Origin: Neophaeotheca triangularis
Lineage: Eukaryota
Direction: 5' to 3'
Assembly (NCBI GenBank): GCA_054600435.1
Contig: BAAIJX010000006.1
Span: 620,001 to 684,000 of the forward strand
DNA: 64,000 nucleotides
In this document: positions 1 through 64,000 of the stretch, piece after piece
Layout of the letters: each line of letters opens with the position of its first letter
Position numbering within the stretch: the stretch's first letter is position 1
The notes under the pieces: model-generated
The model's database searches: none
What the model was told of the DNA's origin: nothing
Seen by the model: the letters and a program-made list of their open reading frames with translations, nothing else
Program-made: the position numbers and the translations under genes

Positions 1-505
1 CTGGAGCAGAGTGCAAGGCAATAGGTGGCTTGTGGCTAAGATGTTTGGCGTTCTTATGGTATTTTTCCTCATTTGGGTTTTGGTCGCTGGCTGAGGGCCA
101 GGCTTCCAGGATGCCGTCTTTTTGGATTCCCGCGTTCTGCGGAATGGGCTGGTAGCATGGCGCGTGGAGTTTGAAACTTTCTAGAATTGGAACATCGCAT
201 TGGGCAAAGAGCTGGTACTCGCAAGGAATTTCGGGCTACAGGATGAGACTTGGGTACAGGTACATAACACGCCCTCGAAGTGGGCACTATTAATCGTCTA
301 CAACAAGCACTTACGGTCGCCCCATCTCTCTGCATTTGCACTGTCGATCACTTCTGGATGTCTCGCCGTCGAGCTCCAACAAAAGCAAAAGCTCGAATCT
401 GAGACCTGCTCTCACTATCAGCATCCTGAGCCATACCACGACCTAAGACACAGGCAAACCAACTCACTGGACCCAACTTCCAGACATCACTTGACAGCGA
501 CCAGG

Positions 506-2364
506 ATGCACGAGACCGACCCACTACACGTCACTCATCCTCACTACCAGTCACACCTCACCTACCGCGACAATAGCAAGTCATGTGTATGGTTCTCCCC
601 TTTTGTTACCTCACATGCTGTTATTTGCCCTCAAAAACTCATGAACGCACTGCACAGATCTTACGAAATACAGAACCAGCGCAGCAAAAGCAAAAGCAAA
701 GGCATGCTCATACACAAAACACGGAGCAAGACCCAAGCCAAAGATATCGATTACGAAGTGAGGCCCGGGCTGCCGTTGAGGAAGCTTATGCGGCGAGCTA
801 TTCGAGACCTCACTCGACAATACTACACCCGGACCCCCGTGAACTGATTCTGCAGCGTGTGCGCCGCCGTCTACAGGTTACGATGAGAAATGATCGCTCA
901 CATGCATCAGTCGATTGGACAAACCCGGCATCTTATGAGCTAGAGGCTGTCGCCTTGGCTGCATCCGAGTCGAAGGAAGACGATGGAGGCGTCACCGAAC
1001 CCGATATGAATCACAGCGTGCCACCGACAGATGAAGGAAGAAGTGGCTCTTCGTGCGATGTCTTCTACGATGCCGTTGGCGAAGCTTACCCGTCGGAAAC
1101 GCCCTTGATGCCGACGCGACCAGATGGCTGCACCTGCCTCGAGGAAGCGATGCCGCTCTACCCAAAAGGGATCGACCCGTTCGCTCAGTGGTATCGAGAG
1201 AACTACGAGCGACGCATCCGAGAGATGCAAAAGATGAAACGCTACGGCGTCCTTATCCCGACTCCACCTGGAACTCCTCACTCGGAGGATGGTGCAGCTC
1301 TGCCGTCATCTGTGCGGGAGGCATCAGCGCTCAATGACGATAAAATGGAAGCGCCTATTCAAGATCCTCAGCAGGAAATCAAGACTCGGCCTACAGTACC
1401 CTCGCCAACCTCCTCAACTCCAGCGATCGCCCATCAAAACGCTCTCCTGAACTCCTCAAGCCCCCTGACCGTACAAACCAACCAAACAACCCCTTCTTCC
1501 TCCCCAAACCTCGATGCAGCCTGGCGCATTCGCCGACCACGTAAACTCAACACCATGCCAGCGACCCGATTCAATCCCTCCAACGGCACCGAACCCATTT
1601 TAGACCCTCAACCCGCCCTTTCAAGCCTACACTTTCCCCGCACTCCTCGTGCCACACCGCCCAGCCCAGCTTCTAAACACCCCAAGTCCCTCCTCGACCC
1701 CCCTAGCACATCGTCTACGAGCAACAGACTCGATCTCTCCGAATTCCTCGCTGCAGCCCCCGAACCCACGATGGCGCAGCAGCGCCCAATGTTACCAACC
1801 ACGTTCACAGCCACCCCTCTCAACAGCTACAGCGGTGTGGATCGAAGCAATCCAAGCGTCGTCGGGAATGGTTCAGCGGCTTCGGTGGGGAGGAGGGAGA
1901 AGCCTCTACCCCAACTTCCCAGACGCAGGGGTAGGAGGGGTTTTGGGACGGCAGTTGCGATGGCGCTGGAGAGGCAGGCGGAAGCTTTTATCGCTGCTAG
2001 CGGGGGTCGGGGACGGCTGGGAGCTGCGATGGGGGCCGACTGGGCCCGAAAAAAGATGGGGGTTGGTCGTGGCGATATTCCTGGTGGTGAGGATGCTGGT
2101 GGCGATTTGGGAGCGGGCAGTCTCGCTGGCTTGGGGGTGGTGGCTGGTGCGGATGGAGAGAGGGGGTCGGGGGATTGTGAGGAGGGAGTTGAGGTGAGTG
2201 TGGGGGAAGAGATGGTCGTGCGTAGCTGGTGGGGTTTGCAGGCCCTGGGTGCGCTGGATGAGGTGCGTGAGGGCATTGGAGCGGCGAATAAGATGAGCGA
2301 GCTTCAGGCTGGTGGGAGATTGGGGGTAAGTGGGAAGTGGAGGCGTGATGCTAGGACAGGCTGA
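506..2364 (+). CDS. Hypothetical low-complexity (Pro/Ser-rich, then Gly-rich) protein; probable exons 506-586 and 658-2364
   Basis: Long ORF 583-2364. An ATG at 506 joins it in frame through a GTATGG...CAG intron (587-657). No recognisable domain. Confidence 0.5.
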
Positions 2365-2556
2365 GAGGGGTAAAGTGCTGCGTGCTTGACTTTTGAGGTT
2401 CTGGTGAAATCCCATTTGGATTTGTTTACCTGTGCGGAGTCGAGGACACGACGGCTTGGACGCTCCAGGGTGACGTCGGTTTCTTCCTTCTGGTATGTGC
2501 ACAGACTTCAAGATTCGAACCTCTATATATATCAATTCTCAATCTAACAGTGTCTT

Positions 2557-4543
2557 CTACCCTGCTATGCGCCATGCACGCATGGGTAATGTCTGCAGCT
2601 TGAGGGCTGCGGGCTTGATATAGCCCCAGAATGTCACGATGCCTATCAGCACGCAGATGATGTTGACGATGTAGTAGCCTAGGAATCAGTTAGAATACGT
2701 ATTTTGTACAGTTAGGCCCGGCTTCGTGAGCTTACCGTCTCGCTCTATCGTGCAAGTCCCTCCGCCATCTATGCAGCGGTGCTTCTCAGCTTCCAGCACG
2801 CAGGAGAAGGATTGCGTGATCAAGTCGCCTTTGAGCAGGCTTGTGTCTTTCGGTGGCGAGGAAGGAGGGAAGCAGGTTGCGACTGTGAAGGCATCGACGA
2901 ATTTAAGGATGAAGAAGCGTGGGAATGTGCCGCCCAGATTGGAGACGCTGGTTTTTGAGCGGTCAGTATCATACAGAGAACAGTGTAGTTGGTTCGGGGG
3001 AACTCACGTAGCCAAAAGCGTCATGTACGTGCCACCAATTAGTGGATCGGCAATCTTTGCGTGGAAGGCGGAGATCGCTACGAACATGACTGTCGACATG
3101 AAGGTCGAGAAGACGTGTTCCACAATCACAACAAGAAGATATGTTGTGGTCGTGCCGCCAGCTGGGAAGGACATGACCACTACTTGGGCAAAGGCTGCCG
3201 CTAAAAGCCTGCCCACAAAGGCCCAACACCAGACGGTGATCGGTTTATACTGCTCGCTCCATTTGCCGGCGTAGTATCCAAGACTGATCTCAAAGGGAAA
3301 GTCGATGAGTACGGTCAATGCGAGATCTTCCTGGCTGAAACCCTTGTCGAGGAGCTTGAGGTTGGTGACTGCATCGTTCGCTTGGAACCCGATCTTGGCG
3401 ATGAGGTGGATGATGATGAAGGTTTGAATATTCTTCAAGTTCAGGATACCGCCCATGGTCTTGTAGACATCCCAGATGCCGTCGCGTTCCTTGGTCTTCT
3501 CTTCCGTCTTCATAAGGGCCAACCCGAGGGTCACTGCGAGGTATGCCCAGCCCCAAAATGTGAGGTAAGAGTTGAGGGTCATAAGACCCTCCGCTTGAGG
3601 CGATGCGCGGAAATACTTGTTGGCAAAATCCGGGCTAGAAAGTGCAAGGAAGACCGTGTACGACAGAAATTGACCAGCGGTAAGCCCAACTGTCTGCGCG
3701 GTGGAAGCGTAGGAAAGGTTCGATGGTGACAGCAACGTCAGTGCCCAGCCATCCACGGCGATATCTTGTGTAGCACACATGAACACCAGAGCGAACCACC
3801 ATCCAGTGAAACCCCAGACACCCGCACCTCCATTCTCCCCCGCCTTGGCCATCATCTCTTGCGCCATGCTTCCCAGCCATATCATCCCAAACCCACTAAG
3901 CGTCTGTATCGGCAGAATCCAGCTCTTTCTCCTTCCCACCCTCGTACTCCACACAGCATCTACAATGGGACTCCATAGCAACTTCAAGCTGTACGGATAG
4001 CTCGCCAGGCTGTACACGCCAATCTGCCCATAACTGAGATAGCTCTTGAGCAAGAACGGCACACTTCCTCCCGCCAGACCCATAGGTATGCCCTGTAAGA
4101 AGTACAGCAACACCAGCAGCAAGAAATTCCGTCTGTCCTGTTCTGGCAGTTCGAAGAAACCTTTACTGCTCGCCTCTCCCTCCTTGGGCGCTGTCAAAGG
4201 CGGAGGCATATCCAAGCTGAAACTGCTACGTCCCATCAATCTTCCCGCGCGGACAGAAGAGTCCGCGGGTGTGTCCGCCGAGGCATGTTTGCCCGCTCGC
4301 TCGCGAAAGGAGCCATTCATGCTTCCTTCTGAGGCTGGCGAACCGTTGGTCTGCTGTCGGTTTCGCGGGTAGGGCGAGCGGGACTTGCTCTTGCGCATCG
4401 ACATGTGTAAAGGTCGGCTCTCGTCGTTGGATGGATCGAAATCGGAGTCGGAGGAGTAGGCGAAAGGGTCGTCTTGGCCGGTATTGGTGGTGTTGTCAAG
4501 GTCCGTGTCTAGAGTTAGTAGCTCGCCGCTGTCGCCTCTTCGT

Positions 4544-4578
<35 letters not shown>

Positions 4579-4794
4579 CTTGTTCTTGTTCTTGTGAGGG
4601 TCTTGACTGTTGTCGGTCTCGAAATCTTGCAGCTCGTGGATTTCTCCTTCACTCGCGCGTCGATCTACACGAGTATGCTGCTCCAGCTCTTCCCGACTTC
4701 TGGCTTGATGAGTGGGTAAGACGGGGGCGATGGAGCTTCCAGCGAGAGCGGGTGGCACACGAAAGTGGTTACTAGTAGGCAGAGAGTCGCCCAT
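2557..4794 (-). CDS. Acetyl-CoA transporter 1 (AT-1/SLC33A1 family, MFS)
   Basis: Motifs LLYFLQGIPMGL, YPYSLKLLWSPIVD, ATQDIAVDGWAL and GGTYMTLLAT|VSNLGGTFP. Two 3' introns (about 2949-3007 and about 2679-2735). Last exon ends RAWRIAG*. Confidence 0.9.
4543..4595. repeat. Coding (AAC)n/(AAGAAC)n microsatellite encoding a poly-Asn tract in the AT-1 N-terminus
   Basis: Tandem gtt repeats seen directly. Confidence 0.9.
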
Positions 4795-5306
4795 CCATGT
4801 GAAAAGAACGGGGGTGGGGGACGGGATGCTAGAACGATAACGATATTGTTGTTGCCCCTCACAAGATAGCCAGTCTAAAAGCGTAGTTAGTTACCAGCTA
4901 CCTCCTTAGCTACCAGTAGATGATGCCCCGTTGTCCTTTTGCCGCATCCGCCAACTTACTAGTACCTTTGAGGTAAGCTTTCATATGTAACGTTAACATG
5001 CAGGTACAGGACAGGACAGCTGGCTGATGAGAGATGACGGGATCATCAGGCTGGAAATGGAACAAGCCCCTTGATCACCGACGACATTCGACATTATTAT
5101 TATTCTTTACCTATTATTATGTACTCTTCTTAACGATCAACATTGCCGTCTTTACGATTGGTGTATTAGTAGTTACCACATATCACGGCCCGGACCCGTG
5201 ACGAACACACATGGCGACGCAGACAGGATCTGAATAGAGGCAACATCGCATCGCTCTCTATTTTATCATCTGCACACATGAATATGCCGCAATACAGATC
5301 ACCCAG

Positions 5307-6983
5307 TCACCCAGCAGCATAACCACTCTTCACCCTCAATCTCGCCCCATACTTCCACAACAAAAACGGCGCCGGAATCCCCAAAACCACTCCAGCAAAC
5401 CCTAACACACTATTCCCCCACCCATAACCCAAGGCATCGTACAAGCCGGGCGCGAACAAGGGAAAAGTAAATCCCCCCAACGATCGCAAAACCATCGTAG
5501 CCGCGATGCCACTCGCCGCGAAACGAGTATACGAGTCGACAATGTAAGTCTGACAGCACTGGAAGACCATCTGTTGGCCCGCGGCGAAGATGGCGGCGCC
5601 GATGTTCGGCACGACCCAGTGGGTGCGGTATTCGGCGCTCCAGCCGTAGAGGAACAGACCTATAGGTACGAGCGCTGTGCCGGGCATCATTAGAGGTACG
5701 CGGAATTCCGGGCGCCCTGTGTCTTGGTGTCTGGCTTTGAGCCGTTTGTAAACACGGTCGTTGATGTGAGCGGCTATTTGAGCGCCGAGGAAAAATCCCA
5801 CGCCGAGAGATATGTAGTTCAGCCCGCCTGTGCCGGCGTTTTGGTTGTAGACGGTTGTCCAGAGGACCGGAAAGGAGGCGAAGACGAGATAGAGAACGCC
5901 GTAGAGGTAGCCGATGTATAGGGCTAGAATCTGTACGATTGGTTGTGTGGAAATCATTATGAAGGGCCGGCTGAGCGCTATGCCTAGTGTTGAACGAAAG
6001 GTTCGGTTCGGGGTGTCGAATTCAGTGAACAAGTCTCGGTTTCCCGTTGCTTCGATGAGTTTATGCTTCTTTCGCTTCAAGATCTCGGGTGCATAGGTCT
6101 CTTTGAGGTAGAAGAGGCCAAAGGCTTGTATGACCATGGCAGCTATGCAAGTGCTCCAAAAGACCCAACGCCATGTGGTGTATTGAACAATGTAGCCCCC
6201 AGCAATTGGTCCAACGGCTGGGCCTAGCAGTGGCATGAGCGCGTAGTAGCCCATTGCTTTACCACGTTCCTGTGGCAGCCAGATATCTGCAATTACGCCG
6301 CCGCCGACACCAAGCGGTGCGCTTCCTCCTAGACCGGAGAGGAAGCGGAAGGCGATCAGTTGTCCTAGGTTTTGTGAAAAGCCGCACGCCAAGTTGAAAG
6401 CGAAATAGAACAGATTACTCAATTGGAAAATGATGCGGCGACCGAACAGCTCAGATAGAGGGCCTAGAAAGAGTGGTCCAAAGGCAAAGGCGAGGACAAA
6501 CGTACTCAGAGCGAGCTGTACGGTAGCATCACTGCCGATTTCAAAATCACTTTGAATTTGTTGTAGGCCTGGTGCGATCATAGAACTCGACACGGGCGAA
6601 ATGAACACAAACAGAGATACAACGCCCGTAACGGCCCATTTCTTCCTTTTCGACCAGTTCTTGGGATTCTGAGGGTCGTCAGCCCCGTCGAAGGTGACTA
6701 GGTTAGAATCTTTCTCTTTCTCGCGGTCGTTAGATGGTGACTTCTGAAGACCACTTGCTAAGGACGTTTCCACTTTCGGCTCGCCTGGTCCCTTTTCAAG
6801 GCTCGAATCCGTCCGGTTGTCGCGAATTTCCCGTGCCATGGGAGGTTCTCGTTCAGTCCCGGCATCACATCCCAGAATAGGTGTTTCAGTTTCCAGGCCA
6901 GTATTTACAGTCGGTTGAGAGCCTCCACTAGATGCTGTTCGCACGCTGGGAGTGATGGACTGTCTTCTCGGGGTCTCCACCAT
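5307..6983 (-). CDS. MFS drug:H+ antiporter (DHA1 family)
   Basis: Motifs DDPQNPKNW, GPLSELFGRR, FRFLSGLGGS and GRPEFR; about 12 TM segments; intronless. Start is uncertain (ORF extends to 7100). Confidence 0.9.
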   Translation of the reverse strand: MVETPRRQSITPSVRTASSGGSQPTVNTGLETETPILGCDAGTEREPPMAREIRDNRTDSSLEKGPGEPKVETSLASGLQKSPSNDREKEKDSNLVTFDGADDPQNPKNWSKRKKWAVTGVVSLFVFISPVSSSMIAPGLQQIQSDFEIGSDATVQLALSTFVLAFAFGPLFLGPLSELFGRRIIFQLSNLFYFAFNLACGFSQNLGQLIAFRFLSGLGGSAPLGVGGGVIADIWLPQERGKAMGYYALMPLLGPAVGPIAGGYIVQYTTWRWVFWSTCIAAMVIQAFGLFYLKETYAPEILKRKKHKLIEATGNRDLFTEFDTPNRTFRSTLGIALSRPFIMISTQPIVQILALYIGYLYGVLYLVFASFPVLWTTVYNQNAGTGGLNYISLGVGFFLGAQIAAHINDRVYKRLKARHQDTGRPEFRVPLMMPGTALVPIGLFLYGWSAEYRTHWVVPNIGAAIFAAGQQMVFQCCQTYIVDSYTRFAASGIAATMVLRSLGGFTFPLFAPGLYDALGYGWGNSVLGFAGVVLGIPAPFLLWKYGARLRVKSGYAAG

Positions 6984-7683
6984 GTTGGTCTCAAAAGGAA
7001 CCACGATCTGGGTCACTGTATGACGGACGTGGGAAACGATGGCAAGAGCGACCACCGCGATCAAGGCAGCTTGTATCAAATATAGACGGGAAGATAGCAT
7101 AGAAGAGGAAGTCCGCCTACCATACCATTAGTCGTGCCAATGTCTGTACTTACATCGTCCCAACAAACCGGAATGGCCGTGTCGACTGTCCGAGCAAGAC
7201 AGTACTTCTCGCAGCACGGCCAACCGTAAGCTAGTCGATCGAGGGATGCAAAGCATGGTTGACAACATTGGCAGTTAGGGAGAGGGTGGGGGTGGGGTGC
7301 CGGGGACATCGTACTACAAGGAATTATTGTCCGAGCGGGAAATCGTCCACGATCATCTACAGTCAAGGAAGGACCCTACCTCTAGAAAGTGTTAGACCCT
7401 CAATACTGACCATGGTCGATACGGTCTCTAGATGAAGAGCGATTGAAGTTCCAAGGTGCCCGATTTCCAAGGTTATAGTTGAAGCTGATGAGATGTTGAT
7501 GTGGTGACGTCCACGGGTCGCGCTTAGTAAAGCTTCCTGGTTGTGCTAACGTGGCTAACGCCGACGAGTCAATCTCAAACAATTCACAAAAAGACCAAAG
7601 AGCCTCAAAAATTTGCTTCCAAGGCCTTAAAGTGAGATAACCGACTCAATGGTAACTCAGATGGAGAAAAAGAAGCAGAAACC

Positions 7684-7699
7684 AAAAAGATGAACAAAA
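7684..7699 (-). terminator. Possible Pol III-type oligo-T terminator downstream of the tRNA-Pro gene
   Basis: T4 (7699-7696) and T5 (7688-7684) on the minus strand, 25-40 nt after the discriminator base. Confidence 0.4.
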
Positions 7700-7723
7700 G
7701 TAACTAGCTCTGGAGCTGAATTG

Positions 7724-7950
7724 GGGTCGGGCCGGGATTCGAACTGGGTTGGAGTTAGACATTGATAAGGTACGTTCCAGAATACATTTCATGCTTACCC
7801 CGGGGCCTCTCGCATTGATGCTCACATGGAATGTGAACCCGGACTCAGAGTGTACCCTAAGCGAGAATCATACCACTAGACCTGTGAAGCGGAAGTCAGT
7901 ACTGAGTCCGTTTGGGAGATGTTCCGCTCGGGGAGACATACCACTCGACC
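7724..7950 (-). tRNA. tRNA-Pro(AGG) gene in four exons (7950-7942, 7881-7855, 7814-7799, 7743-7724) with two spliceosomal-type introns (7941-7882, 7798-7744) and one canonical 37/38 intron (7854-7815)
   Basis: Joined exons give GGTCGAGTGGTCTAGTGGTATGATTCTCGCTTAGGGTGCGAGAGGCCCCGGGTTCGAATCCCGGCCCGACCC (72 nt). Acceptor stem GGTCGAG/CCCGACC, anticodon stem CTCGC/GCGAG, anticodon AGG, T stem CCGGG/CCCGG, T loop TTCGAAT. Confidence 0.9.
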
Positions 7951-8585
7951 ACATTTTCTGGACAACCCACTTGTGTGAGATGATGATGTAAGCGAAAAGC
8001 ATTACAAAATATATCAATACACATCAAAGTGAAGACGAGATAGCGTCGCTGCACGCCTAAGGCCCCGGCGTCAATAGAAACTGTTTTCGTCAGAAACCTC
8101 CCCGAGACTCTCTCTATCTTACTCGACTTGGAAGGATCGCCCTCTCCAAATTCAGAAAGTCTCACACTATAGTCGAAAAGCGTACGATGTAATTGATAAC
8201 TTTCCGACCGCGACCTTGCTAGATGGCCGACCCTACGCGCAGATTCTGCTAGCATTCTGGTGTTCTGTACAAGCCACAGGTCTGGGCATCACCTGTGGAA
8301 AACATGCTCCTCGGCGTCCAAACAGGAGGATCTTGTAGGGACGACAGTGATCGAGGTGTGCGGTTGAGTCACCCTGCGCCGCTATCTTATAATGCGCAGG
8401 GAAGTATTACGATTGAATGGCCACTGCAGTACTGGGTCTTTGAAAGAACTACTAGATGGTGTTCGAGCATCGCAGAGGGAAAAGGTGTCTAGCCTCAACG
8501 TGACGACCCTTACACTACCCTGATTTTGCTGGCCATTGTTGTCGTAGCTCAATTGCACTGTCTCTTCATTTTGGCCACTTCCCGA

Positions 8586-10373
8586 TCACCCCGCAACCAC
8601 CTCCTCAACATTCTTCCCAGCGAGCTCCCGCATCTCCGCCACGATATCTTTACTTTCCTGCCCCGACTTCAAGAGCTCCTTCCACCCCTCAAGCTTCTTG
8701 ACCGCCTCAGAGTGCCCTCCCACGGCAGCATACAGCTTGATCATCCTCGTCGTATCCTTCCCAGAACTCATGTACAACCCATCCGTCTCCCTCGCAAGCA
8801 ACACCCAAATCAGATTCTGCAAGACGTCCGAACCTCGCTTCATCTTCCGCAAGACCTGCAGACGTTGCTCGAGAAGCCGGTTTTTCGTCTGTGCAAGCGT
8901 ATCGGAGCTCGGGGCTTCCACCTTAAGCTTCTTCGCGCACTTCTGCACAGACATCAAGATCGATGACAGTGTCTTCGCTTCGTCGCAAGCTTGCGACATC
9001 TTGTCGACCTCCCTTGCTCGCGTCTTGTCCTTGAGTAAACCTTCGTTTTTGGCGGTTTTCAGAATCTCAGGTAAGTATTCCCGGCGGAAGTAGTCGCCAA
9101 TAAATTCTTCGAGATGCTGCTTCAGAGTGGAATCCGATGCTGTTGCCACGCCACGGGCATATGCCTCGACGGGGCTGATGATTTTCTCGTGGAAAAAGGT
9201 GATGAAGCGGAGACGGTCCTCCTCGGCAAGGTCCTGAATGCGGGAGTCGAAGGTTTGGGATATTCCCTGGCGGTAGCTTGTATCGAGGAGTAGCCTGTAA
9301 AGCTCGATGTCGGCCTCCTCTGCAGCAAGCGTTTCTACCTCCTTTCCGGCTCGGTGGTCAAAAGACGGCACTGGGGCCCCGCGTTCGCGTGCAGTCCAGG
9401 CATTCAACGCTGACTTTGACATCAGAGATTCGAGTTCTGTTATCGCAGCTTCAATGGCACTCTTTTGGGCAAGTAGAGTTGATTCGCCGCTCGAGATCGA
9501 TTCGACGTCGACTTCGAGGGCCTGTATTTCTTCAATCAAGTCTTGGACAGTCTTGTCCGCATCTTCTAATTTCTTCGAGTACGTGCTAGGCTCAATCGCA
9601 ACGTATCCCTGAGACTGCAGTTTCGAAGTAAGATCGTTCACCAGTGAATTGTACGTCTCGATTCGGTCAGCTCGTTGCGCGTGAGCGTACGCAGATGGCG
9701 TGAAAGTGACAACGCCATTGATCTGGTCTATAGCGCCCTCCAGAGTTTCGTCCCTAGCGAGCAAGTCCTTCGCCATCTTTGCAATCTTCGATGAAGAAAG
9801 ACCCCTGTTAAAGCGATCAAGCTCGCACCGCTGGTCGTTAGCATTCCGCATAGCATTCGCTATATCATCCTGAACTCGACCATGAAGATTCTTCTGGCAG
9901 ACATGCTTCTTGCTGCCGTCTGTCTGCACATCCATCAACTCCCTGCCTTGCGCTCTCCAGGCTTCGGTAAGGCTATCCAAGGAAACAATGTCGATATCCT
10001 TCTTGGTAGCGAACTGCTCAAGGTCGACCACTCGGTCTCCAGCGACAGTCCAAAGTTCATCGAAGATCTCTTCCGCCAAAGCGGAAGGTATGATTTGGTC
10101 GTTCCTGGCATAATTGAAGTAAATCGGACACGACACCAAGCCCAGGAGACGGTCAGCGCCTTGAACGCCAAGTTCATGGTCAAGCTCTCGAATACTAAGG
10201 CGGTTTGAATTCTCTGCTAATCGTTTCTCTAGGCGTCCCACGATGGCTCCAGACTGTACCAAGTGTTCGCCAGAGAAGCTACGTAAAAGTGTCGGCTTTT
10301 CTTTGGTAAGAGACGGTGGAGGGAAAGTTTGGAGCAGCGCAGCGACATCTTCATCCGTCCAGATGAGCGCCAT
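8586..10373 (-). CDS. Hypothetical helical protein, possibly a divergent UFL1 (E3 UFM1 ligase)-like protein
   Basis: 595-aa intronless ORF with natural composition. The UFL1 resemblance is by eye only. Confidence 0.75.
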   Translation of the reverse strand: MALIWTDEDVAALLQTFPPPSLTKEKPTLLRSFSGEHLVQSGAIVGRLEKRLAENSNRLSIRELDHELGVQGADRLLGLVSCPIYFNYARNDQIIPSALAEEIFDELWTVAGDRVVDLEQFATKKDIDIVSLDSLTEAWRAQGRELMDVQTDGSKKHVCQKNLHGRVQDDIANAMRNANDQRCELDRFNRGLSSSKIAKMAKDLLARDETLEGAIDQINGVVTFTPSAYAHAQRADRIETYNSLVNDLTSKLQSQGYVAIEPSTYSKKLEDADKTVQDLIEEIQALEVDVESISSGESTLLAQKSAIEAAITELESLMSKSALNAWTARERGAPVPSFDHRAGKEVETLAAEEADIELYRLLLDTSYRQGISQTFDSRIQDLAEEDRLRFITFFHEKIISPVEAYARGVATASDSTLKQHLEEFIGDYFRREYLPEILKTAKNEGLLKDKTRAREVDKMSQACDEAKTLSSILMSVQKCAKKLKVEAPSSDTLAQTKNRLLEQRLQVLRKMKRGSDVLQNLIWVLLARETDGLYMSSGKDTTRMIKLYAAVGGHSEAVKKLEGWKELLKSGQESKDIVAEMRELAGKNVEEVVAG

Positions 10374-10756
10374 CTTTGCAGCTTATAAGCCAGAGAAGTA
10401 GGAAGTCAGCTCTTTGATTCGTAGATGTGGCAAGCAAATTCCGTAAGAGCTCAAGTTGATAAGAGGCGAGCGGAAATGAGATCGGGATTCTTGTGAGGGT
10501 AAAACAATGCTGTAATTTTCGTCTTACAGCCGATCCTTGTCTCCTAGGTGCTTGCTCATGGGTGTAGGTTGTATCAAAGGAAGTGTCGGGCAGTAGCCAA
10601 AAGTTCGGATGAAGTCTCAAGGCTTTGGTCTTGGCCCCCACGCTCGGATCTTGACTTCATGGAGGTTGCTGCTGCACGTACGAACATCCACATCGACGAA
10701 TCATTCCACTACATACCTCCATAAGCCCTTCTCACACGTCTCCTCCTTCGCCCAGA

Positions 10757-11291
10757 ATGTCGCAATTCCGCTCCAAGAAGCTCGATCTGAGCTCGTTCAT
10801 CAACATTAAAGTCATCCGCGATCACACCAAGCGCAAAGTGTTCGAGGAGAACGAGCCTGAGAGGTATGACTTGCGCTACGCCACGTCCTCATAGTGACAT
10901 CGTGGAAACTGTATTCAAAACGGCGTGAGATGCAAGAGCGAAAGAAATGGTGGCTAACCATGATGTATTCTATACAGGCAAGCCCTCCGCTACATCATCC
11001 GCAACACCTCTCTTCCCCAGCGAACCCGTGCCCAAGCCCAGCTCCAACTCTCGCAAATGCACTGCTACACAAGGCCGACGCAAATAAGAAACAGATGTGT
11101 GGAGGGTGGTAAGGGAAGGGGTGTCTTCAGGGACTTCCGCATGGCGAGGGTAGGTCGTATACATGCGCTGAGGCTTGCGAGGCTTTTGGGTAGTGTACGT
11201 TCGAACATGAAGCTAATCTTCTATGCAGTACCAATTCCGAATAAACGCGCTGGCGGGTGCTATCCCTGGTGTCAGGAAGGCAAGCTGGTAG
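10757..11291 (+). CDS. MRP2: Mitochondrial ribosomal protein uS14m; exons 10757-10863, 10978-11149, 11229-11291
   Basis: Spliced product MSQFRSKK...IRNRCVEGGKGRGVFRDFRMAR|YQFRINALAGAIPGVRKASW carries the S14 signature. Both introns are GT-AG. Confidence 0.92.
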
Positions 11292-11847
11292 ACGAGGAGC
11301 CATGGACTGGCTGTAAGAGTATTTATGTACACATGTAAGACGGGGCGTAGGGGCGCGTTCCGGTAGATTGCAAAGAACTTTTCGTATTGCGAGGCAAAGC
11401 AACCCGGGAGTCACGAGGCGCAGGAAGCAAATTTATTCATATCTTGAAGACTCTAGAGGCTAATAGCTATACACCAATGGCATCGGCCACGGCAAGTGAA
11501 CATGATGGTCTGGTGAATTCCTGCCTGCACACTCTTCGTAGCTAACATGCTCGAGCTAGTATGACAATCCGTTTTTCAAAAGGTCAAAAGGGTTGTGTTT
11601 CTGACTCAATCCAAATTACCTTTCGCGTCACATGTCGGAGCCGTTTGAAGTCGTACCTTCCAAAAACGGCGTTGGCCACTTTGCTGCACATACCCGCTGC
11701 GACTTGTCACTTTTCTCACAAACCACCTGCATCAACCTCAAAGAATACCTCACACACTCCGTCTCTCTTCCTCTGCAATTTCCCGCCTTGCTCTTTCTTG
11801 CCACTTCTCTCTCACCGTTCAACTACCTACAGCAGGCACCCTCCATC

Positions 11848-13515
11848 ATGTTCCGACGTCTGGACACAAACCTTCCCAAGGATCCCTTCTACGCGGCCGA
11901 TCCAAAGGAGCTTGGCATCAAGGTCAACGAACAAGGCCAATTCATCGACGCCAACCGTGAAAAGGACGAGATCGCCGGTGACAGCTTCACGACTCTCTAC
12001 CATACGGACAATGAACGCGCCAATGAGGTGCGTCGTGAGGCGGTCCACGCTTGCGCTCGCGCCAAAGTCGCCACTGAATTGACTGCTTTGGGCATGACCA
12101 CCTTGCACGTCTCTGAGGAAGAGATGACGGCATCCAAACCCGATGGGGGCTTTCCCCATGTTGAAGTTCTGACTAGCCAGAACGCAGGCATGAAAAATAG
12201 GGTTGTTCTTATCGTGGGCGAGCACTCTCAGGATTTGGGTGTCTGGGCGTGGAGGTGGTTGATGCGTGAAGGAGGTATGGACGGCGGGAGTGCGGTGGGT
12301 TTGGTCAAGAATATGCAGGATGTTTACGGTGGCACAGTACGCGGCGGTATCCGGGGGGTCGTAAGCTGCCTGGGCGGACCCGTCCCGTGCAAAGACAGAA
12401 AGATCAACTGGCACATCACAGGCATCCACGAGAACGACAATGTGGGTATTTCTGGTACCAAAGACGATCTCCAAGCTGCTAGCGAAAATGCCTGCCCAGG
12501 TCTCATCATCTTCAACCCAGGCCAGCTAAACTACAGCCCAAGCCTCAACACCTCAATGAGTCATTCTACCTGGCTGGCTCGTCCAAAGCCCAATGCACTC
12601 TCAAATCCAGTCGCGATATCAGAAACCCACAACATCGTACCGGGTCATCGCAGCCCAGAAGAGCATGTGGCCACTATGTTCCAAAACTTCCTGCCCTTGC
12701 TGCTCGGCAACGATACTCAGCTCTACATTGTCGGTATCAGCGATGGCTCGGAGAACGTGTTGAAGGCGGTAGAGACCATCTCCAAAGCTGGCGGTGAGAA
12801 CGCCGATTATCTCCTGAAGAACCTCGTAGCCATGTGCCTCATCCAGCCCACGCACAACCCTCACCAAATCGAGAGCAAAGCTCTGCGCGAATTTCTTGCT
12901 ACGAGAGCAATTTCGTACGTCCTCGACCACCACCCCATGGGTTTCAAGCTGGGTGACGAGAATGGCCCGGTCAGCTCTTCAGTCGCGCCGAGCAAGATGT
13001 CTTCCGCTTCTCCTCGCGTGGAGCATCAGAGTGCTTTCCCCACCGTCGGCATTAATACCACCAATCGCCCCGAAAGTAACAGCGGCAGCTACACTGGCAA
13101 AGGAGAAGGCGGAGCCACCAACGAAGACATCCACCCAACCGACGACGAAAACACCACCCCTGCCCCTGACTACGATCACATCGACGACGAGCTGAACGTA
13201 CTAACCAATGGACAACTCTCTCTCGATCCCACGCCGTCCATCGACAATCCCGCCGAAAACAACTCGAGCGAGGAGTCCATCAATGGCAGCACCAGCAGCA
13301 GCACCGACAGCGAAGAGCACAGAATTTTCGCCGAGGACGAGGGGGATGAGGATATTGAAGAGATGCCGGATGCGTACGCGAATGTCGAGTTCTCGTGTCG
13401 GACTTTCAGCAGTGGCGTCGGGGATTTCACTGAGATGATTTGGCCGGCGGTTCAAAGGGACGTGTTGCTGTGGTTTAAGGAGATGGGGGAGGTTGCTAGC
13501 GGGGAGTGTATTTGA
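11848..13515 (+). CDS. Arb2-domain (Argonaute chaperone complex/FAM172-like) protein
   Basis: N-terminus MFRR...LPKDP.Y.AD.KELG...N..GQ, then DLGVWAWR..., GSA and IFNPGQL, which are typical of fungal Arb2-like proteins. Acidic tail. Confidence 0.7.
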   Translation: MFRRLDTNLPKDPFYAADPKELGIKVNEQGQFIDANREKDEIAGDSFTTLYHTDNERANEVRREAVHACARAKVATELTALGMTTLHVSEEEMTASKPDGGFPHVEVLTSQNAGMKNRVVLIVGEHSQDLGVWAWRWLMREGGMDGGSAVGLVKNMQDVYGGTVRGGIRGVVSCLGGPVPCKDRKINWHITGIHENDNVGISGTKDDLQAASENACPGLIIFNPGQLNYSPSLNTSMSHSTWLARPKPNALSNPVAISETHNIVPGHRSPEEHVATMFQNFLPLLLGNDTQLYIVGISDGSENVLKAVETISKAGGENADYLLKNLVAMCLIQPTHNPHQIESKALREFLATRAISYVLDHHPMGFKLGDENGPVSSSVAPSKMSSASPRVEHQSAFPTVGINTTNRPESNSGSYTGKGEGGATNEDIHPTDDENTTPAPDYDHIDDELNVLTNGQLSLDPTPSIDNPAENNSSEESINGSTSSSTDSEEHRIFAEDEGDEDIEEMPDAYANVEFSCRTFSSGVGDFTEMIWPAVQRDVLLWFKEMGEVASGECI

Positions 13516-13847
13516 TGGCGGCGGAAGCAGCGTAGTCGCTCGTACGGTCCCTCGGTCGGGGAGAGACGAGACTGAGAAGGTTTCACTTCAAGAATTCAAG
13601 AGGGTGATTGGATACTACTCTCGAGTCGGTGGTGTACCCTCAACAGATTACTGCCGAGAAGCATGCTGAGGACTAGGCAGTCCTCCTACGCCAGAGTAAT
13701 ATCAAGCGTTCGGCGAGAACAACAATCAGTTTCGAAACTCAGATATGTTCTACAGAAATGTCCAGAAGGTCTATAGTCCCTTCGAAAACAACTCCATTTC
13801 CCAGACATCAAATACTCGCCAACACAAGCCATGCAACATTCGCGGCT

Positions 13848-15548
13848 CTACTCCCTATTTACATCATCAACAACCGGCACATCGCCCTTCAGACTCTGCT
13901 GCACCATGTTGCACTTGCCAATCACCGTCTGCATGATAGCATAATTCACCACACACTTAATCCCCAGTTCCTCACCTCTCCTCACAATATACCCATTAAT
14001 AAAATCCACCTCGGTCTTTCTCCCCTGCCGTACATCCGCCAACATGGAACTGACATTATCCCTCGTCTGGTTGGCGACACTGACAACGAGCGTCTCCAAG
14101 CGTTCCGGCGAGAAGCGCAGACTGACGTTCGGGATACCGCGGAGTTCGGGCAGGCTGCGGATTACGAGAGAGGTTTCGGCGAGCATTAGCCGCATCGTGC
14201 GGGTCAGTGCGAAATTGTAGAGGATGCTGCCGTTGCGGGCGTCGAGGAGCACAGTCAATGGGTTTAGGATGCTGTTGACAGCGAGCTTTTCGAGTTGCAG
14301 TTGCAGGAGTTCCGGGGTCGTGAAGCCTACGCCGCAGAGGACGGGGGTGCGGGTTAGAGTGCGTAAGAGATAGCGGGCCGAGGGAGCCCAGTGGTCTTTG
14401 CGCTCGGATGGCTTGTCCGTTGAAGGTTGGGACAAGGCTTCTGTGGCATCACGAGGCAGGACGCCCAAGGCAATGGTGCCGTGGCCGGCATGGATGGCGT
14501 AGAAGGGGTCGTTGGCTTCAGACGGTGTATTGACTCCGTGGGTAATAATGCCTTGGATGTAAGTTGGCCGTGTCTCGGGATCCGGGAACACTTCTCTGCT
14601 CACATCATCACGAATGCCCATGCCGTTTTGGAGGAAGCAGATGGTGCTGTCTTTGGTCAAACGGTGTCGGACGCTGGCCAAGGCGGGAATTGTACGCGAG
14701 GCTTTTGTCGTGATGATCAAGTTGTGAATGGGAGCATCAGAAACGGCGTATGCGCCGTCATGAGGCCTTTCTTTACGAGCTGATTCGGTTTCATCGGTAG
14801 GCAAAGGTTCTACTTCGGAAAGGGCGTCCCCTTGTGCGGCGCTCTCCCGCTGCTGCTGTTCCGAGAGACTTCTTGCAGCTTCGTGTGGTCTCATTTCTTC
14901 TCCATAGTCGTAGACACTCGGAGTATTATCCTCAAGCTCCACACCATGCTCTCTGCGCTTGGGTAACGATAGCTCAACGTCAAAGCCTTCCCTCGCTACA
15001 TCGTAATCGCCTTCTCGAATGGTGATTGTCTTCTTACTTTCTTCCCACGCCTGCAATAGCTTATAACGGTGGAATATAAGTGATAGTGGTGGCGGACTGG
15101 CTACGCCTCTTAGAGCGTGAGCAACCAATTTTCCGATAGAGCCCGTCCCTAGAATGTGAACACGCCGGTCTGCCGGAATTTGCGTAGCGTACTGTCGGTC
15201 CATGGTCGAAAGCGCACGCTTAAAGTCTTCCGGCGAACCGTTTGCATCCTCCTCGCTCCCCCTGAGCACCTCCTCACCTTCGTTGGCCGTCTCATCTCCT
15301 CCCACCAACAGCTCCGCTCCTTCTCCCCCCGATCCAGCGGATTCTTTTGCAGAAGATGATGCCGCCTCCATACTAACACTCTTGCTCTCACCGGTCCACC
15401 AAGAATAACAATGCCCCTTTTGATACGCAGCTGGTACTGCTACAAAGGCCCCCCGGCCCACGCCAATGCTACCGAGGATGCATGCTCCGCTTCTGTGCGG
15501 TATCCGGCGGGGAAGGTGGTGGAGCAATGTGAGAGGCAGGATGGCCGT
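13848..15548 (-). CDS. 2-dehydropantoate 2-reductase (ketopantoate reductase, PanE/Pan5 family)
   Basis: Motifs HILGTGSIG, LQNGMG, EKLAVNSILNPLT and NVSSMLADVRQGRKTEVDFINGY. First in-frame ATG is at 15371; the true start is uncertain. Confidence 0.88.
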   Translation of the reverse strand, partial: TAILPLTLLHHLPRRIPHRSGACILGSIGVGRGAFVAVPAAYQKGHCYSWWTGESKSVSMEAASSSAKESAGSGGEGAELLVGGDETANEGEEVLRGSEEDANGSPEDFKRALSTMDRQYATQIPADRRVHILGTGSIGKLVAHALRGVASPPPLSLIFHRYKLLQAWEESKKTITIREGDYDVAREGFDVELSLPKRREHGVELEDNTPSVYDYGEEMRPHEAARSLSEQQQRESAAQGDALSEVEPLPTDETESARKERPHDGAYAVSDAPIHNLIITTKASRTIPALASVRHRLTKDSTICFLQNGMGIRDDVSREVFPDPETRPTYIQGIITHGVNTPSEANDPFYAIHAGHGTIALGVLPRDATEALSQPSTDKPSERKDHWAPSARYLLRTLTRTPVLCGVGFTTPELLQLQLEKLAVNSILNPLTVLLDARNGSILYNFALTRTMRLMLAETSLVIRSLPELRGIPNVSLRFSPERLETLVVSVANQTRDNVSSMLADVRQGRKTEVDFINGYIVRRGEELGIKCVVNYAIMQTVIGKCNMVQQSLKGDVPVVDDVNRE

Positions 15549-15887
15549 TTTGCTATGATTTCAACATAGCATTAATTTCAAGGAAGATAAAGGGCGCGCT
15601 CGTCGAAAGGAGACGTTGTCGGAGTGGAGTGATTTGTGTCGATAGCTGGCAGTAGCCACAAATGTAAGGATATCGCTGGCGTCATGAGACGAAGACTGGA
15701 AGCTCGGTGGACATCTCCCTTCGCCGCAGCTCAGGTGGTGCGCTCGAGCTGTGATTGGGTACAGTACATCTCGCACTATTGATGGGACGTATCTCCCGGC
15801 GTAAACGACTCTCTACAGCTTTCGTCCTAAACACTTACACGACTGTCCCTACACCAATACGGGGCATCATAGTCCCATTCCTGCGAC

Positions 15888-16733
15888 ATGAAACCCACAA
15901 CGTATACACTCCCCACCTACACCTTCCGCCAGATCCTCGCCCTACCCACCCCTCTCCGCGTCCGCACTTTCAGCGTTCTCAATCGTCCCCCTCCAAACTA
16001 CCCGGGCCATGTCCCGCTCACCTTGATCGAACGAGGCGCCCTAGCCGTCGGCTCCGCCTTCGGTTCTTTAATAAACCCTTACCGTCACGATCTCATAGCG
16101 TCCCTGGGCGAAACAACAGCCAAGCCCTACTTCGTATCCCGCCTCCGACGAGCCATGCTCGCGAACCCCACCGGCCGCCGCATTCTCCGGGATAAACCGC
16201 GCATTACTTCCAAAACGATGTCTCTAGAGTACCTCCGCACGCTACCCGACAACACGGTGGGCAGAGCGTACGCCGCATGGCTGGACCGTGAAGGCGTGAC
16301 GCCCGACACGCGCGACGCGGTCAAGTACCTCGACGACCCGGAGGAGGCCTACGTGATGCAGCGGTATCGAGAGACGCACGATTTCACGCACGCGATCACG
16401 GGCTTGCCCGTCATCATCGAGGGCGAGTTGGCGGTCAAGGCGTTTGAGTTTGCGAATACCGTGTTGCCGATGACGGGGCTGAGTTTGGCGGCGGTTGTGC
16501 GGCTGGGGCCGACGCAGAGGAAGCGGTTTTTCGAGGTTTACATGCCGTGGGCGTTGGCGAATGGGCTGAAAGCGGAGGAGGTCATGAATGTCTATTGGGA
16601 GGAGGAGCTGGAGACGGATGTAGATGATTTGAGGAGTAGGATGGGGATCGAGGTGCCGCCGGATTTGAGGGAGATGAGGTCAAAACTGAGGGAGGAGAAG
16701 AGGAAGGCTAGGGAAGCGGCTAAAGCTGCGTAA
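15888..16733 (+). CDS. COQ4: Ubiquinone biosynthesis protein COQ4
   Basis: Motifs [20 protein letters not shown] and [14 protein letters not shown]...EGE.AVK.FE (HDxxH-x11-E). Confidence 0.95.

Positions 16734-16738
<5 letters not shown>

Positions 16739-16778
<40 letters not shown>
16739..16778. repeat. (CT)n(AT)n microsatellite
   Basis: Seen directly in the convergent COQ4/SPC19 3' region. Confidence 0.9.
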
Positions 16779-16866
16779 CATAATTGTAATTTGGGTATCA
16801 TCGCGAACCGGCCGTCCAAACTCCCGCAATATATCTATCATCCCGTGGCAAAGCTTGGCCCAAATC

Positions 16867-17455
16867 TCATTGAAAGGCCATACTCTTCCTCAACTGCCTG
16901 CTCCGCTGCCCAGCCTGCAACTCCAACCTCCCAACCGCATACGCCAACCTCTCCTTCTTCTGCCGCAAATTCGCCAGCCTCGTCTCCTCCAGTTGACTGA
17001 GGCTATCCCCCTCCTCCCCACCAGCACTCGCTTCCCGTTCCTGCTGCATGGACCCCCTCCTTCCCAATCTTCCCTCTTGTAAATCACATTTGGCGATCAA
17101 GCCCTGCTCCTTGCGCGCCAACTTATCCAAATAAACATCCACCCGCTCAAGAAGAGTGGAGATTTCCGGTTGTATTTCCCCCAACAGGGTTGATTGTGCT
17201 TGCTGGAGCGCGGGCTCGGAAACGAGTTCAAAATGCTGGCGTGGGAGTGTCAGTGAAGCTGTATAGACTTTTTGTATAGTCGCGAGAGTTAGTGAGGCTT
17301 CTTACCCGAGTAGTCTGCAGCACTTTGCTCAGACGTGGGTAGTCGCTAACGCCCGCGTCGAGGATGTGGATCGAGGAGTCGAGCAGTTGCATGCTGCTGT
17401 GGAGGGAGGAGACGCAGCCGGAGAGCGCATTACTTTGCGAGGAACTGTGGTTCAT
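16867..17455 (-). CDS. SPC19: DASH/Dam1 complex subunit Spc19; intron 17236-17305
   Basis: L..CVSSL..S..LL.SSI.ILD.GV.D.PRL.KVL.TTR|HFELVSE and a C-terminal KKERL.Y.V.RLEL. Confidence 0.9.
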
Positions 17456-18745
17456 CGTTGCGCTTTGATTTGAGTGTGCGGTCGTTCGATCGCACCAAGT
17501 ATGGCAGCTTAAGTACACATGATGTGAATAAGTAGGTAGTGGAGGTGGAATTGGGAGACGCGATGTTTGGGCAGTGACGCGGGGTCACAACTCGGATGTC
17601 AACTCCAACTCTAACCCGGTCTTGAACATACCTTGACAAAGAAGACCACATTGGAACTACCTTGCTGTACTAAGCAGTCCCGTAAAGAAGCTAACGGCGA
17701 TGGATAAAACCGGTCCCGGTATCATCGTATATCTTTGGAAGTGTTCGTCTTTACAATTTACAATAAGTAAGGCAGGTTGAGAACATCTTAAGAATGGTCA
17801 CAGCTGGAGGTACTTTTGGGCTTCTTTCCCACCTCTACACTCTTTCAATAACATCCAATTGTCCTCGGTCCTTAAAGCTGGACTGTCGTGGGCGCCAACG
17901 AAGGTTTGTTCGGAGTATCGTCTCCAGTACAATTGTGGTGCTGGTCTACGATGGCCTGGCTTATTGGGGATGAATTGGTCGCCGAGAGAGAAGCCTGGTA
18001 CCTACAGTACATGGATATTGCTCTCAACCGACAACATTGGCTACACTAGATACCTAGGTACATATGCACAAAACATACGCCGGAATTGACATAAGTTTTG
18101 CTTGCAAGGACATCCGTTCAATGCCTATAGCAGAGAGAATGCCTCAGTGGCCCCTGGTGCCACCAGTAATGTGCGTTGTACCCGACATAAGATCAGAATC
18201 CTTGATTATAAGTGAAGACAGTAGCAAGGTGGGATCGATCAACTGAACGCTATCTGATCCAGCGAGGCGATGCGATGATGGTAGAATGGTCGATGAAAGT
18301 CCATGTTCTAACTACTACAACTCACACCTGAACGGTGAACCTTGGAAGCCAACGCCAAGCCGGATATACATAGGGCTGACGACGTTTTGATAGGGCTGAG
18401 GCCTTCCAAGCTTCTTGACGGACGACATCCAAGACTCCACTGCTCGCCAAAAGAGCACGACTAAGATTCCGTGGACAAACCGGTCCGCTGCAGGGAGACG
18501 CGGTCGCGACTAGGCGCGCGCAATCATGCCGAGCCGAGAGCAAACCTGAACCCCCTTCCACCGTCCACGTCAGAGGGTAAGCAATAGTAATAACATTCAC
18601 TTTGCTTTCGTTTCCCTGTCAAGCAAAGGCCGAGTCCTACCTAACTACTTACTCCCCACACCTACCCCCCTCCCTCCTCCCCTTATCTTTCCACCTTTCT
18701 TACTTCATCACGGCTACTTCCTACCAAGACCCCGCCCTAGAGGCA

Positions 18746-21334
18746 ATGACTTTGTCCGGAGAGGTCAGCGGCACCGGGGATCTCCTTCAAGAGGAGAATG
18801 TGGAGATAGATTGGGTCTTGGTCTACGACTTCTCTGATCTCGGTATATCCGGACCCTATCAGGTCAAACCTCCCTTGGAGGCTATCACTCACTGACCCCT
18901 GCCATAAGATCTCGCGACTGCTACCAAAGACTTTCGCACGCTCATCTTCGACCTCGAGAACCACGGCCTCCAAGCTCAAGTCCGGCATGGTGACGGAGCT
19001 AGCGTTCTCGTCCTTATCCGAGTGCCACGCAACCTGCTGGGCAACGAAGTCTACCGATCACGGGTCAAAGACTGGCTCTTTGGCCTCACACACGCCAGAC
19101 CGCTAGGAGATGCCTCGACGGTAATAGAAGCGGACACAGCTACCGAAGCACTACGTTCTGTCTATCACCTGGTCACCTGGACGCATGAGCAAGGAGGTGC
19201 AGGAATCACAGCTGGGTTAGGACAATGGGACAAGATCACTGCATCTTTTGCTCCCCATTCGCCAGTAGAGAATGCAGCGCTCCTTCGGAGACTGGCTGGG
19301 AAGGCCATCTTGAGCTCCACGGACATTGACGAAATCAGAGCGCAATTCGGAGAAAGGGTGGCCTTCTACTACGCCTTCATCCAGTCGTATTCCTTGTTCC
19401 TGGCTCTACCGGCCGCTCTAGGATTTTGTGCCTGGAGTTTCTTCAAGGCTTACAGTAGCTTCTTCGCTACAGCAATCAGCATCTGGAGCATAGTCTTCGT
19501 GGGGTACTGGCGGCGTCAAGAGACTGATTTCGCAATCAGGTGGGATGTCAAAGGAGTGGGCGCGTTGAAGGTCAACAGGCCCCAATATGTGTGGGATGAG
19601 GAGATTACAGACCCTACCACGGGCGAGAAGCAAAAGCGGTTTTCGGCAGTCAAACGATTGCGAAGGCAGTTGTTGTTCCTTCCATTCGCTGCACTCGCCG
19701 GGATTGCACTAGGGACGATGCTCATTGGAACTTTTGCATTGGAAGCTTGGATGAACGACATCTACAGTGGTGGACTTAAAGAACACTGGATAGGCGGAAA
19801 GGCATGCCATTCCACCTTTGCGACGAAGCTTCCGACGGCTAACAATGCGTGATAGGTCTTCCAATTCTTACCCACGATCCTCCTCTCCCTCTCTTTACCC
19901 TTCATCACATCCTTTGTCGAGGACCTGGCTACCAAGCTGTCCGATCACGAAAATCACCGGACTGCCGATGAGTACGAGCTTGCACAGGTGCAAAAGTCGT
20001 TTGTGCTCAATTTCGTGTCGTCCTTCTTACCAATCATTCTGACTGCTTACGTTTACGTACCCTTTGGAGAGGAACTCATGCCCAAGCTTCTCGAGTTAAT
20101 ACTACCCGCGAGCTGGCTTACAAACATCCACATCACTGGAACGGCCGAGGCTAGTATAGCTGCGGTCCATCCCGAGGCATCTCGGTTGAAAGAGGAGGTC
20201 ATCTACCTGTCCATGACAGCGCAACTCATGAACTTTGGCGAGGAAATCGTGGTTCCCTACATCCAACGCCAGGCTCGTTCAATCTACCGTCGCTGGAAGT
20301 TGCATCGGTCGGAGGGCTACTCCAGCCCCAACGACGCCAATCAAGAGGCCAGGACGCTGCTGCACGACAAGCCACATGAGAAGCGACTGATGACGCGCCT
20401 ACGCGCCGAGGCAGACATGGAGCCTTACGATGTCCAAGGCGATATCATGGAAATGGTGATTCAGTTTGGCAACTTGACGCTCTTCTCTCCAGTCTGGCCA
20501 TTGATGCCTTTGGGATTCCTCATCAACAACTGGGTCGAGCTGCGAGGCGATTTCTGGAAACTCGTGTACGAAAGTCAACGCCCTCCACCAAAACGCAGCC
20601 AGGGCATTGGATCCTGTCTCGGAGCACTGGAGTTCTTGACCTGGATTGGCGCATTGAGTTCTGCCGCCTTGGTCTACATTTACCGCGGCGTTTCTGAAGA
20701 CGAAGAGATCGATGCTACTAAGATCGGTCTAGGCGGCCTGCTCCTTAGCGTCTTCCTCGCCGAGCAAGCTTTTCTGGCTTCGCGTTTCCTTGTCAGTTAC
20801 ATCTTCGACAAGATCGGTTCGGAGACTTTGCGTGATCACGAAAACCGACGGTATGTGATGCGCAAGAAGTTTTTGGAGACCTTTTCGGAAGAGGCAGCTG
20901 GCACCACGAAGCGGACTCGCAAAAAGACGTACGCCGGCGAGCGCTTTAACGGACGCCTGAGCGCTGCAAACTCGCCCATGGCTTCGCCGGCAATAGGTGC
21001 AGCACCCTCGCCCTTGCCGGAGAGCGGGTCGCAGAAGTCTCTACAATTGCAACCGCCTTCGCAGGACAATTCCGGTCTCTCGCCGTTCCCCACGCTCGCG
21101 TCGTTAGACACGACTGGCGCCTCGGCTGCTATCGACGAACCACAACAGGTGGAGAGGCAATACAAGACCGAAGCCGCCGAGCAATTTTGGGAGCGGCCCG
21201 AGGGCGAAATGTCTACAACGGATCAAGGCGTGCAACTGATCGGCGCCTTGAAGCAACTTCACAAGCGCAAGCATGAGGCTTTGGAAGCGGAGAAACACCA
21301 CGAAGAGGAAGGGGAGAAGGCCAAGTGGACGTGA
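18746..21334 (+). CDS. TMEM16/anoctamin family Ca2+-activated scramblase/channel (Ist2-like); introns about 18842-18909 and 19802-19855 (GC-AG)
   Basis: Motifs YRSRVKDWL, IRAQFGERVAFYYAF, ENHRT, EMVIQFG, LFSPVWPL and INNWVELRGDFWK. Confidence 0.9.
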
Positions 21335-22489
21335 TCACTCTCTTCCTTTCCTTGCTGACGCTTTTCCCGGTGATCAAAGCTAGTGTATTAAGACGCTCAA
21401 TTTCTTTCTCACTTGATTGACTCCATGATGAAGCAAAAAGCGACATCCATAACTCCGGCCACCAGTACCTTGTACACCCACGGCACCGCCGTTGCCACCT
21501 CTTATCCTCCGAAGAAGTGACAAGCGGACCACTACTTCCAATCCCACCGTTCCTACAGGCTATTCTTACCAGCAAGGAGCTGATGTAGAAGGTGAAGTAT
21601 CGCGCTGCTGCGCTCTCAACTAAGGTGATGCAGAGAACTTATGCCCTCCCCCGCTTTTTGTCTAGTCAAGTACATTTAGTTGAACATTAGCTCCCTCAGC
21701 AATTCACAGATAATCCTACTTACTACTTAGGCATCATCCATCAAGCAAAGAACAATGCCGCCTGCTCATTGACTATCAAACGATCCAAACGAGACGCACA
21801 AAGGCGAAGAAGCCGTGGGTATTTCTCTCACTGCAGTCCAGCTTCCAGCATGCGAGAACTACCCCCAGTCTGGCAACAGCGACTCGATGTGATATCGGAA
21901 GAGCTCACATCCTTGGGTGTCGTTGTGCTTGCTATCTATGAGACTAGGGAACGAGTTTCGCGTTTTATAACGGCCGGCCGGCATATTGACACTACCTAGG
22001 CATACCCACAGACATCAAGTGCTCACACACAGGAGCGATTGGTCTCTGCCTCCAGGACAGGCTCGATGGCTTTTGCAAAGCCATTGTAGAGGGAGAGAGC
22101 ATGGACCCTCTGAATATTCATTCTATAGATAGCCGTGGAGTCGTCGAAATCGCTCATGACGGTGGGGTGGCATAGACGTCGGAACAACATCCTCCTCAAC
22201 TCTGTCTGAGCAGCCCTGGCGATGTGCACATCCTCGCCTTATGCCCCAATACCTTGCTGAGAACAATAAAGGAAATAACTTTGTAGTACGTCCACGTTCA
22301 AGTAATTCAAGCTAGAATCTGATTATGAAAGTGGAGAAACGGAATACATAGCTCTATGCCACATCGTAAAGCACGACACGCCTCAGCGCCTATCTAACAC
22401 AGCCCAAACCCAAGCAATGCGCCCGCAAACCATATGTAACACCAGCAAGCTTGCTGTCAATAGAGAGAAAATCAAAAACATTGCTTCGC

Positions 22490-25400
22490 TCAAGCCTTAG
22501 ACAACCACGTGAGCACCTCCTCCTTCTCCTCGACAGGCAGCATGCTCAGCACCTGCGAAACACCCTTGAGACCGCCCTGCTTGTTGCTCCTCAACAAGGC
22601 GGCGACATCGTAAGCGACAGCCTCGCTCTTCATGCCCTCAATCTTCTCGTGGATCGTCTTGCGGTTCTCCTCGTACCACATGGCGACGCTCATGTCGTCA
22701 GTGTCGAACTTCGGCAATCCAGACCAGGCCTCGAGGGTCTTGAGGCTGCCGGAGCGGCTGACGAGCTCCTTGGCCGTACTGGCAGCCATGCGCTTGAGGA
22801 CGTACTCTTCGTTCAGACGGCGGCGCAGACGCCAGTAGAAGAAGCGGCGGGCTTGGGACCAGACCAAGGGCATGCGGATGGTGTCCTTGGCCTTCATGCG
22901 GCCGGCACGGTCGTGTAGGTCGGCGTACTGCAGCGAGATCTGCATGTAGACGGGGAGGAGCAGGTTCTCGCGCTCGGTCATCTGGTCCTTAACCTCCTTC
23001 TGCTGGTCGGCGGTGAGGGACTTGTCGCCCATCTTGCGCTTCAAGTCGCCGTAGGTGGGGTCCAGGCGGGCCATGGTCTCGAGTTGCTTCTCCTTGCGGA
23101 ACTTGATGCCAACGATACCTTCAGGTTCGAGGACACCACCGCGAGCATCTTCGTCGGCGTACATTTCCATGTACTGGGGGTTGATGGTAGGATCGACGAC
23201 GACCTGGAGAACGTTAGCAACAAAATCCGAGTGAGACAGAAAGAGAGGATGCTTACCCATGAACCACCGCGAAGCTCGCCGAATGGTGGGATGTACACGA
23301 AAATCGGCTGCTCATATTTGACAAGAGCGTCAACAATGTACGAACCGTACTTTAGTACTTCGTTGTACATGTCACGCTGACCACCAGAGAAACCACGCCA
23401 GTTGGCAAGGATCATCAGTGGCAACTGCTCGCCGTTGTTGAAGTCCTTGATTGCCTGGGCTGTCTTGAAGGCACTGTTGGGGTACCAGACACCACCGGCC
23501 TCGTTGGTGACTTGCTCAATCGAGTCGGGATTGGCTGGATCAGCTGGCGAGACGTTCTCGACGGAGCGAGTCTCGACGCCAATGACACCGACGGGGATAC
23601 CACCAAGACGGGCGCGGCCGACGACGACGGTACGAGCCCAGCCACCGAGCGCCTCCTCAAAGGAGTTCTTGTCGAACAGACCAGACAAGAAGCCCTCATC
23701 GGTCTCTTGGCCAGCAATGAGGTGCCTGACGTCGTAAGGCTGCTTCTGCGGGGGGTAGAAGGTAACGTCGCGGTCCCAGCTGTCGACAGATGGCGAGATG
23801 GGGACTGGGTTGCCCTTCTTGTCTGGGACGAAAGACATCCACTTGACAATCTTTGAAACACCCGCAAAGTCGTCGTTGGCGACCATGTGAGAGACACCGT
23901 TCCTGTACATGATCTGGGTGCCACCCAACTGCAGGTTCGAGGTGTAGACCTCGCGACCGAGCAGCTTGTTGATGGCAGGGGCACCAGTGAGGATGATGGG
24001 CTGGCCCTCAATCTGGATGGCGCGCTGGCCGAGGCGGACAAGGTAGGCACCAATACCAACAGAACGGCAGGTGACAAGCGTGACAGTGAAGATGTCTTCG
24101 TAGGCACGAGCAGTCTCACCGGCAATGAGACCGGAGCCCTTCAAACATTCGACACCAAGACCCTCTTCAGCACCAATGATAGTGGTGATTTTGTGGCGGA
24201 GCTCGTTGCCGACCTGAACCTCCTCGGTGATGACATGCTTCAGGGCGCCGTCTTCGAAACGTGCCTTCTTCTCGGGTGTGAGGTAGAGGTATTCGAAGCC
24301 AGCCTCGGGCCTGCTTGGGTCCTTCCAGCAGACCGAGAAGTGGGGGATGAGCTCCTCTGCCATACCAATACGGGCACCGGAGTTGGCAGAAAGGTAGATG
24401 CGCGGAATACCCAGCTTGCGAGCAAGCTCCGAGCACTTGTGGAAGAACTTGTCTTCGTACGGACCGAAAGAACCAATCTTGAAGGTAATGTCGTTGGAGA
24501 TGATGATGAAGCGACGGCCACGAGGGTACTCGGGCGTCTTCGCGGTGACGAGCCAGCCGACCATGCCAATGGTGTTGGTGCCAGGTTCCCGGTTGACTTC
24601 GGCCAGGTTGTCGTTGTCGTCAAGTACCAATTCGCTGTATTCGATGCACTCGCCCTTGATAGGCTGCTTGTCCTTCAGACCTGGGTGCTGAGACACGATA
24701 GAGGTCCAGCTGTTTTCGATAGCCTGCCTGAAGAGCTCTGGGAAGTCGTAAACGTACTGAGTACCCATGATGTGTGCCTTGTAGCGCTTAGGCTGCAGAG
24801 CACCCTTGGTCTCGTATGGCGAAGCGACCGGTCTGAGGTGCATCGAGCCGATCTTGGTAGTGCCACCAATACTGTGGAAGAGCCATTCGTTGCTCCTGTC
24901 GGACTTGCGTTCTTCGTACATCTCAACCTGGATGATGTACCCGGACGTGTTGGTGATAATAACACGTAGGGGGTATGGCTCACCGGTCTGAGGATCGGTG
25001 CAGATGATGCGAATCTCAGCTCCGGTGACGCGAAGGCGCCAGGCGCGGCGGCCGAAGCGATCCAAGAAGCCACCGAGGGCCTCCTCCACCTCCTTTGGCT
25101 CGAGGGGAAACACGGCGGAGAAGTTGATAAAAATGTGGTTCATATCAGAGTTGTTGTTGCCAACAATCTCCATGGCATCCAGGATGTCGTTCATCAGCCT
25201 GTCGGCCTCAGAAATCATGTACTCTGCGGTAGGAATATCCTCACGTAGACGACCGGGCCTGACCACGGCACGGGTGAAGTAGCGCTTGTCATTCTCAGCG
25301 TTCTTGCCGACAGCCTCGTACATATGGATGTTGCGGTTCTCCGTGAACACCGGCTTGATGTTGAATTTGGAGAGGCGCGAAAGCTCAAGCTGGAATGCCA

Positions 25401-28400
25401 AAGCAGGCTCGATGTGTCGAATGCTCGTGTCTTCCTCGTATGAAGGGCCTCGGAAAGTGAAGTAACCTGGGTAAGTACCCTCGCTGTGACCGCAGATGAA
25501 TGTGAGGCGACGAACGCGCCTCGCCAGCAGCTCATCCTTGTAGTCGTTGACGATCGGGAGCAGACGATTAAGGAGCTCCTTGTCGTCGAGGCTCTCAGCA
25601 TCCCGGATGGCCACGTTGCAGACGGCCGTCAGCTCATCGTTACTGCTAGGAGGCTGCACGTTGACCTGTGGACCTCGCCTCTTGGAGAGGTCGGCCATCA
25701 AGCCACTTTCCTCGCGCTGCAGCTTGCCCTTCTGGGCTCCAGCGGTGCTGGGGAAAGCTTCGAGAGCCTTCATGAGGTACTCATCGGCCTCGTCCAAGTA
25801 GTGGACCGGTACAACAGCACCCTGGCGAGTAGGCTCTTTGCCATTCTTTTCGCGTGAGAGATAGCTCATGTCGCTGATGGAGTGCACTCTTTGCATGCCC
25901 TCAGCCGGTGTTCCCGGAGTCGATGGGTGCGAGGACTGAATTGGCAGGCCAAACTCGGACTCGCCAACCTTCCTAAGTGCAAACTCCCATGAAAGCACGT
26001 ACGGGGTATCGTTCTCAGCCAGATAGCTGATCGACTTGAGTTGGTAGGCGCGGTAGGCACGACGTGTGTACACTTCAAGAGCAGCGAGCGACACCCAAGG
26101 GTCTTGATGGACGAAGAAGTGTGGCAGTACATCGAAAACAGTGTACTTCGAGTCCACGACCTCCTTGATGATGTCAAAGTCCGGTTCGCGGTGGTCCCAA
26201 CCGCTTTCTCCGTATCTCGACTCGAGGACGGCAGAGCGGAGAATGTGTTCCATCTGGGACGTGCGCTCCTCCAACGAAGGCATAGCGCATTGAATCAGGA
26301 TCTCACGCGCCTTGAGGGCCACCTTGGCTGTAGGGCGGCCGTCTAGCTCGGCGAGCTTGGAGAGAGAGTCGCGGAAGTACTTGCCGACGTTGCCAACGCC
26401 TGGCTGGTTGGGCCTGTACGCTTGCAAGATGGCAATCATGAGATTGTTCTTCGAGCTGGCTCTGGTGTGGGACAGAGTAGTGTGTACGACCTTGGAGAGA
26501 TCGTCTCGGTTCTGATCACGCAGCTGAAGAATGACCTCCTCATCGCGGTTCTGGCGGCCCGAGAAGAGACTTTCGACAGCATAGTATTGCTCGAACAATT
26601 TGGTAAATGCCGAAAACTCGTGAGCCTTGAGGCCGTCGTTGTACTTGACCATGATTTCAAGGAGCGGAGCGAGCGAAGTGCGCAGAAGGTCTGCATCACC
26701 TGCAGCCACGTTTTCCTCCAAAAATCGGGTGAAGGCCTTCTGGAGCTGCTTCGCTGGGAAGTCGCTCTTGCGGCTGTGTGCACGCTCGACGATCTGCTCG
26801 AAAGTCGCGTCGAGCTTCTGAGGCATACGAGAGTGAAGTGCGGATGCCTGTGCATTCCACTCGCCGTACGGCAACTCGGGATCTCGGAGTACAGAGATGA
26901 GCTCATTCAGGGTCTGGTTCATGATCACTTGGTTGTCGTAGCCCTGCAGGATGTGCTCGAGCACTCCAAATAAGAACGCAAATCGCTGAGGGGGCTTGTT
27001 TCCAGGGACAGTTGGAGGACCCAGGTCCGGAACGCGGCCGAGGAAAGGCTGAGCTGACTTGACCTTGGAAGGGTCGTCCAGTGCCAGGATACCGAGGATG
27101 TCGCCCGCCTCGAGCGTAGCTCCTGGCTGCTTGATCAAGTTCACAAGGCCGTCTTCGGCGGCAATGAGAGGCATGTACATTTTCATGACCTCGACTTCGG
27201 CAAAAGCTTGACCCTTCTTCACGTGCTCGCCGTTCTCGACGGTGAACTTGACAAGCTTGCCCGGAGAGGGAGAGCGCAGCTGTGTAGGGTCACTCTCTTG
27301 CTCGAGGAGGCAAGTCTTGCCATCCACAGACATGCGAATAGCACCGACTTCCTCTTTCCAGTAAACATTGTGCGAACGCCCGCCAAGCAGGACCAAAAGA
27401 CCACCATCGGAGAGGGGCCTGATGCCAACCAAAGCCTTGCTGCCGTTGATGAAGAGTGTGTAGCTGTCAATGCTGGATCGTGTGGCGGTGAATTTGTATT
27501 TGAATCCCTCGTAGATGAATTCAACCGGGAAGACCGTCTTAAGGATGTCCTTGGACGGGACTTGACCCTTTTGCAGGCCGGTGGTGTACTCGGTAAAGCA
27601 TGCATCGCTTGCAACGTGCGCCTTTGTAACAGCACCGCATACAACTGCAATCATTGGGTCCGGTCGCTCGGCAGTCAGCTTCTTGCTGATCAGCTCGTCG
27701 AGCCAGCCGGTGGTGATGGTGTTGTCCTCGAAAGCTGGAGTTTCCAACAGCTTGATCAAGTATTCCACTGTTGTCCTAAAGTCTCCACGAATGCTAAGCT
27801 CTTTCAATGCGACAACCATGTGCTTGCGCGATGCCTGCCTGTTTTCGCCATAGGCAAAGATGTGGCCAAATTGCGAATCGGAGAAGTTGTGGATCGAGGA
27901 GGCAGCACCAACGGAGAAGTAACCCCAAACGTTGGAGCTCGAACGGAAATTGAGCTCGTGCATGGTACCTGAAGAAGGCTTAAATCCCTCTCCGGGGTCT
28001 TCGGAAGTGATACGGCAGGCTGTGGTGTGTCCCTTGGGTTGCGGCCTTCGCTGGTTAACCAGGCTACCTTCCTTGCTGAAATCAAAGTCGATCTCGGTAG
28101 TCTGATGGGGGTCTGCACCGTAGAGCAAGCGAATGTCACGGATGCGGTGAAGGGGAAGACCCATGGCAACCTGCAGCTGGGCGGCTGGCAAGTTGACGCC
28201 AGAAACCATCTCGGTCGTAGGGTGCTCGACTTGAAGACGCGGGTTCAACTCCAAAAAGTAGAATTTGTCGTCGGCGTGCGAGTAGAGGTACTCGACTGTA
28301 CCCGCTGAGACGTAGCCGACCAACCTTCCAAGCGATACTGCGGCCTTCTCCATCTCGTGGAAGGTGGCTTGGTTGGCGACGGTAACCGGCGCTTCTTCGA

Positions 28401-29522
28401 TAATCTTCTGATGTCTCCTCTGTACCGAGCAGTCACGACCAAAGAGAGAGATGTTGTTGCCGTACTGGTCAGCCAGAAGCTGGACTTCCAAATGCCTCGC
28501 GCTGCCGGCCAGCTTCATGATGAAAATAGGCGAACCTGGTATTTCGCTCGCAGCAGCCTTGTAGAGTGCTTCAAACTGCTCTTCGTTGTCCACCTTTCGG
28601 ATACCCTTTCCACCGCCACCCTCTGAAGCCTTGACCATGACGGGGAATCCAATCTTCTTCGCAGATTCGAGACCCTCCTCCCATGTGTGGACGCAGCCCT
28701 TGTCGTAGATATCATCTTTCACAGTGACAATGTTGTGCTGGTCAATCTCGACCTCATCAACGCCCACACCGGACCAGGGAATGCAGGGGACTCCAGCGTG
28801 CTGCGCGACAATGGTAGAAGAGATCTTGTCGCCCAACGACCGCATAGCAGAGCCAGGTGGGCCAATGAAGACAATCTTGTTCGGAGATGCTGCGAGGGAT
28901 TCGGGGAGCTTTGGGTTCTCGGATGCGTGGCCCCTGTAATACAATGTCAGCATTCTCTCTTTTGTAAGGTTCAGCCAAGCTTTGGTATGCCCTACCATCC
29001 GGCCCAGACGGCGTGAACGCCCATACGCTCAGCTACGTCGACAATGAGATCGACGTTGGCGTAGTTGTTGTTGTTGGTACCACCCGGCACCTCAACGTAC
29101 TGATCGGCCATTCTGATGTAGTCGGCGTTGGCCTGAAGATCCTCGGGAGTGGCCATGACAGTAAACTGGATGGCCCGCTCGTCGCCGAACGTCTCGTATG
29201 CCCATTTCCGCACAGATCTGATTTCCTTGACTGCCGCAATACCGTTGTTCGCAATCAAGACCTAGTAATTCCAGTCAGCTCCTGCTGCTTGCCGCGAGAC
29301 TGCCGCTCGAGCTTCCCGACTCCCGCGTTTTGCTGTACTCACGTTTGTGATGACGGTGTGACCGTCGTTGGCCGCCACAAAGTCCTTGACCTTGCTGGGC
29401 GCGGCCCTGGAGATCTCATTGCCTCCAATGAAGTGGGAAGCCAGATTGAACTTGGCGGCGTAGCTTGTCGGGTAGCCATTGGAAGTGCCATTGGCCGCCG
29501 CTCCGCCTGTTGCATCCGCCAT
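22490..29522 (-). CDS. ACC1: Acetyl-CoA carboxylase; introns 29262-29342, 28934-28995, 23204-23256
   Basis: BC domain ([20 protein letters not shown]), biotinylation motif EVMKM, CT domain ([17 protein letters not shown]). All three introns are GT-AG and keep the frame. Confidence 0.98.
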
Positions 29523-29668
29523 GATTCGTAGCTCTAATGGTACAAAGGCTCCCTGAGCAAAGAGGCAGCGATTGTGGAGGCAACAACAAAGAGCTGAGTC
29601 TCGGCGCTGCTGTGGATGATGGCTGCGCTGAGGGGTATCTCAAAAAGTCAATCTAGGAGGATGGCCCC

Positions 29669-29669
<1 letters not shown>

Positions 29670-29705
<36 letters not shown>
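29670..29705. repeat. (GA)n microsatellite in the ACC1 5' region
   Basis: Seen directly. Confidence 0.9.
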
Positions 29706-29708
<3 letters not shown>

Positions 29709-32699
29709 CAGCTTTTGAGCACGGCCGCTGAAGACGTGGGGCTGGAACTCGCTGACCCTGGCCGGCTGGTAATGCCGCAGAAGACCTTCAATGTGTCAAA
29801 AAGAGCGTCGTTTTCGGGTCGTGGGGATAATGCGCGGCGCGTAAGAGTGAGAGTGAGAGGATTGTGTCGCGAGAGGGTGTTGCAAATGGCAGCACGTAGG
29901 GAGGGAGGTTAGTTGGTGTTTTCGGAGGGGAGGTGGGAAGAGGAGGAAGGGTTGTTGTGTTGAGCGGGAAAGGCTTTTGGGAGAGCGGCGAGGAGGATGG
30001 ATGGGGTGGGCGGGCGGCAAGGGGAGTAGTCTAGTATTATTTTATTGTATATCTGTCTTCTGGAAATGGACCATAGACGACGTTAGGGACTAAAAGCAGC
30101 GTAAACGTCAAAGGCTTTCCGGCTTGGGCACGTTTGATGGGTGGGATCTGAGACGTACATGCCAAACTTCCGAGCCGAGCGCGACACTTTTTTCGGGGCA
30201 GCTGGTGCAGTACGTACGGTACTACTGGCAGTGGTGGTGAGTGGTGATGGTGACGGCGTCGTTGAGCCTTTGATTCAAATTGCTGATTCTGGTGCTAAAG
30301 CTAATAAAGCTTGCCGGACTTTTTACATCTGCAGCTACTGTACCTAACCTAGTCCAATGTCTATCTATGTACGGAAGTAGTCGTAGTTTAATAATGACTA
30401 CCTAGGTAGAGTAGTCCAGTATCTTGCAACATCCCCTTGTGTATGGTCCACTACTGCCGGCCATTAATATTTGCTCGTTGGTTCATGATGATTGAGGGGG
30501 AAAGGACCTAGCCTTATCTACTTAGATGTTAGATGCCTCTCACTTGCAGCTCGCCTGGCTCAACTCACAGCTGCCGACGTGAACAGACCGGAAGCGCAGT
30601 GGTGCTGGGGGATGCGGTTATCAGCCCAACAACCTGAACCAAGCAATGGGAGAGGGCGGAGCTGTGGGTGAGCAAGCTACGGCGCTCGGCCGCATGTTGA
30701 ACACGGACTCGTTATGTTTGCGCGTGTGTGTGGACTGTGGAGTGCATCAAAAGTACCTAGTAACCAGAACCCTGCGAACCTACTACTACTGTAGTAGGGT
30801 ACATGTACCTAGTTACTCGTGACCCTGTTGCACTAACTAGTAGTACTAGTTACTACTAACAACTCAAGCTGGCTGCTACACCTGCACCACCAGGGCATGA
30901 TCGTCCGCACCGATGCGGCCGCGGCTTCACGCGTCTCATCAGTCTAGGTAGTCCGTAGTAGCAGTAGTGACGGAATCTACAAGTATGGTTGGGCATTATT
31001 ATAAGTTACAATGCAACTCCTACTACCAGCTGCCATGGATCGTACCTAGGTACAGGTCAACCATTTCATCACGCATGGAAAGTTAGGTACCTAATGTAGC
31101 TACATGCTGTGGGAACCGCCATAATGATAGAAGGTATATAGGTCATCACCTCCGCAGCCCGCTCCCATGCCCTGGTACGGCCAGCAGCTTCCACCGAGTC
31201 GTCGACAAAGCCCTACCAACAAAACAGTAAGGTAATCATCCATCGACACCTTATTAATTATTAATCAGCTGTCGGACTTTTTCCTCACTCTCGGGCTCGG
31301 GCCCACCACACGAGGCCGGCCGACCATCCCTTTCTCCTTCTCCCCACCTCCCTTCTGGCTGTATCTTAAGGAAGCAAAAGCCACCTTATTCAGGACCGAC
31401 CTTTGAATAGCGTCACCTCTCCTTTGCCCGCCTCGCACAGGCCGAGTCAGCACCCCCCCCCAAAAAAAGAGTACCTAATCGTTGCCGTTAGATGTAGTGG
31501 TGATACCATGATACAGCCAGATATACCGCCATCATTATTATTTCGGGAAGCCGTTCTGTACGTCCGTCGGCTTTTAGCAGAGGAGAGCCGGCAACAACGA
31601 GAAATGTGGATGATTATTATTATTATTACTGCCCGAGCACATCAAACATTTCCCGAACAACGGCTAGCTGGGCTCTGGCTCTCCGGCCCAAAACTACTGC
31701 TCATCAGACGCTCGGCTCCATCGTTCTTGGTCCCGTTTGGAATTCCCACCAAATATCATGTCCGAATGAGGAAGTCATGTTGCCTTTAGCGTGAAACATT
31801 CACGATTTGCTCCGTGCGTCCATCGACGCTCTTGGTCTGCTCAAACAAGGCTTTGAAACGTTAGAATCCGAGATTTCACCACTCGATTCATGTCTACACA
31901 ATAGTATCTTTTTCGCTTTTCTTTTGCTGGTTGAGGGGCCTCTTAGGAAAAGTCCTTGCTTTCTGGTTCCTGGTTTTTGATTTTTGGTCCTTTCTTTATT
32001 TTTGGGGGGTGGAGAGGTGAGGAGGGGCCCTTGACAGAATTAGAATGAGCAGTCCACAGCTTTATCGGCAATAATTCTCTTTTTTCGAAAAGGCCCCATT
32101 TGAGAACGTGGTATGATCGAATTAGAAGGCCAACCCGGATTTGCTTCACGTTGTCTACAGTTTGTTCTCTAGTGTGAGGAAGACGAGAAACTACCTGCAT
32201 AGCTCTAAGCGTCGAGAATGAATACTATTCATCGAGGCTGTTTTACTACTAGTGAACAATCTTAACCTCGCATTCTCAAACCAGAGGCCAAGGTCATATG
32301 GATATGGTTGACAATCGTGAAGAGCTGGGAGCTGTAGCTTACCACTGATTCGAGAAGTAAGTAGCTGCGGGCAGGTCTCGGCCAAGCGATCATCTGAGCA
32401 AGCACAACTTAGTTCCTCGAGGCTCCTCCATCAGTGAATCAAACCACATTTCAATCTAGGTAGCTGACCTGTGGTTCATCTGCATCATATGTACGATCCT
32501 ATTCCATCTCGAAACCCAAACCCAAACCCGAAGCCTAAACCGCAAGCGCTGCCTACGAGTAGGCCAACGAAACGCCCCAGTATTCGTAGCTATAATCTAA
32601 ATCGGCCATAAAGTCATGAAGCCATAGCCCCCCCGAAAGCATCATCAGCCCGCGATATGAACAAGCGCTAAAAGCAACGAACCATGCCCACCTCAATAA

Positions 32700-34805
32700 T
32701 TAATACGTCTCACCAACATCCGACATCTTCCGCCGACTCGGCGGCGGCCCCATCTCCGCGTTGCCCTGCGTGCTCTTCCTGCCGCTCGTGCTGCTCCTGG
32801 AATTCGCGAGACCGCCGCTCTGCCGCTTCGAAGCGCCTGGTTGCGGTAGCCCGCTCTTGTCGAGAGTCGTGCGGCGACCAGCGCTTGACTTGAAGAGCGC
32901 GGAGTCCTCGCTCTCGGCGGCTACGCGTCTTAACTCACTGACGGAAGCGCTGGGTCTGTGCAACGAGGATCGCGGCGGGCCGGAAATCGTGGCGTAGTTG
33001 CCGCCTAAGCTGCTGCTTGGTCGGGGCGTTGAGGTGGCTTTGCTGCCGTTGCTTGCGCCTGAATATCCTGTCTGTGCGCTGTTTAATCGGCTGGAGGGCC
33101 GGGAGCTTGAGACAAAACTGGCGCGGGAGCTTGGGCGGCTTGTGGCTGCTCTCGACGAGGGGCGATCCGTGCCGGCGGCGGACGGTGGACGCTCGTTCAC
33201 ATGGTTGCCAGCTACTCTCGAAGGAGGGCGTCCCGCGTCTCGGGCGGATGCTGGACGCTCGCTTCGATGACCGCCCTCTGCTCGTAAAGAGGGGCGTTCC
33301 TGGCTGAGCGCTGATGGTGGACGCTCACTCAGACGGCTGGCCCCACCTCTCGAGGAGGGGCGCCCCTGGCCAAGAGCTGATGGCGGACGTTCACTCATTC
33401 GGCTGCCGGCTGCTCTGGAAGAAGGACGGTCCACGCCGAGAGCAGATGATGGACGCTCGCTTGCCGAGGACGTCGGACGCGGCAGGCCGTAGGACAGCCG
33501 CTCGATGTGAGAATCTCGCCGCGAGGATGTCGGCGCTAGTCTGTCGCTGCTGGGTTCGTCGTCGCCGTTTACCAGCGAAGAGACTGCGCTGGGTGTAGCA
33601 CTTGGACGCTTGCTGGACCTGCGTAGTGTCACAGACGCAGGGATATTGTTTCCTAGCGACGACGTGGCGTGCGGAGAGGATCTAGGCGTGCCGTCCTTGG
33701 GTGGTGGAAGCTTGGAGCGCGCCGAGTGTACGCGCTCTTCAATTTTCTGCATACGCCCTATAAGGCCACGGATTTGGTAGAGTGAGTCCGAACGCGGTAA
33801 CGAATCGACAGGGTGGATGCTCGGACGGGAAGCTGGTCGGGAGGGCTTTGATGTTGGCGGTTTCATGGATTTGGCGTCGGATTGGCCCCGAGTCGAGTTC
33901 ACAGAAGGTGCTCTCGAGTGGTTGGGTGGCGCTCGCGGTCCAAGAGGACCAGCACGAGGAGTTGCGCTCGCATCCGGAACCAGACTTTTCCGCTTTGCAG
34001 CTAGCGGTGTCCTGGGTGGAAGCTTTCCATTTGCTGCCACATCAGATAGCGGAGGCGAAGGAGGCGTCTGTGTTTCTGACAGAGCAGACGACTCTGACTT
34101 TGTAGGAGGAGTGGAGGCGGTGGGGGAGCTGGGTGTGACACCGCTCGCATCACTGCCCACCGGGCTACGGCCTCTGAGATTCTCGACTGCCATCGAGCCA
34201 GGTTTCCTTCCGACAGCCCTGAGCTTCTCGATCGTCTCTTCTGCGAGCCGCAACTTTTCAACAGTGATCTCGTTCTCCACCTTGAGGTCGCCATGTTCAT
34301 CGCGCAGCCTCTGGCACTCTATGCGCAAGCTCTCCCTCTCTTGCTCGCCAATCTTGAGTTCTTCGTCAAGCATTACGCCCCTTTCGATCGACTGATTAAG
34401 CTTGTTTTCCAGGTCCTCTAGGCTGCTAGTGGTGTTGCGCGCCTGCCGTTCGTAATCGTCATTCGACACCTCGATGTCCCGTAGCCTCATCTGCAAGCCC
34501 CGATTGCTTTCTCTCATGCCAGTGATTTCCTTTTGCAGAGAATTATGAGCATTGTTCGCCTCTATCTTGCTCTGCTTGTGCTTCCCTTTCCATTCATCCA
34601 CTTCAAAGCCTAGCTTCTCCACTTGCTCCTTCAGCTTTCGCTCGTTCTTTTCGGCGACGTCTACATCCTTCTCTAGCTGTTCTTCGAGTTCTTTGGAAGA
34701 AGCCTGGAAGTCCGCCAGATCAGATTCGAGCTGCTCGTATTGCTTCTTGTAGTAGTCGAGTTCTTGCTCTAAAGTAGCGCCGACGCGCAACGGTGAAGAC
34801 GTCAT
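32700..34805 (-). CDS. nudE: Nuclear distribution protein NudE/NDEL1 (dynein regulator)
   Basis: N-terminal coiled coil YEQLE..L.DFQ.SSKELE..LE and LRDIEV.NDDYERQAR; NUDE_C-like SLYQIRGLIGRMQ.IE.RV.SARS.LP. Confidence 0.92.
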   Translation of the reverse strand: MTSSPLRVGATLEQELDYYKKQYEQLESDLADFQASSKELEEQLEKDVDVAEKNERKLKEQVEKLGFEVDEWKGKHKQSKIEANNAHNSLQKEITGMRESNRGLQMRLRDIEVSNDDYERQARNTTSSLEDLENKLNQSIERGVMLDEELKIGEQERESLRIECQRLRDEHGDLKVENEITVEKLRLAEETIEKLRAVGRKPGSMAVENLRGRSPVGSDASGVTPSSPTASTPPTKSESSALSETQTPPSPPLSDVAANGKLPPRTPLAAKRKSLVPDASATPRAGPLGPRAPPNHSRAPSVNSTRGQSDAKSMKPPTSKPSRPASRPSIHPVDSLPRSDSLYQIRGLIGRMQKIEERVHSARSKLPPPKDGTPRSSPHATSSLGNNIPASVTLRRSSKRPSATPSAVSSLVNGDDEPSSDRLAPTSSRRDSHIERLSYGLPRPTSSASERPSSALGVDRPSSRAAGSRMSERPPSALGQGRPSSRGGASRLSERPPSALSQERPSLRAEGGHRSERPASARDAGRPPSRVAGNHVNERPPSAAGTDRPSSRAATSRPSSRASFVSSSRPSSRLNSAQTGYSGASNGSKATSTPRPSSSLGGNYATISGPPRSSLHRPSASVSELRRVAAESEDSALFKSSAGRRTTLDKSGLPQPGASKRQSGGLANSRSSTSGRKSTQGNAEMGPPPSRRKMSDVGETY

Positions 34806-35624
34806 TGTTGCTAAGTGTCGTGAGCGATACTATCGGGGCATCACAAGGTCCTGTAGATTTGCTTGGGGTGGGAGGCGCTCAATGTTCTATAAGATAGGTA
34901 CGCTTGAGGAGGTTGTCTCGGGTGAAGGTCGAAGGGTCTTGGTGTCGTTCAAGTGAGGGTTACTAGACAGAGTTCGGCCCCGGGGGGGGGAATGGGTTTG
35001 AGGATATTTGGTCGCTGGGGTTAGTAGGTCGTTTTCCGTGGCAGGCTCCAGCTATTCCATGATGGCGGGTGGCAGGCCAGTATCGTATTGATATTGGATG
35101 ATTTGGTCGAGTGTCTCTTGTTGTCGTTGGGTGCTTGTACATATGTACTGTATGTAAGTTGTGTGTCTGTTGACAAGCGGCGGGCAAGATTCAGGCTCGT
35201 CGCTAGGGGCTCCCGCTTCTAGCCCGTGAATTCAATGTCAGGGTCCATCATGTCGCATACCGCGTCGATCACTCTGTATCTTTTCTGGAGAGCTACTAGT
35301 AGGCATTCTTTTCCACCTTCACTTCACAGTATAAGTTGCCCTTTCCTACTGACGACTGAGATCCTGAACCGGACTGGACTGGACTGGACTGAAGCTACGT
35401 CGACGCGAATGATAGCAGCTGCATTTTACGACTGAACCCCCACTCCTTACCGATTGCCGTTCGCTTCGCTCCTTACCCCTTGCCTTGACCGACTTCGCTC
35501 TCACTCAAACCAAACGCTTCACGATCCACGACAAAGCGAAATACTACAAGACTGCCGGCTCTACTACATCGGCAACCAGTCGCTCCATTCCAACCGTCAC
35601 GCGCCTGATACACCCTTACCAATC

Positions 35625-36674
35625 ATGGCCGACTTTGCATTCACCCGCCACGAAACGAGCCACACTACCGAAGCAACCAAAACTGTCCCCTTAACATGCC
35701 ACGGTCACTCGCGCCCAATCACCCACCTCTCCTTTTCGTCCCTGCTTGCTTCAAGCGGAACGGCCTCCCAGTATTTGATCATTTCCGCCTGCAAAGACAA
35801 CAATCCCATGCTCCGCGACGGCGTCACAGGCGACTGGATAGGCACGTTCATCGGCCACAAGGGCGCCGTATGGAGCGCGAGGTTGAGCGAAGATGCCACA
35901 ATAGCGGCGACAGGCTCCGCCGACTTCAGCGCAAAAGTTTGGGACACATTCACAGGCGAGACGTTGGCAACTCTGGAACACAACCACATCGTACGAGCCG
36001 TGGCCTTCCCGCCGGGCAAGGAGCCGAGGGTGCTGGCAACGGGTGGCATGGAGAAGAAGCTGCGGATTTTTGATCTGTCGCGAGTGGTTGGGGGAAATGG
36101 CTTGAACGGCAGCAACGCCGCTGGTGGTACTGGTCAAGACGTTCCCAGCTACGAATTAGGCGAGGGGGTGCACCAGGGGAGCATTAAATCAATCATATGG
36201 ACCCGCGATCCCAATGTCCTCATTACTGCCTGCGACGACAAGAAGGTCCGCTGGTGGGACCTTCGTTCTCGATCGTGTATTGCTACGTACGAGGTCGAGG
36301 GTACAATAGGGTCGTGTGAGCTTTCCACTGCCTCATCGGAAGGGACGCTGAGTGTTGCGTCAGGCAAGACAGCTTACTTTTTCTCGGCAAAGCAACCAGG
36401 GCAATTGATTAGGTCTGTCACCCTCGATCGCGAGGTAGCTTCAGTGGCGTTGAATGGAGAGCACGGCCGCTTTGTTACAGGAAGCCCCAGCGACACCTAC
36501 GTCCGAGTATGGGATTTTGAGACCGATGCTGAGATCGAGATGGGCAAGGGTCATCATGGTCCCGTGTGGACAACGGCTTTTAGTCCCGATGGGAAGCTCT
36601 ACGCTTCAGGGAGTGAGGACGGAACCATCAAGCTCTGGAAGTGTACGCAGGGTAGCTACGGTCTGTGGCGATGA
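35625..36674 (+). CDS. STRAP/UNRIP-like WD40 protein
   Basis: Motifs PLTCHGHSRP, PMLRDGVTGDWIGTFIGHKGAVW and GHHGPVW...FSPDG.LYASGSEDGTIKLW. Confidence 0.9.
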   Translation: MADFAFTRHETSHTTEATKTVPLTCHGHSRPITHLSFSSLLASSGTASQYLIISACKDNNPMLRDGVTGDWIGTFIGHKGAVWSARLSEDATIAATGSADFSAKVWDTFTGETLATLEHNHIVRAVAFPPGKEPRVLATGGMEKKLRIFDLSRVVGGNGLNGSNAAGGTGQDVPSYELGEGVHQGSIKSIIWTRDPNVLITACDDKKVRWWDLRSRSCIATYEVEGTIGSCELSTASSEGTLSVASGKTAYFFSAKQPGQLIRSVTLDREVASVALNGEHGRFVTGSPSDTYVRVWDFETDAEIEMGKGHHGPVWTTAFSPDGKLYASGSEDGTIKLWKCTQGSYGLWR

Positions 36675-37215
36675 ACCTGGCGCTACAAGAGGACCTTCGA
36701 TCCAGAGTACCACTGATCAAGCCAATATTCGGTGGCGCGAGTGCATTGACGACAATAAGTAGCCACATGTGACTACTCACGCACGTTAGAAAGCGGCGTA
36801 GGGGTGATCGTTGTTCCAAGACACTTCACTGAGAGGCTAGTAAAGGGCTCAATCACAACGTGGAGACGTCATACGATATTGCGGAGGGATCACCGTAATA
36901 TTGCCCTGGATTCTCAGAATCCGAGGCAGAGTTGTTTCGTTGCGCACGCTCTGGCGACGACGACGACGACGAAAGACGGTCATGGATGACTACCTACGGG
37001 GCAAGCAGTGCCTGAGATCCGGTGGTAGCAGATATCCGAGACCGGGAGAGACAACACTGCAACACTTTGTCGTGCTACCTTCCGTTGGTCGTGTCTCTAC
37101 GCGGCTTTCATGCAGTGGCAGTGTAGTTCTCAATTCCAAAGCCAATACCTACTGATATACAACGCCAGCCATCTATCCCTTTGCTCCCATTCAAGATTCA
37201 GCACGCCTCACTCGA

Positions 37216-37698
37216 TCAATACCAAGCCTCTCCCACCCAGTAAAGTAAGCTCGCCCCGATAGCAGTCGAGTTGACAACCCCAATAACGTGCCCAAACTCC
37301 GCCTCCTTAACCCCATACCATCTCACAATCATCCAATCAGCGAAGGTCGTGACAACCGCACTCGCGACAACCGTCCCCAGCGCCCTGCGATCGCGCCAAT
37401 AACACGCAAAAGCCAGCAAGCAAATGCCATTCTGCATATTCCGCGCCGCTATGGCGGCAATGTACGCTTGTCGGACATCGGCGTCTTTGGTCGCTTGCGA
37501 GCTTTTGGCGTCGAGAATTTGCGAGTTGGTCTTGGGCGCGGCCGTGATGGCGGGGAGGCCGTAGTTTTGGATGAATGCGCTTGGGTTGGCCAGACCGGCG
37601 AGCCCGAAGATGGAAAGTTCGGCGCAGCCGATTAGGATGGCTAGGCACTCGGCGGGTTGGGGAAGGTATTTGAAGTTGTCGCGGAAGGTGGTCGCCAT
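37216..37698 (-). CDS. Small membrane protein (DUF4267-like)
   Basis: About four hydrophobic segments with YGLP, AARN and D..IV...G motifs. Confidence 0.6.
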   Translation of the reverse strand: MATTFRDNFKYLPQPAECLAILIGCAELSIFGLAGLANPSAFIQNYGLPAITAAPKTNSQILDAKSSQATKDADVRQAYIAAIAARNMQNGICLLAFACYWRDRRALGTVVASAVVTTFADWMIVRWYGVKEAEFGHVIGVVNSTAIGASLLYWVGEAWY

Positions 37699-38183
37699 GG
37701 TTGCGACAGGGACTGAGATCGAGTTGGGGGTAGGGTAGGCTGTCGTTTGAGAGTAATTGGGGTGGAGGAGCTCGTCGAGGAGTTTGACTTGAGTAGGTGG
37801 TGGATTGCAAGTAGACAGGTACACTGCCTAGGTAGGAGCTCGAGAGACTGGGTACGGCCAAAGCACGGACGATCGATCGTTAGAGCTGGACGCCCGAGAT
37901 GCGGTCCGGAGCTGCCGCCGCATATCGGATCTCCAGCTCCGGGGGTGTCTAGGTCCTGTAGGAGCCGATATGCAGCATTGAACGCTAATGAAGTCTGAAA
38001 AGAGCGGAACCAGGTACCACAACCTTGGAACCTACAAGCATTTAATGAATGATATTACCTAGAGCGTTGAACACCCGTACCGTTTCCCGATGGTAAGAAG
38101 GAGATGCAAATGCTTGAGATCCGATGTGATGCTCCTCAAGCACATTTCCAGCAGACTACCAAGGTACAGACCCATACAGATCT

Positions 38184-40808
38184 CTACTCCAAACCCCCAA
38201 GCCGCCTCAACCGCTCACTTACAGCATCCATCAAGGCCATCTCACGCTCCAGTAGATTCATAACCTGCGCCAAAGCCTGCCTTCTATACCGATCGCCCGA
38301 CTGCGCTTGTTGCGATCTCTCAGCACCTTCCACCTGATGTTGCGAAACCTCGGCCGCCTGTCGAGCGAGCGATTTGCAGAGTTCCTCCGCCTGCTCAAAC
38401 CGGGTCGAAAGGGAGCCCGCCATCTTCTCGGTCTTGGGGGGTCCTGTACTGCGTCTCAAGGATGACGACCGACTGTTGTCCATATGGAGGATCTGATCTG
38501 GTCCGACAGGCGCGTCCTTGTCATCCCCAGATCCCTGTCCTATGGCTGTGTTTGTTTTGTCCACCTCCTCAAGGAATTGCGCTTCCTTGTTCGAGAGCTG
38601 CCCATCGCCCAACTTCAGCATCCTTCTTCTCAGTGATTCCACCCGCTCGTTCAATCGAGTATTCTTCGCGCGTGTCTCTTCAATTGCTGCTGCCGTCTTC
38701 TCCCTGCCCATCCTCTCTTCTGAATCGTCACCGTTCTGACCGTACTCCTCGCCCGTTACAGCGTCTACCTTTTGCGACATCTCTTGTACTTTCCTGACTT
38801 GTTCCCTCAACTCCGAACGCATGCGTTCGCATCGCCGGAAAATATCAGCAGCCGCCAGACCAAGCCTGTGTGTCTCGTTGCTCAGAACACGATGTGCCTC
38901 CGCCATGAGCTCTAGTACTTCTGGGGTGAATTTGAGCCTAGCATCTGGGTCTACTGATTTGGAGGCGGCACGCTTCCGAGCATTGGTGATGAAGGAGGGC
39001 AGTTGAGATGCTTCGAAAAAGACATGGGCTGCTTGATATGGCTCGCGAGGCTCGATAGCCGGCGCTACGACTTGATGGTCGAGCTCGTCAGGGGCGAATG
39101 GATCTTGAACATCTGGAATGTCGAGGATTGCAGCATGGGGCTCGTCGGACGCTGTTGTGAGTAGGAAGTAGCCTAGTGAGGGATCGATCAAGGCTATGGC
39201 GGTGTTTGGTTGCTCGTTGGGATCCGCGAACATGCTGATGGGTTCATCAACTGTCGTTTTGGCATTGTCAAGCAGTTGTTTCAGGCGAAATCCAATGCCT
39301 TCGGTGATCTCGCTTGACAGCTCGCTCTCGAGGCTTGTCGCCCAAGGCGAAATTGCCAGACTGGAAACTCCCTCCGGAAGCGAAACAAAGAACTCGTGTT
39401 TACTTATTGGTGATTTTGTAAAGGTGGGCCAGCACTCTGCCGGTTCGTCAGATCTCGCGAGGTCCACGGTTTCGAGGACGATGAGTTCTTTCTCTTCCTC
39501 ATCGTCGTAGGTGTATCCGCGACTGCGTTTAGCAGGCAGCCACTCAGCACCAACACCCTCAAGATCAAGGCATATGTGGACTTGCTGCGTGCTTGCGGCA
39601 AGACAAATCACACCAGCCGAGAGGCCCTCAGCTGTCGCCTCGGAATCATCATCGTCGCCAAAGAGAGCTTCTTCGTCAAGCTTCGGTGCGATGACATGAA
39701 TATCCGTGATTTCTCCAAAATTCGGCTCTGGCGCTAATGCAAAAGGCCCCTGGAGTTTTGGAACGGGTCCAGGTCTCGGAGGGCGGTTGTAGATTTCGGC
39801 ATAAACAGCGCCAGCCTCGTCATACTGAGACGTGGGATCCTGATCGTCAATGTCGGCTAACCACCTGCACTGCTGATCGCTTGTCCTCTTCTCACTCTCA
39901 CTGCACTCCGGGTCATGTGCGGTTGCTCTGGCCGACGCCACAACAGAAGTCGACAAGGAAGGTAGCAGCGATGCAGGCGCTCTCCATTTGCTCGGCAGGA
40001 ATGGGCACAAGGCGTAGACGTCGCCTTCGGTCATGGCTACCCACAAAGTCATCCCACTCCAACCATGCTCGTCTTCACTTCCTTGACCTCCGAAGCAGGC
40101 AGCTGCAGTCTCCATTTGCACATCGTCTGCACTGAAACCTTTGTTGGTACCATATTTGCTGGCGCTGAAGTCGGCTTGGCTCGATGCGGCATTGTTGAGT
40201 TTTTTGAGATCTACAGCCAGACTTGGCTCGCTGAAGGTGGCTCGATTGTCGCTGTTCAACTCCCACATGCGAACACAGGCATCTTGTGTGACTGTGACGA
40301 GAACGTTGTCCGAGGGTGCGAGTGGGTGCCAAAGCGAGCGAACGAGCGGAGACTGCTCTAACACGTGCGCTGAAGGTCCGATTTGGTAGCTCTTCAAGCG
40401 GAGGGGGGAGAAGTCGTTGGCATGGAGGTGGGAAGGCGTGGGCAGAATGGCGACGTGGCAGGTGTGCGAAGTGAGTATAGCGATCCAGGTTCCGTCGGGA
40501 GAGACAGAGAGCTCGGTGATGTCGCGGTAACCAGGTACCTTCAACACGCGATATGCTCTCTCATGTCCATGGCTCTGCCCATTGTCGGCAGCATCTGCAC
40601 CGGCATCCCTCAAGAGACCAACATTACTCCATCTCAGCTCATTGCCTACTGCCACAAACACTTCATTCCCCCGGTGTGCGATGCATCTCCTGCGACCTTC
40701 GATATGTTGCGCTTCGGTCTTGGAGGTGGTGCTGTTGGGCTGAAAAAGATCGAATCCTGGAGATGGGCGTGACAGCCAGCCAGGCGTATGAGCGAGGGGT
40801 CTGACCAT
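38184..40808 (-). CDS. NUP82: Nucleoporin Nup82/Nup88 family
   Basis: Starts with ..TP.WLSRPSPGF.LF; beta-propeller with WHPL and W...TLWVAM..GDVYALCPFLP; C-terminal coiled coil. Confidence 0.85.
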   Translation of the reverse strand: MVRPLAHTPGWLSRPSPGFDLFQPNSTTSKTEAQHIEGRRRCIAHRGNEVFVAVGNELRWSNVGLLRDAGADAADNGQSHGHERAYRVLKVPGYRDITELSVSPDGTWIAILTSHTCHVAILPTPSHLHANDFSPLRLKSYQIGPSAHVLEQSPLVRSLWHPLAPSDNVLVTVTQDACVRMWELNSDNRATFSEPSLAVDLKKLNNAASSQADFSASKYGTNKGFSADDVQMETAAACFGGQGSEDEHGWSGMTLWVAMTEGDVYALCPFLPSKWRAPASLLPSLSTSVVASARATAHDPECSESEKRTSDQQCRWLADIDDQDPTSQYDEAGAVYAEIYNRPPRPGPVPKLQGPFALAPEPNFGEITDIHVIAPKLDEEALFGDDDDSEATAEGLSAGVICLAASTQQVHICLDLEGVGAEWLPAKRSRGYTYDDEEEKELIVLETVDLARSDEPAECWPTFTKSPISKHEFFVSLPEGVSSLAISPWATSLESELSSEITEGIGFRLKQLLDNAKTTVDEPISMFADPNEQPNTAIALIDPSLGYFLLTTASDEPHAAILDIPDVQDPFAPDELDHQVVAPAIEPREPYQAAHVFFEASQLPSFITNARKRAASKSVDPDARLKFTPEVLELMAEAHRVLSNETHRLGLAAADIFRRCERMRSELREQVRKVQEMSQKVDAVTGEEYGQNGDDSEERMGREKTAAAIEETRAKNTRLNERVESLRRRMLKLGDGQLSNKEAQFLEEVDKTNTAIGQGSGDDKDAPVGPDQILHMDNSRSSSLRRSTGPPKTEKMAGSLSTRFEQAEELCKSLARQAAEVSQHQVEGAERSQQAQSGDRYRRQALAQVMNLLEREMALMDAVSERLRRLGGLE

Positions 40809-41121
40809 GTCGTAGATACAGAGCAGCTCTGCCTATATTGGTTCTCGAACTCCAGGAGTAAGTAGCGGACGATGTGGGCGTAGATGTAGTAAAGTGAAGC
40901 TTTGAGTAAAAGAGAGAGCTTCTGCCCACGCGCCGGCTGTGACGCGACAAGCTCTCCTCCGCAAAGTCCAAACTTCAGACTTGCATTGGGTGGGCATCTT
41001 CCCACCAACACCTCATCTTCACCTTCACTTATCACTCTCTCCCTTAATTGATATCCATACTATCCGCTCGCCTATTTACGCTTCAATCAAAGCTCCCATT
41101 CACCGCAATTCCCGAGCCATC

Positions 41122-42282
41122 ATGGCCATCGTTCACATGCGCAACACAGTCGATAGGCTTGACAAGCCATCTTCATATGCAATGAGCAAGGTAAGCCCTC
41201 ACCCTTTACTGTTCTTTCTTTCGAGTACTCCCTTGGCCAACGGTACGCCCTCTTTTTTCCGGATACCTTCTGCTCCCTCGACACCTCTCACACAACAACA
41301 ACAACACCAACATGTCCGGCGCCTTGGAGACAAATTCGGGAGCTCTTCGCCTCGACGAACCCATGGATATCGAGGCCCATATCAAGGACGTAGTTGCTAA
41401 GGAGGTCAGCTTCGATGTGAAGATGGATGTTTCGATCGAGGAGAAGGCGGACGTGGATGTGCCCATGAGCGAAGATGCGAAAAGGGAGCCACCTCGCGGT
41501 CCAAGGCGTATTATTCCAGTGAAGCGCTCAAACACACATGGCGGCACCCTCAGCATGCGCGGCATGGGGGACGCCTTAGGTGGCATGTTTGGCCTGGCGA
41601 AGTCTACTCCACGGCCCAGGATCGTCACCTTTGGCAACCGGCATAACCACGAGCGCGAGCCTCGCTTCGCGGATTGCGCTTCAATGCCGCGCCAGTTTTA
41701 CAACAAGAAGAGGACCGTCGGGTCGCTAACACCTACCGAACCACAGTACAAGAAGCGTCGCCGCAACCCAGATGAAGCTCAGAACGGAGAACGTGCGCCT
41801 AGTCCTGACCTCGAAGAGAAGCTGAAGGACGCAACGACCCTCTACGTGGGCAACCTTTCTTTCTTCACCACTGAGGAGCAAATCCACGAGGTACGTCTCC
41901 TTGAATGGCATCAATCTCCCCAAAAAGTGAAGCTAACCTTCCCCTCCTACTTAAGCTCTTCAGCAAAGCCGGCGAGATCAAGCGTCTAGTCATGGGCCTG
42001 GACCGCTTCACCAAGACCCCCTGCGGCTTCTGCTTCGTCGAGTACTACACCCACGCCGACGCTCTCGACTGCCTCAAGTACATTGGCGGCACCAAACTCG
42101 ACGAGCGCATTATTCGCACAGATCTCGACGAGGGTTTCAGCGAGGGACGGCAGTACGGACGCGGCAAGAGTGGTGGGCAGGTGAGAGACGAGTACAGGCA
42201 AGAATACGACCCGGGTCGTGGAGGTTTCGGCAAGGGGATCGGTGATGAGGGTTATGCGGACGAGTACATGGGTGGGAGGTGA
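41122..42282 (+). CDS. CBC2: Nuclear cap-binding protein subunit 2 (CBP20); exons 41122-41190, 41747-41890, 41956-42282
   Basis: Motifs [51 protein letters not shown] and [18 protein letters not shown]. Confidence 0.95.
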
Positions 42283-42576
42283 GGAGGGTTCTTTGTAGGG
42301 ATGGGGCTTGCGGCATGACGGGTCTATGAGCGAGGCGTTTGCGGTGCTCTGGCGTGCTGGTATGCATGCGTGGTTCTGGGGTCGTTATACCCGGTCAGGG
42401 GGCCTCAAGTGCAGTTCCGAAGGTGAGGCGAACTATTAAGAGCGTTTGGGGTCATTCTTGCAAGGCACCCTCACAACGATAGTGCGTATGCAGAAAGGAC
42501 AGCTTTTGAAAATTAATGGTGTATCATGTCTATCTACAAGTTTACAAAGAGACCTCCCTCGTCCGCTAACATCTGC

Positions 42577-44220
42577 TCACACATTGAGCTCGGCAGCAAC
42601 GATGCCCTTCAAGTCCTCTGCATAAGGCTCGAGAGCCTTTCTAACCTTGGTGGTCACCAGCTTCTCCGTGATCTCGGCGCTTCTCCCTGTAAAAGTCGAG
42701 GCATCCGTCAGAGTGTCGAGGACAGGCAGCACGGGCTTGAAGAAGGGCGTAATCTTGATGCGGTCGAGCAGGTCATTGTCTTTGCCTTCCTGCTTGACCA
42801 TGGCGCCTGCCTGGTGCGAAAGCACGCGGATTTCTTCGTGCGCGTCTTGGCGGCTGTAGCCACGCTCGACCATTGCCATGATGATGTTTTCCGTTGCCAT
42901 GAAGGGGAGCTCTTGCTCCACGCGGCGTGAGATGACTGCCGGGTAGACGACCATGCCGGAGCAGATGTTGTTGAGCTGGCTCTCGCGTCAGTTGGTAGTT
43001 CTTTTTAGTCATGAGGGGTTGGATGAAGCTTACGAGTTGAAGGCAAGCGTCTGTGCAGAGGAAGGATTCCGGCAGCGAGATGCGACGGATAGCTGAGTCG
43101 TCAAGGCTTCGCTCCAGCCATTGAGCGGAGTAGGTTTGTTCGGCGTCCAGGGCAAAGTTGCGGAGCTTGCGACCGAGCGAGCAAAGACGCTCACTTCGCA
43201 TCGGGTTCCTTTTGTAAGCCATGGCGCTTGAGCCGATCTGGTCTGCTTCGAAAGGCTCTTCCAGCTCCTTGAACATTGCAAGGTGTCGGATATCGCCACC
43301 AATGCGTTCGCAGGTGGCACCAAAGGAACCAAGAGCGTGAAGAACATCGACGTCGATCTTGCGGGAGTAGGTTTGCGACGTGGAGATTTCGGCTTCCTTG
43401 AACCCAGCCTTCTTTGTCACAAGCTCGTCCAATCGCTCGACTTTGTCGTGGTCGCCCTTGAAGATGGCAAGGAAACTGGCTTGGGTTCCCGTTGTACCCT
43501 TCACGCCACGGAAACGCTGGAGAACGTCATCGCGAGCACGTTCAATGTTTTGGAGGTCGTAAAGGAGGTCGGTGATCCACAAGCTGGCGCGCTTGCCAAC
43601 CGTGACCAATTGAGCCGGCTGGCCGTGTGTGTATCCCAGACAGGGGAGGTGGCGATGCTCCATGGCGAAGTTGGCTAGACGTTGAATGACAGCAGCCAGC
43701 TTAGGAAGGACCAAGTCCATAGCATTGCGCAGGAAGATCTAGGATGGTCAGCAATCGTCAAGCAAGGGCACTCCAGGCAGGAGGATATTTACCAAGTCGG
43801 CATTGTCAGTCACGTAGCTATACCCCGAATCAGCTATGCTCAGTCTGAGGATTGTGAACGTTCAACTCACCAGGAGGTGGCACCCCAGTGGATGATACCA
43901 GCGGCAAGCGGCGCCACCAGGCCATAGGTGTGAACGTGGGCCATGACATCGTGGCGTCTCCTCTTCTCCTCCAGAGCAGCGGCCGAGAACTCCTCGTCTT
44001 CAATCACAGCATGTTCTCTGAGCTGTTCGAGAGCTTCGTCGCTGATCTCAAGGCCAAGTTGTTGCTCGGATTCGGCCAGGTATATCCAGAGTTGGCGCCA
44101 TGTGCTGAAGCGGTTCCTCGGGGAGAAAATATATTGCATCTCCTTCGAGGAATACCTCGAGTTGAGAGGGTTGTTGTAACTATCGAGTTGAGGATTCATG
44201 GCGATGGGTGTGGCAACCAT
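42577..44220 (-). CDS. ADE13: Adenylosuccinate lyase; introns 43818-43870, 43739-43792, 42976-43033 (25-nt micro-exon 43793-43817)
   Basis: Motifs [34 protein letters not shown] and the fumarate-lyase signature [11 protein letters not shown]. Confidence 0.96.
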
Positions 44221-45182
44221 AACCAGCAATTGTTGATTTGAGGTTTGCTAGGGGTTGGCTCACGGCGACGGCGAGGAAGTCCAGTATTAATCAAATGTAT
44301 TGGAGTGGCTGGCTAGTAGCTCTCGGCACTCGAATTTCTTTCGCACTGCGCAAACGACACGTAGAGTAGGCAGCAATGGTGATGTTTCCCGGAAAGAAGT
44401 TTCTTTATATTACCCTCTTCACGGAGATCAGGCCGCAACGAGGGTGTTTTGGAAGGTCAGTTGGGAAAAGGTTGGTGAGCATGGGAATACTAATGAATGA
44501 GGCTCAGGAACGATCCAAAATATTTTCCCACAGCAGTAAGTAGTGAGTCGGAGAGTGGAGCTCCGCCGCGAATCGCAGCAGCTGATCAAATGCGTGTGCC
44601 GTCTTCGCTCGGATCTTCAAGTACGAATGACACCTACAGGAAATTGAACATTTCTAGAATAAAGGCTTTTTGGTGTAATTTATCCATGGATTGCGAATTT
44701 TGCTTGATTGACTTGGATGACCTGAGGTGATATTGAAAATGCGACGATGCAAATCAATCCCCACGTGGTCGTGCACACCGTGCAGATGAGGCTTGGGGTA
44801 TTAGGTCACAAGAACAAGGGAGCGTAAGGTAATTATTATAATATGGAGGTAAAGCACAAGCGAGCTGAGCTGATCGCTGTACTACTGTACAGGGGTGGCG
44901 CGGACAGTACAGTAGCAAAAGACTGTCGAGACCTTGGGCACACGCCTTTTGACTACCTACCTTAGGTACAGTAGTATTGTTGTTCGACCCAGGCTGCCAG
45001 CTGCCTTTCGCCATCGTTGCGAAAGATCCTCCACCCTACCTCCTACCTACCCAGCCCATCTGCACCGTCAAACTCTACCTCAACGGCCAATCACAGCCAT
45101 TTGCGACCACCCTGCGATCAACGGCAACTAGTCTAGTACCACGGCGAAGCTCCAAGCAGTCCAAGCAGTCCACACCCACCCC

Positions 45183-45615
45183 ATGGCGGACATACATGAG
45201 TTCCCAGCCCTCTTCACCATTGAGGGCAGCAGTAGACACGAGAGTCTGTGTCGCTTCCTCGCGAAGACGCTTGCTCAGCGGACTGACTCCCTTTACAGTC
45301 TTCCTCGTCAATCCGGGACACGAGCTAGCCGACTTGACCAAGCAGATCGAAGCTCTCATTTCGTCTTCTCCCAACTGCGCCGAGTTCATGAGCAAGTTCA
45401 AGAGCAACAAGGAGAGCTCGGAGAAGGTTAAGCAGGTCAAGGTTCGCTGGGCCGCAGAAGGCAGAGACCTTAAGCTGTTTCCCAGGGAGACTGTGTTGAC
45501 TGAGGATAATTGCGAGGCGGTTCTCAGGATGATGGCTCACGGCGTCGGCAAGGACGTTATTGATGTGACTGTTGAGCAGCAGAAGGGTAATGATGGGAAG
45601 AAAGAGGAAAGGTAG
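45183..45615 (+). CDS. Small hypothetical protein; probable intron 45244-45298
   Basis: ATG in CCATGG context. A GTCTGT..ACTGAC..CAG intron joins it in frame to ..IFLVNPGHELADL..VKVRW..FPRETVLTEDNCEAVLRMM. Confidence 0.6.
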
Positions 45616-47450
45616 TAGGTGCCTAAAGCGTCTCTGCCGCTGACGTCGATTCTTGTTCAGGTTGGATGTAAACGAGGAGGGCAGGCCCATAGTACGTGGT
45701 ATGCAATAATCGTTTACAACGACTTGGACATCTTATTGTCCTCTGAAACCTTTCTGAGTCCTATAGCCGTCTGCTCGCTGCTTGCGCTGCAGGCCTAACC
45801 TCTCTAGCCAAAGCTTTGACCGTGGACTCATATCAAGAGCTGTCGATATCTGCTTTCCTTACTTGACTCGCTGCAGTCGTGGCGTTAGGAGACTACGGGC
45901 ATGTTGAACATTAAATATTCTTACAAGATTCTAGGACTACACATCTGAGCCTCGACTAGCTGTTCTAGTTTTGCATTCGAGCTTGTACAATCCAAGCCTC
46001 CAAGACTATCACGCGGAAGGAATGGTTTGAGTGGATGTCTTAATTGATGCAGCCTGATTCGTTGCAGAACGGGGCTGATTGATTGGCCTTGACATGGGAC
46101 CAGACAAGCGCGGACGAATCAAGACAGCCAACCGCCTGTTCGGTTGGTGGAATTATTGTGTGTCGTCTTGGGCTCATGCCCGGGTGTGGAAAGGCAGAGC
46201 TCGGGGCTCGTGTGCTGTCGGTAGAAGAGTCGCGAGAGCCCTGCTACAGCAATCCGCATGGCTGTCAGCTTGTCAAGGTACCTATACTATACAATAATAA
46301 TAAGTACGTAGTACTTGTACCGACGGGAGGCGAATTCTGACTGCCTTGCTAGCGGTACTATTTTCACATGCCGAATTCTGTGAAAGGGAGGATTCTTGGT
46401 TTACAGTATCGAGCAAGCCAAATCCGGTGAACACACGTAGAGGATGTGTAGTATAATAAGGTATCGAAGGATTGCCATGTCTTTGAACATAAACAAGGTT
46501 CGAGGAGCAATGGGCCAAAAAGCCAAAGGGCGTTGCTGTTGCCGTTAACTTACTACTGTACTAGTTATGATAGGCAACTTGACTTATCTCGACAGCCCGT
46601 GAGGCGTGAGCCCCCCCCCCCGCCTTCCTTCCTCTCACAAAACTCAGCTTGGCTCTTCCCGAATCCACACCTGCCGACCCGGGCCTGCACCTGCATCCAC
46701 TGCCTCGTCCCCATCACTGAGGTCCTTCCCCAGTTCCAGGTCCCCCTCCAGGACCTCCACTGTCCAGCTCACTACTAACTACTACTAACACCACCACCAC
46801 CACCACCACCACCACTCCTCCTCCTTCTCCACCCCCTCCCTCGTCTTGTACTGCCCAATCACACTATCCGCCCGCCCGCTCAGCTTGCACACACACACAC
46901 ACACTGCATTCTACATTATTCACCCCCGCCTCCGGTCGAATCGCAATCTCGAGTCGTATCAAATCAATTTACGCGACTCATAAGCCCGCCCGCTCGCGCG
47001 TTGCGCTGCGCGTGTGTCTGGCCTCGTCTGTCGTGCTCCAAGCCCGCCTTGTAACACCACCTCTGCTCTCGCCCTCTTCCACACCAGCGCCTTCATACCA
47101 TTCCGCTCCTCAGACTGCGACCTCACCGCCGTCGTTCCAACTCGGACACCAAGGCCGCGCGCGACGTCGATCGTCCTCGGCTCAGCCTTTCGGTCGCTCC
47201 GCTGCCTGCTCTCAACGCATTTGCGATCGCTCTCTGATTGGTCGCAACCCTCGAAGCTACTTGCAAGCTCCACGCGCTCACATGCTATTATTCTGGCCGC
47301 GTACAACACCACCAGCATTGTGTGCTGAGCACAGCTTGTTGCGTCTGCCATCGACAAAGCTTCCACAACGCCGCCGACCTTGCTGTCGACCCTGCACGCT
47401 CCTCATCGCCCTTGTGCGCCCTTGCGCCATCACTTCCTAGGCGTGCTCCA

Positions 47451-49196
47451 ATGGCCGCCATGAACGACCTTAGCCCTACTTCCCACCGTGTGCGTGCGCC
47501 GCAGCAAAGCGTCATGTACCCGCGCGGTCGGTATGGGGTGACTGAGACATCGGTGCCCTACACGGCTCTCAGAAGCGACGCCTTCGGACAAGGTGCCAAT
47601 GCAAGTGTCGGCACGCCTCAGATGTACGGAGCTTCCCCCGAGGCCGAGAGGCGCCAGTCTTACCAAGCTGGCATAGTCGCACCAGCACTTACGGCTAGCA
47701 CTTCTGATCCCATGGCCTTTGGACAGGATCCACGCTCAAAACAGTCAATAGTGATTCGGCGCCTTCCGCGAACCATCAGCAGTGAGGCTCTGGGCAGCAT
47801 GCTCATATTCGCTGGCGACCTAATTAGCACTGAACTCATTCGATCGCCGTACGCCGACGATATGGGCTTTGCGACAGCCATGGCACACTTTCGGTCGCAA
47901 GCCGGGGCGCAAGATGCGCAGCAGAAGTTGAATGGGAAGCCAAACACTGCAAAGGAGGCGAACATGATTGTGGAGTTGCACAGCAGTGGCATTGGAGGCA
48001 TGTTCGAAAGGCGGAATACCATCGATGGGACTGCTTCGCGCAACCAGACGAGCTCTTCTTCCTCTGGAGGCTCAATGAGCGGAGGTGCCCCGCCAGGACG
48101 ATCTCGCTATGGTAGCACGTTTCAATCGCAAGAAAAGACATCACCGCCGCTTTCCAGCTCCAACTCTGGCGGAAGTGCAGAATTTCCCGCGCCTGAGAGC
48201 AATACCCACTTCCAGAACCTATTCTCGCCGCAATCGCCTCTGGCCAACAACTATGGCGGTCGACATATCTCTGGCAAGTCCATGATCAATGATGACTCGG
48301 CGGATGACGAGACAGGAGAGCTGCTCAAAGATCCTGTTGCCTATGCAAAAAGCGGTCAAGTCATGATGCCACGACGTCCTACCAATACGCAGCCGCCTCT
48401 TTCGCAGCTTCAAAGGCTGTCATTGAACACGAATAGCAATGGAATGAGTTCGCCTCCATCAGCGGGGATAGGGTCTCCCCGCTCTGCTGCTCCAATGCAG
48501 TCTCCCATGTCTGCAAACGGGATGGGGCCCAATGGCGGGTTCCAGCCTAATTACCCGAAACATCAGTACCCGCCGGTAAACCCAGCCGATCAAAATCCAC
48601 CTTGTAACACACTCTATGTGGGCAACCTACCAATCGATACTTCCGAGGACGAACTCAAGGCACTTTTTTCAAAGCAACGCGGGTATAGGCGACTGTGCTT
48701 CAGAACAAAGCAGAACGGCCCAATGTGCTTTGTGGAGTTCGAGGACGTCTCCTTTGCAACTAAAGCATTGAACGAACTCTACGGCATCCCGCTTCACAAC
48801 AGCGTCAAGGGCGGCATCCGTCTCAGCTTTTCCAAGAACCCTCTGGGTGTTCGCAGCGGACAGGCGGCAGGATTCGGCTTGAACCCAGCAATGTCTCCTC
48901 AAGCCATGGCGCCGGGGTATACTGGCAATCCTGCGGGCAACAGCTTCAGCTCCGCTTCCGGGCCTCCTCCAGGCCTTTCAGCACCTCCAGGACTTGCAAG
49001 CCAGAACGGCTACCGTCAGCAACCTCATACCGGCCTCGACGGCATGTTCGCCAACGCCTTCAACGCTCGCCCGGAACTATCGCCTCAATCCAATCCTCGA
49101 AACCTTTCCGGCGGCGTACCTGCTCCTATGGGCGGCGGAATCTACGGCCGCGACGCTCATGGCGGCAACTACTCGGATTACATGCTTGGGCGTTAA
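47451..49196 (+). CDS. RRM RNA-binding protein, Whi3/Scw1-like
   Basis: C-terminal [23 protein letters not shown]...[10 protein letters not shown]...L...[15 protein letters not shown] and a degenerate N-terminal RRM. Confidence 0.9.
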
Positions 49197-50614
49197 TCAT
49201 TGGCGTTTCATGCTTTCTTTACTCGGCGCCCTGGTGCAGTCGGTTAGTTCATGGGGGCGAAGCATTCAGCATCACATATACTCGGCGGCACGACTGATTG
49301 CTAAGACTATCCATCTTTCACGAGCGAGATTCCCCTTTTTGCGCATAACACATTCCAGGTCGGCAAAGAAGGGAGGGGATGGCGCTGCTAGGCGTTTGAC
49401 ATTGCTGCTGCGAATGAGTTTTGCTTTTGTTCGCGCGCAGGCCCACTCACTGTAGCAAGAGTCCGGCTTGCTCATTGAGGAAGGGTGTTGTTGCATCCAA
49501 TCGATCACATAGGTGGTCCCAGTTCCTGAACATGACGGGAGGTTCATATCATGGGGCTTCTTTCTTTCTCCTGTTGTACAAGACTTTGTCGATGATCCAT
49601 GGAGTTGGGGGTTAAAAGGGGAATGCATATCAATAGGGAGACGCAGACTTTTATTCTCTGCACTGCTGTGTAACGGCCTCAAGGCACTCTTTCCATGCAA
49701 TCGAGATTCTCTTGCTGCTGCTGCTGCTGTACGTGGATCATCTGTCGACTCATTACTTTTCTCGCTACCGTCACCGGTGATTATCCGCGATCTGATTAAG
49801 ATATTTTTTTCTGGCAATGCTATGCTCTACTTGCTAGTCATAGTCCAGTGCGCAAAGTTCGAGACAAGAAAAGCGTCAGTCAACCCATTAACCCAACCGC
49901 TTCAGCGACTCCACATGGAAGCTCCACCGAAGACTAGAGTCTACAGTAAACCCCCGCTTTCGTCTAGTCAAAACAAAAATCCGCGATCCCCAAGTCTGAG
50001 CGCGTCACTCGAAGTTCCCAGTCCAGCTCTGCCCTGTCCTCTACGCTACGCGCCTGTTTGCTGAATCGCCCAAGTCAAATATCGAACCCCCGGGAAGCAG
50101 CATCGTCTCCAAATTACGAGGCTTATGGATCCTGCCATGCCTGTAGATTAGCTACGCGGGTTGCGCCGTGCAGTGGGAAGATTCATTGGCTTTTCGAACG
50201 TGCTGGCCGTCTCTGTGAACCGATTCTCATGAGCGAGTATTTCGTGTTGTTTTGCGCAGTTGCTCTTTGGGGCCATTGCTCGCTGCTGCGCTGTTGGGGG
50301 TTTTCGGTCATACGCAGCCGGTAGCTGTTTCAGAAAAAGACGGTTACTTAGTCTGAGCTGCTACATGTGGCTGGGCTGTTGTAACGAGCTTTTCTAGTCG
50401 ACTATGATTGTCGCAACAGGTGGATCTTGAAGTCAACCCTTGAGCGGTTTCATTTTAAAAGAAGATTTCGTTCAGTCATAAGCTGCTACTACAGTGGCAG
50501 TGCGGCGAGCAAAGCCCTCTCATCTGCATGCTCTCCCCAATCAGACTGCGCACGCATTGTCGCTGGAATACCCAGTGTATCCGTCTCTACTCAGGGCTTT
50601 GGAGCTCTCCAGAA

Positions 50615-51136
50615 TTACCTCCTCCTGCGTACAAGCCGCTCAACAACATCCATACCCGACGACTTCTTAACCATCCCATCAACCACCCAAAGCGGCAAAA
50701 AGTACGCGAACCACTGGGCCCACACGTAATATCTTCTGGAATCAAATTGCGGCGGCTTGTCCTTCAAAAGCTCCCCAACGGTAGCCTTGGCCTAGTCGTC
50801 GGCAGGATAAGATAACATGGCCTCGAAACGGTCTCCCCCAATCATGGTATCGACGTGCTCCCTGGCCGGATCAAAGGTTGACTCTTTGGGCGACTTGGAT
50901 TGCGTGACTTTCCCGTTAGAAATAGAATTCGTCTTGACGCCTCCGGTGCGGAGGTTGACGACTGCGATGTCAAAAGGCTCAAGGTCGCGGCGAAGAGTCT
51001 CAGTGTACGAATTGAAAGCAGCTTTGGAGGCGTTGTAGATTGCTTGAAAATGTACGTTCAGGAGGAAGCCAAAGGATATGTTGTTGGCAATGATGGCTTT
51101 GGGCGATTTGAGCAAGAGTGACATGAATGCCTTCAA
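50615..51136 (-). pseudogene. Truncated short-chain dehydrogenase (AYR1-like) remnant
   Basis: YNASKAA (YxxxK) and LRRDLEPFD...G.V.T motifs. In-frame TAG at 50792-50794, after which the frame continues to TAA at 50615-50617. No N-terminal Rossmann TGxxxGxG seen upstream. Confidence 0.7.
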
Positions 51137-51931
51137 TATGTCCGGGGCGATTGCACGCTGATAGTCGTTTCCGACGTTCTGACAAAGCAGATTTCGCTGG
51201 CTTATTGGAAAAGCGTGAACTGATCTAATACCTACTACACTCTGCCTTTTCGAGACAAGTCAATCGCTGGGTAGTCTCTGTGGTGCAGTTGATCCGCCTG
51301 ATAAAGACGTGCGCGCTGCTCCTAGCGTTTGCGCAGATTGCTTGCTTGCTCTACAGAAGACGTATGGATGAGGTCCAAGATGGTCTTTCGGGATTTATAC
51401 GGATTTAACGCGGCTCTGGCTCTGAGCCGGTTCCGGCTCCGTGAGATTCCGTCCGGAGCGCGTGACAGTGAATGTATTCGCATTTCTTCCGAGAACTAAT
51501 AGGTGACCTGAGAACCTCCTTTTCAAAACCATGCGCTCAAGTAGGAAGCCCTGAAAAATGGGACGCTTCGCCAGTGCAAGTAGTGTTTCAAAATATTAAT
51601 ATTGAGCGGTTTGGGAGGCGCACGGAGGCGAAGACTGTTCTGGGTTCACTCACAACCACTAGCGTTCCAAGGTAGTGGTCCGGTTCCTCCGGATTGGGAA
51701 TCGACGTAGAGAGGCTCAACTTTGATTGTTCAGGTATATCCGTCTGGAAGCCTTCCCGACGAAACTCCAACAGCGGCCCTTGTCGGACAAGACGAAAATC
51801 TAAGTCTGCTAGTTGGGTTTTGGTAACTATGGTAGTTCTAACGTAGCAAGGACGTTTCCAGATCCAGGTTTCCGATGGAAGTTTTGCATCCTCATTGAAA
51901 CCCTCAAGTCTCGTCGGCAGATGTCTCAAGA

Positions 51932-52756
51932 TTAACAGTGGGCTTCCGCAACGTTAACAGTGTTCAACACCTCGCGCAGCCACCAAGCATGGATGCGTGC
52001 ATCGCTGGTGAGTTCCGGGTGGAAGGCAGTTCCAAAAACATTGCCCTGTCGTACAGCGATAATGTCTCCGTCCTCACCGAGGTCTGCGGCCGTGGTAGTG
52101 TGATCTTTGAGTGCTTCAGCTCGGCCGGGTAGCCTGCCTAGAATTTCGACCTCAGCCTTAGTAGCCGTTTTTGGCGGAGCCACGACAGTTTCGCTACTAG
52201 ATTCCTGAGCGCCGGTGACAGTCGGTAACACCTTTTCAACGACAGGCGCCCGTATGAAGACGCTATGGAAGGGCCGCCCGTCTTTCAGAAAGCTAAGGTC
52301 GAGGTCGGCCTCAAAACTCTCGACCTGGCGTCCAAAGTAGTTGCGGTGTACTCTGACATCTAGCCCACCGATGAGTTCCTGACCAGAGGCTTTGGACTTG
52401 TTTGCACTCTCGGCTAACAGGATGAGTCCCGCGCATGTCCCCCATACAGACCGACGTTGGACCTTGACAAAATGGCGCAGAGGTTCAAGAAGGCCACAGC
52501 GTTCGGCTATGAGCGACATGGAAGTCGACTCGCCACCGGGGAGGACAAGGCCGTGACATTGATTAAGCTCCTCGGGCGTCCGAACCTGAATGAAATGGAA
52601 GCTTATCTGCTGTTGGATTGCCTCGTGGGAAGGTTCCGCTGATGCAGAATGTGTTTCGGTGTCGAAGTGGAGATTGGAAGCCGCCTGTCGCAGCAGATGA
52701 ATGTGTTCGACAAACGCCCCTTGGAGTGCCAGGACGCCAATAGTGATTTGGGGCAT
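51932..52756 (-). CDS. SNO1: Pyridoxal 5'-phosphate synthase glutaminase subunit
   Basis: Motifs GVLALQGAF.EH, PGGEST, WGTCAGLI, RNYFGRQVESF, FIRAP and FHPEL. Confidence 0.95.
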   Translation of the reverse strand: MPQITIGVLALQGAFVEHIHLLRQAASNLHFDTETHSASAEPSHEAIQQQISFHFIQVRTPEELNQCHGLVLPGGESTSMSLIAERCGLLEPLRHFVKVQRRSVWGTCAGLILLAESANKSKASGQELIGGLDVRVHRNYFGRQVESFEADLDLSFLKDGRPFHSVFIRAPVVEKVLPTVTGAQESSSETVVAPPKTATKAEVEILGRLPGRAEALKDHTTTAADLGEDGDIIAVRQGNVFGTAFHPELTSDARIHAWWLREVLNTVNVAEAHC

Positions 52757-53765
52757 GGTAAAAGGCGATTGACGGGGTTGTCGATGATGCCGCTCACTCG
52801 TCAAGGTAGTCGAGATGAATGATGATGATGGTGGCTTGACAAGGTAAGGAGGGGAGAATACTTTTACGGGTAATACGGCTCGTGTTGATGGGCGGGAAAA
52901 AGATCAGCTCCACGTGCAGGCAAAACGAACAGAATGCAGGTGGCCGAATAACAATAATTAGGTACCTACCTAGGTAGGTATGGACGAATGCTAATGGATG
53001 AATCAATGAATCAATGAATCGATGACGCCAAGGTCGCTTGTTGCGCGGGAAGGGAACAGCGCAGATTCGCGGAAAGTTCAGAGCACATGCAAACACGCCG
53101 CACCAACACTTCGGATTCCGAAGCCTTGGGTGGGGCTAACGTAAAAGGCTATCATTAATATTGTTAACGTTATAGGTAGTAGGTCTATCGAGTTTGACTG
53201 CGTTGAGCGTTGTTCAAGAGGTCAGGACTTGGGACGATGATATGAATTATTGTTATTATCATTTGCTGTGCGAGATGCTTGACTCGGGTGCTAATAATGA
53301 TGATAAGAATATCAAGGACTACTACTATAGTAGTACCTACTACTAGTCTGTTGGACCACATCGACCAGCCTGCCGCCGCCCGGTGGGGGAGCGAGGTTTT
53401 CTGTCGCGCATGAGGCTAAAGATAGTGCATCGCTATTCAGACGAAACGCCGATCCCCTCGTCTGTCCTCCTTCCCAAACGGCTCTACCGTCTACCGTCTA
53501 CCGTCTTCTTATTACCTCGTCCACCTCGAAGTTACAGGACCGAGTACCTAGGTAGGAAAGCGACAATAATCCTCCGATATGCCATCATGACCTCGCTGCC
53601 TCCTCTTCCGACGACTCCTCTGCCTCCTCCCGCCGCTGCTACCACGCCCGAGCTTCCTCTCGGGCCCTGATGATCAATCTTTTCGTCCGTTTGCCCTCCT
53701 ATATCAGTCGTCTTTTCCTCTTTCTACTCCACTCCTTGGGCATATCCGAGTCGATCACTTCCATC

Positions 53766-54947
53766 ATGCCTCCACCACTCTTCCGTCATGACACCCTCGG
53801 TGAGACGATGCTCAATGGCTTCCCATTGACCGATGCCAGCCAAGGGGCCATCACTTGTTGGCTTTTGGACACCCGGAAACTATGGCCTGGCGACAACATC
53901 TACGCTGCCGGCGATGCGGCCGCATGCCTTGCCCACATCTCCATGCCCGAGCAAAACGTCGTTACCACAAAGATGTTCATTCAGGACGCACGCATGAGCC
54001 TCGGCTCCGCTTTGTTGAAGCGATCTTACATTAGCAAGACACTAGGCATACCGTGGCAGGATGTGAACATAGCAAAAAAGGGCGGTAGCAAGCATGGCAA
54101 GCCCTGTGCGGTCGACGCCAACGGCAAGCCTATCGAAGGGATCGATTTCAACGTGTCACACCAAGCAGGCCTTGTAACGTTGATCGGCTGGGATAGGAGA
54201 AGGCACTCGACGCGCTTTGCCAGTGGACCTTTTGCCAATGCTGCAACCGTTCACGACAGGGGCGAGAAGAATGTGACGGTGGGCACCGACATTGTTTGCG
54301 TCAACGAGCGAGATGATTATCGGACGATTGACGAAGAGGGCTTGGACGGCTGGATCGAACTATACGAGTCCATTTTCTCACACGAGGAGCGTTGGAGCAT
54401 GAAGTTCGATGTCGATCGCATCACCATGCTGGATGGCTCGATACTAGAGCATGCCGACATAGGGAGATTGGACAGGTGCATTGCTCGGAACAGGGATGTC
54501 TGTGCCAATACAAGAGATGGCAAGGCCGTCGAATTCAACTCCGATCGCATCATCGAGGCCAAGCTCCGTCGGTTCTACACCTACTTCTGCTACAAGGAGT
54601 CATATATCAAGCTCGCCGGCGAGGGGCTGATCGCGCCCTGGCTTTGCGAACTCAGCTTCCACAATGTCCGCTCCCCAACTCCCGGCACAGTCGCGCGCTG
54701 CAGCACCCTTGGTAGTTGGGGCGAAGAGGTCGACGATGTCGAGGTCCAGCTCTACGGCAAGACTGTCCGGGACGTGAAGATGAAGATCCAAGCTTTCGAG
54801 GAAGATATCATGATCTCGACTGCCATTCAAGGCGATGTTGAGGGTGTTGTCGTGCCTGCTTTCAAGACACTGGACCTGACCAAGGACGTTCTCCCCCAGG
54901 CCGACAATGATATCAAGCATTACAAAGGCGGTGTCAGCGCTGGCTGA
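53766..54947 (+). CDS. Sfp-type 4'-phosphopantetheinyl transferase (NpgA/Ppt1/Lys5)
   Basis: Motifs HGKP, FNVSHQAG, VGTDIV and FY..F..KESYIK..GEGL. Confidence 0.9.
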   Translation: MPPPLFRHDTLGETMLNGFPLTDASQGAITCWLLDTRKLWPGDNIYAAGDAAACLAHISMPEQNVVTTKMFIQDARMSLGSALLKRSYISKTLGIPWQDVNIAKKGGSKHGKPCAVDANGKPIEGIDFNVSHQAGLVTLIGWDRRRHSTRFASGPFANAATVHDRGEKNVTVGTDIVCVNERDDYRTIDEEGLDGWIELYESIFSHEERWSMKFDVDRITMLDGSILEHADIGRLDRCIARNRDVCANTRDGKAVEFNSDRIIEAKLRRFYTYFCYKESYIKLAGEGLIAPWLCELSFHNVRSPTPGTVARCSTLGSWGEEVDDVEVQLYGKTVRDVKMKIQAFEEDIMISTAIQGDVEGVVVPAFKTLDLTKDVLPQADNDIKHYKGGVSAG

Positions 54948-55800
54948 AGGGTTGTGGAACTTTCAGTTGCAAAACTGATCTACGCTCCTTGTCAATCTTA
55001 TCCACAACACAACGTTGCCGTGGAGATTCGCCGCTCGCGCTTCGTGTCGGCTCCCGGTCACGAGCAGCGAAACTAGGAGTTTGTCCGGCCGGCCGCTTGC
55101 CGAGTCCCAGCTGAGGTTCAAAGCCAAGATGGTCTCGGCCAGGCGTGCTGGCTGAGACTTCTACTGCGAGTCACAGCGCACGGGGGGTGCTCGAGGATGT
55201 TGCAAGCACAAACCCCGAATATCCGACACACGCATCATGATTTGGCGTTTGTTGTTGTAAGCATAACGTAGTGTCGATGCTACGTCGGGCTCCATTCGCT
55301 CATGCGATTTTTCTGTTGGGGAACATTCACAGATGAATGAATGATGGCATCTGTCCCTTTAGCGCGCAGGTTGCTGCATGGCATGTTGTTTGCATTTCAG
55401 AGCGTCTTCCAGCGAATACATAATGTCTAAAGCGGATTTAGGTGAAAGCCACCCTCAATATCTTGTAGCTTGCGACAATTCTACAAGTTGATTTCAACTA
55501 TCACTCGATCATTAGCTATTGACCACCCAGTCATTTGAGTGTATCATCCTGAGTAGGTCTTGTTCAAGGCTTTCCAGAAGTCATGTCAACTGAGAGACTG
55601 CATCCGCGGCAGGCCAGAGCGCTATGCAATTGGGGTATCTCGTATATACTCTTTATCAAGACCACGTTTAGCCACCCATAGCCATGAGATCAGGACCCTC
55701 CCGCCGCTCATCCATGCCTCGTAGGTTCGAACCCTTCGTCGTATCCTCGACACCGTTCGTTTGATGCCCTCCAGAACAGGTCCTACTCTCTCACCAACTC

Positions 55801-56804
55801 TCAACCCGTAACCCCCAGATCAAGACCCGTGCTCTTCGCCTTCCCACCCACCTGTGCCTCTTGCTTCCCCTTCAACGCAACACCCTCCTCTCTCGCCCTT
55901 CCGCTGATTTCCTTGAGCGCTTTCAACATCTTCTCCCGAGTCTCCTCCAGCAACGCATCCACGTCTTCCTTAGTCTTGCCCTTCGTCTCTATGGGCTCAA
56001 TCACACGCACAGGTATAGTACCGGGCACAAAGACCTTACGCCTCGTATCCAGCACATTGCTGTAGTTCGCCGCCACCAGTGGTACAATTGGTACCTGGGC
56101 TTGCACGGCAAGGTGGAAAGGGCCTTTCTTGAAGGGCAAGAGGTCTGGGTGGCTGTAGTAGGATCGCGTGCCTTCGGGGAAGATGTAGACGCTCTGCTTG
56201 TGGGAGTGCATCTGCTCGGCGGCTTTTGCAAAGGCGGCTACGGCCTGCTCTCGGGAGGCACGCTCGATGAAGACGGTTTTGGAGAGGGACACTGCGCAGA
56301 GCGTGTCAGTACGTGGATGCGTGAATTCTACTTCTTCTTCCTCTTTTTCTTCCTGGTGCGTGTCTTACTGAACCAGCCCAAGAAGGGCACCCACTTCAGG
56401 CTCTTCTTCGACGTGACTGAGCAGTATTGCGGGAAGATGTGGCCGAGCATCAGAACATCAAGCTCCGTCTGGTGGTTTCCCACCAACACTGCTGGCCGTG
56501 TCTTGTTCAAGTAGTCATGGGGATCCTCAATCTCAAACCAGACGCCGGTGAAAACGAGCATGATCCACTTGAACGCTCGCGCAGTGGTCCATTGTCCGAG
56601 CCCCCCGTATCCGACGACGTTCAGTGTGGCGGACGCTACCGTGCCGTACGCTGCGCAAATCAAGAGAGCCAGCCATGAGGCGATGACTCGGCCGTAGAAG
56701 GAGGGCAGCGGGTTGCCTGTCACGAAGGATATGAGGTACAGGCCCGGGATTGTGAAGGCGAAGAAGGCGACTGTGGCCAGCGCATAGTACGAGAACGAGT
56801 TCAT
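55801..56804 (-). CDS. SLC1: 1-acyl-sn-glycerol-3-phosphate acyltransferase; intron 56292-56368
   Basis: Motifs NHQTELD (NHx4D), PFLGWFM, FIER, FPEGTRS and PFKKG.F.LA.QA..PIVP. Confidence 0.93.
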
Positions 56805-57322
56805 GGCAGTCTACGCGGTCGGGGACGAAGCATGTAATTGACGGAGTCCAATCGGGGGTTCCCAGGCAGGTGTGCGCCAGGCGAAGAAGGTAAAGTAGGT
56901 TTGGGTAAGTTGGTAGACGGAGATGTCTGGTCAGAAGTTACGCTGGGCCAGCCCACTGTCGTCTGGGGCGGTCACACGGTTGGAGCTACAACGATTGACA
57001 AGAGACGATAAAATGCAGCAAAAAGATACCTTAAGTGTACAGAGAGACAGGTGTGCACGTGGGGAAAGACATACAAGTGCGGGCGGTATTCGAGGCGGTC
57101 ACGCTGCGTCAATGTGGGGCTGGGCCATTGGTCTGCTGCTGAGTAGGTACCTAGGAGGTAGGTAGATGATCTTTCAGGCAAGACAGATTGGTTCTCTTCA
57201 GGTATCATGTGTGAGATGTAGACAGTGGATGATTAAGGTCTTCACGCACATGTGTTGCGTGTGAACAGTTATAAGTTGTTGTTGTACATGTATTATGCTG
57301 AAAGGGTTTATACCGAGTTCCC

Positions 57323-58678
57323 TCACTCAACACTTGTGGGTATCTTGACAATGCCTCTTTTGCGGTCTTCATGAGGCATACCGTAACGGTGGCCAACACC
57401 TCTCCGCCCTCTGCCATCCTTACCAACGTCTTCAGCTGAGACATCTTGAAATTTGAAGTCCCATCTCCTCCCGGTAACAACTCTCTGCGTTCTTTCCTCC
57501 CACGCCTGCTGCTTCTGTGCTTTGCTCTTTGCCTCTGCTTCGGCGGCCGCGTCTCGTTCCCGTATGCGCTTCGTCCTTTCTTCTCTCGGAAGTTCTTCGA
57601 GGTTCCACTTTTCGAGTTGAATCAGCTCAGGATGTGGGATCCTTTTATCGGCGGGAAGTAGTGTTGGTGAAAAGACTTTGGCAGCGTCGTCTCGAGTGAA
57701 TTGCCGCGATTCAGAGGTTGGGTGAAATATTTGTTGTCTCGTTGCTGGGTGCACCGGCAGATCATTGATGGGCTCATGCGACACTAGCTTTTTTTGGGGG
57801 TCGTAAGGGGTTGTAGGAACCATTTCAAGTACTGCTTTGGCATAAGGTCTCGCGAGTTTTTTGCCCTAACAATGTATCAGTGGCGGGCTCCAATGGTATT
57901 TTGCAGAATCATTTGGGGTGCGCCGATGCAGTCAGAGAGGCTCGCAAAGCTATCGTTTGTAACCATGTAGTTGTCTTGAAGACTAATCGAATTTTGAATT
58001 GAAATCATCACAATGCCGGCAGGAAAAGGGTATGGAAGGGAGGAGGTAAAAACTTACGTCTGCAATCCATTGCTTCTCGACCGTCTTCAGCCTTACAACA
58101 GCTGCAACCCTTCGCATGTCGACACCGAACGCCGCGCTAACCGTGGCCACATCCAGCTTCCGTTCTACGACCTGACGGTATAGTTCTTCTCGGAGCTCTT
58201 CTGAAAGCACAGGCTGACTTCGAAACTGATTATTGAGAGGGTATGGTCGAAGGTCCCGCTCTCTTTCGGGCGGCAGCGCTCCACCTGCTTTTGCCTTTGC
58301 TCGTTCTTCGGCACGTTCGGCTCGCTCTTCAGCATCGAGGCCCTCCTCTTCCTCCTTCTGCCGAATGGCGTCTTCGTTTCCCTCGTTATTCCCTCGACCC
58401 CCCTCATTCTCATTGTCCACAGCCCGGAGCAGAGTCCCGAACTTGTCATAAGCGCCCAAATAGTTCGTAGAGCCAGGTAGGGGTTCTTTAAAGTGTCTTC
58501 CAGGGCCATTTAACCAAGCAAACATATTCCGTCGTAACCTTGTGGCATTGCGAGACGAAGCATGAAATTCCCGAAGTCCACTGCCTTGCACCAGATCCGC
58601 GGTGGCACCCGGCCGCGAGCGAAAGCATTGGCAGGGGCTAGGGTTTGTGAGACGAGATGTAGATATTCGAGGAGGCAT
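57323..58678 (-). CDS. Mitochondrial ribosomal protein mS45 (Mrps35/Bot1-like); intron 57866-58057
   Basis: Arg/Ser-rich presequence; motifs PYPLN..FRSQPVLSEELRE, RVAAVVRLK..EK.W and G.RYG.PH.DRKRG.VK. Confidence 0.85.
57922..58019 (-). ncRNA. Intronic box C/D snoRNA with two LSU rRNA antisense elements
   Basis: Box C GTGATGA (58011-58005) and box D CTGA (57935-57932). Guides TTCGATTAGTCTT and TGCGAGCCTC are complementary to the conserved LSU segments AAGACUAAUCGAA and GAGGCUCG(C/U)A. It lies in an unusually long (192-nt) intron. Confidence 0.85.
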
Positions 58679-60049
58679 GATGTTTTGATGACCCACGCAA
58701 ACGAGACAAATCTGCGTGGTGTTGATGAAAGGTCGAAGGTCTGCGTTGGCTGGAGGAGAAGACAGTTCCGACTTGCGGAGCACTTCCTAATGGGGGTGCC
58801 ATGGCCCACATCTCTTGGCAGTATCGACCACACTACACCTCCCATATGCTACGACCATTAACAGTCTTGCGACCACATTGTTCCCGACGTCTCTATGCAG
58901 AGCTGAAATAATCTCTATTGAGGCATGCCGCATGGTTGTGACTTCAGTAACTCAAGAGCTAGGGCTCGTCTTCAGGACCAAAATCCATCTACAAGGTGCC
59001 TTAACCTGGGCTTTTGAATGGCGATCGTTGATTCAATGGGACCGGGCAACACTAGGATCTGAGCCGTCTATGTTTGTTTGGCCTTGTCTAGTCCAGTCTT
59101 GGACCTGTGAGCATTGAGCTTTCTACAGGGGCTTTTCAGCAGGGCCAGTCGGAAGGCTCATCCAGCATTGTCAAACCTATCTTCCACTTACATGGCCGTT
59201 TGCTTTTATCTGGAAGCCTCGAGGAGCGAATTCTGCGCGAGGCTTAGCCATGCAGCATCGCATACTTCTGCAACTACCGCTGTGTCCATGAACGATCACT
59301 TCCACGCTCCCCCCAAATGTTGGCGGAGGAATGCCTTTCTTCTATCGGTCCAAAGTCTGGAACGGCAAACATCAGACATCCTCACGGAGCCATGTAACAC
59401 TCTTCCTTGTCACTGTTAGATCCCTGGTTCTTTCCGGACCTTTGTCGTGGCCCAGTGATCGATTGCTGTTTTCAGAATGACTCTCGAACCCTGTTACTAT
59501 GCTTCTTTGGCTAGGTAAGATCAGCTTAAGCTATCATCCAATGTCACGTATAGTTTGCTACTTTTACGCAAACATTACAAAACATTCCCTTTCTAGATCT
59601 CGTGAGCTGTTGAAGATAACGTGCGTAACAAGTACAGAGCAACGTTGACTTATAGCGCATTACACGGGTAGTAACGTAGGCGTCTATGACTATCTACTCA
59701 GTAACGTATATTCTAAAATGTATCCTACTAATGGCACACGATACAGTGCTGGGTCGTGATAGTACCGCGAACATTCGCTAGAAACAATCCGTCACAGACA
59801 ATGGACGCTCTCATATTTCAATATCTACTTTTACTCTGGCTCTCTACAATCCAATCATCAACAACCTACCCTCCTAACATTTCTTCCCTCACCAATCGTA
59901 CCACAACTTTTCTAACACCAACCAACCACTTCGACATCTTCAACGACAACTCTACCACCTCTTATCAACTCCAATTACTTGGAGATCTCCAACAACTTCG
60001 ACAACTTTGGCATTTTCGACGTCTACTTGACTTCTCGAACTTCGGAACA

Positions 60050-62020
60050 ATGTCTGGACCTTCATCTGGAGCTAAGATCCCAAGCAACAGTATACCTACA
60101 CCAACGAAGCCCTATATCATGGAAAACTCGATCGTGAGGAGGATCGATCTAGGTGGCTATGCCTGCGTCGAGACGAAACCTCCCCAGAAGCCCGCCGATT
60201 GGTACAAGCCAATGATCCACTTCGAGATCGACTCCCTCTGGCTCCTTGCCTCTAATCTGCTGACGCTGGCAACCTACCTTCGGTATACCTGGGCCGGTAT
60301 ATACTTGGCATATTGGACCGACAGCATCTGCATGCTTGTCTTGACTCTGGCCGAAGCTGCACTGTCCTTCGATCGATTCGGGGAGTGTATGGACCAAGTC
60401 ATTGGAAAGGTCTTCGGCTTCCAAGCAACCCGCCGTCCTCGATACCTTTTGTCTGACGACGAGGCTCCCCACGTCGATGTCGTTATCACTGTCTGTGGCG
60501 AGTCAGTAGACATCATCCGCGATACCATCGGCGCAGCTGCTTACCAAGAATACCCGTCCGAGTCACTCCATGTCTACGTTCTCAACGATGGAAAGGAAGA
60601 GAAAGCGGGAGCTCTGATGGCCGAGATCTTCAAGATCAACGAAGAGCTGCAGAGGGTCGGTAGGAACACCATCCAGTACCTGTCTCGACCGAAAGTCCCT
60701 GATCACGGCTACAAGTCCGGGAATCTTCAATTTGGCTTTCTGGAGACAGCCGCACGCACCAACTCGATTTACTTCGCTGCTCTGGATGCAGACATGGCCC
60801 CTGATCCGAACTGGTTGAGATTGGTCGTCCCCCACCTCCTCGAAGACAGCAAGATCGGCATGGTGTGCCCCGGTCAACGCGGGTACAACATCCCGGAATA
60901 CGACAACTTCGCCCAGGACACCGAGCTCTTCTACGATGTGGACGAGCCGATGCAGGAAAGAGTTGGAGCCGCCAATTGCCCGGGTTCAGGCTACGTGGCT
61001 GTCCGCGCCGCCCTCGACAGCATCGGCGGCTTCCCCAAGCTCAACGTCGGAGAAGACATCTTCTGTGCGTACAAGCTCAAGGGCAAGAACTGGGGCATTG
61101 CTTTCATCCCGGACAAAATCCAGAGTGGGCTCCAAGCCGAGTCGTTCCACCATTACATCAAGCAGCGGAAGCGATGGGCAGCCGGTACCATTGCCAATAA
61201 CGTCAACCTCGGATTCTTTCTGCCAGGGGCGAGCAAAGACACTGAGCATATGAGCCGTCTCGCAAGGTTTGGCGCAATTAGATTTTGTATCCGAGAGTAC
61301 ACGGTCCTTTCGATGTTCGGTGGCATGATTTTCTTGGCAGCAGCTCTGGCGTGGTTCCCTGCCTCTTTGAGCTCTGCGTTGGGAGCCGACACCGAGCTCT
61401 CTAACTGGTTCCGCAAGTCTTATCTGACCTGGTACGCGGTCGAAAAGGTCAATACCTATTTGCTCGTTGGGCGAGTCGGTTTGTTCAACGGCTCCAACGC
61501 CCGTAGAGCTCGTGTTTGGGGCGTACCCTACTTCGCCCAGTCGATTTTCATGACGACCATCTACGGCGACGCGTATACGGAGTTTGAACCAACGGGCATA
61601 ATCACATCCGAGGCGAACGAAAGGAGCTCTAAGGGGCGTGCGTCTCGGTGTGTTCGTGTGCTGGATACGAAGATCGTCTTACACCTGCTCGCCGGTCTGG
61701 CCATGGTTGGGGCCTTGGGATGGCGCTTCTGGGTTGCGGGCCGCGAGCGCTCATTGGTCTCGTTACTGGCGGTGGGTGCTCTGGTCAAGCTCTTCCAGAT
61801 CTCGCACCAGATATCGTATCCCTTCTTCTACATGTGGTCGCCTCCAGATGTGCCCGAACGCAAAGAGTTGCTGGTGGCTCGAAAGGGCAGCAGGACCTTT
61901 ATCCCCAAGCTCCAGGAGAGGCCTGTCGTGGACAACGGTCTAAGTTGGAAGGGTGGTATGGAGATCCTGATCATTGGCCTTTGTTGTAGTGATTTGCTGC
62001 TTGGGTTTGCCGGGTTGTAG
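60050..62020 (+). CDS. Processive GT2 cellulose-synthase-like glycosyltransferase (CelA-like)
   Basis: D,D,D,QxxRW set: LNDG, KSGNL, LDADM, GSG, GEDI, QRKRW. TM segments on both sides; intronless. Start is uncertain (ORF open from 59756). Confidence 0.85.
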   Translation: MSGPSSGAKIPSNSIPTPTKPYIMENSIVRRIDLGGYACVETKPPQKPADWYKPMIHFEIDSLWLLASNLLTLATYLRYTWAGIYLAYWTDSICMLVLTLAEAALSFDRFGECMDQVIGKVFGFQATRRPRYLLSDDEAPHVDVVITVCGESVDIIRDTIGAAAYQEYPSESLHVYVLNDGKEEKAGALMAEIFKINEELQRVGRNTIQYLSRPKVPDHGYKSGNLQFGFLETAARTNSIYFAALDADMAPDPNWLRLVVPHLLEDSKIGMVCPGQRGYNIPEYDNFAQDTELFYDVDEPMQERVGAANCPGSGYVAVRAALDSIGGFPKLNVGEDIFCAYKLKGKNWGIAFIPDKIQSGLQAESFHHYIKQRKRWAAGTIANNVNLGFFLPGASKDTEHMSRLARFGAIRFCIREYTVLSMFGGMIFLAAALAWFPASLSSALGADTELSNWFRKSYLTWYAVEKVNTYLLVGRVGLFNGSNARRARVWGVPYFAQSIFMTTIYGDAYTEFEPTGIITSEANERSSKGRASRCVRVLDTKIVLHLLAGLAMVGALGWRFWVAGRERSLVSLLAVGALVKLFQISHQISYPFFYMWSPPDVPERKELLVARKGSRTFIPKLQERPVVDNGLSWKGGMEILIIGLCCSDLLLGFAGL

Positions 62021-63722
62021 GCTTTGGACTTTGGGATTTTGGTGCTTGAGCTTTTCGTGTAGTCTGTGGGTTTCTTATGTTTTTCTATGTCCGATAGTGC
62101 TGACGATTCCACCCTAACTTTCAGATTATTCGCTTGTATAATTCATTAACAAGACTGAACACCTTCACTGTATGGTTGATATTTCGTTCACTTTGTGAAA
62201 TCGGTGTTTTGAGTTCCTAGTGGAAACGCCTCACTTCATAAACTTAAACCGGACATTATTGTCCATGTTCGCCGGGGACACACTACTAGTGCTCCTGGTT
62301 TCTAACTCCCTTGTAGGCTGTCAATTGACTCATACCTAGCTACATGCATGCACACCGGCGGGCCATTCATTCGACAAGAAGGCTTTGACACGCCATGATA
62401 CGTTTCATGTTCACTTGGCTGTTATCAACACGCCAAACTCTAACCCTATGGTATTGGCTAGAATACAGACAAGAGCTCGCTGAGACTCACACTGAGCAAG
62501 GATGACATTCAGAGTCTCTGGGAAAGTCTTGATGCTCAATCTTTCACGCATTTGTCGATCGTCTTTCATCGCCGCAAAGAGCCAGCCATTGCTGCAGTAC
62601 TCTGCTGAGCGTCAACGTCTCCCTTCGCAAGGCATCGATCGACGACCAGGCAGCAACAAAGAATGTACCAATGGAAGTCACACTTTGCTGTCTCGCATGA
62701 GGCCATGTCACTACTGGCGCGATTTGTGTATATTGACAATGGCAGAAGCATACTCGGCCGCTTAGCCTGGCGGGTGCAGTGGGTGAATCTTTAAAGGTAG
62801 GGGTTTCGTAGACAGCATTACGTCGCCATAGTACAGTGCACAACCATTGTCTGTGATGGCGAACCTATCATGGCGGAAGAAATTGATGTACGTATCTTGA
62901 CGAGGTGATGTTGCCGCCAAAGGTGGCTCCAGCGCGCGCTCCAGCTGAACACCCCGCCACGTCCGGTCAATATGACCCTGCGTAACGATATGAATCATTC
63001 ACAACCTACCTTTCCTGGAATGTTGCCTCATTGCCTCAGTTTACGTCAAACGTCAAGCGAGGTAGAGAACAGATAAGCGACGTTGGAAATTCTTTGGCTC
63101 ATCTGACGGGGACATGTGATTGGCAGGGCATTCCGCGGTAGTCAGGATTGATGATGACTTTCCATGCCCAGCAGCGCAGGGTTAAGGTAAGTTCCTATGT
63201 AGCAGTCAGCAGTCTGTCAGTACCTTAGTACCTTAGTACATACCTTAGTACCTCATGCTGAGCAGCGATAGTCGCCATGATTGCCTCACTGGGTCAGCTC
63301 GCCCTGGCAGTGTTGCGCCCGCGCCCTGGCCTGACTGACGAGACTGACCAACGAGGACGAGGTGCTGTTGCCATGATCCATCCCATCCATGCATCCATCT
63401 GTGGGTCCTGCGACACAGCCCGCCATCGCTGAGGCGCACCACCTGTGCTTGTCACTCCCATTCTCTTAAGTACTACCTGCTACTACTCTACCTTTCATGC
63501 CTACCTCTCCGGTGAGTGAGCCGTTTATGCTCTTTCCCCTTGTGAGAGCAGATACCTCTCGCGTTTGCCTTCTCTTCGCCCCACCGTGAAACGCACAGCC
63601 TTGCCTCGAGAGCAACATAAAAGACGAGGGGGTTTGCCCATCGCGATAGCCTACTGGAAACCATTTCTCGATTGCGAGCCTCCAGAGAAACGGAATATTC
63701 AAGACCACTTCGACCACAAACC

Positions 63723-64000
63723 ATGGCAAACTATAACCCAGCGGCTTATCAACCCACCGCGCCACAACCCATCCCTCAACGATCAAATAGGAGCTCAAGC
63801 GCCTCTCTGCGCTACGATCCAAACCTCGCCATGGGACCACAGCAAGCAGGCCAATCCCCCCAAGGACACCCAGCATACGGCTCCACGCCCCCGAACCATG
63901 GCGCAACACCGCCCTACGCCGACAACCACTACACGACGCGAGGCTCCTACAGCCAACCGCCGCCTCCCAGCGTCCCCGCAATCCCGGAGCAAGCGCAACC
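63723..64000 (+). CDS. 5' part of a Pro/Gln/Tyr-rich protein running off the window
   Basis: ATG in strong CAAACCATGG context; frame MANYNPAAYQPTAPQ... stays open to the end of the window. Confidence 0.55.
   Translation, partial: MANYNPAAYQPTAPQPIPQRSNRSSSASLRYDPNLAMGPQQAGQSPQGHPAYGSTPPNHGATPPYADNHYTTRGSYSQPPPPSVPAIPEQAQ

Follow-up and report, generated by a model that had tools for sequence, protein, structure and literature searches.

A Dothideomycete tRNA-Pro(AGG) gene interrupted by two mRNA-type introns and a canonical tRNA intron: a candidate substrate of both splicing systems

On the minus strand of the window—the whole 64-kb stretch of DNA analysed here—a tRNA-Pro(AGG) gene at 7950-7724 lies in four pieces of 9, 27, 16, and 20 nt, with three inserts between them. 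It is probable, at about three chances in four by our estimate, that this is a working gene that loses its D-arm and T-loop inserts to the spliceosome and its anticodon-loop intron to the tRNA splicing endonuclease (TSEN). The host is a Teratosphaeriaceae-like Dothideomycete, and the locus would be a nuclear tRNA-Pro(AGG) gene of this fungus, with three introns of two kinds in its precursor. The inserts at tRNA positions 9/10 (60 nt) and 53/54 (55 nt) would be U2-type GT-AG introns, with fungal donor, CTRAC branch site and YAG acceptor, and the spliceosome would remove them; the 40-nt insert at 37/38 would be an ordinary tRNA intron, cut by TSEN and its ends joined by ligase. Both the splicing itself and its order are inferred. 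As for the order, the spliceosomal introns would have to be excised before the TSEN, RNase P, and RNase Z steps, because these three enzymes recognize the folded tRNA body and folding of the acceptor, D, and T arms is impossible with the introns in place.

Anatomy of the interrupted gene

Exon 1 (7942..7950, minus strand, as are all parts of the gene) is 9 nt long and supplies tRNA positions 1-9, that is, the 5' acceptor strand with U8 and G9; in the ARAGORN cloverleaf, it pairs with 7725-7731. The first mRNA-type intron (7882..7941) follows in the D-arm, between positions 9 and 10, and has a length of 60 nt, the motifs GTATGT, TACTGAC, and CACAG, and a branch A 14 nt from its 3' end. Exon 2 (7855..7881, 27 nt, positions 10-37) holds the D-arm and the 5' half of the anticodon arm with the anticodon AGG, and is separated by the 40-nt canonical tRNA intron at 37/38 (7815..7854) from exon 3 (7799..7814, 16 nt, positions 38-53), which contributes the 3' half of the anticodon stem, the variable loop, and the 5' T-stem. 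The other mRNA-type intron, intron 3 (7744..7798), interrupts the T-loop between positions 53 and 54; it measures 55 nt, bears GTAAGC, GTCTAAC, and CCCAG, and has its branch A 11 nt from the 3' end. Exon 4 (7724..7743, 20 nt, positions 54-73) completes the T-loop, the 3' T-stem, and the 3' acceptor strand, and ends with the discriminator C. The coordinates, lengths, and boundary motifs proposed for these parts by the sequence-only reading are all present on the minus strand, and the four-piece anatomy is confirmed as it was first described. The 40-nt insert can be drawn in two equivalent registers because a T flanks it on both sides; the alternative, 7853-7814, is the one that ARAGORN uses.

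When the two outer inserts are deleted, ARAGORN reports a tRNA-Pro(agg) and places a 40-nt intron in it at 37/38. When all three are deleted, it reports a 72-nt tRNA-Pro(agg), which is the product that had been predicted for this locus. Of the 21 stem pairs in the spliced cloverleaf, 19 are standard in the window copy and 20 in two related loci that are introduced below (L004 and L005). The non-standard pairs are T13:T22, common to all three copies, and A6:C67, which occurs in the window only.

The middle insert resembles the canonical eukaryotic tRNA intron in its 37/38 position, its length (21-40 nt), and its pairing with the anticodon region, with no difference found; both outer inserts are not of that kind. 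In the minimum free energy (MFE) fold, GCUUAGGG pairs with CUCUGAGU, which brings together the 5' part of the 40-nt intron and the anticodon loop, and such pairing is seen in both lineages for which precursors were folded (the window and L004). The first 14 nt of the intron are identical at 12 of 14 positions between these two copies.

The outer inserts have instead the signals of mRNA introns. A GTRNGY-type donor stands at the first insert base (GTATGT and GTAAGC in the window, GTTAGT and GTAAGT in L004, GTAAGT twice in L005), a CTRAY branch site lies near the YAG acceptor (TACTGAC and GTCTAAC in the window, TACTAAC and AACTGAC in L004 and L005), and all of the inserts end in CAG. The resemblance to mRNA introns of the same DNA that the sequence-only reading had noted is borne out by a set of 18 candidate mRNA introns in the window, which are heuristic, ORF-bridging candidates built without protein alignment: many are 44-77 nt long and follow GTRNGN..CTRAY..YAG, with the branch A 7-19 nt from the acceptor. 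The outer inserts, at 60 and 55 nt, fall within the range of these candidates in length, donor, branch site, and acceptor.

The six fungal species with introner-like elements are Dothideomycetes, the class of the window's host, and a group known for recent intron gain. These elements occur in many copies, exceed regular introns in length, and fold stably (PMC3609843); the window inserts show none of these features. No other copies of the inserts occur within the 64-kb window or in the related loci, and the inserts fold in an ordinary way (z of -0.40 for intron 1 and +0.82 for intron 3). The window's insert boundaries show no target-site duplication beyond a boundary ambiguity of 1-2 nt, and no terminal inverted repeats. 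An introner or transposon origin was set aside on the grounds of copy number, ordinary length, and unremarkable fold, within the scope of the 64-kb window and the loci; old, degenerated elements of this kind may still be concerned.

In its genomic, unspliced form, the gene escapes detection. ARAGORN finds no tRNA in the unspliced window; Rfam finds none in the window at gathering score, and none at E<=10 over 7650-8020 with RF00005. At E<=1, the genomic L004 and L005 loci likewise give no tRNA match in Rfam. The missing covariance-model match is expected, since the gene is interrupted, and the suspicion that standard tRNA finders would pass over such genes is upheld; ARAGORN and Rfam miss all three interrupted genes, which points to a blind spot of tRNA finders. 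That a tRNA-Pro can be restored at this locus is not a matter of chance, because a deletion scan across the whole window, in which 7130 single and 54031 paired candidate GT..AG segments were removed, yielded a good tRNA only from the tRNA-Pro locus, and there only with exactly the two outer inserts removed. A tRNA-Leu(gag) call at 30897-30681 on the minus strand was set aside as a false positive; the call is poor, its 126-nt insert is non-consensus, and several stem positions are mismatched.

Related loci and transcription signals

The sequence-only reading had recommended a search for tRNA pieces split by GT..CTRAC..AG inserts, and such a search has recovered the same layout elsewhere. A metagenome scan, with a pattern that required AG immediately 5' of exon 2, matched five loci, three of which (L002, equivalent to L004, and L005) carry the three-insert gene and represent two organisms; the remaining two (L001 and L003) are unrelated oddities. 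The pattern had 0 matches in genome contigs and 0 in viral contigs. After splicing in silico, ARAGORN calls a tRNA-Pro(agg) in both L004 and L005, and exon 2 is identical in these loci and the window. The first outer insert occupies the same tRNA position in all three copies. The third lies at 53/54 in the window and at 54/55, one nucleotide further on, in L004 and L005; because of this shift in insertion site, strict homology of intron 3 between the window and the related loci is not certain. By blastn and tblastx, the related loci match the window over 42 nt only: exon 2 itself, the bases directly 5' of it, and the first part of the tRNA intron. A 130-aa ORF from the L004 and L005 loci had three matches in an exhaustive search.

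We lean toward Pol III rather than Pol II as the polymerase, on two grounds: each of the three organisms has a T-run 3' of the gene, and the U6 gene of fission yeast offers a precedent. Candidate Pol III terminators downstream of the window gene (7684..7699, minus strand) comprise TTTT at +25 and TTTTT at +36; in L004, runs of T5 and T7 stand at +4 and +13, respectively, and in L005 a T6 run stands at +14. A run of at least five T thus lies within 36 nt 3' of each of the three genes, and none of T5 or more lies inside them, with a T4 run present inside intron 1 of L004 and L005.

Internal promoter elements were scored against an A-box-type consensus, TRGYNNARTGG, and a B-box consensus. The true A box, at exon 2, has 1 mismatch to the consensus and is displaced by intron 1 to about 60 bp (62-69 nt) 3' of the gene's first base; the B box, which intron 3 splits, departs from its consensus at 1 position in the window and at more than 2 in L004 and L005. 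The displaced A box and split B box, together with the T4 run in intron 1 of L004 and L005, count against a functional gene made by Pol III. A B-box-like motif inside the tRNA intron, with 2 mismatches in both lineages, is suggestive only, such matches having a background of 2.45 per kb per strand. A perfect A-box-type match at 7941..7951 (minus strand), spanning position -1, exon 1, and the first intron base, is one of three perfect matches in the window on both strands. This possible A-box mimic is a weak lead as a promoter element because its equivalents in L004 and L005 are not within 1 mismatch. Moreover, the acceptor and D-arm already resemble each other at 6 of 8 positions in an uninterrupted tRNA-Pro (a metatranscriptome read sequence).

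Within the same overall explanation, a less likely variant is that the tRNA forms part of a transcript made by Pol II, either its own or the untranslated region of a neighbor. It would be spliced co-transcriptionally like an mRNA precursor, and RNase P and RNase Z would then free the tRNA. Efficient splicing as a rule goes together with Pol II transcription, and the displacement of the A box and splitting of the B box sit more easily with such a transcript. So does a putative TATA-like, AT-rich element, TATATTTT (8006..8013, minus strand), about 56-63 nt upstream of exon 1; similarly placed elements occur in both relatives (TATATAA at -57 in L004, TATATAT at -58 in L005). In the window, furthermore, the neighboring genes on both sides lie on the same strand as the tRNA gene. 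Against a Pol II origin, however, the T-runs of five or more stand close behind all three genes, in the manner of Pol III terminators. Nor is any host gene conserved, because the L004 locus, on a 116-kb contig, has no neighboring gene in common with the window and no Pfam-recognizable ORF within 1.4 kb on either side (Pfam gave nothing significant on eight ORFs of the L004 and L005 loci). Finally, fission-yeast U6 is itself a spliced Pol III transcript (PMC5855946, as excerpted).

The public RNA runs that match 5300-10400 are two marine metatranscriptomes, which contain 0.09 and 0.07 of the query words. Their pieces have high identity on both neighboring genes and, on the tRNA locus, only 31 nt of exon 2; at either end, this 31-nt piece extends into the sequence of an uninterrupted tRNA-Pro gene from another organism. 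The two metatranscriptomes count neither for nor against splicing here, because the interrupted tRNA locus is not covered.

Conservation and the alternatives to a working gene

The preferred reading, of a working gene that matures through both the spliceosome and TSEN, is supported by how the three copies differ. Between L004 and L005, the exons are identical at 72 of 72 positions and the tRNA intron at 21 of 21 (together 93/93), as against 76 of 107 for the mRNA-type inserts (Fisher p=4.6e-10) and 126 of 151 upstream and 104 of 162 downstream for the flanks. Within the inserts, the columns of donor, branch heptamer, and acceptor are identical at 31 of 32, versus 45 of 75 for the others (p=4.6e-5). 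The window differs from L004 at 8 of 72 tRNA positions, three of them in loops, and two of the differing pairs are compensatory: at 5:68 and 52:62 the window has G-C where L004 and L005 have T-A. This comparison spans two lineages, one of them represented by two organisms. The dual maturation that had been proposed from the window alone is supported by this pattern, in which the exons, the 37/38 intron, and the splice signals are kept, the interiors of the inserts drift, and stem changes are compensated.

The same pattern bears on the possibility that the locus is a dead copy, a tRNA-Pro gene wrecked by two intron-like insertions in a cell that uses other, uninterrupted Pro(AGG) genes. We regard this as improbable. 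It would account for the displaced or split internal promoter boxes, and for the A6:C67 acceptor mismatch of the window copy. A decaying gene would not, however, be expected to leave exons and tRNA intron without a single difference between L004 and L005 while inserts and flanks retain only 64-83% identity, nor to preserve splice signals ahead of the rest of the inserts, nor to show, as the window and L004 do when compared, two stem pairs in which both partners have changed in a compensatory way. The arrangement itself is also hard to obtain by accident: two inserts, both with donor, branch site, and acceptor in the right geometry, have a chance probability of about 1e-11 by a rough estimate, and the arrangement recurs in two other organisms. 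The A6:C67 mismatch is nonetheless an observation that counts against our main reading; L004 and L005 are without it.

Least probable, and by our reckoning very much so, is a functional gene whose outer inserts are tRNA introns at ectopic positions, where the tRNA splicing endonuclease would excise them at bulge-helix-bulge-like (BHB) structures, as it does in Cyanidioschyzon merolae, in nucleomorphs, and in archaea. In one register, a 4/4 central helix is possible for intron 1 of both L004 and L005, but 4/4 arises by chance in 2572 of 20000 random site pairs (13%), no motif is consistent (2/4 central pairs for intron 3 in all three organisms, 3/4 for window intron 1, in a test without a working positive control, the canonical intron itself scoring 2-3/4), and the conserved features are GTRAGT, CTRAC, and YAG, not boundary pairing. 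The closest likeness is the C. merolae tRNA-Ile(UAU) gene, which has three introns in the same three arms and, like the genes described here, is missed by standard finders (PMC9602550 and PMC3978253, in the parts of these sources consulted). Those introns are of the BHB type and are removed by the tRNA endonuclease, whereas the outer inserts of the window have donor, branch site, and acceptor, and no consistent BHB.

Precedents and implications

In the literature found, tRNA splicing and mRNA splicing appear as separate systems. A search of openly accessible papers, supplements aside, found no account of a natural tRNA gene with spliceosomal introns, and the exact phrase 'spliceosomal introns in tRNA' had no match in it. 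Koehrer, Vogel and Domdey reportedly described, in EMBO J in 1990, an engineered yeast tRNA precursor with a pre-mRNA intron that was spliced by the pre-mRNA pathway. Such a construct would establish that the spliceosome can act on a tRNA precursor made by Pol III, although it is artificial and not a natural, conserved gene.

Spliceosomal introns in other noncoding RNA genes are better documented. Introns of the mRNA type occur in snRNA genes, namely U6 of Schizosaccharomyces pombe (Tani and Ohshima 1989) and U1, U2, U5, and U6 of Rhodotorula hasegawae, and ascomycete rDNA also carries spliceosomal introns (Bhattacharya et al. 2000, cited in PMC5855946); the noncoding hosts named in the part of this review used here are U1, U2, U5, U6, and rRNA, with tRNA not among them (PMC5855946). 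The fungal snRNA introns resemble the present case in that a GT-AG intron interrupts a small, highly structured fungal noncoding RNA and in that U6, like tRNAs, is a Pol III transcript. They differ in that a tRNA lies outside the spliceosome, and in that two such introns and a TSEN-type intron are here combined in one 72-nt RNA (PMC5855946, in the same part). The rationale offered for snRNAs, of reverse splicing into an RNA at the catalytic center, is not applicable, because a tRNA is not part of the spliceosome. The ascomycete rDNA introns are alike in being spliceosomal-type introns of ascomycete noncoding RNA genes that are not made by Pol II; they differ in that the host is rRNA, made by Pol I, and in that no second splicing system is described there for the same molecule (PMC5855946, likewise as excerpted).

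The shared layout in other organisms suggests a tRNA that would need both splicing systems. A conserved tRNA gene that requires both machines would add tRNA to the known noncoding hosts of spliceosomal introns, the snRNAs and rRNA (PMC5855946, in the part used), and would be a natural test case for the splicing of a probable Pol III transcript. The stronger proposition, that these are the first natural spliceosome-dependent tRNA genes, with a Pol III-made precursor on which the spliceosome acts twice and TSEN once, and which selection has kept in at least two fungal lineages, we hold tentatively, at a little short of even odds.

If it is true, then tRNA genes can gain mRNA-type introns, for example by reverse splicing into an abundant tRNA, with subsequent reverse transcription and gene conversion. 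Models of intron gain would be constrained by such a case, since a tRNA has neither a reading frame nor proximity to the catalytic center. Isoacceptors reported as missing from fungal annotations may sit in interrupted genes of this kind, and the spliceosome would act routinely on tRNA precursors in the fungi that carry them.

A tRNA-Pro(AGG) gene with three inserts

Four tRNA exons of 9, 27, 16 and 20 nt can be read from the minus strand between 7950 and 7724, separated by a 60-nt intron in the D-arm (7941–7882; GTATGT ... TACTGAC ... CACAG), a 40-nt insert in the anticodon loop, at 37/38 (7854–7815), and a 55-nt intron in the T-loop (7798–7744; GTAAGC ... GTCTAAC ... CCCAG). On sequence and comparative grounds, we consider this probably a functional tRNA-Pro(AGG) gene (a probability of roughly 0.75), from which the spliceosome would remove the D-arm and T-loop introns and the tRNA splicing endonuclease (TSEN) the anticodon-loop intron. 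The coordinates, exon lengths and boundary motifs proposed in a sequence-only reading all match the sequence exactly. Deleting both outer inserts by coordinate lets ARAGORN call a tRNA-Pro(agg) that still has its 40-nt intron at 37/38; deleting all three yields a tRNA-Pro(agg) of 72 nt, the product that reading had predicted. Nineteen of the 21 stem pairs of its cloverleaf are standard; the nonstandard T13:T22 recurs in related genes from metagenomes (loci L002/L004 and L005), and the A6:C67 mismatch is specific to the window. It had also been anticipated that standard finders would miss the gene, and both tools are silent on its genomic form: ARAGORN returns zero tRNAs on the intact 64-kb window, and Rfam zero families at gathering score, with no tRNA match in 7650–8020 even at E ≤ 10.

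Chance was gauged by deleting, on both strands, every GT..AG segment of 35–160 nt with a loose donor and YTRAY near its end, and passing all 7130 single edits and 54031 nearby-pair edits through ARAGORN. Calls arose at two loci only, and 7950–7724 was recovered with exactly the two segments originally proposed. The other call, a tRNA-Leu(gag) at 30897–30681 (minus strand) after a 126-nt GT..AG deletion, was judged a false positive, having a non-consensus insert and several stem mismatches. By a rough estimate, donor, branch site and acceptor fall in such geometry with a probability of about 4e-6 per random insert, and about 1e-11 for two.

Both neighbors of the gene lie on the same (minus) strand: a DLH-like ORF that ends at 8586 and the ORF of an MFS transporter (7127–5307), whose first methionine, counted from the translation, falls near 6986. 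The best named relatives of an acetyl-CoA-transporter ORF (3004–4890, minus), at 70–72% identity, belong to Meristemomyces, Oleoguttula, Hortaea, Saxophila and Vermiconidia; Meristemomyces and Hortaea belong to the Teratosphaeriaceae (Mycosphaerellales, Dothideomycetes). The host of the window is therefore related to these black fungi. Of the window's 18 candidate introns that bridge ORFs (a heuristic set), many are 44–77 nt long with GTRNGN, CTRAY and YAG signals, and the branch A lies 7–19 nt before the acceptor. The outer inserts, at 60 and 55 nt with branch A's 14 and 11 nt from the acceptor, fall within this heuristic range, consistent with their suggested resemblance to the window's mRNA introns.

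Related interrupted genes and the nature of the inserts

The same architecture recurs in metagenomes. These were scanned for exon 2 directly after an AG in place of the universal U8-G9, a pattern not expected in an ordinary tRNA-Pro gene. Five loci matched (L001–L005), and L002/L004 and L005 carry the window's arrangement; L002 and L004, from two metagenomes, are identical over 3 kb, and L005 comes from a relative of their organism. In each, a 9-nt exon 1 as in the window is followed by a 53-nt insert at 9/10 (GTTAGT or GTAAGT ... TACTAAC ... CAG), an exon 2 identical to that of the window, a 21-nt intron at 37/38 and, between exons 3 and 4, a second mRNA-type insert of 53–54 nt (GTAAGT ... 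AACTGAC ... CAG). Both spliced forms are tRNA-Pro(agg) according to ARAGORN, and Rfam at E ≤ 1 gives zero matches on these loci.

L001 (265–345) holds an uninterrupted tRNA-Pro(TGG) on an AT-rich contig (30% GC), in which position 8 is A rather than the near-universal U, and the acceptor stem has an A:G mismatch. L003 (1100–1250; contig 36% GC) holds a tRNA-Pro(AGG) copy without the first 9 nt, and a partial tRNA-like second fragment about 60 nt upstream; an upstream search found no 5' exon, and the copy is probably truncated or a tRNA-derived repeat.

In MFE folds of the window and L004 precursors with outer inserts removed, the acceptor and T arms form, and a helix joins GCUUAGGG in the anticodon arm to CUCUGAGU in the intron. 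Such an anticodon–intron helix is an ordinary feature of eukaryotic tRNA precursors; the pairing matches it, and the middle insert can therefore be regarded as a canonical TSEN substrate. Its first 14 nt are identical at 12 positions between the window and L004. Retention of all 21 nt between L004 and L005 goes beyond the needs of anticodon pairing alone.

A rival account would make the outer inserts bulge-helix-bulge (BHB) introns, as in the tRNA-Ile of Cyanidioschyzon merolae, which the available text of two papers describes as having three introns of BHB type (PMC9602550; PMC3978253). At most 2 of 4 central pairs form at intron 3 and 3–4 of 4 at intron 1, but 13% of random site pairs also reach 4 of 4, and the test is weak in that the canonical intron, the intended positive control, itself scored only 2–3 of 4. 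Intron 1 of L004 (1450–1502) has a hairpin of its own, in which GUUAGUAA of the donor region pairs with UUACUAAC of the branch-site region (z = -4.0, with 0 of 200 shuffles as good); L005 retains it only partly.

Conservation among the interrupted genes

L004 and L005 are identical throughout the exons (72/72) and the tRNA intron (21/21), compared with 76/107 positions of the mRNA-type inserts (Fisher p = 4.6e-10); their 150-nt flanks are identical at 126/151 positions upstream and 104/162 downstream. Within the inserts, 31 of the 32 columns that make up the donor hexamer, the branch heptamer and the acceptor triplet agree, versus 45 of 75 in the remaining columns (p = 4.6e-5). Selection on exons and splice signals, with intron interiors left free, would be expected to produce this pattern. 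Together with the shared architecture, it lends support to the earlier proposal of maturation through both spliceosome and TSEN. It also contradicts the view that the gene is a dead copy, for which the A6:C67 mismatch is the only point in favor: a dead gene would not conserve exons and splice signals while its intron interiors drift.

The window's mature tRNA differs from that of L004 at 8 of 72 positions. Two stem pairs, 5:68 and 52:62, are G-C in the window but T-A in L004, and these changes are thus compensatory; at 6:67 the window has A:C where L004 has G-C; the remaining three differences lie in loops. Because the loci share only 42 nt with the window by blastn, and nothing by tblastx, either the lineages are not close or the gene sits elsewhere. 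The intron 3 site is 53/54 in the window (7744–7798) and 54/55 in L004 (1568–1620) and L005 (reverse complement 917–970), a difference that remains in every alternative GT-AG register tried; it may reflect either a one-base slide or independent gains at adjacent sites. Comparison of L004 with L005 is also mosaic upstream of the gene, with about 715 nt (L004:638–1355) at 95–100% identity; starting some 85 nt ahead of exon 1, identity falls to 52–79%. The conserved block has zero Pfam or Rfam matches, and may represent either an element shared recently or some other feature under constraint.

An introner or transposon origin of the inserts is disfavored, since no insert has another copy within the window or the L loci, their lengths are ordinary and the window's outer inserts fold as shuffles do (z = -0.40 and +0.82).

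Transcription and processing

Pol III appears modestly favored over Pol II for this gene, judging from sequence motifs. In its favor, runs of at least five T's follow all three genes (window +36, with T4 at +25; L004 +4 and +13; L005 +14), and none lies inside the gene in the window, L004 or L005; a T4 run inside intron 1 of L004 and L005 counts against Pol III or is neutral. Promoter boxes were scored against consensus A-box and B-box motifs. By that consensus, the true A box has 1 mismatch on the DNA and lies 62–69 nt downstream of the gene's first base, and the B box, split by an intron, has 1 mismatch in the window and >2 in L004/L005; these points, too, count against Pol III or are neutral. 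A perfect A-box-type match at 7941–7951 (minus), one of 3 in 128 kb of searched strand (both window strands), starts one base before exon 1 and runs through it into the first base of intron 1. It speaks for Pol III in the window, and is not retained in L004 or L005. A TATA-like element lies 56–63 nt upstream in all three. Inside the tRNA intron, both lineages carry a B-box-like motif with 2 mismatches (window about 7829–7839; L004:1539–1549), 37–46 nt past the A box, which recalls the B box borne by the intron of fission-yeast U6; given a background of 2.45 per kb per strand, it is only suggestive as a promoter element. A precedent in favor of Pol III is fission-yeast U6, a Pol III transcript that carries an mRNA-type intron according to the available text of a review (PMC5855946).

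A search of sequencing runs yielded no RNA evidence for the gene. Two marine metatranscriptomes match the region with small shares, and cover parts of the neighboring genes at high identity; their match to the tRNA locus is 31 nt of exon 2 only, in a contig that continues on either side as an uninterrupted tRNA-Pro from another organism. Mature positions 2–9 and 10–18 of the window's tRNA form a tandem repeat (7/8), much of which is a family trait, as the uninterrupted tRNA-Pro of another organism, from public run X1, already scores 6/8.

In the proposed pathway, the spliceosome would excise the D-arm and T-loop introns ahead of TSEN, because the tRNA body would be unable to fold before then, and TSEN would excise the anticodon-loop intron. 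An engineered yeast tRNA precursor with a pre-mRNA intron was reportedly spliced by the pre-mRNA pathway (EMBO J, 1990). In the main text of the freely accessible literature searched, tRNA genes with spliceosomal-type introns are nowhere described, and the wording "spliceosomal introns in tRNA" does not occur. The spliceosome is named once, as a contrast, in the available text of a review of tRNA processing from 2023 (PMC10275265). The non-coding RNAs that the U6 review lists as carrying spliceosomal introns are U1, U2, U5, U6 and rRNA (PMC5855946). Such introns are already known in genes for non-coding RNA; what would be new here is a tRNA as their host, and their combination with a TSEN intron in one gene.

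Follow-up and report, generated by a model that had tools for sequence, protein, structure and literature searches.

The minus strand of the window (the whole analysed stretch of 64 kb) carries, between positions 7950 and 7724, a fungal-type tRNA-Pro(AGG) gene composed of four exons and three introns. Judging from its sequence, we are highly confident that this is a real tRNA-Pro(AGG) gene under selection: sequence comparisons demonstrate the gene structure, its conservation and selection acting on the spliced product. Chances appear about even that it is a functional nuclear gene which needs two splicing machineries and is transcribed by Pol III from external signals. Tentatively, it may represent the first natural tRNA with a maturation requiring both the spliceosome and the tRNA endonuclease. 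In such a scenario, two mRNA-type introns would have broken the internal Pol III promoter of an old conserved fungal tRNA-Pro(AGG) lineage, an external TATA-type promoter would have taken over, and an A-box mimic in exon 1 would help.

Gene structure and its conservation in relatives

Exon 1 (positions 7942-7950, 9 nt) codes for tRNA positions 1-9, i.e., the 5' strand of the acceptor stem, U8 and G9, and ends with T8 G9. Intron 1 (I1; 7882-7941, 60 nt) lies between tRNA positions 9 and 10 and has a GTATGT donor, a TACTGAC branch site with the branch A located 14 nt before the intron 3' end, and a CAG acceptor. Exon 2 (7855-7881) covers positions 10-37, including the D arm, the 5' half of the anticodon arm and the AGG anticodon. 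The canonical tRNA intron (I2; 7815-7854, 40 nt) is located at 37/38, with a one-T slide possible at its boundary, and ARAGORN reports it as an anticodon-loop intron. Exon 3 (7799-7814, tRNA positions 38-53) is separated from exon 4 by intron 3 (I3; 7744-7798, 55 nt), which is inserted between positions 53 and 54 and has GTAAGC as donor, CAG as acceptor and, 11 nt from its 3' end, the A of a GTCTAAC branch site. Exon 4 (7724-7743) completes the molecule with positions 54-73: the T loop, the 3' strands of the T and acceptor stems and the discriminator C. All these features are on the minus strand, as are the two neighbours, a 598-codon ORF upstream (8586-10382) and an MFS transporter gene downstream (5307-7127). 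Sequencing run X1, presumed to be of RNA, yields a single 165-nt contig at 7215-7378, outside the tRNA gene, and has no bearing on whether the gene is expressed.

No tRNA was detected by ARAGORN in the unspliced genomic sequence or by an Rfam search of the unspliced window. Removal of I1 and I3 results in a clean tRNA-Pro(agg) with a 40-nt canonical intron. As a control, all intron-grammar candidates on either strand of the 64 kb were used to generate virtual splice products, 864 overall (526 single removals and 338 pairs). A tRNA was obtained from just one of them, exactly the I1 and I3 pair. The count of loose candidates is in itself uninformative (526 observed vs 767 +/- 66 in Markov simulations).

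A search for the same junction pattern gave five matches (L001-L005) in metagenome contigs and none in either genome or viral contigs; the matches were compared together with their 600-nt flanks. The four-exon architecture is kept in L002/L004 and L005, distant relatives of the window gene. ARAGORN finds no tRNA in the genomic sequence of the window gene, L002, L004 or L005 (0/4), and tRNA-Pro(agg) in every one of them once I1 and I3 are removed (4/4). As L004 and L005 are close relatives of each other, the comparison effectively includes two independent lineages, not three. The other two matches were set aside: L001 is an uninterrupted tRNA-Pro(TGG) gene with A8, and L003, a tRNA-Pro truncated at its 5' end, has no candidate for exon 1 upstream.

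I1 occupies an identical position in the window gene, L004 and L005. I3 of L004 and L005 (53/54 nt) is located at 54/55, one base beyond the 53/54 site of the window. The suggestion that both introns were inserted after an exonic G is therefore correct for the window and does not extend to L004 and L005, where I3 comes after T54. All 27 positions of exon 2 are shared by the window, L004 and L005. The latter two loci agree with each other at 92 of 92 positions of the exons and the canonical intron (21/21 for this intron), compared to 82 of 107 for I1 and I3 (Fisher p 6e-8); their background divergence is uneven, with the 470 nt upstream being ~96% identical, and any one estimate of the neutral rate is weakened by this. 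The window and L004 differ at 8 of the 72 mature positions, and four of these differences make up two compensatory pairs, 5:68 and 52:62, each being G-C in one copy and T-A in the other. Both pairs bridge introns. The spliced window product has 19 of the 21 standard cloverleaf pairs, with an A6.C67 mismatch in the acceptor stem, and L004 and L005 have 20 of 21. The shared architecture, conservation of exons and compensatory changes together point to a conserved, selected gene with introns bearing spliceosomal signals. The earlier note regarded the insertion sites as consistent with intron gain by reverse splicing; the shared intron positions show no more than that the introns are old.

A dead tRNA pseudogene with two chance insertions and no function would agree with the A.C mismatch in the acceptor stem of the window copy and with the failure of standard tRNA finders to detect the gene. 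Such an interpretation is very improbable: the four-exon layout recurs in L002/L004 and L005, exons and I2 are invariant between L004 and L005 where the other introns diverge, two stems have changed in a compensatory way, and a tRNA resulted from only one of the control removals. An uninterrupted tRNA-Pro(AGG) copy may be present elsewhere in the genome, which could leave the window copy dispensable.

Nature of the introns

All six instances of I1 and I3 (from the window, L004 and L005) are 53-60 nt long and have a GT(A/T)(A/T)G(T/C) donor, a CAG acceptor and a CT(A/G)AC branch site, the A of which is 11-14 nt from the intron end. The introns that join ORFs in the window share this grammar, with lengths of 53-81 nt, GTAAG/GTGAG donors and CTGAC/CTAAC located 10-15 nt ahead of YAG. 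The 18 nt of I1 that extend from the branch site to the acceptor do not differ between L004 and L005, in contrast to the remainder of the intron, which diverges. These signals make it quite probable that I1 and I3 are removed by the spliceosome.

I2 is of a different kind. It starts with CACTCTGAGT, which is common to the 21-nt intron of L004 and L005 and, as read from the sequence, is complementary to the anticodon loop. I2 thus resembles the canonical eukaryotic 37/38 introns in its position and in the complementarity of its 5' part, while I1 and I3 differ from them in their grammar and in being outside the sole position normally served by the eukaryotic endonuclease.

Non-canonical tRNA introns of the Cyanidioschyzon and nucleomorph style, cut by the tRNA splicing endonuclease via a bulge-helix-bulge fold, might look like a natural explanation for I1 and I3. 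There, several introns per gene are known, including ectopic ones in the D and T arms which interrupt both the A and B boxes (PMC4090602, PMC3978253 and PMC3728597). We find this explanation scarcely credible here, since the parts conserved inside I1 and I3 are the donor, the branch site and the acceptor. The length of 53-60 nt is that of mRNA introns of the same genome, in contrast to the 3-24 nt given for nucleomorph ectopic introns in PMC4090602. A crude test for a 4-bp central helix, which the canonical I2 fails too, gave a candidate in one of the six junction pairs, that of I1 in L004, and this candidate is absent in L005. The Cyanidioschyzon and nucleomorph introns have no GT..branch..AG grammar and rely on the bulge-helix-bulge fold, whereas I1 and I3 possess full spliceosomal signals and no conserved fold of this kind by the crude helix test. 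The organism of the window, moreover, looks like a filamentous fungus, going by its intron grammar and gene content.

A mobile (introner-like) origin of the introns was considered as well and is without support: no further copy of I1, I2 or I3 is present within the 64-kb window, where just chance matches of 8-13 nt were found.

Internal promoter boxes and signals outside the gene

TFIIIC needs the A and B boxes in the DNA. In tRNA numbering the A box corresponds to positions 8-19 and the B box to positions 52-62 (as delimited in PMC3978253). Gene coordinates confirm what had been noticed earlier, namely that I1 splits the A box between G9 and G10 and I3 splits the B box between G53 and T54. 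The contiguous boxes required by a type-2 Pol III promoter are both interrupted in the DNA. With its internal promoter split by I1 and I3, the gene probably depends on outside signals.

The earlier note had also proposed that the boxes are partly rebuilt by the intron 3' ends. This holds for the window, where the intron AG followed by GTCTAGTGG (7873-7883, minus strand) forms a native A-box remnant with two mismatches to the A-box consensus, and the AG followed by TTCGAATCC (7735-7745, minus strand) forms a B-box remnant with one mismatch to GGTTCGANNCC. It fails for L004 and L005: with I3 at 54/55, their DNA contains no reconstituted B box, and no B-box match with up to two mismatches was found in the tRNA region of these loci. 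Since the boxes are split and L004 and L005 lack a B-box match, a type-2 promoter of the ordinary TFIIIC-driven kind would probably not suffice, and it is plausible that other elements substitute for it.

One such element, overlooked previously, may be the 11-mer at 7951-7941 of the minus strand, which includes the preceding base T, exon 1 and the first G of I1. It has one mismatch to TRGCNNAGTGG and is the best A-box match within 1.5 kb, so we propose it as a candidate substitute A box. This look-alike is identical at 13 of 14 positions to the native D-arm copy at 7882-7869, and the score of the full-segment alignment was reached by only 1 out of 500 shuffles. The look-alike is weaker in L004 and L005, with three mismatches to the consensus. 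Origin of I1 by tandem duplication was rejected: minus the 14-mer, alignment of the I1 body with exon 2 and I2 is no better than that of shuffled sequences (score reached by 29/500 shuffles and, in a second run, by 298/1000 for the window, 166/1000 for L004 and 370/1000 for L005).

Outside the gene, a TATA-like element, ATATATTTT (8006-8014, minus strand), spans -64 to -56 relative to tRNA position 1 and is a candidate external promoter element; L004 and L005 have TATATA at -58/-57. The downstream T4/T5 runs reported earlier are indeed there: a T4 (7699-7696) and two T5 (7688-7684 and 7671-7667) are found in the 7667-7699 segment of the minus strand, 25, 36 and 53 nt past C73, and may serve as a Pol III terminator. 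L004 has a T5 at +5 and a T7 at +14, and L005 has a T6 at +15. The first T5-T7 run is thus located 5-36 nt past C73 in the window, L004 and L005, and none of the gene bodies contains a T run of at least 5. I1 of L004 and L005 has a T4 run which could weakly terminate Pol III. Both kinds of signal are rare on the minus strand of the window, with 28 TATA-like hexamers in 64 kb (0.7% of positions have one within a given 25-nt stretch) and a T5 starting in the next 45 nt for just 2.3% of positions, but these whole-window base rates understate the expectation, as intergenic DNA is richer in TATA-like and T-rich tracts. With a TATA element at about -60, the 5' leader would be unusually long for a tRNA gene.

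Transcription, maturation and known parallels

Spliceosomal splicing is normally coupled to Pol II. The earlier note took the split boxes to imply another transcription mode, with Pol II as the lead option. The boxes are split, the split is conserved and substitute elements are plausible, but "implied" is too strong a word. Pol II has to give up its lead: no result is specific to it, and the T5-T7 runs combined with an upstream TATA correspond to the upstream-promoter Pol III layout, known from U6 (PMC5855946) and Cyanidioschyzon tRNA genes (PMC3978253). According to the latter paper, yeast tRNA genes with an upstream TATA can be transcribed in vitro free of TFIIIC. By analogy with these systems, we lean slightly towards Pol III rather than Pol II as the polymerase.

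The polymerase, the functions of the upstream TATA-like element and of the A-box look-alike, and the sequence of steps are inferred as follows. Pol III, positioned by the upstream TATA-like element via TFIIIB, would make a precursor of about 300 nt, possibly assisted by the A-box look-alike of exon 1 and by the B-box remnant, which is almost complete; the T5 run located 36 nt beyond C73 would terminate the transcript. The spliceosome would then take out I1 (9/10) and I3 (53/54), and cloverleaf formation would be possible only after the removal of both. End trimming by the usual enzymes would follow, along with excision of the canonical 37/38 intron by tRNA endonuclease and ligase.

The gene and its spliceosomal processing could be just the same with a precursor made by Pol II and the tRNA cut out after splicing. 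The transcript would come either from a TATA-driven unit of its own, as in fungal snRNA and snoRNA genes, or from read-through or the UTR of a same-strand neighbour. The normal coupling of splicing to Pol II speaks for this, as do the split A and B boxes, the B box not being rebuilt in L004 and L005, and the location of both flanking genes on the tRNA strand. The TATA-like element ~60 nt upstream is compatible with Pol II too and suits it equally. There is even a precedent, the Pol II-made tRNA-Sec of Trypanosoma brucei (reported in PMC2943599). We nevertheless consider Pol II transcription unlikely, though by no means far-fetched. Pol II needs neither T5-T7 runs at 5-36 nt nor gene bodies free of T runs of at least 5, and no Pol II-specific feature was found in the sequences. 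In the window, 636 nt separate the stop codon of the upstream ORF from the tRNA start, and another ~600 nt lie between the tRNA end and the MFS reading frame. Within 540 nt on each side of L004 and L005 no ORF exceeds 90 codons, which leaves these loci with no obvious host gene.

An ordinary TFIIIC-dependent type-2 Pol III promoter acting through the box remnants, with the TATA-like element being incidental, is improbable. Normally, Pol III initiates shortly upstream of the A box, at a constant spacing, and a start measured from the D-arm A box would fall within I1, giving a transcript that lacks exon 1. The window remnants are admittedly close to consensus, with one mismatch in the B box and two in the D-arm A box, T-run terminators are present, and a stretched A-B spacing is tolerated by TFIIIC (PMC4090602). 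However, the tRNA region of L004 and L005 offers no B-box match at the two-mismatch threshold, and the TATA-like element is found at a similar distance in both lineages. Transcription by Pol III from external signals is the reading that we favour.

In the literature covered by our search we found no report of spliceosomal introns in tRNA genes; as most subscription journals are outside this coverage, absence from print is unproven. Three reviews of tRNA gene structure and repertoires (PMC4033280, PMC4090602, PMC13578239) contain no "spliceosom" word. Nuclear intron types are treated as separate in textbooks and in recent work (PMC12530127), with spliceosomal introns assigned to Pol II transcripts and endonuclease-cut introns to tRNAs. 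A conserved tRNA gene having both types would blur this boundary. If the proposed route is true, the supply of a decoding tRNA would be tied to the activity of the spliceosome. The gene would further demonstrate that disruption of both internal boxes is survivable for a tRNA gene outside red algae and nucleomorphs, and would constitute a compact system for asking whether Pol II is a requirement for splicing and by which rules Pol III chooses its start site when the A box is displaced. As standard tRNA finders miss such genes, fungal tRNA sets may wrongly appear to lack an isoacceptor.

The closest parallel is U6 of S. pombe and other fungi, where a GT-AG intron interrupts a Pol III-class gene for a small non-coding RNA. 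The S. pombe U6 RNA is a Pol III transcript spliced by the spliceosome, and its promoter elements are rearranged around the intron, with an upstream TATA, an intragenic A block and the B block inside the intron (PMC5855946). Besides U6, the tRNA-Pro gene would stand for a second natural class of RNAs, likely made by Pol III, that the spliceosome processes. It differs from U6 in having two such introns plus a tRNA-type one, and Pol III is its putative polymerase. The U6 RNA is itself a component of the spliceosome, which accounts for its intron as a product of reverse splicing in the active site; tRNA-Pro has no such link to the spliceosome.

The tRNA-Sec of T. brucei illustrates that a nuclear tRNA can come from a polymerase other than Pol III, although it has no spliceosomal introns, and Pol II is not indicated for tRNA-Pro. 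As for the feasibility of the proposed route, Koehrer, Vogel and Domdey are said to have reported in EMBO J in 1990 that a yeast pre-tRNA with an inserted mRNA intron, made by Pol III, was spliced via the pre-mRNA pathway. That construct, which would show the route to be feasible, was artificial, while the tRNA-Pro case is natural and conserved.

Organisation of the split tRNA-Pro(AGG) gene

The tRNA-Pro(AGG) gene occupies the minus strand of the window and is divided into four exons: 7950-7942 (9 nt, tRNA positions 1-9), 7881-7855 (positions 10-37), 7814-7799 (positions 38-53) and 7743-7724 (positions 54-73). Between them lie intron 1 (7941-7882, 60 nt, between G9 and G10), intron 2 (7854-7815, 40 nt, at the canonical anticodon-loop position) and intron 3 (7798-7744, 55 nt, between G53 and T54). 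No tRNA was found in the unaltered window by ARAGORN, even with its anticodon-loop intron option, or by Rfam at gathering or relaxed thresholds. Once introns 1 and 3 were deleted by a script, ARAGORN called tRNA-Pro(agg), reading the 40-nt segment at the canonical anticodon-loop position as an intron; the predicted tRNA has an A.C mismatch at pair 6:67. The earlier note was therefore correct in placing intron 1 at G9/G10 within the A box and intron 3 at G53/T54 within the B box, which correspond to tRNA positions 8-19 and 52-62, respectively (PMC3978253).

As a chance control, segments of 35-150 nt with a GTRNG donor and CTRAY within 45 nt of AG were collected from both window strands. Their deletion, singly (526) or as neighbouring pairs (338), gave 864 products, each of which was run through ARAGORN. 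Just one product yielded a tRNA, namely that lacking the intron 1 and intron 3 pair of tRNA-Pro(AGG).

Related loci and selection on the spliced product

A single scan of metagenome contigs for AG followed by exon 2 returned five loci, which were compared with 600-nt flanks. L001, an ordinary tRNA-Pro(TGG) with A8, was set aside, as was L003, a 5'-truncated copy. The tRNA-Pro(AGG) copy of L003 (602-657) aligns with the Rfam tRNA model over positions 9-63 only. It has AG immediately 5' of G10, but the 600 nt upstream contain no candidate for a first exon. This copy probably comes from an unrelated organism and is a tRNA-derived element that has been truncated.

The other three loci share the four-exon layout of the window gene, with a canonical intron between two outer ones. 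L002 and L004, from two contigs, show no difference over 1229 nt, and L005 is a diverged relative. Since L004 and L005 are close relatives, the comparison covers two independent lineages, not three. In L002, L004 and L005, a 9-nt exon 1 is followed by a 53-nt intron 1 (GTTAGT or GTAAGT donor, TACTAAC branch site, CAG). Exon 2 is identical, the canonical intron measures 21 nt, and exons 3 and 4 are separated by an intron 3 of 53 or 54 nt (GTAAGT donor, AACTGAC branch site, CAG acceptor). ARAGORN finds no tRNA in their undeleted genomic sequence; upon deletion of the outer introns it calls tRNA-Pro(agg) in four of four loci, the window included.

L004 and L005 have not diverged evenly along the locus. 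The four exons (71/71) and the canonical intron (21/21) are identical, while intron 1 retains 45 of 53 positions, intron 3 retains 37 of 54, and the 100-nt flanks are 83% and 78% identical (Fisher p 6e-8 for exons plus intron 2 versus introns 1 and 3). The mature tRNAs of the window and L004 show 8 differences over 72 positions. Four of these make up two compensatory pairs, 5:68 and 52:62, where the window has G-C and L004 has T-A. Both pairs link exons kept apart by introns in the DNA, which argues that selection acted on the folded, spliced tRNA and that the introns are removed precisely.

Two further features of L004 and L005 were observed. A block of about 470 nt (1-470 in L004), about 96% identical and ending 70 nt upstream of the tRNA, is conserved far above the introns and the downstream flank; it has no open reading frame above 90 codons and no Rfam match, and is a conserved non-coding block. 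In the first 30 or so bases, on the opposite strand, an A-box-like TAGATCAGTGG with one mismatch follows a possible acceptor strand and may be where a further tRNA gene begins, truncated at the edge of the sequence compared.

Nature and origin of the introns

In the window, intron 1 has a GTATGT donor, a TACTGAC branch site with the branch A 14 nt before the 3' end, and CAG; intron 3 has a GTAAGC donor, a GTCTAAC branch site with the branch A 11 nt before the 3' end, and CAG. Introns 1 and 3 match real introns of the same genome: the segments joining open reading frames in the window range from 53 to 81 nt, start with GTAAG or GTGAG and have CTGAC or CTAAC 10-15 nt ahead of a YAG acceptor. Donor, branch site, branch-acceptor distance and acceptor stay constant across the lineages, a combination that is the spliceosomal signature. 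We infer with considerable confidence that introns 1 and 3 are removed by the spliceosome. A bulge-helix-bulge central-helix test gave a candidate, unconserved, at one of six junction pairs; the test is crude, because the canonical intron fails it too. The first bases of intron 2 are common to both lineages and complementary to the anticodon loop, and this intron behaves as a normal tRNA intron. No further copies of the gene's introns were found within the 64-kb window.

As the intron positions are common to both lineages, the introns should be older than the lineage split. Intron 3 is shifted by one base, lying at 54/55 in L004 (667/721) and L005 (reverse strand) and at 53/54 in the window (7798/7744), which could reflect sliding or a separate gain. 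Insertion after an exonic G, proposed earlier, applies to the window and does not extend to intron 3 of L004 and L005. A tandem-duplication origin of intron 1 is not supported: without the 14-mer, its score was reached by 29 of 500 shuffles and, in a second shuffle test on the window, L004 and L005, by 166 to 370 of 1000.

Candidate transcription signals and a possible expression pathway

With the preceding AG, the window D-arm copy has two mismatches to the A-box consensus and the T-arm copy one to the B-box consensus, bearing out for the window the suggestion that intron ends partly rebuild the boxes. The B box is not rebuilt in L004 and L005, because their intron 3 lies one base further; their tRNA region has no B-box match with two or fewer mismatches. 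Initiation by Pol III normally takes place at a short, set distance 5' of the A box. With the D-arm copy as the reference point, transcription would begin within intron 1 and exon 1 would be missing; therefore, the box remnants alone cannot give a useful transcript.

Other signals lie outside the exons. The window, L004 and L005 share an upstream TATA-like element (minus strand 8014-8006, at -64, in the window; at -58 in L004 and L005). All three have T5-T7 runs 5 to 36 nt past the discriminator base and no run of at least five T inside the gene. Both kinds of element are rare in the window: at whole-window rates, a TATA-like hexamer occurs in a given 25-nt stretch for 0.7% of positions and a T5 start in a given 45-nt stretch for 2.3%, intergenic DNA being richer in both. 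In addition, 7951-7941, which spans exon 1 with one base on either side (the nucleotide preceding the tRNA and the initial G of intron 1), reads as an A box with one mismatch, the best match in 1.5 kb. It belongs to a 13/14 direct repeat on the minus strand between 7951-7937 (exon 1 extended five bases into the intron) and the D-arm copy at 7882-7869 (tRNA positions 9-22). The corresponding sequence of L004 and L005 is weaker: it matches their own D-arm copy at 11 of 14 positions and has three mismatches to the consensus. Hypothetically, 7951-7941 could serve as a substitute A box; the repeat could be an A-box mimic under selection, or a vestige from the history of the gene.

We favour Pol III transcription directed by the TATA-like element, perhaps with a contribution from the B-box remnant and the A-box look-alike in exon 1. 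The transcript would end at the T run. Removal of introns 1 and 3 by the spliceosome would precede the usual trimming of the tRNA ends and the excision of intron 2 by the endonuclease. An EMBO J 1990 experiment is reported to have inserted an mRNA intron into a yeast pre-tRNA, which was spliced via the pre-mRNA pathway. Every part of the pathway favoured here has a precedent. In S. pombe, U6 RNA is made by Pol III and carries a spliceosomal intron, which contains the B box (PMC5855946). The A and B boxes of Cyanidioschyzon tRNA genes are interrupted by up to three introns, and an upstream TATA allows yeast tRNA genes to be transcribed in vitro independently of TFIIIC (PMC3978253), a factor that tolerates variable box spacing (PMC4090602).

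Transcription by Pol II, the other mode suggested in the earlier note besides Pol III with substitute elements, is a real rival, though the less likely reading. A TATA box is compatible with it, the genes on either side share the strand of tRNA-Pro(AGG), and tRNA-Sec of T. brucei is reported to be made by Pol II (PMC2943599), but it leaves the conserved T runs without explanation and no Pol II-specific feature was found.

In the full-text literature searched, mostly outside subscription journals, no paper describes a tRNA gene with spliceosomal introns, and the reviews consulted on tRNA gene structure or repertoires contain no word beginning with "spliceosom". A 2025 paper treats nuclear intron types as unrelated and assigns spliceosomal introns to Pol II transcripts (PMC12530127). 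We place tRNA-Pro(AGG) alongside two groups already known: tRNA genes that are disrupted, and small Pol III RNAs that carry mRNA-type introns.

The window also codes for an MFS transporter, an acetyl-CoA transporter and Arb2 domains; the "fungal" label for the organism rests on intron grammar and gene content. Upstream of tRNA-Pro(AGG), a 598-codon open reading frame (8586-10382, minus strand) has only a marginal Pfam match and only two relatives (99% and 56% identity) in a collection of 5.8 billion proteins, and represents a poorly sampled protein and lineage. A weak SNORD71 match at 50549-50633 on the minus strand (24.9 bits against a gathering score of 34, E 0.69) is probably due to chance. 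Of 6800-8800, one public run covers only 7215-7378, with a 165-nt contig that falls between tRNA-Pro(AGG) and the reading frame of the MFS transporter.
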